DNA from: Octopus vulgaris
Lineage: Eukaryota
DNA: 64,000 nt
Direction of reading: 5' to 3'
Assembly (NCBI GenBank): GCA_951406725.2
Contig: OX597832.1
Coordinates: forward strand, 66,960,001-67,024,000
The notes beneath the pieces are model-generated. The model ran no database searches. It was not told the DNA's origin and worked only from the letters and a program-made list of their open reading frames with translations. This document shows, in pieces, positions 1 through 64,000 of this stretch (position 1 is the stretch's first letter; the number at the start of each line of letters is the position of its first letter). Both the position numbers and the translations under genes were made by a program.

Positions 1-711
1 AATCAATAATCGCAGATATAAAAGTTGAAATTGTATATATTATATATTATGTAAAATGTAGCTATATTTATAGATGTAGATATATGATTTTGTATTTTCA
101 TATCTGTTTATTTAGAATTCACATAATTTCTACATTGCTTACCAAAGCCCTAGAAAATTATGTCTCAAAAATTGGATTAATAAAACTGAGGAAACAAAGG
201 AAAAGTAGAAATGCATAAAAACCATTAAAATTTTTGTAAAAAAAGGCAAGAACAATAAAAGGCAACGCTTCTATATTAACTTAAATGTTCACTACCCATA
301 GATAATCAAAGTCCTTCACAATACCGATCACCGCCAGTCCCAGCACATTATAGAGACGGAGTGCTCTGAAACTTTCATTAAGCACGTTTAGACTTCACCG
401 AGAGCATAAGTCTCACATTTTGGGTATAATACTGATTTAATAGTTAACTCAAATTTAGTATATCTTTGCCAGATGTATGACATAGAGGTGTGTGTACACG
501 ACAATTGTCCCCTCCTCAAAAGGCTTTGAACACTTCTTGGAATTGTAGAAAGCATTCAAAGGGTTTATTCGTTCTCCATCGGCGTTTCGGTCAAGTGTAC
601 AGCAGCTGGGATATATGTGTGTGTGTGTGTATGTACGTGCGTGTGTGTGTATGTGTGTGCATGTCTGTGTATGCATATATATGTATACATATGTATACAT
701 ATGCATGCATG

Positions 712-1120
712 TATATAACTTTTAAACATGACGTCAAACATTAAGACAATGCAAATATCTCAACTCATATACGATATTATTACGGGAAGAAATTCAAAAT
801 CTTACAGCTGTTTCTGGGATATCCTTTAGTATAGGATATTCCGCCTTCAGAGAGAAATTGGGGAAAAATATAGAAAGTGAGAATGGTATATATGAATAAG
901 ATGTCAACCTATAGGAGGGGAGTTTCTATGTTATCATCCAAATGATATATACCATTCTTATTTTCAATATTTTACTCCAATTTGTTGACGGAATAAGCCA
1001 TAGTTGAGGATATCCTAGAAACAACTGCAAGATTTTGAATTTCTTCCTGTAATAATATCGTATAAGTCTTGAGATGTTTGCCTTGCCTTAATGTTTGACG
1101 TCATGTTCAACAATTATGTA
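712..1120. repeat. Imperfect fold-back (inverted repeat, ~180-bp arms) with a degenerate hammerhead motif in the left arm; Penelope-like
   Basis: aacatgacgtcaaacattaag...acgatattattacgggaagaaattcaaaatctt (725-803) is the reverse complement of aagattttgaatttcttcctgtaataatatcgt...cttaatgtttgacgtcatgtt (1029-1107). Similarity continues inward to gaatggtatata / tatataccattc. Confidence 0.85.
800..853 (-). ncRNA. Degenerate type-I hammerhead ribozyme motif
   Basis: Minus strand reads tct-CTGAAGG-cggaatatcct(atactaa)aggatatccca-GAAA-cagctg-TA-aga. There is an A9>G core change and stem I is only 3 bp. Confidence 0.5.
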
Positions 1121-1260
1121 TCCGCTGCATCGGAAATCTGGCATGGCTCCATAACTGCGTCTCGGCTATAATCTTGGGGCCCCAATAATCCCTTACAGCA
1201 CTTATCTAGCGTATCTAATTGTTTAGATCACCTGTGAACTGAACCCCAGTACTTTGTATG

Positions 1261-1332
<72 letters not shown>

Positions 1333-1394
1333 CGTGTGTATGTATTTACACATACAAACACACACACATATATATAATTATAAAGCATTGACAG

Positions 1395-1610
1395 CACTTT
1401 CGGATATCTGTAGACTTGAGCACAACTGTAGACAATGTGATTTGTGGAAGACCAGCAGTCGCTCATGCATACCTTCCCCACACCACTGGATCTGTCCAAG
1501 AGAATGTCAACAACCGAGACAGCTTGGCACTAGTGACGTTGTAACACTTTGCTCAAGAACAGATCACAGCTAGCTCCGGGAATCGAACTCACAATTGTAA
1601 GACCGACATT
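1395..1610 (-). mobile_element. Degenerate SINE (tRNA-like head, conserved tail)
   Basis: B-box-like gagttcgattccc on the minus strand at ~1578-1590. Body (ggaagaccagcagtcgctcatgcatacc...acagcttggcactagtgac) is homologous to 2385-2582. Confidence 0.6.
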
Positions 1611-1650
1611 GTAATCAATGAATCATGCGTTTTCACACACACACACGCAC

Positions 1651-1719
<69 letters not shown>

Positions 1720-1721
<2 letters not shown>

Positions 1722-2023
1722 AGGCTCAATGGCCCAGTGGTTAGGGCAGCGGACTCGCGGTCGTAAGATCGTGGTTTCGATTCCCAGACCGGGCGTTGTG
1801 AGTGTTTATTGAGCGAAAACACCTAAAAGCTCCCCGAGGCTCCGGCAGGGGGTGGTGATCCCTGCTGTACTCTTTCACCACTCTTTCTCCCACTCTTTTT
1901 GCTGTTGGCCTGCTCGCTTAGCCAGCGGGGTGGCGTCATTCGAAGGCTAAAACAATGCGAACGCATTGTGACCAGCGATGTGTAACTACATCTGATGGAC
2001 TGGTCGGTCACGTGATCACGTGA
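1720..2023 (+). mobile_element. tRNA-derived SINE, near full length
   Basis: A box tggcccagtgg and B box ggtttcgattcc. Flanked by (TG)n/(TA)n. A second, inverted partial copy lies at 2671-2836. Confidence 0.85.
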
Positions 2024-2102
2024 TATATATATATATAAATATATGCATAAATTTATGTATACCTTTATATCTAAGTGTATATATGTACACACACACACAC
2101 AC

Positions 2103-2152
<50 letters not shown>

Positions 2153-2384
2153 ATAAAGGATGTGTTATAACACACTTCCACATATACAAAAACAGCCATA
2201 CCAACAATACAACATACCTTCATCATAACGTGCCTCGCTTATATTATTATGATTGCGACACCTGGGCAATACCATTCAATGCAGCAGTGTTAATAGCGCT
2301 AAAATAACTGTTGTCTGAGAACGAGCATACCAAAGAAACCACAAGTTTCAAACACATTAACAGTATGTACAACAGTTGATGTGC

Positions 2385-2582
2385 TTCTGGCCCCCTTCGG
2401 TCATGAATTACTATGGGATTGCAGCTAGAAAGTTACCCTTCGAGGTTCAAGTCTGGGCAATGTTGATTATGGATAACCAGCAGCCGCCCATGCATACCAG
2501 CCTCCCTTCGCCACGCCACCGATGTTATCGAAGGGAAAGGCAAAGGCCGATACAGCTTGGCACCAGTGATATCGCAGATCAT
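2385..2582 (-). mobile_element. SINE tail fragment (same family as 1395-1610)
   Basis: Shares ccagcagccgcccatgcatacc...gatacagcttggcaccagtga with 1450-1537. Strand inferred from the copy that retains the head. Confidence 0.6.
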
Positions 2583-2670
2583 CTATTAACGCGCAAGTAT
2601 TAACGTAGATCTCAGGGAGATTCATCGTGACACAGAGTCTGACAAGGCAGACCTTTGATATATAGAGAAA

Positions 2671-2836
2671 GTTGTGGTGAAAGATTAGAGCAGGGTTCAG
2701 CCCCTCATGCCAGAGCCTCGTTGAGGTTTGGGTGTTTTCGCTGAATAAGCATTCACAATGTCCGGCCTTGGAATTGAAACCACGAACCTACGGCCGTAAG
2801 CCAGCTGCCCTAACCACTGGGCCATAGCACCTCCAC
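2671..2836 (-). mobile_element. tRNA-derived SINE 5' part (family of 1720-2023)
   Basis: gctgccctaaccactgggccat is the exact reverse complement of atggcccagtggttagggcagc. The B box is also retained. Confidence 0.8.
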
Positions 2837-3369
2837 AGTATCTATAAATAAATCCAATAAGTAAAATCAATAGCCAACTCCTCTATATGTAACTAAACAG
2901 CGACCAAACCCTAAAGTCATAATTTTATTCCCTACAGTCTCCCATAGTATAATAAAAGTGAAAGATTAATAACCACATTCATTCAATCTGAATATAGGCA
3001 GAATAAAACTCTAACTTTAAAATCAAACTACAAGAAACAGATAATCCTATGTGTATCTGTAACGGTATTAATAGTAAATCTACAATAACTAAATTATAAA
3101 CTAAATAGCGACCACTCTTTAAATCCATACAAATAAAAATCTTACTAGTCTTCAACAGTTGCCACAATGATAAAAGGAAGTGAAAGCTTTGTATCACTTC
3201 GCTCCAAAACAAAACACGATTGAATTGAATTTAACGAATAATGTAGTAATTATGAGCAAAATACATTATTTCATAATTCGAATGTTAATAAAAACAATAC
3301 TTGCTGAATAATAAATATTAGCGTTAAAAGCTTTAATATAAACGTTAAATGTATTAAATATATATAATA

Positions 3370-3370
<1 letters not shown>

Positions 3371-3460
<90 letters not shown>

Positions 3461-3532
3461 TCAGCTATCTATATATCCATCCAACCATCTATCTTTCTAT
3501 CCATCTATCTATCAATATATCTATCTATCTAA

Positions 3533-3602
<70 letters not shown>
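3371..3602 (+). repeat. (TCTA)n microsatellite
   Basis: Direct reading. Confidence 0.95.
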
Positions 3603-4309
3603 GCTATTTTCATCATCCTTGTGACTATGGCGAAAGAATGTATCTGGTGGACGCGTCTGAAAGGATTGGAGACAAACACTTTCCTCTCTGGTCAATCTCT
3701 CATCAATTTCTTCAAGTACCACTTGAAAAGGAAAGTGAGAGTAGAGAGGCAAGTTTTGTCTAGCGAATCTTTTAAAAAAAGATGGGTGAATGTAGCAAGG
3801 ATGGCTCGTATGAATGACGAAGCCACCTTGAGCATAATCCTATGAACCCAGAAATTGAAAACAGAGGGTTACCCACTTGCAAACAAATGTGGTAACATAT
3901 AACAATATTGACCAAGGTTACCGTGGTCTTTTTCGTAGGCTTTTCTTCCCACGGATAAACCTTACTTGCTTTCCCCTTTACACCATATATCATAACACTG
4001 TGATACACGATCCCTATTGATCGTTTTTTTCCTCTTCCCCTTTTTTTCCCATTTTTTCTTCTTTTTTCATTTCTCTTTTCTTTTGTTCCTTTTCCTTTTC
4101 CTTTTTTCTTTTTCTTTTTTTCTTTTTTATTTCATTTATTTTTTTTTTTTTTGTTCTTCTCGTCCCTTTTACGATCCTTCTTGATCGAAAACCTACGCCA
4201 CCCCCTTTGTTTTATTTTTGTTTTTTGTTTTTTTCATCCCCCAAAAGAAAAGCACTACCTTCTAACTTGTCCCATCTGTGTGCAGCCCTGTGTGGCCAAT
4301 AAAGAAACT
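3603..4309 (+). mobile_element. 5'-truncated L1/Tx1-clade LINE: ORF2 C-terminus plus 3' UTR
   Basis: Frame reads AIFIILVTMAKECIWWTR...FKYHLKRKVRVERQVLSSESFKKRW...* and matches the AK..IW..R ... F..RW pattern of Tx1/L1 ORF2 C-termini. T-rich 3' UTR with AATAAA at 4298. Embedded in (TCTA)n on both sides. Confidence 0.7.
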
Positions 4310-4358
4310 TATCTATCTATCCCTCTATCCATCCATCCATCCATCCATCCATCTATCC

Positions 4359-4402
<44 letters not shown>

Positions 4403-4415
4403 CTATCTATCTATA

Positions 4416-4446
<31 letters not shown>

Positions 4447-4587
4447 ATATCCCTCTATCTATCTTTTCATCTATCTGTCTATCTATTCATCTATCTATAT
4501 ATCCATCTATCTGGCTATCTATATTTCTATCTATCTATCCCTCTATCTATCTTTCCATCCATCTGTCTATCTATCTATCTATATCTC

Positions 4588-4655
<68 letters not shown>
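4310..4655 (+). repeat. (TCTA)n/(TCCA)n microsatellite
   Basis: Direct reading; source of the spurious ORFs 4151-4702 and 4278-4880. Confidence 0.95.
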
Positions 4656-4656
<1 letters not shown>

Positions 4657-5509
4657 ACACACATGGATTCATATTTATACACATATACCTGTTGTATTAT
4701 AGTAGGTATCTGCAATGCTTTTTTAATATTGCGGACATGTGTATTCTGAACGAATTAGAGAAGCTAATCTCATTTGAAATATTTAATTGTTCCTCACATT
4801 TCGACTCCAACGCTCAGTCAATTTCGAGTACGTCATGGCACCTGCTTCATCTTTCAAACATCATTTTGAAAATCAAATGAAATTAAACAATCGTTAGAAA
4901 GAAGTTATTTTGATAACTAAATACAAATGAATATTTAATCGCTGGCTTCAACTCAATGATTCATAAGAGATTTTATGATTATAAAAACTCGCAATACTTC
5001 ATCGAGTTTCCGCTTGCTCTTATATCATAGTCCATCAGACTTTGGTATCATTAAACAAATTGTTGTTCAAATTTCTGCATATTTAAAACCGTTACAATTC
5101 CATTATCACGCGTGATGATCTGACACTCCAGGAAAATGAAAATATCATTTATCGCCCTCTCCTACTCTTTCAACTTGCTTTCATTCTTTCTCTTACTTTT
5201 GTCTAATATTCGAATAGAGAATGTTAAGGTAATGCTTCAATATTTTCTGATTGTCATTTAATGACATCAGTCATCATTCGCGCGCGCGCGCGCACACACA
5301 CACACACGTGCGTGCGCACACACACACGTGCGTGCGCTCGCAAACTTTCACGCATAGTGAATGAGGAGGTGGCTGATAAATTCTTTAAATGTTAATGAAT
5401 TGAAAGCAAATAATTTATTCTGGCTCTTTCTTCATCTTTCACTTATGAAACCACTTACTGCCCTCAGAACGACTCGAAAGTTTGGTAGACAATAATATAT
5501 ATACATATA

Positions 5510-5547
<38 letters not shown>

Positions 5548-6050
5548 CATACATACACACATACATATATGTATGTATGTGTGTGTATGTATGTATGTAT
5601 GTATGTATGTATGTATGTATGTATGTATGTATGTATGTATGTATGAATGTATGTATCTATAGACATACGCACCAGGACGCATGTATAAATCCAACATTTT
5701 ATTAATATATTGCAGTAACGTAAGTCTCTGCCGTATGCCTCACATTCTTCGTGTAAAACACAATGATGCTTCAATTAATGTAGCTCTACCATCCTAGAAA
5801 TAATACCTTCGAGCACTACATTGTGCTCAAGGCTGGCCTCACCTAGAAAACTTATTAGATAGAGTATAATTTTTGAAAAGGGAATATAACAATTTATGTA
5901 CTAACTCAAGAACTTAGATCTCACTATTTTATTCATCTCATTCAATGTTATAAATTTTTCTCTCTTCCGTGATCACTGGTTTCACACATGCACAAACCTG
6001 AAACACATAAACGCACAAACACAAAAACACACAATCTTTTACACATATAT

Positions 6051-6396
6051 ATACAGCTTGGCACCAGTGATATCGCAGATCATTTATTAACGCGCAAGTA
6101 TTAACGTAGATCTCAGGGAGATTCAGCGTGACACAGAGTCTGACAAGGCAGGATTGACCGTCCTCGACAAGTATGTTGTACTCGTTACTGTTCAGCTTCA
6201 TACGATTTCTGATCAAACTACGCTATGATCAAGTATATTACAGCTAGGAGAATTCCCTCTGTTGTTGCAATGTTATCTAGAAGTACGTTATGCAACGTGT
6301 CATTCATCATTTCCGGCTCCGACATAATGATATGGTTGATATTTAATGATCATTTTGAGTTTCTCAACTACCCCTTCCTCCCATGGCACCGTCTTT
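6051..6396 (+). repeat. Composite local duplication: copy of 2550-2650 fused to copy of 11278-11521
   Basis: 6051-6151 matches 2550-2650 with 2 mismatches; 6153-6396 matches 11278-11521 with about 6 mismatches. GGCAG is shared at the junction. Confidence 0.9.
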
Positions 6397-6735
6397 CATA
6401 CATATTCATACATATTTATATCCTTTAAATATGTATGTATGTGTGTGTGTGTGTGCATGCGTGAATATATGTCTGAAAGAGTGTGTGTATGCGTTTGTGC
6501 ATGCCTTTTATATCTTTCTTTTGAATATGCATATACGCAGGATTGTGTCTGTTAATGTGTTGATGTGTGCGTGTGAGGGGGATTTATTTAACATATGTCC
6601 TAATTGCTACTGTATTTGTCAAATATCAAACACCTACATTAAGGCTTGACCATGTTTAAATTTAATGAATGCGTTTTGGGGTTGTCAAATTTGATTTTTG
6701 CTTTCTTTTATTTATATATTTTGACAACACAGACG

Positions 6736-6812
<77 letters not shown>

Positions 6813-7429
6813 GTATGTATGTCTATAAACACATATTCTCTAACCGCGTTGTGGCCGCAACTCTTGAACTGAAAGTTGTGTCAGGGGACCAATTTGCACT
6901 TTTGGTTTATATAGGCTCAACACACTAATTTGTTGCAATTGGCCAAAATATTCATGAGATGAATTTTGGACCAATTCCTGAGCCCTGTACCGTGATTATT
7001 TAAGTGTTCTGTGGGAACTGGATTAAAAGTTCTATCACGATGCACGTCACATATTTTAAGCGACAAATTCTGTATGTGTTCTGGAGCCTCTTCTCCATAA
7101 ATTGGTTCGACAGTTTTTTACGAATTAGAGCGTTGAGAGATGTCATTGAGAAAAGTTTGCATCCTGCCGTCCAGAGTATAAAACGGCACACAAGGAGCCA
7201 TATTACCAGTGATGATCTCAGATGAATTATCAGAATGTTTGAAGAACAAATTGTTCCGAATAACAATCCGGAAGAATTTTTATTTTTTTATTGCTTCTGA
7301 AACATTGTACAGCTTTACAAAGGAATAATGTCTAGATATTATTTTAAACATATTTTCTTACATTACTTATACAATCGAACACGTGTCCTTAGAAATATCT
7401 TTAAACACTTCCTTTATTTTGACTAAAAA

Positions 7430-8078
7430 CACAACCTTGATGTTGCAGGCAGAACACCCGCTTGTTTTCACAATCGCACCTCAAAAGTAGTAATCTATAT
7501 GACTACAAGCGGGAGAATTAAGAGGTCGGAAATTGGAGTTGGTGAAGTCATAGACATTCATCGTCAATCACTTCTAAATTTTTCTGATGTATGACAAGGA
7601 GCCGAATCGTGCAGACACACATGATTTATAGTAGTATCCTTTCTAGCCATAGATTGACCACATTCTCCAGTAGCTTAAGGGAGCCGCCTCAATTGAATGT
7701 AAAGCCTTGCTTGAAATTCTTGAGTCAGTTGCGGTGTGTGGACTAGTTAGAAGTTCTGCTATGTCAGGTCTTGCTGGCCACAGTTTCTTACCGTTCCAGC
7801 CATCCAAGTGACGTCTTACAGCTTTTTGCATTTTTCACAGTGCCTTGAGCAGCACACATGATGTTGGTAGTTTGATACTCGGCTCAAATCGTTATGATAC
7901 AGGTAAATCTTTTTCAATATTGGGAAGGCTTCCAGGCCGCCATGTCGTCTGACGTTCTTTCAACTACTATCTCCATGTTAATGCTTTCCAACACAGTTAA
8001 CTTTTCACCAGTGCATAAATAAAAAAACAAAAAAAAGCAACGTTAAAAATTGCCAGATATTGGACCGAACACACTGTA
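7430..8078 (-). mobile_element. Decayed Tc1/mariner-superfamily (DD37D-like) transposon
   Basis: Minus-strand frames give LKLLENVVNLWLER..HDSAPCHTS..NSPACSHIDYY, resembling the catalytic region of 36640-37795. Terminal ta-cagtgtgttcggtcc at ~8078. Confidence 0.6.
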
Positions 8079-8863
8079 TAGATACGCATACAAACACATG
8101 TATTCACACATATATATATACACACGGATGTAATGGGTTTGTTGGACACAGTGTGAGACGACTGCTGCTAACGTTAGGCCTAACTTATCTTAAAGTAAAA
8201 ACCACAATCACCGATATCCAAACTATAGCGGAAAAGGCTAGCCACTAGATTTCGTTAAAAAGAGACGATGATGGTTAGAAGAATTTTAAGCTTTATTTGA
8301 TAACCAGTTGATCTAGAGATCGTGGCCTCATATAAGTGAGGTGGGTAGTGCGCATTGAGGCCACCGAGAGGTAGGACTCAATACGGCACACATTCTCTCC
8401 TGATGACCCAGTACAATTGCTGGCTTCCGGTATGGGAAACTCTCGACTGGTAACAATTGCATGTGCATATTGGAAAATATATATATATTTAGATATACAT
8501 GTACATACATTTGTTTTTTATTTGTATTGTTTTTACGTCCTGTTTTTGTCGCATTTTTTTCTTTCCTTGTTTTTACACCTCTGCAAAGGAATTTTATTTA
8601 ATTCTTTCGCAGGAAGGGTTAGTTCGACGAGTCGTGTTCTGTCCTTACCTTCGAAACACGCATGGAGTCGAACTAGGGACAGGTGATGAAGGGGAATTTT
8701 CCTTCTTTTGTTTGTCTTGTTCTCTGTTTTTTCGTTGTTTAAAAAAAGTCCGTTTCCATGTTTATTTTTACGTTTTCGTTTCTCGTTGAGTTCTACGCCT
8801 ATTTGTGGTGTCCTGTACTCACATATATATATTTATATATGCATGTATATATACATGTAGATG

Positions 8864-8893
<30 letters not shown>

Positions 8894-8894
<1 letters not shown>

Positions 8895-9304
8895 TCTCTT
8901 TTACTCTTTTACTTGTTTCAGTCATTTGACTGCGGCCATGCTGGAGCACCGCCTTTAGTCGAGCAACTGGACCCCGGGACTTATTCTTTTTGTAAGCCCA
9001 GTACTTATTCTATCGGTCTCTTTTTGCCGAACCGCTAAGTGACGGGGACTAAACACACCAGCATCGGTTATGAAGCAATGCTAGGGGAACAAACACAGAC
9101 ACACAAACACACACACATACATATATGTATATATACATATATACGACAGGCTTCTCTCAGTTTCCGTCTACCAAATCCACTCACAAGGCATTGGTCGGCC
9201 CGGGGCTATAGCAGAAGACACTTGCTTAAGATGCTACGCAGTGGGACTGAACCCGGAACCATGTGGTTGGTTAGCATGCTACTTACCACACAGCCACTCC
9301 TGCG

Positions 9305-9308
<4 letters not shown>
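8894..9308 (-). mobile_element. tRNA-derived SINE, full length, with internal (CA)n
   Basis: Minus-strand head ggcgcaggagtggctgtgtggtaag...ggttccgggttcagtccc and tail ...gactgaaacaagtaaaagag. Same family as 61371, 55935 and 20400. Confidence 0.85.
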
Positions 9309-9349
<41 letters not shown>

Positions 9350-9419
9350 TATATATATATATACATATAGATGTATATATACATATAGATGTCTATATTT
9401 ATATACTTATGTGTATATA

Positions 9420-10160
9420 CAGGTGTTGAACAAAATAATTGAAACACCTAACATCATAGAAGCATAATTTTGAAATATCTACAAAACCGTCAAAAGTTTG
9501 TTTATTTTTATGGTTTTTTTATTTATTATCAGTGTTGCTTGATATGTCTTGCTAAAATTGTCGTTTCGTTTCAGTTATCATCAAAAAAAGGTAACTAAAA
9601 TTCATTAGAATAACAGATCTATCGAACTTTCAAAGAGGTCATATTGTTAGTGCTCGTATGGCAGGCGCAAGTGTAACGAAAACAGACGAAAGGTTTGGTG
9701 TATCAATAAGTTCTGTCTCGGAAGTTATGACAGCCTTTGAGAAAGAGGGCAAAACCTCCTCGTCGAAACCAAACTCTAGCAGAAAACCAAAACTTTCAGA
9801 TAGGGACCATCTGACTCTTGCGCGAATTGTTAGAAAGGATCAGAAAAGTACAGTTTTCAAGATTACTGCAGATGTTAATGGCCACCTCGAGAACCCAGTT
9901 TCCACAAAATCTGTTCTCCGGGAGCTGCACAAAGACCGATTTCAAGGGAGGATTGCAATCAGAAAACCACTACTTTCTTAAAAAAAAAACGTTGCAAAGC
10001 ATTTAGAGTGGATTAAAAACCTACAGAATTGGTCCCTAGAGCAGTGGAAAGATGTTACTTTCTCAGATGAGTCATCACTTACCTTATATCCGACAACCGG
10101 CCGAGTATACGTGTAGAGACAGCCAAACAAAGCATTTGACCGAAACTGCCTTCTTCCAAC
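9420..10160 (+). mobile_element. Tc1-like DNA transposon, 5' half (transposase pseudogene)
   Basis: TA followed by TIR caggtgttgaacaaaataattgaaacacc. Frames give DLSNFQRGHIVSARMAGASV...RKPKLSDRD...RKPLLS, then W..V.FSDES (first catalytic D). Truncated at ~10165. Confidence 0.9.
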
Positions 10161-10169
10161 TGCCTTCTT

Positions 10170-11008
10170 CCGAGGACAGTCTGTTTCTGGATTTGTGGGG
10201 TATCGTATATGGATGGGATCTTTCATTGTTTTCCCTTATACCTATGAGAGTTATTTTTCTGAGTATACATTGTCTGGAGACTTTTATTTGCAGTTGAAGA
10301 AATAGCCAAGTTTTTGGCTGCTATTTCTGAAAAGTTCGGTGTGTGGTAAAGTGAATTCTTTTACTTTACCATATTTTTATAAATTAATACTTCAAATATA
10401 CCGTAAATGGTCTTTACATACCGAATACTGCTTGGTCGAATTTATTAACAATTAATTAATTCGACCCCTTTTTTGATAACAATATAATGCTTTCTCTCCA
10501 GGAATTTGAACTGCAGTTTTTACCTCTGTAGAAATGTAATGCTCTATGACTCACGTGGGTGGACAGGGAGAATAATAGATCTCATTCGTATTTTTGGATT
10601 CGCTAGTACTGGGTGTCTGGCATGGTTTGTCCGATGTTACAGATATCGGACGGGTATGTTTGATTCTTAGTATTTTCAAATCTAAATCAGAAGAAATCTC
10701 TGAGCTGATGAAGGAAAAGTGGCGTTTTACCCACAAATCCAGAAACAGACTGTCCTCGGGTATCGTATATGGATGTGATCTTTCATTGTTTTTCCCTTAT
10801 ACCTATGAGAGTTATTTTTCTGAGTATACATTGTCTGGAGACTTTTATTTGCAGTTGAAGAAATAGCCAAATTTTTGGCTGCTATTTCTGAAAAGTTCGG
10901 TGTGTGATAAAGTGAATTCTTTTACTTTACCATATTTTTATAAATTAATTTGTTTGTAAATGGTCTTTACATACCGTTTCCATGGTATTTCATTAACAAT
11001 TAATTAAT

Positions 11009-11010
<2 letters not shown>
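10170..11010 (+). mobile_element. Penelope-like/retrozyme-like non-coding element: ~560-bp unit plus partial direct repeat with an inverted 30-bp tail
   Basis: 10198-10462 is repeated at 10758-11010. 10170-10199 is the reverse complement of 10730-10759. Contains an HHR motif. Confidence 0.75.
10701..10758 (+). ncRNA. Type-I hammerhead ribozyme motif
   Basis: tgag-CTGATGA-a-gga-aaa-gtgg(cgttttac)ccac-aaa-tcc-a-GAAA-cagactg-TC-ctcg: core intact, GUC cleavage triplet, stem I gag/ctc. Confidence 0.75.
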
Positions 11011-11084
<74 letters not shown>

Positions 11085-13691
11085 CATACACATACATATC
11101 TACAGACAGATATATACATACATATATGCATACATACATACGTAAATACATATGTAAATTTCTTCGAGAGTAAGGAATGTTTGAATACTAAAGTTACCAT
11201 TGTCTATGTTGCCGTTGTTGGCGATGTTCTTGGCGATGTTCTTGTCGCTGTTGTCACGGTCATGTCTTGCTGGCAGCATTGACCGTCCTCGACAAGTATG
11301 TTGTACTCGTTACTGTTCAGCTTCATACGAGTTCTGATCAAACTACACTATGATCAAGTATGTTACAGCTAGGAGAATTTCCTCTGTTGTTGCAACGTTA
11401 TCTAGAAGTACGTTATGCAACGTGTCATTCATCATTTCCGGCTCCGACATAATGATATGGTTGATATTTAATGATCATTTTGAGTTTCTCAACTACCCCT
11501 TCCTCCCATGGCACCGCCTTTGAGTGGTGACCTAAGTGCATTTTATTCTTTTCGTAAGCCATCTTCGTGAGTTACAAATAGAAAGGTTGGTATACAAGGT
11601 GCTGTATTATAATGCTGATAGATAATACGCTTATACTATAAATGGTAAGTCAAGTTGAAACCAGTGGCTTTGTTTTGTATGCGTTTAATTTATACATATA
11701 TTTTGGCTCATCTGTGCATTTTTAGTTCAGTTTTAAAGAGAGCTTCCAAAAATATTTTAATACTTATCTGTTGTTTCAGATTGAAGACGGCTTTTCTGAA
11801 TTATTTTCTGATCAAGATTTACAATTCCCTGACTAATAAGCAGACAAACTTCTATGTTTTCTTTAGGATATTCTTTCATCAAAGATTTTGGCTGTGTAAG
11901 TTACACATCATTAATGAGTTCAGATATAACTCGACAGAAGCCTGAAGATTTCTAACCTACTTCACAAGAAATGCAAACAATTTTAGACAGATTAGTAATT
12001 ACGAATTTTGTTATACATTTTTATTTATAGAGTATTAATTTCTAATTTAATCTTTAGAAATTTGCTCACTGAATATGGGGAAAACAATTTAATTACTGCT
12101 TTTAGTAATTTTTAAACGATAATTTTAAAGCACTTTTGATGTTGCATGGTGTTTAATTACTATAACTATCTAATCTCCAGTGTATTTCAAAATTCCTTTC
12201 AGCATGATTTGGATTAATTTATTGTAATGTAATAAATACACAGATAGAGTTATCGAAACTTTCAAATCTCTCCTGGTGAACTGGAGAAAATTATAAACCG
12301 TATATCATAGCATGGACTTCAGTCTTCACACAAATGCATACGGCTTCAAATTTCTCACTCTTTTCTTCGATAATGTAAATCATCAAGCGCAAGTATATTT
12401 CACTTCACTAATGTGTGTATCGCCTTCCTCTTATATAAGGTACGAACATTAATATATCGCTAACCTTTCATTGCTTCCCGCCTCGATGAATTCTGTATCA
12501 TCATGTACTGTTGGCGATTTGATCGACTGCACCTTCTCCACAAAATGTGTGGCTGTGCGCCAAGCATTACTAAAATTATCGGAGACCGAACAGTAGGTTA
12601 GCAGAATACGTTTATTTCCTCATTTTATTCTTTACCGAATTTACGTTATTGTACATAATTCTGGAACCAAATATTGCCAGGTTGACGCTGGCTTTTCTCC
12701 AGTACAAGTCTTCATTTCTTACGTATGTTACTATTTCTGCAGCTGTTGATGCAGTTATTGCTTCTTATTCTTCTGTTTGTTGTTGTTGCTACAGTTGTTG
12801 TTGGTGATGGTATTGTTTTGCTGTTGCTGTTGTTGTTCTTGTTCTTGTTTAGCTCTAGTCAGCCCTAATCGTGTAACCATATGATCAAAGGTATTTCAAT
12901 CTTCAAATGCCGCATGTTATTCACACTTGAATACAGGACTATATTATCCAATGCTTCTACTCTTTATTTAAAATAGTAAAATGTAATTTGAGGAAGATTT
13001 CGTTGCAGGTTGAATGATATTTGAGAGACTCACATATTGATGTTTTAATGTATTTCTATAGACTCAATGAAATTGCTCACTCTTACAATATTCGGTATAC
13101 TTCTTAGTTAAAACTTGAAATCCCATGTTGTTATGACTTGGGTGTTGGATTCATTCGTAAAAACATATATCTCGTGTTCTATTATCAGTTTCAGTTTTAG
13201 ATGCTTCCCTTCACTATGGCATTTCATTTTACGTTACTTTGGTCAATCGGGTTAAAATGACAATGGGGGTGAAGACTAAATTTGTGACGGACTTCCGTTC
13301 TGTAGATGGTATAGTTTTATACTACCGGAGCTGGTAGTGCTCCGGTCGAATATGGATGTACGCCACCATAAACATTCAGACAAAAAAAAAACATTAACAT
13401 TTTTATTTCACTGCGAATAAAAATTTCTGTGGGAGAATAACCAAGATCATGTATTTCACTTTCCATGTTCTGGAATTAAATCTTCCTTGGCTTACGAGGT
13501 TTGGAATTTAGCTATATGAATGCCCGCCACATCTGATAACGGCGGTGACCTGAAAATGTCTAATAATCAATTGAAACTCAGTTATATTCTCAACAATAAT
13601 TTTCTTCTTATTGAGGACATAATTTGGAATTAATAAAATTTATTTTTACACTCCATCAACATGTGTATGGTGCTTTGCATTGAATTATATG

Positions 13692-14000
13692 CAGTGGTGG
13701 AGTGGCCAGGTTGCAAACTTGCCCGATGGCATGTAGGCAAATGTGTCATTAGAATCCATGTATGGGGGCCAATCCCCTCATGTTTGAGAATGTTTTATTA
13801 ACTCCTGGAAGAATGTATCAATTATTTCAGACAGTTGAAAAGAATACTCTTAGCAAAAAATATATTATAATAAAATGATAAATGATAGCATTGTATTTGT
13901 GGGTGGGCCCCCTTGTAGTTGACGGTGGGCCCCCTTGTAGTCGCGGATGGGACCCTTTATTCTCCTGGCGACCAATATTTTTAGACCTAGTCCACCACTT
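13692..14000. mobile_element. hAT-like MITE (~309 bp)
   Basis: Termini cagtggtggagtgg / ctagtccaccactt are imperfectly inverted. Flanking 8-mers attatatg / attacctg (6/8) fit an eroded 8-bp target duplication. Confidence 0.55.
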
Positions 14001-14800
14001 ATTACCTGTCCTCTATGCGAAGTGCACATATGATGTACATACTTGCCAAAAACGTGACAAATATTGTCACCTAATGCAAATAGTGAATTAATCAATCCAT
14101 TAACATCTAATGAGTAAATGTTAATAAATATTGACTCCTCTCTTTTGTTTTATATTTTTAATTACTATGTAAAACCTGAAAACTACCTCTGCAAGTATTT
14201 TTGGTGTTATGATTAATTTCATGTCAGATTTTAAATAAAATTTATTTCAACATTAAACTACCTCGCGAAAATATAGTGGTAATGAACTTTTGACATTTAC
14301 TAGTCTAAATCACTTCTATGAAACCAAAATTAGATTTTAACTTAAATTTTCATTGTGAAATATTTCGATGTGTTTTTAACATCTTCATTTCCCTATAAAT
14401 CTTTTTCTCATTCATGTGAATACATTTACCATTGTGTGCCTGAATTTCTGCTCGCATGATCTCATACTGTCGGAGAAAGATTACTTTGATGAACATCATA
14501 ATTTATACTAATACACTTATGATTTTCTCTCCGACCAAAGATAAAAATCTCAATGGGAGAAATAAAAACCCAAAACGCTGTTAATATATTCCTATTGATA
14601 TCTCGTACAGTGTTCGCTACAGAAATCTTTTATAATGTAGTACAAATTTATGTATATTGCACATTCTAACGTTATGTTTATAAATATATACCTATACATA
14701 CATATATATATATGTGTGTATATGTATATATATAAATACATATATATGTGTGTGCATATCTATATACGTATACAAAAATATATTTATATATATGTATACT

Positions 14801-14831
<31 letters not shown>

Positions 14832-15075
14832 AGATTGATAGATAGATAGATATGTATACTTATATAATATATATGTGTGTGTGTGTGTGTGTACCTATGT
14901 GTGTGTGTTCCTATGTAGGAATATGTATAAATATATATGCATATATCGATATCAATAACCTATATAACAATTTATCTATATCTCTATCTTTATGTGGATA
15001 TATATATATATATATATACGTACATATACACCAAGAACTATATACGCATGTGTATACATTTGTACATAAACGTGC

Positions 15076-15123
<48 letters not shown>

Positions 15124-16996
15124 GTGTGTTTCCTAACAGTGTGAATTGCAATTAAGTGAAAGTACAAAATGCAGTTATATATGATTGAATTACCTTGCAA
15201 TTGAATAGAGTATGAGCATATGTGTGTGAGCGTGTGCAAGTAAATTCATACGTGTATGCTTTACTTTCAAATGAAGGGAAGTTACATCAGCCTTTGTACT
15301 TCAGACCATACACCCCCATACATATATATTTAGAGAGAGAGAGAAAAAGTGAGTAAGAGAGGAAGATAATGAAAAGAGGGAGAGGGGGAGACAAGAAGAA
15401 GGACAGAGGGAGAGAGAGAGAGAGAAAGAGAGAGTTATAGACACAGAAACTCACGCAAATAGACATTCATAAGTTAGCAAGTGTGATTACATACGATGAT
15501 AGAAGAGAATTACTTACGCACAGACAATTGCATAGACATACATACTTACAGACGTACGTACCTACATGTACTTATGTGTGTGTGTGTGTGTGTATGTGTA
15601 TGCTTATATACATATATACATGCATAAATACATATGTGTATTTGTATGTATATCCGCGTCAGTGCTTGTGTCTGACTTTGTTTGTGTATGCGTATGTCTA
15701 TACGAGGATGTGATTTGTGTGCCTATACTGTAAATGTTTTTCAATTCACCTTCTTTTGCAATAGTTTTCAAAAGGAAACATCCCTTCCAGTTATTTTCGT
15801 CTAAAAATTTATTCACATTTTCTTTGTTTTTTTTGTTTGTTTGTTTGCATTTATTCCAATTGATTTCTTTTATTATCTTTTCCTACTCATTTCTCTCATT
15901 TTATATAAATCTTCTCTTTTAAGTTTTCTACTTTCGTTCTGCTTCTGTTCGTTTGTTCAGAAATTATTTTCTTGTATATTTTTTGTTTAATTGTTTTTCA
16001 TGAGGTTCGTTTTTGTTTAGTGTACTAACAATCAGTCGGTGAAAATAATTGTACTTCCTGAGTCAATGGGGAAATGGCCTGAAACAAACAGAAATATATT
16101 TTATCTCACACAATCTTTCGTTGAATATTAGCGACATTGCGATATTTTATATTTATGATTGAAAATTAATAGTCATATCAAGATAAGATATATCTGTTGG
16201 AAGATATGTTTTGCTTAATCTCAATACAACCGGCACGCACACACGCACACACACACACACAGACACATACGCGCGCACCTGCGAACAAACACATGCACAC
16301 ACACTTACACACACTTACACGGACACACAGGTGCACACTCACATACACAAACTAACTCACAGACGCACACACACATGCACACACACGCGCGCACACACGC
16401 ACACACACGCACACACGCAAACACGCGTGCAGACACATACATATATAGAAATATACATAGACATTCATATATATGAATTGACTATCCATGTAGATATTGT
16501 GTATATATGTGTATATGTTGATATATATTGTGTTAATATATCCGCCGTTTCCATATTTATATATGCATATGTCTGTATATATATCTGCGTCTGTGCGTGT
16601 GTGTGCGTGTGTCGGGCGTGCAGGTATGTATACAAACGTATGTATATGCGTATGTGTGCGTGTGTGGATGTGTGTATGTACGCTTATATAACTGTATCAA
16701 GCAAACTACGAATGTTGTTATACACCGCTGCTCTACATGCGCTTCCTTGAATCGCTGTAACTTTCGAAGGAGTCCATCCCTCAACCTAGGCGAGCAGAGC
16801 AACATCTACAGTCGTGAACCAGACTACAAACCATATCTAGAAAAGATTATGTTTATAAATAAAATTAAGGACATGCAATACAAGATGATAAGCATATATG
16901 TGCATGCGCATGGGTTCGCACGTGCATGTATATGTGTGCGCGTGTGTACGCACTTGCAGTTTTGCTTGAGGCCATCAGTTGATAGTCACTCTTATA

Positions 16997-17202
16997 TTAG
17001 GTCGTCAAGTATGAAATTTGTAGAAAAGTATAGGTAAACTTTGAGAAGGATAAGTCGGAAATTCGTACAGTTTTAAAACACGAGTTTTTTCTTGAAAATA
17101 CAGCATCACAGACAGCTCGGAATGTTAATGGAGTATCTCATTCTAATGATATTACACAACAGACAGTATAAATTTTGTTCTGGTAACGTTGAACTCATAA
17201 AT
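16997..17202 (+). mobile_element. Mariner 5' fragment (TIR plus N-terminal transposase), inverted relative to the adjacent copy
   Basis: ta-ttaggtcgtcaagtatgaaatttg TIR, followed by DKSEIRTVLKHEFFLENTASQTARNVNGV. Confidence 0.75.
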
Positions 17203-18062
17203 AAGTACGAAATTTGTAGAAAAGAAAAATAAGTTTGCTAAAGTTTTATTAACACAATGAATAGTTTTATTCATCAAATTAAGCGCCCATATTATCAATA
17301 CACTTTTGCCATTTCAGTGGTAGCTTGTCCAGCCCTGAACTGTAAAAACCTGGAGATCTAAAGTCAATAAAATAGTCGAAGGTCTGTTTTTCAGCATCAT
17401 CGGAATTTTTTTTATTTTCCGATCGAAAAATTATCCAGATTCTAAAAGAAGTGGTAATTAGTGGAGGCAAGGCCAGGTGAGCATGGTGTATGATGGAGAA
17501 CTTCCAATTTCAACTACTCTAGCATAATGCGGGGTTCCACTAGGTGCAGTTTCTGATTTTCATTGAGTTCATGTGGAACCCACTTATCCAACTTTATCAT
17601 TTTACCGATTTGAACTAGGTGAGTTAATATTGTTTGCTTGCTAATACCAAACAACAACATTAATTCATGGGCACTTTAACATGGATCCGACTCGACGGTG
17701 GCTTTCAGTTCGTCATTATCTACCACTGTTTCTTGTCGCTCATGTTGAACATTGGTGAGGTAAAAATTACAAGAACTAAATTTTACAAACCAATTTTATA
17801 CTGTCTGTTCTGAGATAACATTAGAATGAAATACTCCATTAATATTCCGAGCGGTCTGCGATCCAAGAAAGAACACATGTTTCAAAACTGTACGAATTTC
17901 CGACTTATCTATCGCTAAACATAAATAGCTAAATAATTCATAAAGAGCAAGATGAGTTAGAATAAAGAAATAAAGATTGTCAAAATATAATAATGGCGCA
18001 AAATGAGCAGTAGTAAAATTTTACCATATACCTTACTGCAAATTTCATACTAGCGGTACAAT
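17203..18062 (-). mobile_element. Internally deleted mariner transposon (pseudogene)
   Basis: N-terminal DKSEIRTVLKH..TARNINGVF..NWFVKF..VDNDELKATVESDP and C-terminal FYSSGLDKLPLKWQKCIDNMGA. TIR-like agta(t/c)gaaatttg at both ends. Confidence 0.85.
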
Positions 18063-20399
18063 GAATATTTGTAAGACATTACAAAAATTCTCCACCCGAG
18101 ATTCTTTAGTCGTATAAATGCACTCATTAGGGTGCATGCAACGACAGTTCAGCCAACACATTAACTTAACCACATATTTACAAAGGGGAAGAACTATCTT
18201 AACTCAAAAACAGTTATGCCCCTTTGTTAGTCACCGGCATGAACTGTCTTAAGAAATTTAATGAATCTCAAAGAAATAGCTTAAGTACATACATACCTGC
18301 ATATATATATACACATATGTGCGTAAATTCTAGTATAGATCGGAAAGACAAAAAATAGATGGTTACGTAGCACGGTTTTTACTTGCATCCGTTAAACTTA
18401 TGTGGTTCAACCAGTGTCAGTCAACAAAAGAAAAAATACTAATCGTTAGCATAAATGGGATTAAGGTGAAACGAACGTAATTGTGTGTCGTTGTGATTTA
18501 TTGGTTCCATTATTAGTCGATTTGTAGTTTGTGTTTTATTAAATGTTTAAAGTTTATTTGGAAATGGTAAAGACATCCTAGAGAATCTGAGAGAATGTGG
18601 TTAGATATAATATGATAATCTATCATGGCTAAATCATTTTGTATATTTACCATTTGCGCCTAAAAATAGTGTAGATTTTGACTAAAGAAACAAATGGTTA
18701 ACTGGAGGGAACTGTTAAAGTTTTCTGTGAAAATGACGGATAAGATGTGAAGTGAAAAGAACGATAAAAAATGTAAAAGAGCGGGATGTGCTTGCACATG
18801 GAATCTGTTTAATGATACAATGTAAAACAGACGGTACGAAAGACTGTTGGAGATAATTGCAGGCTTGGCTGGATTGCCTTTGCATTCGATCGATATTGCA
18901 ACATATTAAATGCGTTAATAAGGTTAATGTATCTAACAGACGAATGTTTAACACTGACTAGATTTGAAGAGAAAAATATTAAAACTACCTTATATATTAT
19001 CAGAGCAAACATTGTGTGCTAGACCATTAACTGTGATTATGAATACATGAAACTGAAGACGTAATATGCTAAATTATACAAAATAAATAAAACTAATTAT
19101 ACAAACTATATTTTTTCCTTCATTTAAAAAGATTTTCTTTGAAAAAATAGAGCAATGATTAAATCTGTATGGAACTGGTAAATTTTTGGAGCAGACAAAA
19201 AGCAAACAAAATTCTTTGGATTGAAACATGCAAAGTCATGGCGCCATTTGTGTTAATTTGATTTTAAAGAAGAGGTAATTCAGTTACTAGCCCGTTATGT
19301 AAACTATGGCGAGTTGATAAATGAAACTAATAAATTCAATATGAGAATAACTATATTCATAAAATGAAAAATTGTTGCCGATATGGTGGAAGGATAGACG
19401 AGTTAAAACTATTTAAAGATCAACAAATAACTTACACACTAAATCTTCTCAGTCAAGCAAAAGTTTTCATTTTTATATTAGTGTACATTTATAACTAAAA
19501 AGTGTGCATTCCTTTCAATATGTAAGTAGAAAAGTTATAAGCGAATACGTCAGTGATAAAAGAGTGTTTGGGAAGTTAGTGTTGCATCTAGCAATTGCCA
19601 ACGATCGGAAGATAAATAGATCTTTGACTGTTAACAATGAGTTCAATATGATTTATATAATATTTGAATGGGTACATGTAAGGGCAATTGTTAATCATAT
19701 TTAGATAATTCACCAAGATTGTTTTAATGAAACGAAACTTCAAACTACGTTCACATCCCAGAAAGTAAGGATATGACAAAGAGATCAAAATGTTAAGAAT
19801 GGAACAAAAACACCCCATAATGTAATTTATTTTAATTGTCAGTGGTTGAGGAAATACTTGGTTCCATTAGTACATTTTCTAGGACACATTTTGTTTATGT
19901 GACAACTTAATGTCAATCAAATTCAGTTACAGGCAAATATATACTTTCCAAATATAACAATCGTATAAGATATAAAACTGTACTTTCGATGTTTTAGAAA
20001 ATTCTTTAATCGGTTTGACACGTGAAAGTCCATGGGCTCTCATTTACGCAGCATTCAGGTAATGATTAAAAAATATAGAACGTAAATCGATATAATATCG
20101 TCTATTCCTCTGCTCCAGTTAAACGTGTAACTGAAAATTATATCTACTTACATATTGAAAGGAATGCACACTATGGTTAAGAGCTTATATGATGACAACG
20201 AGAATTCGGGTTTACTGTTCGACAGACATGCAAGTTCACACACATGTAAAGATAGATAAATAGATATATAAATAGATAGGTAAAGGGATGGATTGATAGT
20301 TACATATCCATGGATGGATTGATAGGTATATACATAGACAGATAGATGGAGAGATAGATAAATAGGTAGTGTCCAGAAAAACGTGAAAAAATTCTTTAG

Positions 20400-20682
20400 T
20401 TGAAGGACTAATTATATCGGTCTCTTTTGACGAACCACTAAGTTTCGTGTACGTAAACACACCAGCATTGGTTGTCAAGCGATGGCAGATTGACAAATAT
20501 ACACACACACACATACATGAATATATGCATATATATAAACACGACAGGCTTCTTTCAGTTTCTGTCTACCAAATCCACTCACAAGGCTTTGGTCGGCCCG
20601 AGGCTATAGTAGAAGACATTCTTCCAAGTTGCCACACAGTGGGACTGAATCCGTAACTATATGCCTGGGGAGCAAGCTTCTT
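20400..20682 (-). mobile_element. tRNA-derived SINE, 3' portion; its first ~40 nt are displaced to 24833-24873
   Basis: Homologous to 8894-9308. It stops at aagaagcttgct within the head. Confidence 0.85.
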
Positions 20683-22775
20683 TATTCCATCAAATTAGCC
20701 ATAAAAGCTTTACATAGATGGATGCAAATACGGGCTGGACAACAACACAAATGAAATGAATGACGAGCAAAATAATGATATTGATGAGGGAAGCAGACGA
20801 CGCCCGCAGATCGATGCTTCCCGAAAATATTGTTGTTTTTTTTTCTATTTTAGAAAAACAATTTGAGGTTATATGTGTTCAATGGAACACAAGGCACTAT
20901 CAAATGAGGCACTAAGTCTCTTATCTATTTTAAAACTCGAGACATTAAAGCCCCTTAACTCCATACCCCAATAGGCGCACTGCCTCATTCAAGCACCTGG
21001 ACGGTATCAAGTTGGGACACTTTAGCATAAAGTTAAATATATCCTCGGGGAAGGATTTCAATATCCTGTACAACTTGGTTTCCCTTATGACCACTGCAGC
21101 AACCTGCGGAGGCCAATCAGAGTCCTCATTGCAGGCCTCTTTTGTCACCTTCTTTACGCCCCACCCTTGTGGAAGAGGATTACAAATTACTCGTCTATCA
21201 CAAAGGAAGGGGCCACAGTTTCTTCAGTCGACGGCACAATTACCACCGACGGTGTTTCGGGATATGCCAAATATGTGTTAGTAATCGCCGGTAATGCCGC
21301 GTTTTACTTCTCTTGTATTTTATTTTGCCACGAGAGTGTGGAGTTCTTCCGTTTTGTCCGGAACATTTTCTTTCCCTCTCGCAGCCGTAGTATTCCTCGG
21401 TGAGCAATCATTGCCACCCACCTTCTTCCTCTTTCGGCTCTTTTCCGTCGAGGAGGTCTCTACCTTCTCGACCATCTCCCGCTCTCCCTCCGAATGAGTA
21501 GGGGGCTCTTCCTCAACTAGCAGCTCCAGAACCCTTCTCTATCTACTCGGGTTTCATTCCAAGTGACAACCCGCATAAAATTATAACAGCTGAGATACAT
21601 GACTTCTGTTTAGAATATAATCAAAATACAATTTTACATTATATACATTTTTTTCCTGTCTGTCAGAAAGAGATAAAGCACATTTTTACATCTCTATTTG
21701 CCAAGCATTTGTTTCAAATTAAAACAGTAATAGTTCTTGAAGCAATAACAGCAGGCAGTCGTTGCCATGCTAGATAAAGCAATTTAGCAAATCTCTCATT
21801 TTATCCGAAACAACTGATCGTGTTCTTCAATTTGACGAGTATTTCTATTAGAATTAAATAATAGAAGTACACATTTGATTAGGTATAGCCAACACTTTAT
21901 GGAAGCTCTGTTATGCACTAACAAGCAGGATCTCCTGAGGGGTGTCAAGTAGCAACCACACCGTTGCATACTTAGCACCCCTGGAAATAAATTTTATAGT
22001 TGGCAGATACTCAGCCAGAAAACGGCAATGGTGTCGGGCGTCTTTGAATAAGTCCTAAGCACCACCGTCCTCTCTTCTAAGTCTTTCACCCACTCATTTG
22101 GTGGGACAATCTCCAACTCCAACCCAGTGTTCGTTTTTCCTGCCATGTTTTGGAAGAAGAGTTCACACAAAAAAAGTTCAAATAGTTCAAAAAATAAAAC
22201 ACAAAAAAGGGAAAGAAGGAAGAAGGAAGAAGGAAAGAAAGCAGTCCAAAACACAGCAACTTCAACCTTCCGAATAACTGGTACTTCCGGCCAACTAGTA
22301 TAGCAACAGGAAAACAGCAACGGGAACAAAGCTTCACAAATTTCCCCAAGAAATTGATACAAAAATTGGTAAAAAAAATTTCACAATATTTGGAGGTGGA
22401 ATATACCCGCAAAATACTGCATACAATCTTCCGGCCACAGGTACTCCAGGCCAACCAAATAGTAGCAGGAACACAGCAACAGGAACACAAAACCAAAGTT
22501 CACATTTTCGTAGGTGGAATACCCCCTAAAAAACAACTTAGTTCTCACCGCTAAGTGAGATACTTATGCCCAAATGCAGGCAGATAAATGCGCGGAATTC
22601 AGTGGCGATTTCTTGCTTGAAAAGAAAAAATATACACTAAACAGCAAACTCCCACTGAATCCAAAAAAACAAAAGTCTTACCTTGCAGTTCGGCTTCACT
22701 TAGTTCGCCAGGCTGCAAACCAGGGTCACCACTTCTTTCAGTGCAAAGAAAAACACCTACAACAACGCATGCGCA
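20683..22775 (-). mobile_element. ORF1-only (HAL1-like) L1/Tx1 retroelement, copy 1, with its centre replaced
   Basis: ORF1 N-terminus MAGKTNTGLELEI...RTVVLRTYSK (ATG at 22146) and C-terminus EDSDWPPQVAAVV..LYRILKSFPED are both homologous to copy 2. 5' and 3' UTRs are also homologous to copy 2. Confidence 0.7.
21572..21856 (+). repeat. ~285-bp direct duplicate of 24966-25249
   Basis: cgcataaa.ttataacagctgagatacat...gacgagtatttctattagaatta is present at both sites. Confidence 0.9.
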
Positions 22776-22789
22776 GAAGCAAGCTTCTT

Positions 22790-24832
22790 TATTTCATTTA
22801 ATTTGCCACAAGGGCAGCACACAGGGAGAAGCTTGCGGGCTGGACACAGACATTAATGGGATGAATGATAATGATGCAAGGATGAGAAGGATGAGAGAAG
22901 ACGAAAAGCGCCCGCCGACTTTCGCTTCTCTAAAACATTGTTCTTTTTCTCCTTTTTTTCTTTTCTTTTATAAAAAACACAATGAGGCGATAAACCTCTC
23001 ACATAGTTCAGAATTCTTTTTTTCTTTTTCTTTTTGAAGCAAATGAGGCTATAAACCTCGTACATAGTTCAACTATTGGAAAAAAATCACACAAACGAGG
23101 CAAAATGCCTCTCATTTTTTTTACATTTTGTAGACTCTTTTTGAGTCCAAACGTCCAATGCTTCAAGTTTTCCGTCTCACCGGGCTCCTTGCTTCATCGA
23201 AGTATCTATTCGGTTCCTAGCCGGACCACTTGGCCATATATCTATAGGAGTCCGCTGGGAAGGAATTCATTATCCTGCACAGATCGTTATCCCATAAGAC
23301 CTCCGCAGCCACCTGCGAAGGCCACTCAAGGTCCTCCGAGCAGGACAGAAGCCCCTCCCACCGGCCCTTCCTTTCAAGTTTTTTTATTTCATTCTGCAAA
23401 GTCCCTCCCTTGTGGAAGAGGACCACAAATTCCTCCTCCTGTGGCACACCCACCGAAGGAGAATCGGGACACGCCGGCAACGTGTCACAACCCGCCGGCA
23501 ATGTCCCGTTTTTCTTTTTTATTTTCTTTTTCCCTTGGGCCGCGGGAGGGTGGTGATCCTTTGCTGTGTCCAGGAAGTCCTCCTTTTGTCCCGCAGCCCT
23601 CGGGTCCGTCGGTGGGCAACCATTGTTGCACACCTATCGCTTTCGTTTTTTTCGAGGAGGTGGAAACCTCCTCGTCGTCCTCCTCCTTCTCTTCCTACAT
23701 TGAGGGAGCAGGGAGTGATTCCTCTATTAACTGCTCCAGGATCCTATTTTGGTCCTTGGGGCAATTTTTCTTGATGTGGCCGATCTCCAGGCACAAGTGA
23801 CAGTTGGGCGGGGGCGTCCCTCGAGCATCACCGGATACCTAGACCCGGCCATCCTCAAAAAATCTGGGAAAACCAGACTTTCGGCTGATTGGGTCCATAG
23901 TGTCAAAACAGCATTTGACCCCTCCCAATCAACCGCAGCCAAAATTTTCACATTGAGCATCTTGGTACTGCTACCACCCAGACCTCGGTGGATAGAGTCC
24001 TTTATCCACTCGGGCTCAATTCCGGGTGGCAAACCGCAGACCCAAGCCCTCATTAACTTATTCCCACAATAACTGGGAACAAACATAATTTCCTTGCCCT
24101 CCAGGGGCCGGCTTGCAAATTCGGAAGCTTTTTTGGGGGGGAGTCAAATAGCAACCAGACTGTTGCATATTTGACTCCCCGTGAAATAAATTGAATGGTT
24201 GGCATGTACTCTGCCAGCTCCTTCAGAATTGTGGCTTTCGGGAAGACGGTTAAGGTATCTAGCGACTTTGAATAAGTCCTCAACACCACCGTCTTCCTTT
24301 CGAGCTCTTTTAGCCATGTTTAATAATTCCACACTCATAATTCCTTTGCCATTTTTTGTTTTAAAAAGTTCAAATACAGTTCACAATACGGTTTCAAATA
24401 AAGAAAGATACACAAAAGTAAAGAAGGAAAGACACAACAGAAGGGAAGAAAAAATAAAAATAACACTTCAATAAAGTTCTTTCTTTTTTTTAATAAATGA
24501 TAGCTGTGAAAAAGAGTTCAAATGCTGGCAAAGAAATTAATTTTCGGCCGAAAGGTACTCCAGGCCAATAATCCACAGAGAATTAAACAATTTCTCACAA
24601 TTATGTGAGAAAACACACATGTCTCCACCGCAAGGCAGACAAAAAGCTTCGAATCCAGTAAGGACTCCTTACTTGTTCAAAAAAATAAAACTTACAGGCA
24701 ACAAATCCTACTGGACTCAAAGATCCAAAAGTCTTACCTTACGGTAGAACGTCTTTCAATTCAACTTTCGTCCGCTGCACACCAGCGTGACGACTTCAAG
24801 GGCACAAAGAAGACAACTGAACAGCCGGAACC
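22790..24832 (-). mobile_element. ORF1-only (HAL1-like) L1/Tx1 retroelement, copy 2, complete but frameshifted
   Basis: ORF1 from ATG 24352 (MAKGIMSVELL..VVLRTYSK..GLPPGIEPEWI..YPVMLEGRP) has a CCHC knuckle CHLCLEIGHIKKNC at 23761-23802. There is no ORF2. The 3' terminus resembles the LINE end at 4276-4309. Confidence 0.8.
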
Positions 24833-24873
24833 GGAAGCAAACTTCTTACCATACTGCCACACCTGTGCCTATA
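24833..24873 (-). mobile_element. SINE head (5' end of the SINE continuing at 20682)
   Basis: Minus strand tataggcacaggtgtggcagtatggtaagaagtttgcttcc matches the head of 61371 and 9308. Confidence 0.8.
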
Positions 24874-26319
24874 AGTAGAACGTTTTGATTAGTGTATAAA
24901 ATAGCTTACATAAATTGTTTGCTTTACCTGATCAGATGTGTTCTTCCATGACTTTAATAAATACTCGCATAAAGTTATAACAGCTGAGATACATGGCTTT
25001 TGTATAGAATATAATCAAAATACAAATTTATACCTAAGCATTATTTTCTTGTCTATAAGAAAGATATAAAGCACATTTTTACATCTCTATTTGCCAAGCA
25101 TGTGTTTCAAATTAAAATAGTAACAGTTCTTGAAGCAATTATAGCAGACAGTCGTTGCCATGCTGGATAAAGCAATTTAGCAAATCAATCGCTTTATCCG
25201 AAACACCTGATCGTGTTCTTCTATTGGACGAGTATTTCTATTAGAATTATAACATTAATTTAACACTCTCACAGTTAGCATATTTGTGAATTGACTGACA
25301 GAAGCTGGAATGTACTTTCGCACAGAATACAGCTAAACAAGTAACTTTTAATGATCTAAAAATATATACAGTGCCAAAATGATCAATCATGCGTTTAGTA
25401 TAAAGTTTTCCATATACAGTAAAATTAAAGTACCACTTTAATAGGATTATGAGTCGGATGCGAATGATCATATTGACAACTGGATGCTATTTCGAGCTGG
25501 CTAAATGACCAAGTACAAGCACTATCGCTGGCATGATATATACGAGATAAATTCATTAAGGAGTTTGAAACAAATATCGATCATTTTTCCTATCTCATTT
25601 CAAATGTTTTACAAAATATGAGTTAAATAATTTCCAATTGCACTGATTAACATTTCAAACTCATAAAAGTTATGTCGTTATTAATATAATTGCAAGCAGG
25701 AATTTTCTATGAATTTCGTATGGTAAGATTCGACGGAGATGTTATCATGCAAAAATTTAAATTTACGGCTATCTCCATACATATATCATAATCATTAATA
25801 AAAAATATTCTTTTTATTTACACATATCATACGTATCATGTATATCTTGAAGCACATATTCCGAAGAGTATCTGCTTCAAATTAATATTAATAAAATATT
25901 TTTCTTCAAGAGATTCCACTGTTTTTTTTGTTGTTGGAGGTGGTTTTGGATTCTGGCATGGTTTTGCTAGCGCTCATGGTATTTGTGGTGGCGGTAGATT
26001 TGGTGGTTTGGCGATGGTGCCGTGGTTTGTTGTTCTGAGGGTTGTAGTTAAGATACAATGCCTGTTGTTTTACGTTGCAACTGTATCCATGTAAAACTTT
26101 TTCAAGATACATAACTTATATTTGATCCCTTCATTACTTTCATGTATACTCGTATGCACTCAAACACATCTACAGGCACACGTAACAACATATATGTGGG
26201 TGTATACCTAACTTCATGCATGAATATCTATGCTACTATGCAATTCACATCTCCGCATACACAGTCATATAACTCTACATGTGGTTGTGTATACACACAT
26301 TAGTGTCTCGCAACACGAA

Positions 26320-26585
26320 GAAATCCCCCTGTGACGGAGCGTTCGGCACTCGTCAGTTTCTCACTAAAACAACATGGTGTCGCTTCCATATCCACACTGT
26401 TCGCCACATTTAGTATCTGCGAACTTCTATCTCTTCCATATGAAGAAAATGTACCTCACTCATCACGGTTTTAACATCACTGTTGAGATCCACAGCGAAT
26501 CGCAAAAGATACTAGATTCGCTTGGGGGAAACGACTACCACACCGGTATCCGAAAGTGTCATGAACGCTGGAACCGGTGTATTGG
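26320..26585 (+). mobile_element. Mariner transposase C-terminal remnant
   Basis: LPYPHCSPHLVSANFYLF...IRKCHERWNRCI corresponds to the HPPYSPDLAPxDFxLF...RWxxCI motifs. Confidence 0.75.
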
Positions 26586-27495
26586 TGTGTGTGTGTTTAA
26601 ATGGCAGGTATATAAATGCACAGATGTATAAATGCACATACATGCATATATGTATGAGTGTGGATGAGTGTGTGCGCGTAGCTGTGTGTTTGTGTGTGTG
26701 CGTGTGTGTCTGTGTGAGTGTGAGCCCATGAACAAAAAATATGTTTGTGATAATGAAAGAACAATTTCATGAGATCAGAAAATTCTACGATATCCAATGG
26801 AATATTGTAATGTAATTGGCAAATTGGCAACCAGCTGTAGAACTGGATATTCATTTCGGATTTAATCTTACTTGAGTTGGCACTGAATTTATCTCTCTTC
26901 TCTCTTACTGTGGCAATCAATATGATTTCGCCAATGTATGATGCACATGTTTTTTTACGTATTTTGCCTAAATTTCAAAAATCTTTTTATTTTTGTCAGT
27001 ATCTATAGATTTTCATTGAATTTTCTGTTTCTTTTTCGATATTGTTTTGTTTATAACGCCTTCATTTTTCTTTGCTTAAAACGATTCTAGTTATAATGGT
27101 AGCTGATTACTTGCTGTTTGGTTGGTGCGGGAGATTTTGGAAAAAGCTGGTAATTCCATTCGAAGAAGAATGTTGAAAGACAAAGAAAACAAAACCAGGG
27201 GCGATGAAGTGATAGGTTCTATAATATCGCAGATTTATTTTGTCGAATTAAGAGGATAGCATTAATGCTTTAAATTATCTTATAGTCTAACTAAACCATA
27301 TCACTGTGAGTTCTTGTGAGTTTTCTTATATCATATGATTACATCCTTTACATAAAACTATAAAACGAAAGACAAAATGCTGTCTGTAGCGATATATTCG
27401 TGGGAATAGCAACGCAGTCTTATGATATCAAATAGATATTGTTCGTTTGACTACACGTTGTTGAAACAGAAGCAATGAAAAGTAACAACATAAAT

Positions 27496-27657
<162 letters not shown>

Positions 27658-27669
27658 TTTAAAAATTTC

Positions 27670-27700
<31 letters not shown>

Positions 27701-28770
27701 CATATATACTCACATGCACATACATATATGTGTGAGTTTGTATGTATGTGTATGTATGTATATATGTACGTATATAGTGTACAGTTCCTTGGTGGTAAGA
27801 TCAAAAAAACATACTCCATTTGGTGAGAGATAAATATTTGATAAAGACAATATATATCTTTATGTGCTACTTTTAATTACTTGTGATGAGAGAATGCCAG
27901 ACAGTATTTTTTTAAACTTCTAGTGTCCCAGTACTGTCATCAGGCATTGTCCATTGGGCATGGTGTTACTGACGTTTTAAAACTCATCATATTTCATGAT
28001 GTTTATTTTTTGTGTTATATATGGATGGGCGAAAAAGCAAGAAATGGCGAGAAAGTGACAGATATAAGAGGGGGAAATTGAAAATCCGTAACACGAAAAA
28101 GAAAAAGAAAGAAGCAACAGGAGTGGGAGAGATTAATTATTTCAAGGCCGTCAAAATAAACATGAGTCATGTATTTTATTTTCTTGGTGATTGCTCTTTG
28201 GGGTTACTCAATTCTCCTAATGATTTATTTAGTGTGGGGAGACCACAGTATACTAAATTTGTAAAATTTACGTATAAGATTTTTATTTCCGCTCTGACAA
28301 CCTGTTAAATATCATAAATGATATTTACCGTCTATTATAATTAATCTTTATAAAATTTACCCCTTGATCAAAACTGCATTCAATGCAGAATATGTTTTGT
28401 TATGGTACACGTGGTTGTAAAAGAGGGATGTGAATTCTACTTTACGGTATATTTCTAAGGGTGTGTACATGTATTTGCTGTACGATGACGCTCCTCGCAA
28501 GCGTATGTGTAGATATTTGTACATTTATATCATGCAATAGCTTTGCTGATAAGAGCAGAAAATAATATAGTTTTTACTGTAAGCTTGAAACAGAATCTTG
28601 TACACGGTTAACCAAAAGTTCAATTCATTATCTTTCTTAGCTCGACTACAGCCCAGTGTTTTATTCTCGGAATTTCTAAGATGGTAATAGCATCTTTTGG
28701 CGTCTATTTTTTCAAGCGCGTTGAGAGGCTTATACCCAAACCGTTGTTATAATTATGTGTATAATTATTG

Positions 28771-28804
<34 letters not shown>

Positions 28805-28977
28805 TTATATATAGAGGGCATTATATACATGCCAGAAGGCATTATACATACATGCCAAACGCTAAGAGGGACAATTAGTCATTTCTACCAAAAATATTAC
28901 TAATCCCACCGAATGCAATTTTTCAAAGTAAGACATTTAAAAAATATATAGACCTGTATATAGACCTGTAGTTGTCC

Positions 28978-29036
<59 letters not shown>

Positions 29037-29528
29037 GTAAATACGTTTCTATGAGCGTGTGTGTGCATGTATATATGTATAATATGTATACGATTTTAAG
29101 CATATGTATATAATGCTGATGTTATCAAATTCGTAGATATTATTCATTTGCAGATTGCTGAAAATATTCGCTTAGAAAATAGGCAAATTATTTTGTAAGT
29201 AATTTATGTAAGAGGAACACAGATGAGTGATCTAGTGAAGAATATGTCAGGCGCTTGAAAGTTTTCATAAGCGTAAAGAATCTTCGACAAATTTCTTCGT
29301 TTTGTTTCTCCTTTCCTTCTTCCTTTATTTTAATCCTATAGTTTTTCATTATAATTACAGCCCAGTCCATTTCCTCGCTATTTAATAAGTATAAGTAATT
29401 ATCGGCGTAGTATTGAATAGAAAGTTATTTCTACTTTTGCGTAATAATAATAATAATAAGAAGAAGAAGAAGAAGAACAAGAAGAAGAAGAAGAAGAAAA
29501 AGAAGAAGAAACTGTGCGCAAAACAATA

Positions 29529-29591
<63 letters not shown>

Positions 29592-29593
<2 letters not shown>

Positions 29594-29846
29594 TCCCTGG
29601 CTTACCATCCCTGCAAGAAGTGCAAAAGATTGTCTTAACTGGTACATCACACGTATTGAGAAGAGCATTGTCGATGTGAGAACTATTACTACCCATGTAT
29701 TTTAATTTAACTTTTAAAAAAAAATGAACAAACTATTGAGTTTAGTTTAATGGCCTACCAATGTATACTATGAGTTTCTTTGCCCTAGGAGTCGGGAAGA
29801 CCCTCGGCAAGAAATGGAAGCAAATTTGAAAGAAGTAGAAAAAAAA
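29592..29846 (+). mobile_element. R4/Dong-like LINE extreme 3' end in (AAT)n
   Basis: IPGLPSLQEVQKIVLTGTSHVLRRALSM* (the QK..L.GT..ILRR C-terminal motif), then a 3' UTR ending in AAT repeats. Confidence 0.7.
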
Positions 29847-29858
29847 TAATAATAATAA

Positions 29859-30330
29859 CACTCTGGGATATGTCAATCCTTACTCTGGGATATGCCAATA
29901 CACACAGATTGAGAAATTAAGGCCAACAGACCAGATATAGCTGTCAGAGATCATGAAGAAAAAATGCTTTCTAATTGATGTATCAATACCAGCAGATGGC
30001 AACGTGTCTCTAAAAGAAATGGAGAAACTTTCAAAATACAAAGACCTGGAAATAGAGGTAACTAGAATGTGAAAAACAGAAACAATTCCTATTATAGTAG
30101 GTGTATTAGGCATGATAAAAAAAGATTCAGACAAATACATAACAAAACCACCAGGACTTACAAACACATATAACATATAGAAAATTGCACTACTAGGCAC
30201 TGCATTCATCCTACGCAGAACATTTTCAATACAGTAACCATCAGAGCATCACAACTAATCACAGAACATACCCAAGGTACACAGAGCTGCGCTCGGTAGT
30301 GAAGTGAAAGCACGTTATAAAAATAAAAAT
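29859..30330 (+). mobile_element. R4/Dong-like LINE 3' fragment (restriction-like endonuclease domain)
   Basis: LWDMPIHTD*EIKANRPDIAV..CFLIDVSIPAD.NVSLKEMEKLSKYKDLEIEV..IPIIVGVLG..KIALLGTAFILRR. Followed by a long (AAT)n. Confidence 0.85.
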
Positions 30331-30473
<143 letters not shown>

Positions 30474-31025
30474 TGCCCTGACGCAGTACCAGGAAGATGC
30501 CATAATGCAGTACCTGGTAGTGGCTCTCATGGTTCCTGATCTTAAGTGATTAGAAGTGTTATTATGTACATTATTTTGACTTGGTATAAACGTTGGGCTA
30601 CAGCAAATGTTCAATACTACAAATTTGCTTGTCCATAACCAGTTGAACATGTCCTTTTGTGGCTGATGTTATGTGCATTCTCTGATCATGAACAGACGTA
30701 GTGGGGGAGCATCATAACCATGCGAAGAGAGAAACTTTTGGCGTTTGAAGAATTCACCTTTGGAAACATGGGTGTTTCGTTCAACATCCTTAACAACGGA
30801 CCTTTTGAGCGGGATGGGCTACTCGACCTGAAGAAAATTTTAACTGTGCCCCAGCAGCAAGATCGTGTGTCGTTTATTTTGATATGATATCATCATGTTC
30901 CGCACATATGTTTGTGATGCATGTGCCTGGTGTGCCCTTTATTACACGGGTAGACATGATGGGTATACTAGGCTTTGTATATTTTATCCCAGTGTCACTT
31001 TCATGGCATGCACCGCTCTCTCACC
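30474..31025. mobile_element. ~555-bp non-coding interspersed repeat associated with (AAT)n, copy 1
   Basis: Collinear homology with 32807-33360. Confidence 0.8.
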
Positions 31026-31869
31026 CAATATCCGAGTCAGTAACCGAAGACACAGAAACACTAATACAGCCCAGCTGGACAACGGAGAAATTACCCTCAA
31101 AGTTTGGAATATCTACAATTTCCTGTAAGTATTTTAAATTTCCCTCAAAATAAGTTATGAAACACACATATCCACAGTTTTTGAACACAAAATTAATCAG
31201 CTTGAAAAATGTTAATATCTACAACTTTCTGTGAGAATATTCTCTCCTTTTCTTTTCTTTTATTTCTCACTGAGTATTCGAAAATGTAAACATGCTTTTT
31301 ACTGCATAAACACTCGCGTCTTCTCTAGAAATCTTATAAAGACTTTAATGTCTACAATTTCGTGTGAAAATTTTATATTCCTTTTTTCTCTGACTACCCG
31401 AAAATGTAAGCATTTTATTGCAACAACACAATTAAATGCACGATAAAATAACAAATAAAGATAAGTTAAGGAAGTAAGCACCTGCTAATGTATAGAAAGT
31501 GCACAATTATAAAAACTGTAAACTACAGCAACACTTATGGAAAGGAAAGAAATGAAAAATTAGAAATTAAAAAAAATTTAAAGAGGAATATTTCTTCAAC
31601 TATCACCGGCGTTCCTCTGTTTAAAAACATGGTTTGCAGAGAATGGTTATCATTTAGAGTAACTGAAGAGATATCTGGTTCACTCTAGATATGAAACCAA
31701 TGTGTTTGTTTCTTAACATACGTTGCACATACACACAAATATATATATATATTTATTATTGTCTTTCTGTCAGTAATTAAAAATAAAACAAGGTGAGTTG
31801 GTGCTTTTCAAGACCAAGATCATCACTCACATTGATCCTTAGTAGTAGTAAACACATTTGACCTCTGCT

Positions 31870-32624
31870 GACCTCAGAGGTCTCCTTATTGCACAGGAAC
31901 GTCTATTGCCTGCCTCTTCACCAGCTGCTGAATCTATTTACAGACAAATCGAACGGTAGTTGAATACTGGACTACGACTGAATGAAGTAGAAGTGTGTTC
32001 CGACAACACATGAAAGCAGCATGGAATGAAATAGGACACTTCGAAATAAGTACGCAATGGTTAGCCGACCAGGCAAGGGCAATAAGTGCAAAAGGGTGGT
32101 TAACAGAGCCGGGAATTGAAGACATAAAAAGTCAAAAATAATACTTCACCAACGGATAACGTATTCAGCGACGACAGGGAAATGGGTAGCGTCAGTGAAG
32201 ACGCAGAGCAAACTGTAAGTGTGAATTCATTCTCAGCAAATGAAACAGGAGTAATGGGAAGATTAGCAAAATCATTTGATATTTACCAATCCAAACACAT
32301 CAGGTGTAAGAGCATAATAGACTGTACCAAGTGGTGGTCGAAGAGAGGAACCACTTGCGCTATATACTTGATGTTCCATGCTCCTTTGACCCACGAATAT
32401 TCAAGAAGGAAGGCGAAAACATATATAAATACAACCCTATTAAGTACGAAATCCCCTGGCTATCGAAAATAAAGAATGTTTGCCTCCTTCGCACTAACAG
32501 AATAATCAGGAAATTATAAAATAGCTGAAAAGATCGGATGGTATGGAATCATAGGCTGCATTTAACAAGTTTGCTACGCATGCAAGACTTCAGGAGTTCC
32601 AACAGAACCTGTGATAAAAGAAGA

Positions 32625-32625
<1 letters not shown>
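31870..32625 (+). mobile_element. Internally deleted R4/Dong-like element (N-terminal piece joined to endonuclease piece)
   Basis: FRQHMKAAWNEIGHFEISTQWLADQARAISAKGWLTEPGIEDIK, then VVEERNHLRYILDVPCSFDPRIFKKEGENIYKYNPIKYEI..LLRTNRIIRKL. Ends in (AAT)n. Confidence 0.65.
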
Positions 32626-32703
<78 letters not shown>

Positions 32704-32745
32704 ATGATGATGATGATAATGATGATGATGATGATGATGATGATG

Positions 32746-32802
<57 letters not shown>

Positions 32803-32806
32803 GTAC

Positions 32807-33360
32807 TGCCCTGATGCAGTACCAGGCAGTGGCTCTCATGGCTTCAGATCTTAACTGAATGGAAGTGTTATCATGTACGTTGTTTTGTCTTGGTATAAAA
32901 GATGGGCTACAACAACTATTCTGCTCAATACCACAGATTTGCTTGTCAGTTGTTTGACCATAACCAGTTGAGCATGTCCCTTAGTGGCTGACGATATGTG
33001 CATCTCTGATCACGAGCAGAAGTAGTGGGGGAGCATCATAGCCATGTGTTGAGAGGGATTCCTTGGGGTTTGAATAGTTCACCTCTGGAAACATGGGTGG
33101 TTCTTTCAACATCCTTAAACAACCCTTATTCAGAGACCGTTTGAGCGGGATGGGCTACTCAACCTGAAGAAAATTCTAACTGGGCCCCACCTGCAAGGTC
33201 ATGTGCTGTTTATCTTGATATGAGATCACCATGTCGCGCACATATGGTTGTGATGCATGTGCCTGGTGTACCTTTATCAGACGGGTAGTCATGATGGGTA
33301 TATTGGGCTTCGTATATTTTACCCCAGTGTCACTTTGATGGCATGAACTGCTCTCTCACT
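32807..33360. mobile_element. ~555-bp non-coding interspersed repeat associated with (AAT)n, copy 2
   Basis: Flanked on both sides by (AAT)n; homologous to 30474-31025. Confidence 0.8.
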
Positions 33361-33469
33361 TAATAATAATAATAATAATAATAACAATAATAATAACAAT
33401 AATGATAATGATAATTATAATAATGATAATGATAATAATAATAATAACAATAACAACAACAATATTCCG

Positions 33470-33680
33470 TTCTGATATAGGTCCGAGGCATGAAATTTGG
33501 GGGTAGAGGACTAGTCGGTTAAATCCACCCAGTGTTTTGCTGGTAGTTAATTGATCAACGCTGGAAGCAGGAAAGCCACAGGTGACTTCGGCATAATTCG
33601 AATTAGGAACGTAAATACTAGTGAAATTCTGTTAAGCATTCTGCCAGGCATGCAAACAATACTGTCACCTCGCTGCCTTT
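33470..33680 (-). mobile_element. Degenerate SINE (family of 54645-54822)
   Basis: Minus strand ggcagcgaggtgacag...atgcttaacagaatttc..tttacgttcctaattcgaattatgccgaagtcac. Confidence 0.6.
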
Positions 33681-33709
33681 ATTAGTATCATCATCATCGT
33701 CATCATCAT

Positions 33710-33760
<51 letters not shown>

Positions 33761-33832
33761 CTACTACCACTACTTCTACTATAGAGTTAATATGAAATAC
33801 ATTTAGAAATTACAGAATAATTAGATATTTGA

Positions 33833-33885
<53 letters not shown>

Positions 33886-34496
33886 CCTTCGGCCTGACGT
33901 TTCCCGATTTTCACAACCTTATTTCATTCTGTAAGTGCTTTTCATGTCTTATAGTCCTTACATTTTATGCTTAACTGAAAATATTATTGAGCATGGTGTT
34001 ACTGACGTTTTAAACCTCATCATATTTCATGATGTTTATTTTTTGTGTTATTTATCTGAGTTTTATTGCGGGTCGTATTTTATGTGAACAAATATTTCAT
34101 ACATTTTCTATCTGGTTTCTCTGTTATGTTATATAATATTTGCAGCCATAACCTAATGAGTTTCTATCCAATTACATTTTCACAGCTGCATTATAAGTTG
34201 CAATAGCACCTTTTAAATACATAGAAAATGGGCAAAAGTTATCCTATTAGTCTAATGTAACAGTTTGAATCCTGATGCTTATAAATTTAATGTTCCCATT
34301 GAAAACCGTATATTACGTTGGTTGCGTGTACGGCTTTCTATGGATTGCTCGTTTTTTGTATTTTTATTTTCAACTTAACATTGGGATTTTTCATATTAAG
34401 GTTATTAAACTATATTTTATGAGATTGTTACTTACGATTAAGCTAGTGTTCCTCCATTTTCACGAAGTCTTTGAAGGATAGTTTAGTCCTCATATA

Positions 34497-34579
<83 letters not shown>

Positions 34580-34920
34580 ATATGCAGTAATGTAGTAATA
34601 ATGATTTTATGGTATAGTACTTGCAGGTATACGATGTTTGTTTTGTTGTTGGCGAGTGAAGCTTCATTTTCCTTGTTCTTAGTGGCTTTATGCTTGAATG
34701 GTTGTATAGCTTGATATACAGATCTATAAGGCTATCAACTACCAACTGTTTCACTTGTAAGCTCTCATCAGTTAAGTATTCGTTGTGAGATGAAACTTTA
34801 AACGTTCTTTTAGGAAGGCGTTTGATTGAAGATGTGTTGTACTTTGGAGACGTTTGCTATCACTGTGCATATATAATCAAGTCAATGTGTTTTTATATGT
34901 GTATTAAGGTGTTATAAGCC

Positions 34921-34921
<1 letters not shown>

Positions 34922-35017
<96 letters not shown>

Positions 35018-35150
35018 TCATTATTATTATCTTCATCATCATCATCATTATTATTATTATTAATATTATTATTATTATTATTATTATTATTATCCTTATT
35101 ATAATTATTATCATTATTATTATTATTATTATCATTATTATTATTATTAT
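34922..35150 (+). repeat. (TTA)n/(TAG)n/(TCA)n compound microsatellite
   Basis: Direct reading. Confidence 0.95.
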
Positions 35151-36639
35151 TCCATATTTATGCAGAAATTCGTTAATTATAATATCAGAAATGACATACG
35201 AGAAATGTCAGATCGTAAATATAAGTCTACGGCTATTTTTAAAATGCAAAGGCAAAAATCCTTCCGGGAAGAACCAATTATCTCCAAATAAAAACGCTAT
35301 CGAATCAACAACTGTGTGCTTTAGTAAGGAACTTATCAGTAAAGTAATAGAGAGATAATTTCTTGTAACCTTAATACGAACAGGGAACTATGGCAGACTA
35401 ATATTCGGTACAATGTACATTCCTTAAACTAAATTAGATTTAGTTAATAAACATTCGCAGTTCAACTACATATACATGTTATTCTCTAATAAAAATGTAA
35501 TTGTTGCGAACTTGTAGCAGCACAAGGCTAAAATAAAACATTTTCTAAACTGAGATAACCAAGCAAAATCTGAGCTGCAAAAGTTATGAGAAACAAAGAT
35601 AGTGTTCTTTAAATCAGCCATAAACATCAAAAGCAATAAGGCAATTAGCTGCAAGACTAAATGCATTTCCACGAAACAAATCGTAGATGTCGACTGCAAT
35701 CATTAGCCTAGAACGGTGACGTGTGAGTTCAATTTTGCTATTTCTACTTTTCTGTTCAGAAACTTGTAGAAACAGAATCTCACAAACACATAGAACTATA
35801 CGTGGAAATCGAAAAATAAAAAGCCAATACTAAATTAAATATTCACTGAAATGTTATGGAACAATGAAAACCGCCTATAAGCGATTTAAGGAAGTACAGC
35901 TTACAGGTTGCAAAATTCTTAACAGAATCATATAATAAACTCTCTTTACAACTACGATGTCTATTGTAATTATATATCCGGGCTTTTCAACACTCACAGA
36001 TACTACAGAAAGTTCATATTTCCGCCATTGCAAAATATAAAACTATATTATGATTATTTGCCGCATATAAACATGTAAACCTCAGAAAGTATTTGAAAGC
36101 TTTTAGAATTTCTTGAAAGTTTTCAATTGACAACTTTGAGATCTTATCTAAGGGAGTAACTTGATCTGAAGGAAACAAACATATGCGCCCCACATACTGT
36201 ATGTTCTGTGTGAATGTGAAAGCGTATTGATGCGCCATTCCAAGGCTTGTTTTACAGCACCCTATAGATTAAGATATAGGTCTGAATGGTATTTAGTAAT
36301 TTACATATTAAATAGCAAATGCAATTGTGATATGTGCAAGTTATATAAGTATGTGTCAATGCACGCACACACACACATACATACACACATGCGTACACAG
36401 AAAGAGAGGAGAAAGAGATAGGTTAACAGATAGCTAGATTGATTAGTTTCCCCTTGAGAAGAAATGCTGTGAAGTGTAAATGCAATAACTCAATTCAATC
36501 GGTTATAATACAACTTGACAAAGATTTGTCCTGTTCAGCCGCATTAGAATACAAAGTAAACACAATCCTATAGCCTCGCATTCAAATATATCTCACCAAT
36601 GCAATTGGTGTAAGAATCTAAAATGCCTGAAAATACCTA

Positions 36640-37795
36640 GACTTCTCAGATTCAATGAATCCGTTTCTATATCTATAACTTTTCTGAACAGTGTCCTTGT
36701 TTAAGTTTGTGAATGCTACCATAACCCTTGTCTTCAGTTAATCTCTGGTGTTACAAGGAGTTTTGTTTGTCTCTCTCTAAACTGCTCCCCGCACATAATA
36801 ATCAAGGGGTTGCAGTTTGGGGAGTTGGGTGGCCAGATGTTAAGGGTGATGTGGTCGCAGAAATTGTCTAGCAGCCATGACTGTGTTCTCCTCCTTTCGT
36901 GCCATAGTGCAGAGTCCTGTTGCCGGATATAGTATCTTCCAGCAGCCACCCTCTTGATTCAGGGCAGTACCACCACCTCCTGACATTTGATATAGGCCTC
37001 CTTGTTGCATCTGAGGCCGTGTGGAAAGATGAATGGAAACATTACGCCGTCACCACTAGAGATCACTCCAAACACTATGATGTTGAATGTATGTTTGATT
37101 TTTATCTCTCTTGTTACATATTTTGGCGGCACGGCAAGCCAATGGTTATTCTGCGTGTTCACCAGATGATCTTGACAAAATTTTTTCTCGTCAGAGTAAA
37201 ACCAAAGCATGTTCAGTTGGAGGGGATGTTAGGGTTTGTTCAAAAGCTTTGTAGTGCGGTGTTTCCTCTTGTCCTCGATGGCTTGGGATAAAAATAGGCC
37301 TTTTCCATCTTGTACGAAGAATACTGAATGTCTTCATGCACTACCTGTCTGATAAGAAACGAATACACTCCCATGTCCCTGTTGATGGACCTGATTGATT
37401 TAGAGTGATCGTTGTCAATCATGGCCTGGATCTCACCAACAAATTCAGGAGATTTTCCTATCAGTAGGTTCAGAGTAAGTTTTCTGAGCTGCCGTAACTT
37501 CGTAATCATTCTTAAACTCATCCACCTCTTTCCGGACCCCCTGCAATGTCCTCAAAATGACACCCGAATACTCTGAAATGATCGTATTGGAGCTTCCGGT
37601 GTTAATGCCAAGCACTACAGTATCTCGTTTTCAAACTTTTGGCAGTGTGAATTACGTCTTGGTGCTGTCTTTTCTCAGAGATGGTGCCCAACTGACTCAA
37701 CTATACTTTATAGTCTACAAAATAAAAAAAAGACAATGCGTATGCGCGAAATTAAAAGTATAGAATGGCGATAATTTATCCGCCGCAGCCTGTTT
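36640..37795 (-). mobile_element. DD37D (maT-like) Tc1/mariner-superfamily transposon, pseudogenised
   Basis: Successive frames give EFVGEIQAMIDNDHSKSIRSI, WFYSDEKKF..VFGVISSGDGVMFPFIFPHG and QQDSALWH..WPPNSPNCNPL(D after a frameshift). The second and third D are 37 residues apart. Confidence 0.85.
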
Positions 37796-38634
37796 ACACA
37801 CACGCACATACATACACGCACAAACATATCTATCGATTTAAACGGGCTTCGATTGACATAGAGGTATGTATAAAATTATAAAATATACATGCAAAGAAAT
37901 GGAACAAGTATTTTTAGTCTTGCTTAAACCATTCCAGAATTAAGTCACTGAGGATAGCATTTCAGGGGGAAACAACCTGCTGCTCTTCTGCAGTAATACT
38001 TGTTTTCTAACACACAAATCTTTCTGGGAATCTCTGTTACAGAATGGCAGTTCATATACACAATATCAATGTTACACCTACCAGTATATTTTAACCATTT
38101 CTCTTTTTTAATGACTACACAACTTTACATTATTGATATACAGGTATATTGTTACTATTCTTTATGCTTCTTATATATATTTCTCTCTCGTTGTGCTAAT
38201 ACTATGTATATATAATTTGATCATAACGATGTTACTAGAAATTCACAGTTGATCCCAGGTATTTATGTTGGATTAGTTTACGTTACTCAAAGTTAACGTA
38301 TCCTTTCAATTTACGCACACTAGGACACGTGATCTCATAGATGGAATTAGAAAACCAATGAATCAGACTGCTTGAGCAATACATCTGAATTTGTTTTCCT
38401 GTTAAAAATCAACAGCATATATTGCACAAAATTTACCAGAAACTGGAAAATTCCTATAATGCATAATTCCTCTGCTCTCTTCCTTTCCCTCTCCCTCCCC
38501 TTCTCTCTGTAGGTATGACTGGCTATATATATGAATATATAAAGTTAATCCAAGCATGAAAGCACAAAAAATAACACAACAACGCGAGGGCGTGGAACAA
38601 ATATAGTATTATTGGACGGTCAGGAAAGAAGGAG

Positions 38635-38670
38635 GTTTTAACGTTTCGAGTGGAACTCTTCGTCGGAAAC
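38635..38670 (-). ncRNA. Minimal hammerhead-like motif (variant core)
   Basis: Minus strand gttt-CCGACGA-a-gag(ttcca)ctc-GAAA-cg-TT-aaaac. U4>C variant with a palindromic ACGT stem III. Confidence 0.4.
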
Positions 38671-39047
38671 ATAGGAGAAGGAAAGATCCAGAGAAGGGAA
38701 GTCAGAGGAAAAAATCGCCAACGGTACACACGCGGTCATATATATGTATATATATATGTATATATAATTAATTAATAAGGGTGAGAGAATTAGATACTAA
38801 TTTAATAGTATATCTATTCAACACCAAGTGGCCTAGTGCTACGAGAAACCTGGATTATTATAATATTTTATAACATATTATAATATTTTTACAAAATAAA
38901 TATAAGAGAGTGGTCACTATATGGCTCACTCTAGCACCAGTTAATCCAAAAGGTTTCAACCACGAAAATACATGTTTCCCATGAAAGTCAGTACGATTGT
39001 TAGTTCACACGGACAGGGCAAATAAAAAATAACAAAAATACAGATTA

Positions 39048-39130
39048 TTTTGGGACAATTGTTTCGCTATTAATGAATTAAATGTAATTTTACTTACAAA
39101 AAAAATCCATTTGTAGCTCGTCAGCCAAAA
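39048..39130 (-). ncRNA. Type-I hammerhead ribozyme
   Basis: ttttgg-CTGACGA-gcta...tagc-GAAA-caattg-TC-ccaaaa on the minus strand. Confidence 0.85.
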
Positions 39131-39581
39131 CTATCTGGATGAAATCCACTCAATCACACGCCAGATTTTACCATAACGATAAATACGCGTGTGGTTCAAT
39201 TGATTACATCCGACGTTATAATTCAAATGCCCCAACTAACAGCGCGCCAAACTTTCACGGAAAACAAATACAGCATTTAGAAATAAATGCAGCATAATTA
39301 TAATTAATTAATAAGGGTGAGAGAATTAGATACTAATTTAATAGTATATCTATTCAACACCAAGTGGCCTAGTGCTACGAGAGACCTGGATTATTATAAT
39401 ATTTTATAACATATTATAATATTTTTACAAAATAAATATGAGAGTGGTCACTATATGGCTCACTCTAGCACCAGTTAATCCAAAAGGTTTCAACCACGAA
39501 AATACATGTTTCCCATGAAAGTCAGTACGATTGTTAGTTCACACGGACAGGGCAAATAAAAAATAACAAAAATACAGATTA

Positions 39582-39664
39582 TTTTGGGACAATTGTTTCG
39601 CTATTAATGAATTAAATGTAATTTTACTTACAAAAAAAATCCATTTGTAGCTCGTCAGCCAAAA
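39582..39664 (-). ncRNA. Type-I hammerhead ribozyme
   Basis: Same motif in unit 2. Confidence 0.85.
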
Positions 39665-40175
39665 CTATCTGGATGAAATCCACTCAATCACACGCCAGAT
39701 TTTACCATAACGATAAATACGCGTGTGGTTCAATTGATTACATCCGACGTTATAATTCAAATGCCCCAACTAGCAGCGCGCCAAACTTTCACGGAAAACA
39801 AATACAGCATTTAGAAATAAATGCAGCATAATTATAATTAATTAATAAGGGTGAGAGAATTAGATACTAATTTAATAGTATATCTATTCAACACCAAGTG
39901 GCCTAGTGCTACGAGAAACCTGGATTATTATAATATTTTATAACATATTATAATATTTTTACAAAATAAATATAAGAGAGTGGTCACTATATGGCTCACT
40001 CTAGCACCAGTTAATCCAAAATGTTTCAACCACGAAAATACATAGATAGTTTTGGCTGACGAGCTACAAATGGATTTATCCAATTGAACCACACGGATGT
40101 AATCAATTGAACCACACGCGTATTTATCGTTATGGTAAAATCTGGCGTGTGATTGAGTGGATTTCATCCAGATAG

Positions 40176-40257
40176 TTTTGGCTGACGAGCTACAAATGGA
40201 TTTTTTTGTAAGTAAAATTACATTTAATTCATTAATAGCGAAACAATTGTCCCAAAA
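40176..40257 (+). ncRNA. Type-I hammerhead ribozyme
   Basis: Stem I ttttgg/ccaaaa; CTGACGA at 40182-40188; extended stem II (gcta/tagc, aatggatt/aattcatt, tgtaa/ttaca); GAAA at 40240-40243; palindromic ACAATTGT; predicted cleavage after C40251. Confidence 0.85.
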
Positions 40258-40710
40258 TAATCTGTATTTTTGTTATTTTTTATTTGCCCTGTCCGTGTGA
40301 ACTAACAATCGTACTGACTTTCATGGGAAACATGTATTTTCGTGGTTGAAACCTTTTGGATTAACTGGTGCTAGAGTGAGCCATATAGTGACCACTCTCT
40401 TATATTTATTTTGTAAAAATATTATAATATGTTATAAAATATTATAATAATCCAGGTTTCTCGTAGCACTAGGCCACTTGGTGTTGAATAGGTATACTAT
40501 TAAATTAGTATCTAATTCTCTCACCCTTATTAATTAATTATAATTATGCTGCATTTATTTCTAAATGCTGTATTTGTTTTCCGTGAAAGTTTGGCGCGCT
40601 GTTAGTTGGGGCATTTGAATTATAACGTCGGATGTAATCAATTGAACCACACGCGTATTTATCGTTATGGTAAAATCTGGCGTGTGATTGAGTGGATTTC
40701 ATCCAGATAG

Positions 40711-40792
40711 TTTTGGCTGACGAGCTACAAATGGATTTTTTTGTAAGTAAAATTACATTTAATTCATTAATAGCGAAACAATTGTCCCAAAA
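40711..40792 (+). ncRNA. Type-I hammerhead ribozyme
   Basis: Same motif 535 bp downstream of 40176. Confidence 0.85.
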
Positions 40793-40941
40793 TAATCTGT
40801 ATTTTTGTTATTTTTTATTTGCCCTGTCCGTGTGAACTAACAATCGTACTGACTTTCATGGGAAACATGTATTTTCGTGGTTGAAACCTTTTGGATTAAC
40901 TGGTGCTAGAGTGAGCCATATAGTGACCACTCTCTTATATT

Positions 40942-40996
<55 letters not shown>

Positions 40997-43900
40997 CATG
41001 CATGTATATTCATACATATACATACATACACACACATAGATATTCATACATACGCATATATATATATTCATACGTATATGTATATGCACACATGCAGACA
41101 TTCATGCACACACACACGCACGCACATACATAAACACTTATAGAGATTTTATGTTTGGGACAATTTCGTTAATGATAATGAAGATAAACTGCCGTATTTA
41201 ATAAAAGAAAGAAGATTATGTGTAAATATATATTGAATGGAAGTTAATATTTGACGTTCGATCAGTCGTTATCAATTCTCCTTAGCATATTTTGTTTAAT
41301 AGGCAAACATTCTCGTAGTAAAAATTCAAAGACCAATCAATAATCCTGTACACAATCTTTCACATATATTTGAACAAACATTGGACGACACATATTCCTA
41401 TCCGAGTTTCATATCCCATAAAATTCATACGTCTACCATTACAGCAGGTATTGTATTAAAACCTTCTCATCCTTGAACACCGTAAGTATTTTGTGTGTGT
41501 GTATGTGTGTGTGTTTGTGTGTGTGTATGCGTGTGTGTGTGTGTGTATTTGAGTGATTTATATAAGGCAATACAGAGACGAAATTCTTATTATTAGTTGA
41601 CAAAAATAACAAAATTCTTGAACAAATGACAAAGCTGTTTATTCCGAATACACTCATCTACTTAGATCAACATAAACAGACAAACAAAGAAACAAAATGA
41701 TCTCTCATCTTCGGGAAGACCTGGCCATGTATGTGCTTGGGTTTGTGGGAAAATATCTGCTGCCATAATTCTGATCGTTATATGTTTAAATTGAACACAA
41801 ATTATTAATACATTCATTTCTTGCATATGTGTACGCGTGTGTGGCTGTGTGAGTCTTTGTACATCAGTTCATGATATAAATGTGCGAGAGCACCTGTGAG
41901 TGCTTGCATATATATGATATGCCCTTTTGGGTAAAATACGATAACGTTTATATGTCTGTAACTGCATGATTGTATCTAATAAATATATTAGACGACGTCG
42001 TCTGTATTTACTTCAGCATTCCCATTGTTTCAATGATATTCACCTTTAATTGCATTATATATTCATAACTGGATACAAATTATATTCAAAATATCACCTA
42101 TATTGACGTGGATTATGTACATTATGCGCTTTCCTACGAATACATATAACACTAGGTTTCAATATACGGAGTGTACGTATTATAAAGATTCTGTAGAATT
42201 GTAATATTGCTTGTTTGCATTTTCTCTTTTTTGTTTCTATTCGTTGAGTAACTGAAATTGTTCACGCACTGTGCTCCTAGTTTCAGTTTATATTAGGGGC
42301 TATTTGAAATCACTGTTTAATTACACTTGAGTTATACTTGATTTTGTTTGATTTATACTGCCATGATCACAATACTTACAGAATTATCTCATGTTATTTT
42401 AGATTCATGTGACTTGGAACAGACTCAGAAGTGTGACAACTACCTTAAACACCGGCGATGGTCGATTTAGTCATCCAGCTCTTAGAGTATACTCCGCAAA
42501 AACAATGCAAGGCAAAAACCTCATGTAAACACTGCGAGGCTCTTCTTACCTTAATTCAACGATTTATTCTGCTAGTCTCCCAATCCTTGTAGTTTGCTAA
42601 TGGACTCCAGAAGGAAGAATAACAAATTTTACCCTCAGAAGCATTGTTGCTGCAATGATTGTGCTATTATGCAGGGTGCTAAATTGTGTTATTGGATGGA
42701 AAAGTATAGTTTGTAGAAAAACGTCTGTTGGCCTATGTGTAACGTTGTGAGTCGTGATATTCTTTATGGATTAGATATGGAAGAGAGATAGAGAGAGTAA
42801 AAAACAGGATGGCGGAGCAGGAGAGAGAAATGGGAGAGAAAGGTTTTACCAGAGAATTGTACACAGTAACTTTCCAGGAAGTATAGGGTTTACATCATCA
42901 TTTTCTTTTCAAAGAGGAGTTAATGAAATTTTGGGTGATACATGGAACAGTGGCAATGTTAAAAGACTTGTGATGTTCATGGAAGTATTAGCTTGGCGTA
43001 ATCTCAGTATACCGCAACGAAGAATTTTGATTCGTAAGCTCCCTATCTGCCGATAATACGGCGAGTTGGGTTTGTTCGATATTTGGCAATTTATCAGCGC
43101 GATGGAGTCTAATAATTAATAATGATATCAGATTATTGGGATGTTACCCATATAGGTTAGAAAACAAACGATGCCCAGAGAGGGAGGAAATCGATATGGT
43201 ACTGTAACTGATAGCTCTGTACTGATAGGTTCTTTTACCTAGACACCAGTATTTAGGGGTACTAACTTTATCAACTTCTCCCTGAAAACCAAGCCAACTT
43301 TTACCTCCGTGTTTTGATCTTAGTGCTTGAATTGAAGCTCAATATTAAAATACATGTGACTAGTTTAAAGTTAAATAGGTGTCAACCATTTCTCGCAAGA
43401 AATCTATATTGTTGTCTTAAAAAGAAACTACAGCTCGTTGAAGAACCTGCTGAAGTAACGCTACAACTAACCGGAATTTTCTTCATTCAAACTTCCTTTG
43501 TAGACATCATCACGCCAGAAGGAACTTAGGTTGCAAGTTTTCAAAGATTTTGAAATGAAAAGAATAAAAATTGTAAGCAGGAAAAAACTGGTTCCCAAAT
43601 TTATCCTGCTTGCTTTATAAAATATCTTTGTATAGTGAACTAAAAAAAATAGTGGAAATAAGAAAATATAGTGCACTACGAAACGTATTCAGAAATTTAT
43701 TCTGAGAAACTTTTCAAGTAGCTCTGTGTAGAATGTCAATAGGCATTTAGCAAAAGTAACTGCGTCACTTATATGCGAATATATATCGGGTTGAATCGAA
43801 GCAATTTCTATACATAAAGAGCTAGGTACCCGGAAATATTTCAAAGAAGAAATTTTTATAGAAAATTCATAATTAGAACGAAAATATTTCCGTTTCATTA

Positions 43901-44081
43901 TTAGGCAAGTCAGGAAAACGATTTGGAATAAAATTATTCAAATCGCGTATCGTGTCATTTTTGTTGGAATATTTCTATTGGATTGTAATTATAATCAAAC
44001 AACTGTATTCTGAACATACATACATGCATACATACATACATACATACATACATACATACATACATACATACATACATACAT

Positions 44082-44114
<33 letters not shown>

Positions 44115-44543
44115 TATATGTATATATATGTATGTATAAACTTACAAACAAAAATTCAATACAACATATGCACAATGCTGTACATATGTGTACGTATCCA
44201 TATCTATATGCAGATAGTAATATGAATATGTTTATATATATATATATATGATTAGAGAAGGAGAAAGGAACACATATCTATATGTATTTATGTGCGTATG
44301 TGTATTTGGGTATGGCTGTGTGTGTGTGAAAGTAAGTGTGTCTGTGTGTATAACTATGTTGTTACAGATTTTGTGTACCTATTTCGACTTTAATTACATG
44401 TGTTGCATAGGAGAACATTATTGCTGTTTTATTGTGTATATATATATATATATATATATAAATATATATATATAATAGTTATGCACACACATACACATAC
44501 ACACACGCGCAGACACATATCTATATATACTTTTATTCTTCTC

Positions 44544-44677
<134 letters not shown>

Positions 44678-45127
44678 GCAAAACACATAGATATAGAATA
44701 AACTTCGCGATAGGAATACGAAAGACTGGTATATCGTGTTAGTTTTACTTTTCCCGATTTTATTTCTAGCCAAACGTATCTAATTACTAAATATTCAATT
44801 GAATATAAATTGGATTCATTATTTTGCTTTATTATTTGGCAAAGAAATCGAAGCAAAGTCGATCATGAATATTTAATTGCATTTTGTTTGTTCTGTTTAC
44901 ATCAACAAATTTTGAGTTGATGCATTCGAGTATGTATTGAAGGGCGATATGTATTTAGACATACACACACTTCACATACATACACACACACGCCCACGTC
45001 CAAGCACACACACACAGAGACACACACACACTCACATATATATATATATACACACACATGCATGTATGCGTGTATGTATGAATAGACATACATATATATA
45101 TATATATATATATACATATATATATAA

Positions 45128-45169
<42 letters not shown>

Positions 45170-48100
45170 CTATGTATGTATAGACATACGTGTATATGTG
45201 TGTATAAACGATTACGTGTATAGAATGTAATTCGTACATATAAATATATATATATATATTTGTGCGTGCGAGTGAGTGCGTGTCTAACTGTGAATGAACC
45301 AGAAGAGGATGTACCTACATATACATAGCGGTATATAATGATATACTCTTTTCATGTATCGCTCTTATTTTATGAATCATTCATAGGTAAAAATAATTCC
45401 AGAAAGCCTACTGCTCTCTCAAAAATACTCTTACGCAATTAGCATTGCTCAAATACAGTAATATATAATCACATATGTATGTGTGTATTTTTGTATAGCT
45501 TAAACATACACACATGCACACATGAACATGGGAATATGCTCTAGTAGTTCAGTCATCAACACGTGCTTTCTACATGCCTCTAAGGTAGATCTTTATGCCA
45601 AACGAAGCTTTTCGTTTATTTCGTAATTATGTAGGTAATTATGCAGCGCTTCTGGAAATTTTCTTGAGAGAAAAATACATTGCTGGTGTGTATAGGCTTT
45701 CACCAGAAACGTAAAAAACATAATCATTTCAAAGCGTTGCAACTAGGACAGTATGCACAACAAAATGTTACAAAACTCGAACTTGTTCATTCCGGGTTGA
45801 ATGGAGGTCTGTAGTAAACAGTTTCTTTAGAAATTGTTGGTAAACATCTACCTTATTTGTTCCTGTAATATTCGTGAAGCAAAAGCTTGTCCTGTAAGTG
45901 GCGAAAAATTCCAAAGCTTGTGTAAGGTTTCTGATTAAACTTTTAAAACAGATAGAAATGCAGGGAAAGTAATTTTTTGCTTGAATTAGGTACTTAGCGT
46001 AGGTTGAGATTTAAAGTTACAGATACGTGTAGCGTAGATAAATGCTCGCTTCATCATCGCTAGAGTACATAATTATAGAATGGAACTGCAAAGACTGAGA
46101 GTTCACAATATGATTACCAAGAATCTGTCTACTGCTTACAATTAACGAAGATGCACTTACCCCTGTCTTTCTTCTATTTTGATGTGCATAAATCGCAGGC
46201 CTAACGAAAGAAGACAAGAATCTAATACAAACATTGCCTAAATTCACATAATGTTAATAGGTACAAGATAGAATGGCTGACTCCAAACTTTCTGCAAACC
46301 CTGTATCTAACTGCCATGCATTCGATTCCAGCAGATAGATGTTTACAATGCAGTCAATCTTAGTGATGTCACCAATGTCTTCATAGAAATGCAGACATTT
46401 CTTGTAAAAATAATATTCAAAACATGTTTTCCCTTCTTAACATTCCGAATTGTTTTTAATGTTTTGGATTCCGAAATACAAGGCTGATGGCATAACAGAT
46501 TAGAACAAAGACTGTTGTACATCTTATCAATGCTGAGAAAGCTCTAGTCACAGTATCACCATCAGTCACAGAAGCCCTTGAGAAACGGAAAAAAACAGAA
46601 GATGAATAAAGGTAGTGGTTAATGGAGATGGAAAAAATAGCTTAACATTGATACCAGTTTGTGAAGGGTGGTTTATGCTGCACGTTGCCTGCGGCCCAAA
46701 ATCAAGTAAAGGAGGTCATTGAAACGTAAGCTCATTAAAATTCAACAGACAAACGACTAGTAGGAATCGATTGCTGACATTTCTTCAGTCGAGTTGAGAG
46801 GATAAATACGCTAATTATTTAGAGAGAAAACATTCGCCATTGTCCTCCATTTGAGTCAACAGAAGGGATCCTCTCTTCCGTGCAGTACAAATTTCTACTC
46901 TTCCGTGCAGTACAAATATAAGAGTTCGTGCACAGTAATGTTTTATAATTTCGAATCTGTAAAAATAGAACATAGCGTATATCGTTTTTTTTCTGTAATG
47001 AAAATTTTGAAACACAAGTTTCCTTTCCCCGATTTCTACAATTTCCTTCAAATTGCTACATCATCTACGCCGACAATGTGTCCCTAACCATGAAATTCAT
47101 GGTGTCGGAACTAGACGCGACACGACGCAGCGCCATGAGGATTCAAGTTCCTTAAGTTTGCAACAACTGATGAGTGTGTATAAGTTAGCGGGTATAAAAT
47201 AACTTAAATGATGTGCCTTGCACACAGTGATGCAGGACATTTACTCACGGGTACTTGTGATGTTGAGTACACGATGAAACTAGTGATTTGACTTGATGGA
47301 AATATCACCTGGAAAATACTCTACACATTGTCACATGGAGAAATTATTGTAATTTAGTAATATGAAATCCCATTCGTCTGTATTTCTGGTCGCAGTCGAC
47401 TTCTTGAAAAGAGTTACACTGGTAGAGAGAAAACTCGATTCAGCACTAGAATGATAGTATGTTTATCAACGCCTCGATGATGAATTTCAACTTCGATTTC
47501 GGTGGGATATATGCTGAAGATGCAGAGAACTATAAGGGAAACGGCAAAGCATTCTAAACCGAGATTAATTGTATCTGTCTACTAACAGTATACGCCTTTG
47601 TTGATACATGAAAGCATGAAATGATGAGAGTCGGGAATGTCTTTCATAAAATTTATTTCGATCATTTTAGATAATAGATAATTATCATCCAATAAAGAGC
47701 GATAAGGACAATCTAGTCATCCTTAAGGATGACTGATAACGTTTAAAGCAAACACGTGTTGCGCCTCATCAAGCTCACATTTTCATCCGTAACCTTCTTC
47801 AAACCAGTACCAAGGCCAGGTCAAGACGACCTCACATGGAGACGAATGGAGCATCCTGCTCCTTGCACTCCATAATGTATTGGTGCAGCCTTATTCGCCG
47901 CTTTTCCTCCATTAATGTCTCTTCCGGAGAGTCCACCAAATCTGGCCTTCACATGCAGATGTAGGCAAGCGCTAATATGTTAATCAACCCATAACTTGGA
48001 TCCTGGTCAGTAGATCTGGAAACGATTTTGATAAGAGATCATTCTGTATTCCTCAAAACACTTCAACTCTCAAACCTGTTGCTCGTAAGGTAGCAAATAA

Positions 48101-48410
48101 TAGCAGATATCTGATATAGGAGGAATGACACTAAGCTAAATGTCGTGTCTATTAATATTGCATTTATTCATATGTCGTATTAAACGTATTGAAGTGACAA
48201 CTTTGCGCTTATATATTTACATATGTGTATATGATTGCACTTTTGGGGAGATTGTACTTTTAGCGCATTCGTATATGAGCATCGTTGTAAGCATTTAAGT
48301 GGTTGGGCGCTACGGTTACCTCAATATCTTACCATTTTGTGAATCTAATTATCTTTGCTGCCAATGAGAATTACAGACACAGTTACACAGATATATACAA
48401 ACATACACGC

Positions 48411-48489
<79 letters not shown>

Positions 48490-50012
48490 TGTTAGGGCCA
48501 ATTTATGGCAATTAGATGCAAACGAACGATTCTTGCGTGAGGTAGATATAATGCAATGAGTGGATGTGAATACCGATGTGTATGCATATATATATATATA
48601 TATGAAAACACACAAAGTGTATGTTCATATGCATTAATACATTACACTGACAAAGCAGTTAGTCATTATTTACATTTAAGGAAGTTGTTTAACTCTCGAC
48701 AACCGGAACTTAGTACGCGCGATTTCGTGTTGAATCCATATTCATAAGCTAACAGGAGAGTCAATGCATTTCCCTTTGTGCAAAAGAGGTCTATATTTCA
48801 ATATGGCATGTGTGAGTAAGCGCTCATTTAGATACATTTCAAATATTTGTATCAGGTTAATAAACTGGCTGCAAATCTTGTATGCAACAAGCATAACTAT
48901 GTATTTCAATGACCGGTTTCGTGTAGAATTCGACATAATCAGCCCGGACACTGAATTCCCATGTCGTATAAAGCTTCGATAGAAAACTAATTGAGCCTAA
49001 CGTAACAAAACTGAATTTGTTTTGGGAATATCATCCGTAGTGTTAACATAAATCGCGCACTGTAATTACTACAAGTCCTAGATACCAATGTTTTGATCGT
49101 TAACGTGCAAAACTGTTAAAATTTAAATAGATAACTGACGGCCTACGCTCTAATGTCTCCTGTTCCAGTTCATTCGTTTTATGCTCTATCCATACCGTTT
49201 CGTCGTTGACTATTCCGAGGAAAGTCTCGAGTTGTAGAATTCTCAGGCATCTCTTCATTAAGGCTCTCTCAGAAGCACTCGTCATTCTTTTTTCCTGCTG
49301 CAATTCGAAGTAACAAAATGAGATTATAGATATCATTCACTAAGTCGATATTCGATCCTGTCACTTGGCTCTTGTAGAACCCGTCATGCACAACATTTGA
49401 GCGACATTCTAACCACTGGTACTGTTCCAGACGTTATGAAACTTTCACGTGTGTGCGTGAGTTTGCGCGCGCGTGTGTGTGTGTGTGTTTGTGTGTGTTT
49501 GTGTGTGTGTGTGTGTCTGTGTGTCTATGTGCATGGAGAGAGTGGGAGAAGTGATGTTTATTTCCGTTTCAATATATCTTTTCCGTAAGAACCGACGATA
49601 CTGCCATTTCAAACCCAGGTGGAAGCATCCTCCAGCCGGTTTTCGAGGAAATCTGCACCCGACGTATAATGCAAGCAGGGTACTGAACACCCACCATTTT
49701 CAAGGTGCGAAAGCACCAGACATAACGGTTTCTAGCTCTTTGTGCTCATCCCGGTGGTGGGTACTCGTTCGCTAGAAGTAGCAGAAGTTCACTCCAGTTC
49801 GCAATACTAAGAAAATAAGTGACAACCAGTAACTGATCTTTCCAAACGCAAATTAGGTATTTTCAGTTTAATAGGCATTTGCGGACAATGTAGGCAGGTA
49901 GGATGGTAGAATAAATTTCTGTAAGAGATGAAAGACATAACAAAGAATATAAATATACTCATATTTTGAGTTCTATTGTCCTTTTGGCATCATATATATA
50001 TACACACACACA

Positions 50013-50445
50013 CGACACTCGATGAAAAGTTCATAAACTGACCAGGATACTCTCATTGCATGTGACCAAATGAGGTTTATTATTTAAAATAGTCCCCCAC
50101 GCGGTACACTCACATCTTTCATCTACTTTGCAGTGCTTCGGTCTTATGAGGGAGGACGTTTTCATCCTATTGGTCAAAAAGTGACATCAACAGTACATAT
50201 AACCTCACCCTCACTGGATACTGTTTCCTGGTGAAATTGTTTTCCATGTTAGGGATCACATGATACTAAGATGAGACCACATCAGAAATATAGGGAGGTC
50301 GATCAGCCTGTTCATATCCACAGACACGCACAGCAGCCCCTGAAACGAAGAGGTTGTGTGTTCGAGTATTGTCTTGATGAAGGAGGATCCTTTCATCGTT
50401 TCATCAAATTTCAAGGGCGTTTACTCCTGCTATCAGAATTGAAAT
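50013..50445 (-). mobile_element. Decayed mariner-like element, 3' end
   Basis: TIR-like gatgaaaagttcata. The minus strand ends ...GDYFK** (ggggactattttaaataataa), a typical mariner C-terminus. Confidence 0.55.
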
Positions 50446-50650
50446 ACGCACGCACACGCACACACACACGAACACACACACGAACATACACACACACACT
50501 CACACACATATACATGCATACACACACACACATATATATATATATAAGAATGAATAAAATATTTTTTTACAAAGAGAGAAGACATTTTAAAGGACTCCCT
50601 ATATGATATAAAGGGTATATATATATACATATATATATATACAAAAAAAC

Positions 50651-50801
50651 ATGCACAAACAAATTTCTTTTGAATGATTATAAATCATGATTCACATATA
50701 GACCTATTATTTTATTAATACTATTACTATTATTATTAGGTAATGAACCGCTAATGCATTGGATATTACGATTCCTTAATGCGACTAATTTAACCTCTAA
50801 A

Positions 50802-50851
<50 letters not shown>

Positions 50852-50962
50852 TTAGTGGTTCATTACCTAATATTTGTCGTGGATAATAATAATATTCATA
50901 AAATAATAGGTGTTTATGTAAATCATGATTTATAATCATTCAAAAGAAATTTGTTTGTGCAT
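50651..50962. repeat. Inverted repeat with ~110-bp arms around a (TA)n-containing spacer
   Basis: atgcacaaacaaatttcttttgaatgattataaatcatgatt...taggtaatgaaccgctaatgcat versus its reverse complement at 50847-50962. Confidence 0.9.
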
Positions 50963-50979
50963 ATGTGTTTATGTATGTA

Positions 50980-51035
<56 letters not shown>

Positions 51036-51290
51036 ACAAATTACCAAAGTATATCTTTTTTATTTATCCCCTCATTCATATGATAATATTATTCTCTATA
51101 ACCCACTAGCTGATCATTATTATTTACCGGTTATTACCTTGAGTGTAATCACATATCCATTACACACTAAAATAAGCTGTGACCCCTGACCTGTGTTTAT
51201 ATCAATATCAGCCATAAAATAATATTCAGTCTACTTAGACGGTTCGAAAACATAACACCTAATAACCTACCGCTATATCTTTTTTTGTAC

Positions 51291-51363
51291 TTCTCTGATT
51301 AGATTTCGCTAGTTTAATAATTGTTATTTTTAATTTTAGCGTTAATTGAAACAGCTGTAAGAG
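51291..51363 (+). ncRNA. Degenerate hammerhead-like motif
   Basis: ttct-CTGATTA-gatttcgcta...tagcgttaatt-GAAA-cagctg-TA-agag. G8>T change. Same GAAAcagctgTAaga end as 800-853. Confidence 0.45.
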
Positions 51364-51467
51364 AATATGTTGCTTTTTATTTGCAGATAATATATTTTAA
51401 TCAAATGTTAAATCTCCATTTTCTTAATTATATATTTAATATATATATTCAATCGCGCGCTCGCACA

Positions 51468-51510
<43 letters not shown>

Positions 51511-53553
51511 ATATATATAAACTCACCACATACGTAACGAAGTGGTAATTAGCTAAAGAGCGGGAGAGAATGGGATAAAATTGTGAAAATACAGATGAAG
51601 AATAGTTTAGAAATTTTTTCTATAATGATGATGTCGTGCATTCACTTCCAGCTCGTATTATTTCGACCAAGTACTTTGTACAAGAATTTTTGGTGGCCAA
51701 ACACTTTAAAGGGAAATTGGTTGAATGACTATTTTATGTAGATACCCGTTGATGGATTGTACAGGTAATTTACAGATCAGGGATACTCGCATATTGCGCT
51801 GATTCCAATTGGGGATTAAATAAGAGGGTGTCCATGGCTATGTATTAAGTCGTTTGCTCGGATATTTAGAGCGTAGATACCTCATTTGATCAAACAACTG
51901 AATTCTCATTATCGAACCTGACGAAAGCACTAACACATCATCATATGTGCTTCTGTTAAAATAGATTTATACGCATGTGTTTACATGAATGTGTGTATAT
52001 ACATATATGTATGCACGTATATAAATATATGTATGGACGCCCTACACACAAACACACACACACGTGTGCGCACATATATTAATTGTATATGTGTGTATTT
52101 GTAATACACGCATGTGTCGTGTATATGTATTTATATCTATATCTCCATACTATAATAAGAGAGAGGGAGAGAGAGAACAGACTCGACAGGGAGATAGATA
52201 CGAAAACACAGAGACGGAAAAGAGAGAGGACGATGTAGACTAATTGCATGTATTTGAAATACAGGCAGAAGTCAACGTGGTACTTTGGAGCCATTAATCC
52301 TTGTTAACACGTATTCAATGTCTTTGAAATACGAATTCTATTTAGTAGAATTGATTATTAACTCCTATGAAGATTATCTCGGAGCTAGTTAGAATCCTTC
52401 TCTAGGTTTCAGAAGCAATTGCGTTGTAATTATAATATATTATATATACGTTATTGCATTTCAATAATATCAGAGATATGCATTTATTTTATAATTTACA
52501 CAACTTTGTATTTCATTAATCTTGCACGATATTTAGCTAACGACATGCAGTCTTTCTTGTAATAATACTACAAAGTGGTAATAAGACCTCAGCCGTCCTA
52601 ATCCTGCTATCCATTAAACATAGCGTGACAATTAGGATGTGATTTGTGGCCTATGTTCGCATTAATATTTGGTATCGTAGCTATACGTTGCCAGTTAAAA
52701 TTTACCTAGATATCTTCGTATGAGTTTAACTTCTCAGAAGAAAATGAAATATGAAGCGCACCATATGCCATTCCTATACTTTTCTAGGATTGATGTGTAT
52801 ATCTTAGTATATCAATATTCTGTTTTTATCTAGATGCTGCTCTGAATTAATTATTTAATGAAATATGTATTTCAAACTCAATTATTCTATAGTAGTGAAC
52901 TTGAATTGTAATGCAGGCTTTCATCGTCAATTTTCGTGAAAGTTTCGTGAAAGTTATCCAATGACACACAGATCAAAATATTTGCTGAATCAGGCACAAG
53001 ACTAGCAAAGTTCAAGTCAATAACAGCGATCCAGAACGTGACTGGTACATTTTTCTATCGATCCCGAATGAAGAGGAGGGTTTGCTTCGTCGGGATTGGA
53101 CTCACAACGTCCTCACTAAACACCTCAAACTATTAAAATTTTCCTAATGATTCTACCCGCCCACTTCTTTATATTGAAGTTATACTAAAACCGAAATTTG
53201 TCCGGTATTATTGCATTACAATAATACTGAACATTTTACCTATATTTCTTCCATGTTAATGTCCTGTACAACAATATTTAAACAATAAGTCAACTGGTGC
53301 AGTCATTTTTGATAACGTGTTCTTCAAGTGAGTGACATAGAGTAAGTAACTAGTACTTATATCTCGGTAACTAACATGTCTTATTAGTATTATTAATACG
53401 GTACTAAAATGTTTTGAGAATGAAATCTATTGCACATAAACGGTGAGGAACTGTATTTATATATAAAGCACACGTACATATATTTATACAAAATACATGC
53501 ATGCATCCATGCATATATAGAAACATACTTGCATGTTTACAAGTATATATACG

Positions 53554-53585
<32 letters not shown>

Positions 53586-53822
53586 AGAAAATATCATATG
53601 TCATTCCCAAGCGATAGCACCACATAATCAGTTTAACGGATGTTGCTGTCTAGTTCGCCATGCCAAACGACGGAACACTGGTCTGTCACAAGATTATTCA
53701 TTCCTTCTAGGTTGCTGGACTAGAACAACGTGAAAGGAAATGGTTTGCTCAGAGGTACAATGCATCTCCTGGTCTACGAATCGAAATCATTAGAGCAACG
53801 CCCTGACAACAACGGTACACAC

Positions 53823-53955
<133 letters not shown>

Positions 53956-54176
53956 CATGTGGGAGTGTATAGATAGATAGATAGATAGATATGCATGTAT
54001 GTATAAAACGGGCTGATCTCTTCTTGTTTCCCAGATGCTACTATATATATATATATATATATATCATACATATATAGATATATATATATATATGCATACA
54101 TACATGCGTACATCTATCTATTTATCTATATATCTATATATATATAAATATATATGTGTGTGTGTGTAAATATATG

Positions 54177-54209
<33 letters not shown>

Positions 54210-54644
54210 GTATACATACATACATATGTTTGTATATCTATGTATGTATACCATCGATCGGCCGTTTACTGCAGTAATTGTTGCGAGTTAACATCGTACT
54301 ATAGATACTACTTTCCAATCGCAACACCTAGCGGGAAGTGTCACAATTTATTCCACCATCCCACCTGCCTACCGTGACCGCAAACGGATACATTACGTAT
54401 CCTACCATGCTTTCCTTCCGAAATTCTTTCAATTCTACTAGTTCATTGCATTAGACTTCTATTTCATCAACCTCGGACACATGGAAAGCAATTTTGACTT
54501 TGTAATGGTTTGATCGAAAAAAATTTAAACAAAAAATAAAAACAGTGACTCAGAGATCCAATCAAAAACATTCTATCAGAAACTCTTACTTGTGTTTTTA
54601 TAATTACTTTATTAAGTAATTGTCTGCGAACTAGCAGATTCTTT

Positions 54645-54822
54645 TCCATGGCTGACAAAATGCTTAGCGGTATTTCGCCCGTCTTTACGTTACGAGTTCA
54701 AGTTCCGCTGTGGTCGACTTAGATTTTCACCGATTCGGGGTCGATGAGAAAAATACCATTGGGGTCGATATAATCGACATACTTCCTGCCCCGAAATTAC
54801 TGGCCTTTTGCTAAAATTTGAT
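54645..54822 (+). mobile_element. SINE with Deu/Nin-like central domain
   Basis: aaaatgcttagcggtatttcgcccgtctttacgtt..gagttcaagttccgc..gtcgacttt..ttcggggtcgat. Inverted relatives lie at 33470 and 58070. Confidence 0.65.
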
Positions 54823-55848
54823 TGCAATTATAATGCACAGTCAAATGAAGTTTCGAATGTAAGGATAGCATGTACATAACAACTTGACATTACATGAAGG
54901 GAGATAATTAAGGAGAGCAATATATGCCAGCTGGGGCCTACAAATTTTCCCGTTTTCTTGAAATATATCTAAACATATCTAAATACTTTCCAACGAAAGA
55001 AATAATTGTTAGTTTACAACAACTATGTTATCTTTATAAACTTTTATTTCCCTGAATATATTTTACACGTGGGATATGACCTAGTGTCCATGTTAAAACA
55101 ATGTACTACCTTTTCGTAAATTATAGTTCCTTTCCAGTTATTAAAGAATCACATACTTTTGAATATAACTGATATTTTATCAACCTCTCGCGATATTCGT
55201 GTGAAAATCGGTGTAAGTTTAAATCTCTTGCGGGAAATATTTTCCGTGTCTTGGCTATCATCGCGTTCTTCATTACTTATTCCATTCTTTATTTCAACAG
55301 CACTAACTGAACATTAAATTTAAGTGTAAATGATTAGACATTCCTTCCATACACACGTGTACTTTAATGTAATCCTCATATAAAATGTGCGTGGTTCAGT
55401 ATAAGACAAAACCAGACTAATAAATTATTGAAATAACCTATTTTCTGGGTATTAGCAGAGTTTCTGTCTACGAAATATTATATTCCGGCATATATACAGA
55501 GTAGCGTGTAGAAGATGGCAAACGAACGGATTGCAGTAAACTTTTCAACCGTTCTACAAAACATAAGACTCCCAACATGGTGGATAGACCATAGAGAAAG
55601 AGCATCCCACTTATATTCCAATCCAAGTAAATAGCCGGAGTAGTGAACAAATTAATCTGTCTCGTGTGAATTTTCTGAAACTCTCCCCACACTTCCGGAA
55701 AAAAATTGTGCGAAGAAATGTTTTTCTAAGCAAATTCCGATATGTTTGAAATAGCCACCATCTGTAGTGTATTTGTAAGAGATTTAATTAGAGAATATCA
55801 AATTTCATGGAATTTCCGAAGAAACAAATTCAAACGCGCAGAATTCTG

Positions 55849-55888
<40 letters not shown>

Positions 55889-55934
55889 CATATTTATGTG
55901 TGTGTTTGAGTATGTATATATATATGTGTGTGTG

Positions 55935-56035
55935 TGTTCAGTCCCACTCCGTGGTACTTGTGCGAGTGACTTTTAATCTAGCATCAAGCCGGTGTGAATG
56001 GATTTGGTAGAAGGAATCTGAAAAAAGCCCCTCGT
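55935..56035 (+). mobile_element. SINE fragment (family of 8894-9308)
   Basis: gttcagtcccactccgtgg...gtgaatggatttggtagaaggaatctgaaaaaagccc. Confidence 0.7.
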
Positions 56036-56044
56036 ATATACATG

Positions 56045-56127
<83 letters not shown>

Positions 56128-56558
56128 TTATAACAAGGAGTCAGCTGTATACCTCACCACGTACTGTAAGAAATAGACGCTAAAGTCCTTTTTACTTCCT
56201 TAAAATCTCCGAGAATAACACACTTTTTTGTAGGAAATAAAAAGAAAATAATGAATCATTAAGGCTGATTAACTATGGATGCGTTTCGAAACTAAAGTAA
56301 AAGATAATTTTTACGTATTCTTACTCTTCCCCATGGTCTTTCGTATAAGTTCACGAGTATTTCAAAATATGCCCGCGATCTGCGTCATCGTACGTCTGAT
56401 GTCTATCCTCACACGTAAAAATATACTGCCGAGTGTAATTCATAACTTCTGTTTTATACCCACGTGTGTGTTTCAGAACCAGACCGCAGCAATACAATTT
56501 TGATCATTGAGTGAATAAAAATAACATATATATATATATGCACTTATTTTTGTTTAAT

Positions 56559-56606
<48 letters not shown>

Positions 56607-57059
56607 CTTTTTTTTTTGTTTAAAGCTCTAAGTTAAGAAAAATCATTTATTAATATGAAAATAGTATTTACGTCCTTGAATAAAAAGCAGTCAGTGTTTT
56701 CTTCTCATCAAAAAATAATTAAGCATCCCTTTATTTCAATAATTTTCTTGGTTTTCTTAAACGAAGTTAAGGCAAAAAAAAAATCTTCTTGACAAACCAA
56801 ATAGTCTTTCTTTCCTTTATGCCAAGTTTGAAGAAAATATTTCTTTTGCATCTTACTTTTTGGGTCTCTTAAATATACTGCATTTTGTGGCATTATTTCA
56901 AGACAGCCGGCTTTTTTTGCGCAAACTGCACGTGCATTTTTCTCGCGTACGCGTAGTATCGATCGCAGCAACTGATGTACTTGCGCGTACGAATGCACGT
57001 TCCCACGACTCTATCGATCGCATTCTCTCCTGGAGTCGATTTTTGGAATTTTTTCAAGA

Positions 57060-57177
57060 CTTATTCACGCCCTGATACCGTCGGTATCTACATACCAAAT
57101 TGAGCGCAATCAGATGGAGAATGTCTGAGATCCAAGTAGACGCACAGACAGACAGAACGGATTTTATATAATAGATA
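57060..57177 (-). mobile_element. Possible non-autonomous Helitron 5' end
   Basis: Minus strand begins a-TCtattatataaaatccgttctgtctgtctgt, a TC start followed by a (CTGT)n run as in Helitron-like repeats. No CTAG/hairpin 3' end was identified. Confidence 0.4.
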
Positions 57178-58069
57178 TGTATGTATATATCTAAATGTGC
57201 ATGCATACCCACGCATGTGTTAGTTTGTATGTTTATGCCTTTGCCATTGTGTTGTGATTAACACAAGACCTTTAATCTAAAATTCGGACGCATGAAAGCG
57301 AAATATTAACTTGGCGTCATCTGAAAGGATAAGGAAAAGGAAAAAAGATTAATAAAATATAAAACAATGCATGTCGTCTGCTCCTCAACTGGTTTTACCA
57401 ACATCTCACATGAAATATATCTATTTAACACCACCTAAAATAATATAATTGTGAGTTTACAATAATTTCGATATCTCTCAATAAAATTTTTATTTCTTTG
57501 AATATATTTCACGCGAGAGATTTGATTTGGCGCCGAATCTTCTAACTGTGACTGCTATATTTTACTAAATTAAATCATGATTTCTTCTCAATTACTAAAT
57601 ACACACGTGTTAACTTAGAAGGTAGCATATGTTGTCATAGGAAATAGAATAATATCTGTTTTAATATCGGTGTAAGTTCACATACCTGATATGACATAAT
57701 CACAGTTATGAGTCTCAGTTGTTTTCCCCAGCCTTGATGTTGTGTGTAATGTTTTGTCCATTTCTCAGTTAGGGGTACTCTTAGACAGGACTACCATTAA
57801 CCTTTTTATCAAACTGTATCAGCATGACGCAGGTTGTGACTAGAAGAAACATTAAAACTGCAAACGAAACCAGCTCATTGGGGTTCTACACAGCTTTCGT
57901 TTACCCAGTCTTAATCACAGACATAGGCTCGTTGTGAGGATATAGTAAGAATTACCTGTCCAAGCTGTCCCGAAGTGACATCGAATCCCGGTACTTCTAA
58001 TTGCGCAGCCGAATTCCAAAGAGTTCGTTTAAACTGCATTTAACGAGGTATAACAGTTAACGTTAAATT

Positions 58070-58280
58070 ATCATTTCAAATTTTGCCACAAAGTCAGCAA
58101 TTTTGAATGAGGTGGTAATCAATTATATTAACACAATGCCTCGACTGGTACTTAATTTATCGACCATGAAAGGACGAAAGGCAAAGTTGATGCCGGAAGC
58201 ATTTGAATGAGAACATAAAGACGGACGAAATGGTGCTAAGCATGTTGTCAGCCACAGTAACGACTCTGCCAGCTCGCCAA
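58070..58280 (-). mobile_element. SINE with Deu/Nin-like domain
   Basis: ctggtacttaatttatcgaccatgaaaggacgaaaggcaaagttga...gacggacgaaatggtgctaagcat...tctgccagctcgcc. Confidence 0.7.
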
Positions 58281-59634
58281 ACCATTATCGAATACTCATG
58301 TGGTATAATAAAGGTGGTACACTCATAACGCCAGACTCCAAACGTCTGGTATGCCCTACATACATGTGAATCTACAGCTTCGTTTTACTTTTCTTTCTCA
58401 CTAATTATTTTTGTTCTCTGTTTGTGGCAATGAATACTGGGTGGCAATGAAAAGGATCTTGTCTTTATTTGAACATAACTTATAATAGATTGAGGAAATA
58501 CATTAGAAATATCATTATTAATTGTTTAATTTATTATCCCAGGTCTACATTATTTTGCTATTAACAAAGTATTTGCCATAGATAACTACATAGTTGTTGT
58601 TTTCAAATCAAATAGGTTATGAATGTGTGTTTGTCTCTTCGTTATCTTTCGGTCCAGAACAAATCCATAAGAAGCGTAAAATTTGAAAACGCTCTGATTT
58701 TTAAGATAATAAGCTCCACCTATTTATATACCTAGGGACGTAGACATTCAACTGCGAATCAAGACGAAACAAATAACGAAACAAATCGCACAAGGAAAAA
58801 AGAAATCATTAACGCTTGAAGAGACGCTTCTATAAATTATAAACGATTCATTAAAAGCCAATTCATTATGTTGTTAAACGCATCAGATGTAGCGTCATTA
58901 AAGCCAAGGGAATTCTGGAAGCGCCATATTTGTATCATTCAAGCAAATAACTGAAAGTGAATGAAACAGTAGAATGAAACAGTAGAAATGGGGTTTTCCT
59001 TTAACTAAAACGTTTTTTATTCTTTTTTTTTCATCAGTTAAACAAAAACAAAAACAATTTAAGGAAGTAAACATCTGAAACAAGAACCTTGTGGGAGATA
59101 TAGCGTGATGTCCTGTCCGTGTGGCTGGAAATATGTTTGTAGTCTCTATATTAGGTCTCAGTACGGCGATTAAATCTTTTCTCTGTGTGTGTGTGTGTGT
59201 GAATACCTGTGTATGTATGTGTTTGAACAAGCATCTTCATATTAATCAAGACAATCAATAACTATATCTACATACGTGAATATTTGCACATGTCACTGAA
59301 GAAAGAAATGTATACAATGTATATACTTGTGAATAGATAAACAAATAATGAGTCCACAGAGTATAGAATATGATGGTTTTTAACGAACATTTTCGCCAAC
59401 TTCCACATTTTATTGTAATCTCGATGAACTCTCATATTTATGAACAGTCGCTCTGCTTGCCTCTGTGAATTGTCCAGTCTCACTCCACCACGTAACTACA
59501 ACCAAAGGTCACTGTATACGTATTCTTTCGGACAACTTTATTTCTGATTCATTTCAATAGATTCATCAAAATGTATTTGAATACGTTTTGTTATGCTGCT
59601 GCTACTGCTGTTAACAACGTATTTTTTCTTATAG

Positions 59635-59669
59635 GTAACCCTTCAAAGAGTGGGTACATACTAAAAGAG
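59635..59669 (+). CDS. Candidate 35-nt internal exon, (G)NPSKSGYILKE, resembling a PH-domain first strand
   Basis: Branch-like gttaac, polypyrimidine attttttcttatag acceptor, perfect AG|gtaagt donor, and an open frame giving a K.GY..K motif. No partner exon was identified. Confidence 0.4.
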
Positions 59670-59835
59670 GTAAGTTTGAAAGGGCAGCATACGAAAACTG
59701 GCAAAACGAAGAAGAACGAATAGAATAGCACAACGCTCATTGTTATAACGACGTTCGATGTGTTTTGGGGATGCACTACTTTTCTTTAGCCACATACTTG
59801 TTATTAAATTAAAGCGTAAAATACCATCTATGCAC

Positions 59836-59894
<59 letters not shown>

Positions 59895-60681
59895 GTGTGT
59901 GTGTGTATGTGTGTTGTGTGTGTATGGTAAATGAAAGACGGAAGATGGAATGTACGAGAATTTTTATTAATCACGACAATTGTTTTGAAACATCTAACAT
60001 CGATCTCCCACGGGTGATACACTCAACAACTGGTTCAGGAGCATTCGACGGTGCAGATGTATCTTATCGGGTGATAAATAGATATAACTCGTTAAAATAA
60101 CAGTTTCGCAATCTATCTTCTCATTTCGTAGAAAGGAAAACGGCAAAGCGATGAAAATATCTTCATTTATATAGAAGATTGAGATGAAAATCACAAATAC
60201 AAAAAAAGAAATGAACACGTGATACAGCGAGAATATTATTCAAAATAACCGTTAACATATATGGATGTATAAACGCCCGCGCAAGCCGCAGGGCGCATGT
60301 ATACTCGCTCATACAAGCATCCGTGAACATGAAAGCATGCGAACACATGTGGTTTGGTGCACACACGATCAGAAATCGAGTTAAATAGCTACTTGGTGTT
60401 TATAATAATGGGAAGTTTGAAGCTAAACTTAATTACTCCGTACCTTAAATTAAATTAAGTTAATAGTTACTCAAATCCATTGCCACTGCATTGTGCTAAA
60501 GTAAATTTATATGCATGAGCTCCAATACAGATGTCATCTCTCTCTGTCTCTCTGTCTCTCTGTCTCTTATATATATATATATATATATAATAATAATAAC
60601 AATAATAATAATAATAATAATAATAATGATAAACTTTCAGGGAAAAATTCAATTTAGAAATATTAAATCAAATTTCACAAA

Positions 60682-60742
<61 letters not shown>

Positions 60743-60898
60743 TGGAAAAAACACCTTTTATCAATTCAAAATGAACAATTTAATTACACCATCTAGAAAA
60801 TTATATATAATAGAAATATTAAATATAAAATTACAATAATATACCGATGATTATGTAATGTGCAAAATAATAAATAAAAAAGTATATATTTGGTAGAA

Positions 60899-60999
60899 TA
60901 ACGACACGTGCTTCGTGGCTATATTTAAGAAATGATTATAGTAAAAAAATTAGTAGTAGTAAAATCACTTCGATATAAATATAGCCACTCATCAGGTTA
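60899..60999 (-). ncRNA. Type-I hammerhead ribozyme motif with one core substitution
   Basis: Minus strand taac-CTGATGA-gtggctatattta...taaatatagccac-GAAG-cacgtg-TC-gtta. Perfect 13-bp stem II; A15.1>G. Confidence 0.7.
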
Positions 61000-61046
61000 A
61001 AAATACACTAGTTTATATATATATATATATCATGTTAAAAATAATA

Positions 61047-61139
<93 letters not shown>

Positions 61140-61370
61140 GTAAGTATATACATATTTGTGTGTGTAATACACGGCATCTTCATTCTATGAGACTATTAGA
61201 ATATCTGATTGTAGCAAATTTGTAGGCTTCGAGTACTCCGTGGGTACGTATAACATCAACATATGTAGTCTGGATTTTACCTGCTCTACTCCTTTAGTTC
61301 CCACAGACACACACAGACACTCACACAGTCATAAACACACATGTAACACACACGACGAATATCCATGATT

Positions 61371-61534
61371 ATAGGCGCAGGAGTGGCTGTGTGCAAGTAG
61401 AATGCTTACCAACCACATGGTTCCGGGTTAAGTCCCACTGCGTGGCTCCTTTGGCAAGTGTCTTCTAATATAGCCTCAGGCCAAACAAAGCCTTGTGAAT
61501 GGATTTGGTAGACCGAAACTGAAAGAAGCCTGTC
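61371..61534 (+). mobile_element. tRNA-derived SINE head (family of 8894-9308)
   Basis: ataggcgcaggagtggctgtgtg...ggttccgggttaagtcccactgcgtgg...ggatttggtagaccgaaactgaaagaagcc. Confidence 0.85.
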
Positions 61535-61560
61535 AATAGAAATGATTTAGAATTGAATTA

Positions 61561-61630
61561 AATTAAAACAGATGGACACATTAGTATAATTTTACTTAAA
61601 ATTATACTAATGTGTCCATCTGTTTTAATT
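61561..61630. repeat. Perfect hairpin with 33-34-bp arms
   Basis: aattaaaacagatggacacattagtataatttt-actt-aaaattatactaatgtgtccatctgttttaatt. Confidence 0.95.
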
Positions 61631-61799
61631 AAATTATATGTCGCTGTGCAGCTGAAGATTGCTCTGCTTTTAAATTGATGTAATAGTTGCATTGTTCAAT
61701 TAAATGGAGTTGCGTGAAACGTTCGTAATCTGGATATCCTTGTTGTTTATTTTGCTTTTATATATGTGTGTGTATGTGTGTGTGTGTATGTATATATAT

Positions 61800-61883
<84 letters not shown>

Positions 61884-62603
61884 TGTATTTTAATTGGTAA
61901 AACCCTTTTTTCTTAAATATTAGGTTAAAAAATATATGGGAGTTTCTTACGCATGAATAGTATTATAATACCTTACAAAGCCTTTTTTCAAAATTTTAGC
62001 CCACAAATATCAGGAGTCTCCTCATACACGTTAAAATATGGTATATATAAATACATATATACATGCATGTACGCATATTCTTACATATGTATATATAGAA
62101 AGAGACGCCGTTATAGAATGAAAATGACAGAGAAAGAGATAGATATTCACAGACAATGGTTTATATGTAGGTATCCGGGTGTCTATCAATGTAGCGCTAT
62201 ATTTACGTAAAGATATGTGCGCGTGCATTATTGTGCGTATATATGCATACATCAGTATTCATACTGTTTCACGTTTATTAATTACTCATCTCTGCATTAC
62301 ATCTAATGAGTTCCCATTATAAGTGATGTACATTCATAGTTGGTTGAAATGTCACCTCTACTGCTACAACAACGACGTCCGTGAACTCGGCGAATACAAC
62401 TACAACATCAACATTGCTATAATAATTGAGTATAGATTTTAAAGAGGTTATTGCTATTAAATATATTTTAACTTCATCTCATATTCATAAATTCTTAGTA
62501 GAAAACTTTAGGAAATTGTATAGATGGATCCTTATTCATTCAATTTATATTCGTATGAATTTACAGACACATTCAACGTGCGCACATACAGATACATAAC
62601 TAT

Positions 62604-62612
62604 ATGTATGTA

Positions 62613-62681
<69 letters not shown>

Positions 62682-62686
62682 GATAT

Positions 62687-62761
<75 letters not shown>

Positions 62762-62920
62762 TATACATGTATATATGTGTGTACATATTTATATACATAT
62801 ATATATATGTATATGTATGTATGAATGTATATATATATATATACATATATACATAATACATAAGTATATATATATACATATATATATATATATAGACATA
62901 TATATACCATATATATATAT
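62604..62920 (+). repeat. (TA)n-rich compound microsatellite
   Basis: Direct reading. Confidence 0.95.
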
Positions 62921-64000
62921 TCAAGTGTGTATGTTCGAATGTATACGTTGTTCGTGTTTTATTATCGAAATTATTGTTTTAACTCGAGAATTACAATATC
63001 TCTTGAAACATTTTAGTGCATAACATTCTATAGTATTTCCTACTCTAAAATATTTATATTCAGTCTCTGTGTCTAGTAATCACTTTTTATTTCTCTACTG
63101 GACCTAGCGTTGCGCTTCTTTCATGCGCAAGTACATACACACACACGCTCACGCACACGTATTCACACACAGACACACACTCGCTAACCTCTTACTCGTA
63201 ACAGTACATAAAACGTACCATCCGCACTTGGTAATTGCACTCTATAAACATTTTGCTAAAAGAACCGAACAGTACTACATCCCAACTTATCACATATAGA
63301 TCTCAGACAATTTAAGAATAAATTAACAGCTGCAGATATACTCTTCGAACATTATCTAACATACTGAACAATTACTTATATTTTATATTTTCGACTCCAA
63401 CTAAATCTAAAATGACGAATTTAACAATAATGGTTATGATTTTAAATATTAATCATACAAGGCCAACACAAGCAGCAAACTAAATTAGTGTAAATGAATA
63501 AATTCTTCGATGGAAATCGATCTCGTGGTCATCGCATTTCACGTGACAAAATTACCAATTAGTCAACAGAAGGTGTTAAACTCCAGATAAAGTTCGTATA
63601 AAGACCATTTTTAGTAGAACAGGAACGTTTCCACTATAGCTAACTTCTTTTGTACTAGGCTCTATTTCAGTCCCTACACACTTGTAGAAATTTCTGTAAG
63701 TTCGAGATGTTGTGTAACATAAATAAGAAAAAGTTGGCGACGTGAGGCACTGGGTGCATGTAAGAGATTACCATCCGTTTCTTTTTATAGGTGTACGTTC
63801 TCTTATGTTTTTTTTATGTATTCATATTTGGCTGCAGAATTGGCAGACATCAATCGCAACTAGCGTTTATGAGGGTAGATTTCCAGCTGCCTGGTCTAGT
63901 AAACAAGGTGCCTCTTGGAGAAGAGATGGATCATGAGGTACATAATATATAATTTCATACCGATAACTGCAAAATCCAGCCCATGAGAATATTGCCGTTG

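Follow-up and report, generated by a model that had tools for sequence, protein, structure and literature searches.

At this locus of Octopus vulgaris a SINE is split and two related elements lie between its parts, which raises the question whether both were inserted at one and the same place and, if so, whether they represent a family that prefers this place. An original prediction to that effect was followed up by computational analysis of the window, i.e. the whole 64-kb stretch of DNA.

The interrupted repeat is an octopus-type SINE. Two minus-strand elements break it after its base 22, between the motifs that resemble an A box and a B box. Its parts are the following:

24848..24869, minus strand: head of the SINE up to the insertion point, bases 1-22 (alignment to intact SINE copies)
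24849..24859, minus strand: A-box-like motif of the SINE (regex)
20641..20652, minus strand: B-box-like motif of the SINE (comparison with the intact copy)
20400..20667, minus strand: remainder of the SINE (79.5% identity to 9000-9284)

Alignments to two intact copies bore out the predicted split and the parting of the two box-like motifs; the head begins at 24869 and not at 24873 as first proposed. The SINE tail (20404-20682) was 79.5% identical to the intact copy at 9000-9284 and 81% identical to that at 61395-61534, the head showed 75-76% identity to both, and the first 140 nt of the flanking tail were 85-86% identical to ordinary SINE copies. The A-box-like motif of the head was matched with a regex of the A-box consensus, and the B-box-like motif at 20641-20652 was missed by regex because of one change with respect to the intact SINE copy. 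In intact copy A the regexes matched an A-box-like motif at base 11 and a B-box-like motif at base 55, and neither matched in copy B; no tRNA match to the SINE was obtained from ARAGORN or Rfam.

A degenerate 14-mer had been reported at all three junctions, where duplications of the target site were delimited:

24833..24847, minus strand: target-site duplication, upstream copy, 15 bp (motif search; SINE origin from contig loose ends)
22776..22789, minus strand: target-site duplication, middle copy, separating the elements, 14 bp (motif search)
20668..20682, minus strand: target-site duplication, downstream copy, 15 bp, running on into the SINE tail (motif search and alignment)

The 14-mer gave exactly three zero-mismatch matches in the 64 kb, each at a junction (20669, 22776 and 24834), with none elsewhere; when up to two mismatches were permitted, five matches were found versus 1.1 expected from shuffles. 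The duplication measures 15 bp in both outer copies and 14 bp in the middle one, and the three copies differ among themselves by 1-2 bases. Among the loose ends listed at 24833, 151-203 contigs in each of the four public runs pass without a break from head to SINE tail by way of the motif. The duplicated motif is SINE sequence, and the data support two insertions, one after the other, at a single site with duplication of the target. Both intact window copies of the SINE depart from the motif at several positions, and the target may therefore be only part of the SINE population.

The anatomy of the two elements is based on these features:

22790..24832, minus strand: element copy 2, 2,043 bp, apparently full length (alignment; multicopy by contig depth)
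20683..22775, minus strand: element copy 1, 2,093 bp including a foreign patch (alignment)
21569..21856, no strand assigned: patch replacing the middle of the copy 1 ORF1 (89% identity to 24963-25249; depth ~2-3x single-copy)
24963..25249, no strand assigned: flank sequence matching the copy 1 patch (alignment)

Both are colinear and head-to-tail, with 69-81% identity by segment (aligned columns), and all five segments compared outscored 30 shuffles each, confirming two diverged ~2-kb minus-strand elements. The patch of ~290 bp, 89% identical to the neighbouring flank, stands in place of the second RRM and the knuckle of copy 1; its identity as a MITE was rejected, since its depth is only ~2-3x single-copy. 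Neither element has an LTR or terminal inverted repeat, the only match being an internal low-complexity one of 21 bp in copy 2. LTR retroelements possess long terminal repeats and a 4-6-bp duplication; with no such repeats and a duplication of 14-15 bp, the elements are not LTR retrotransposons, TRIMs or LARDs. An ORF2 (APE/RT) between ORF1 and the 3' end is absent in both local copies. From the ORF1 end to an alignable terminus copy 1 has 262 bp and copy 2 about 370-430 bp, and the longest stop-free frames in these remaining stretches were 62 and 71 aa. The proposed ORF1-only structure is supported, and is common to both diverged subfamilies at the locus.

The coding remnants were located with tblastn, using the homologue P0001, and with Pfam:

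23163..24330, minus strand: broken ORF1 of copy 2, with two predicted RRM folds, CCHC knuckle, charged linker and short C-terminal block (tblastn with P0001, 53-56% identity)
23761..23802, minus strand: CCHC zinc knuckle of copy 2 (Pfam zf-CCHC)
20945..22146, minus strand: broken ORF1 of copy 1, ATG to stop of the last open frame, without second RRM and knuckle (tblastn with P0001, 44-80% identity in pieces)

Of the gag-like ORF1 with a CCHC knuckle predicted for copy 2, both parts were found, the knuckle below threshold (19.7 bits, E=9e-4, versus a Pfam cut-off of 20.8); both ORFs are broken, that of copy 2 by several frameshifts and in-frame stops. The fold predicted for P0001 (mean pLDDT 81) matches tandem-RRM proteins, and zf-CCHC was detected at E<=0.01 in 7 of the 14 homologues scanned, so that the predicted architecture is that of an RRM-RRM-CCHC nucleic-acid-binding protein. 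Named homologues are all octopod (Octopus, Argonauta), distant ones are very diverse (22-36% identity), and a near-length search with P0001 returned only P0001 itself. Eight pieces of the window and 15 proteins had no Pfam match to Transposase_22. For the C-terminal block, homology to the C-termini of distant homologues was not supported: a profile built from five of seven excised stretches, without P0036 and P0003, scored copy 1 at E=0.013 and copy 2 at 0.27, and found neither in the six-frame window; the hhalign score of 11.9 was surpassed by 2 of 30 shuffles; and the Atlas returned only leads under 0.9. Decayed ORF1s of this kind are annotated as 'uncharacterized' octopus genes, and that they pass as such is a warning for annotation.

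At the element ends three short features were recorded:

24816..24832, minus strand: initial 17 nt of copy 2, similar to SINE sequence leading into the B box (15/17 with a 2-nt gap)
24733..24739, minus strand: splice-donor-like heptamer, 5' UTR of copy 2 (94 from the 5' end)
22677..22683, minus strand: splice-donor-like heptamer of copy 1, same motif (93 from the 5' end)

The SINE-like start of copy 2 scored 11, a value reached by none of 4,049 internal 20-mers (maximum 7). What had been called a LINE-type 3' end is without a poly(A) tail: no A-run of at least 8 occurs at the 3' end of either copy, and in both AATAAA straddles the junction between element and target. CpG enrichment was not seen in the 5' UTRs (0.70 and 0.87 versus a background of 0.90), and no common 3' stem-loop was evident in single folds of the two copies.

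Further copies were sought in the four public runs, which yielded 4,080-5,953 matching contigs per run, mostly less than 95% alike. Depth over the copy 2 ORF1 was ~370-500x single-copy in run X1 and 320-380x in X8, and over the 3' half of copy 1 ~11-23x, depth not being equal to copy number; both elements are members of multicopy families. Regarding the flanks, both informative non-local contigs among the 32 pieces listed, of ~20,900, carry the target motif at the element end, and both belong to the copy-1 subfamily. One (X1 record 7, 22552-22789) is ~85% like copy 1 and runs through the motif at the 5' end, the other (X8 record 25, 20671-20916), equally ~85% alike, through that at the 3' end; each was seen as far as the motif. 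Among the matches listed, no other flank at an element end was present in non-local pieces, and the 15 joints listed, of 173, included none from an element end to a SINE; the loose ends listed were 24 of ~2,560. In the probably orthologous X8 record 29 the match ends three bases into the middle duplication, leaving 42 bases unexplained. Motif-flanked copies number two of two at the locus and two of two among informative non-local contigs listed, a small sample restricted non-locally to the copy-1 subfamily; for comparison, PMC4494074 calls an element target-specific when over 20% of its flanks are of a single type. Targeting of the SINE by the whole family, as originally envisaged, is modestly supported by the locus and these two contigs of the copy-1 subfamily.

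These data are probably best explained by a non-autonomous, site-preferring non-LTR family, of which two members likely arrived in two separate events of target-primed reverse transcription, with endonuclease and reverse transcriptase probably supplied in trans by an L1/Tx1-type partner that likely favours this SINE site. Pol II would transcribe the element from its 5' UTR, and the RRM-RRM-CCHC ORF1p would package its own RNA and recruit the partner ORF2p, a step also postulated for HeT-A, HAL1 and Ag-Sponge. The partner endonuclease may nick the T-rich strand just past the A box, a second nick 14-15 nt away giving rise to the duplication. Because there is no poly(A) tail, priming is proposed to involve either the A-rich 3' end or read-through RNA that anneals to the nicked target, a mode reported for R1Bm. 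The duplication would regenerate the target, and a second subfamily could therefore land at the identical point. The SINE is probably an abundant, harmless landing site, and separation of its A and B boxes likely silences that single copy as a by-product. No locus of an autonomous partner was confirmed in the metagenome contigs scanned with P0001 and P0051, and a weak search (alignment of 30 of 47 homologue matches) gave no long ORF1-ORF2 fusions among 4,999 candidates of 1,403-4,005 aa.

Other histories of the locus have to be weighed. One ancestral insertion into this SINE might have been amplified together with its SINE flanks, the tandem arising by recombination or template switching between two such composites and not by repeated targeting; this would likewise leave other copies flanked by the motif on both sides, the SINE-like first 17 nt of copy 2 hint at a long common history, and the same objection needed testing for SINEU-3 (PMC4494074). 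We consider it unlikely, as identity between the subfamilies is 69-81%, against 85-86% between the flanking SINE and ordinary copies, and at the tandem junction one clean duplication stands, the mark left by a double insertion (bioRxiv 10.1101/158386). Similarly unlikely is a descent of the elements, by internal deletion, from an autonomous LINE that is specific for the site and usually provided with ORF2, ORF1-only forms being a minority. The colinear structure from ORF1 to the terminus, common to two diverged subfamilies, speaks against it, as does the flat depth of copy 1 from linker to 3' UTR, a flatness that by itself is compatible with an ORF2; however, depth drops ~30-fold from the C-terminal block of copy 2 (23240-23384) to the next bin, which would also fit relatives continuing into other sequence, e.g. 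ORF2.

The L1 endonuclease prefers a T-rich consensus, and the nick context at the insertion site is T-rich on one strand. A relaxed L1-type insertion, with most copies elsewhere and this locus a hotspot, would agree with this, with the formation of tandems also by elements of weaker preference, and with the lack, among the matches listed, of any flank of a further copy-2-family member. We regard it as quite improbable, since the site was used twice at the locus and a further two contigs probably use it as well, the 3' junctions of both elements are exact and lack a tail, and a rough null with assumed inputs allows at most 0.002 same-site pairs at the SINE position genome-wide without targeting. 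Very unlikely, although the head-to-tail layout and a splice-donor-like motif and AATAAA that recall a Pol II gene speak for it, is local tandem duplication of one insertion, or retrocopying of a host RRM-CCHC gene: junction motifs 1-2 bases apart between elements far more diverged argue against local duplication, each element matches its own set of other copies, and the homologue set is very diverse.

If the site preference of this non-LTR family is family-wide, the SINE head joins the targets of site-specific retroelements, a probably Tx1-derived lineage joins the short list of ORF1-only riders (HeT-A, HAL1, Ag-Sponge), and an autonomous partner is predicted whose endonuclease, of interest for target-recognition studies, cleaves a fixed 15-bp sequence that occurs very many times. 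A stronger version, which we hold to be rather doubtful, would make this octopod ORF1-only lineage a hyperparasite specialised on the dominant SINE: its copies would almost all lie after base 22, tail-less read-through RNA would pair with the next nicked SINE so that the target helps to guide insertion, one subfamily would have captured B-box sequence at its 5' end, and each insertion would knock out a Pol III promoter in a genome with ~12% SINE.

With respect to classification, the features of an ORF1-only non-autonomous non-LTR element are present, namely an ORF1-type protein, no ORF2 in the two local copies, a duplication without LTR or terminal inverted repeat, and multicopy occurrence. 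HAL1 has a poly(A) tail; the octopus elements have none, and their ORF1 is RRM-RRM-CCHC with no Transposase_22 match, so that they are neither HAL1 nor, as had been suggested, 'half-L1' in the strict sense. The Tx1 clade is delimited by RT phylogeny and an APE endonuclease; the octopus elements contain no ORF2, and the Tx1 or L1 affiliation proposed at first is putative. An ORF1 with RRM and CCHC is a Tx1-clade feature, not exclusive to Tx1; such proteins of non-mammalian animals are consistent with this clade (PMC5203782), 56 Mb of L1-Tx1 are reported in O. vulgaris (PMC13282606), the library of the species containing 80 L1-Tx1 consensus sequences, and mobilisation by an L1/Tx1-type partner is likely.

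HeT-A (Jockey-derived), HAL1 (L1-derived) and Ag-Sponge (CR1-derived) similarly encode one ORF1 without RT and are presumed to be mobilised in trans, and in the passages of PMC5786205 and PMC5753468 on them none is described as Tx1-derived or SINE-inserting; HeT-A forms tandems at telomeres, and HAL1 derives from mammalian L1, with an ORF1 of Transposase_22 type in contrast to RRM-RRM-CCHC. Xenopus Tx1L (targeting Tx1D), Keno (U2), Dewa (tRNA-Leu spacer), Mutsu (5S), and Kibi and Koshi (microsatellites) share sequence preference and multicopy targets with the octopus family, but are autonomous with ORF2, and a SINE head is listed as target for none of them in the descriptions available. R1 likewise forms tandem arrays from double insertion, and R1Bm needs downstream target for accurate reverse transcription, but R1 is autonomous and specific for 28S rDNA (PMC7265360, 10.1101/158386). 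Dada elements have tRNA genes as insertion sites, and in several families the duplicated sequence is part of the Pol III A box, but they are DDE DNA transposons with a short duplication and target genes, not SINEs (PMC3706591).

The combination of an ORF1-only rider with a SINE-head target was not found in the literature searched (Repbase and Dfam lay outside that search). A close parallel is crocodilian Tx1-Mar with its rider SINEU-3 (PMC4494074), non-LTR elements aimed at a defined position in another transposon, with a 16-bp duplication and tandem insertions sandwiching one duplication; there the target is a Mariner DNA transposon and the non-autonomous rider is non-coding and snRNA-derived, whereas in the octopus a SINE head is targeted, by a rider that codes for ORF1. 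No major concept is changed, because transposon-targeting Tx1 elements with tandem riders are already known, and each ingredient has its precedent, in Tx1-Mar with SINEU-3, in HeT-A and HAL1, and in Dada.

The SINE was found to be split in two, with two related minus-strand elements of about 2 kb, copy 1 and copy 2, lying head to tail between its parts, as the alignment of head, tail and intact SINE copies confirmed. The features delimited by sequence comparison, together with two internal ones, are as follows.

24869-24848, minus strand: first 22 bases of the SINE
24847-24833, minus strand: motif, 15 bp, between SINE head and copy 2
24832-22790, minus strand: element copy 2
22789-22776, minus strand: motif, 14 bp, between copy 2 and copy 1
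22775-20683, minus strand: element copy 1
20682-20400, minus strand: motif continuing into the remaining SINE
about 9000-9306 and 61374-61534, strand not given: intact copies of the same SINE
21569-21856, strand not given: patch in copy 1
24733-24739 (copy 2) and 22677-22683 (copy 1), minus strand: splice-donor-like heptamer, 93-94 nt from the 5' ends

The first 140 nt of the split tail were 85-86% identical to the intact copies in the window, and the head 75-76%. The degenerate 14-mer had three exact matches in 64 kb, every one at a junction as originally observed, and five at up to two mismatches (1.1 expected); both intact SINE copies carry a variant of it, differing at several positions. 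Contigs of four public sequencing runs, with four organism labels, were compared with 20630-24950 at 80% likeness, and 151-203 contigs per run pass from SINE head through motif into SINE tail. The motif is thus the empty target, which settles that the 14-mer belongs to the SINE and not to the element. The break point lies one base past an A-box-like motif and parts it from a B-box-like motif (both scored against a box consensus), in agreement with the predicted insertion between the boxes. The tRNA derivation is putative, its basis being the box-like motifs; neither ARAGORN nor Rfam called a tRNA in the head. A perfect 30-nt inverted repeat adjoining the split SINE (19501-19530 and 20143-20172, 612 nt between arms) is possibly a non-autonomous DNA transposon.

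Both elements are colinear, with their 5' ends in register. Identity over aligned columns was 77% in the 5' UTR, 78% at the ORF start, 71% in the linker, 69% in the C-terminal block and 81% in the last 200 nt, all segments compared outscoring each of 30 shuffles. Comparison of the ends detected no LTR or terminal inverted repeat in either element; both lack a 3' poly(A) tail and terminate in AATA, immediately before the motif. Past the end of ORF1, 262 bp are left in copy 1 and about 370-430 bp in copy 2, and since two diverged subfamilies have the same ORF1-to-end structure, the loss of ORF2 was likely ancestral to both. The splice-donor-like motif is canonical and lies inside a conserved block of both 5' UTRs, an uncommon feature in a retroposed element. 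Copy 2 opens with 17 nt (24816-24832, minus strand) that match, at 15 of 17 positions and with one 2-nt gap, the SINE stretch before the B box, a score reached by no internal 20-mer (n = 4,049). Captured target could account for them, as could a longer duplication shortened by a deletion, or a chance match around an ETS-like motif.

The middle of the copy 1 ORF is lost, and in its place stand about 290 bp that share 89% identity with the flank at 24963-25249, just past the SINE head. Contig depth over this patch was about 2-3x single-copy, on which ground a transposon was rejected; the patch looks like a local, templated-repair-like copy. Contigs about 98-99% like copy 1 span its junction in runs X2 and X8, and the patch is therefore older than their split from the lineage of the window.

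A search with the longest uninterrupted reading frame in copy 2 gave one relative among 172 candidates, P0001, an 'uncharacterized protein' of O. sinensis (75% identity), which covers copies 1 and 2 in pieces by tblastn, showing a single ORF1 broken by frameshifts and stops. A search with P0001 retrieved 47 proteins (E ≤ 0.001); 12 of the 20 examined bore an organism name, in all cases Octopus or Argonauta. The AlphaFold model, built on 30 of the 47, had a mean pLDDT of 81 and two beta-alpha units; its PDB matches were tandem-RRM proteins, among them SFPQ, NONO and HuR, with E-values of about 1e-5 to 1e-4 and a low whole-chain TM, and Atlas matches were eukaryotic CCHC and ZCCHC3-like clusters (0.89-0.93). 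With its RRM and CCHC domains, the product falls under type I ORF1p in the classification quoted in the available part of PMC5203782, where RRM/CCHC ORF1s of non-mammalian animals are described as consistent with Tx1. The further homologues, P0002-P0047, are diverse octopod RRM-RRM-CCHC proteins annotated as uncharacterized genes, most of them 22-36% identical to P0001, and several sit on contigs of 1.7-2.4 kb, about element size.

Both elements are clearly multicopy. Contig depth, which is not copy number, was 22,900-24,400 (X1) and 1,770-2,100 (X8) over the copy 2 ORF1 bins (23965-24254) and 690-1,030 and 86-126 over the copy 1 bins (20775-21499), single-copy depth being 49-62 and about 5.5. 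It falls about 30-fold right after the copy 2 C-terminal block, which leaves room for relatives that continue differently. In X1 it was about 107,000 across the terminal 150 nt of copy 2 (22805-22949), about four times that of its ORF1 bins; 5'-truncated copies, a 3' tail common with a partner and low-complexity matches are candidate explanations. Among 32 listed contig pieces (20,891 more lie beyond these), three extend as far as the end of an element. Of these, two are non-local, show about 85% likeness to copy 1 and are seen up to the motif: the match extends across the entire motif at the 5' end (X1 record 7) or over 12 motif bases at the 3' end (X8 record 25). The match of X8 record 29 (22544-22778), probably orthologous, breaks off after the third base of the middle motif, although the contig continues for another 42 bases; copy 2 could be absent in that organism, or an indel present. 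No flank of another copy-2-family member occurred among the listed pieces, and no element-to-SINE joint among the 15 of 173 joints listed.

A tandem by local duplication is very unlikely, because the junction motifs differ by only 1-2 bases, whereas the elements themselves are much more diverged. Two target-primed reverse-transcription events, powered by an autonomous partner, are most likely; the duplication from the first insertion would recreate the target for the second. Double insertion is the accepted reading of tandems enclosing one duplication in the available parts of bioRxiv 10.1101/158386 and PMC4494074. Some degree of targeting is very likely, since a rough null assuming 500-5,000 copies, 10^4 to 5x10^5 SINE targets and a usable site every 100 nt puts the genome-wide number of same-site pairs at this SINE position at 0.002 or less. 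That the 3' junctions are precise and carry no tail suggests that target-like RNA served for priming, which the accessible part of PMC7265360 states for R1Bm. The likeliest partner clade is L1-Tx1, which occupies 56 Mb in 80 families in O. vulgaris, where L1 takes up 10.8 Mb and I 0.5 Mb (PMC13282606); contig scans with ORF1 homologues and a weak search for ORF1-ORF2 fusions recovered no partner. Elements that encode ORF1 alone are presumed to form multimers with proteins of their autonomous counterparts (PMC5786205, available part). Separate insertion of both elements in trans, by an L1/Tx1-type partner preferring the SINE site, is a reading we hold to be rather probable.

The nested structure is well supported as real. 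A full-text literature search, outside subscription journals and with some papers assessed by title and the opening of the abstract, found no SINE-targeting or Tx1-derived ORF1-only family, nor did the available portions of PMC8869645, PMC5035012, PMC8967140 and PMC9004415. An existing entry in Repbase, Dfam or an O. vulgaris consensus library is quite possible. The elements are probably a previously undescribed version of known site-specific, non-autonomous retroelements. As far as the consulted parts of the sources describe them, crocodilian Tx1-Mar with SINEU-3 shares the transposon as target and the formation of tandems, Dada likewise strikes a Pol III promoter region, and HeT-A, HAL1 and Ag-Sponge also encode only ORF1; the octopus elements are not HAL1 in the strict sense.
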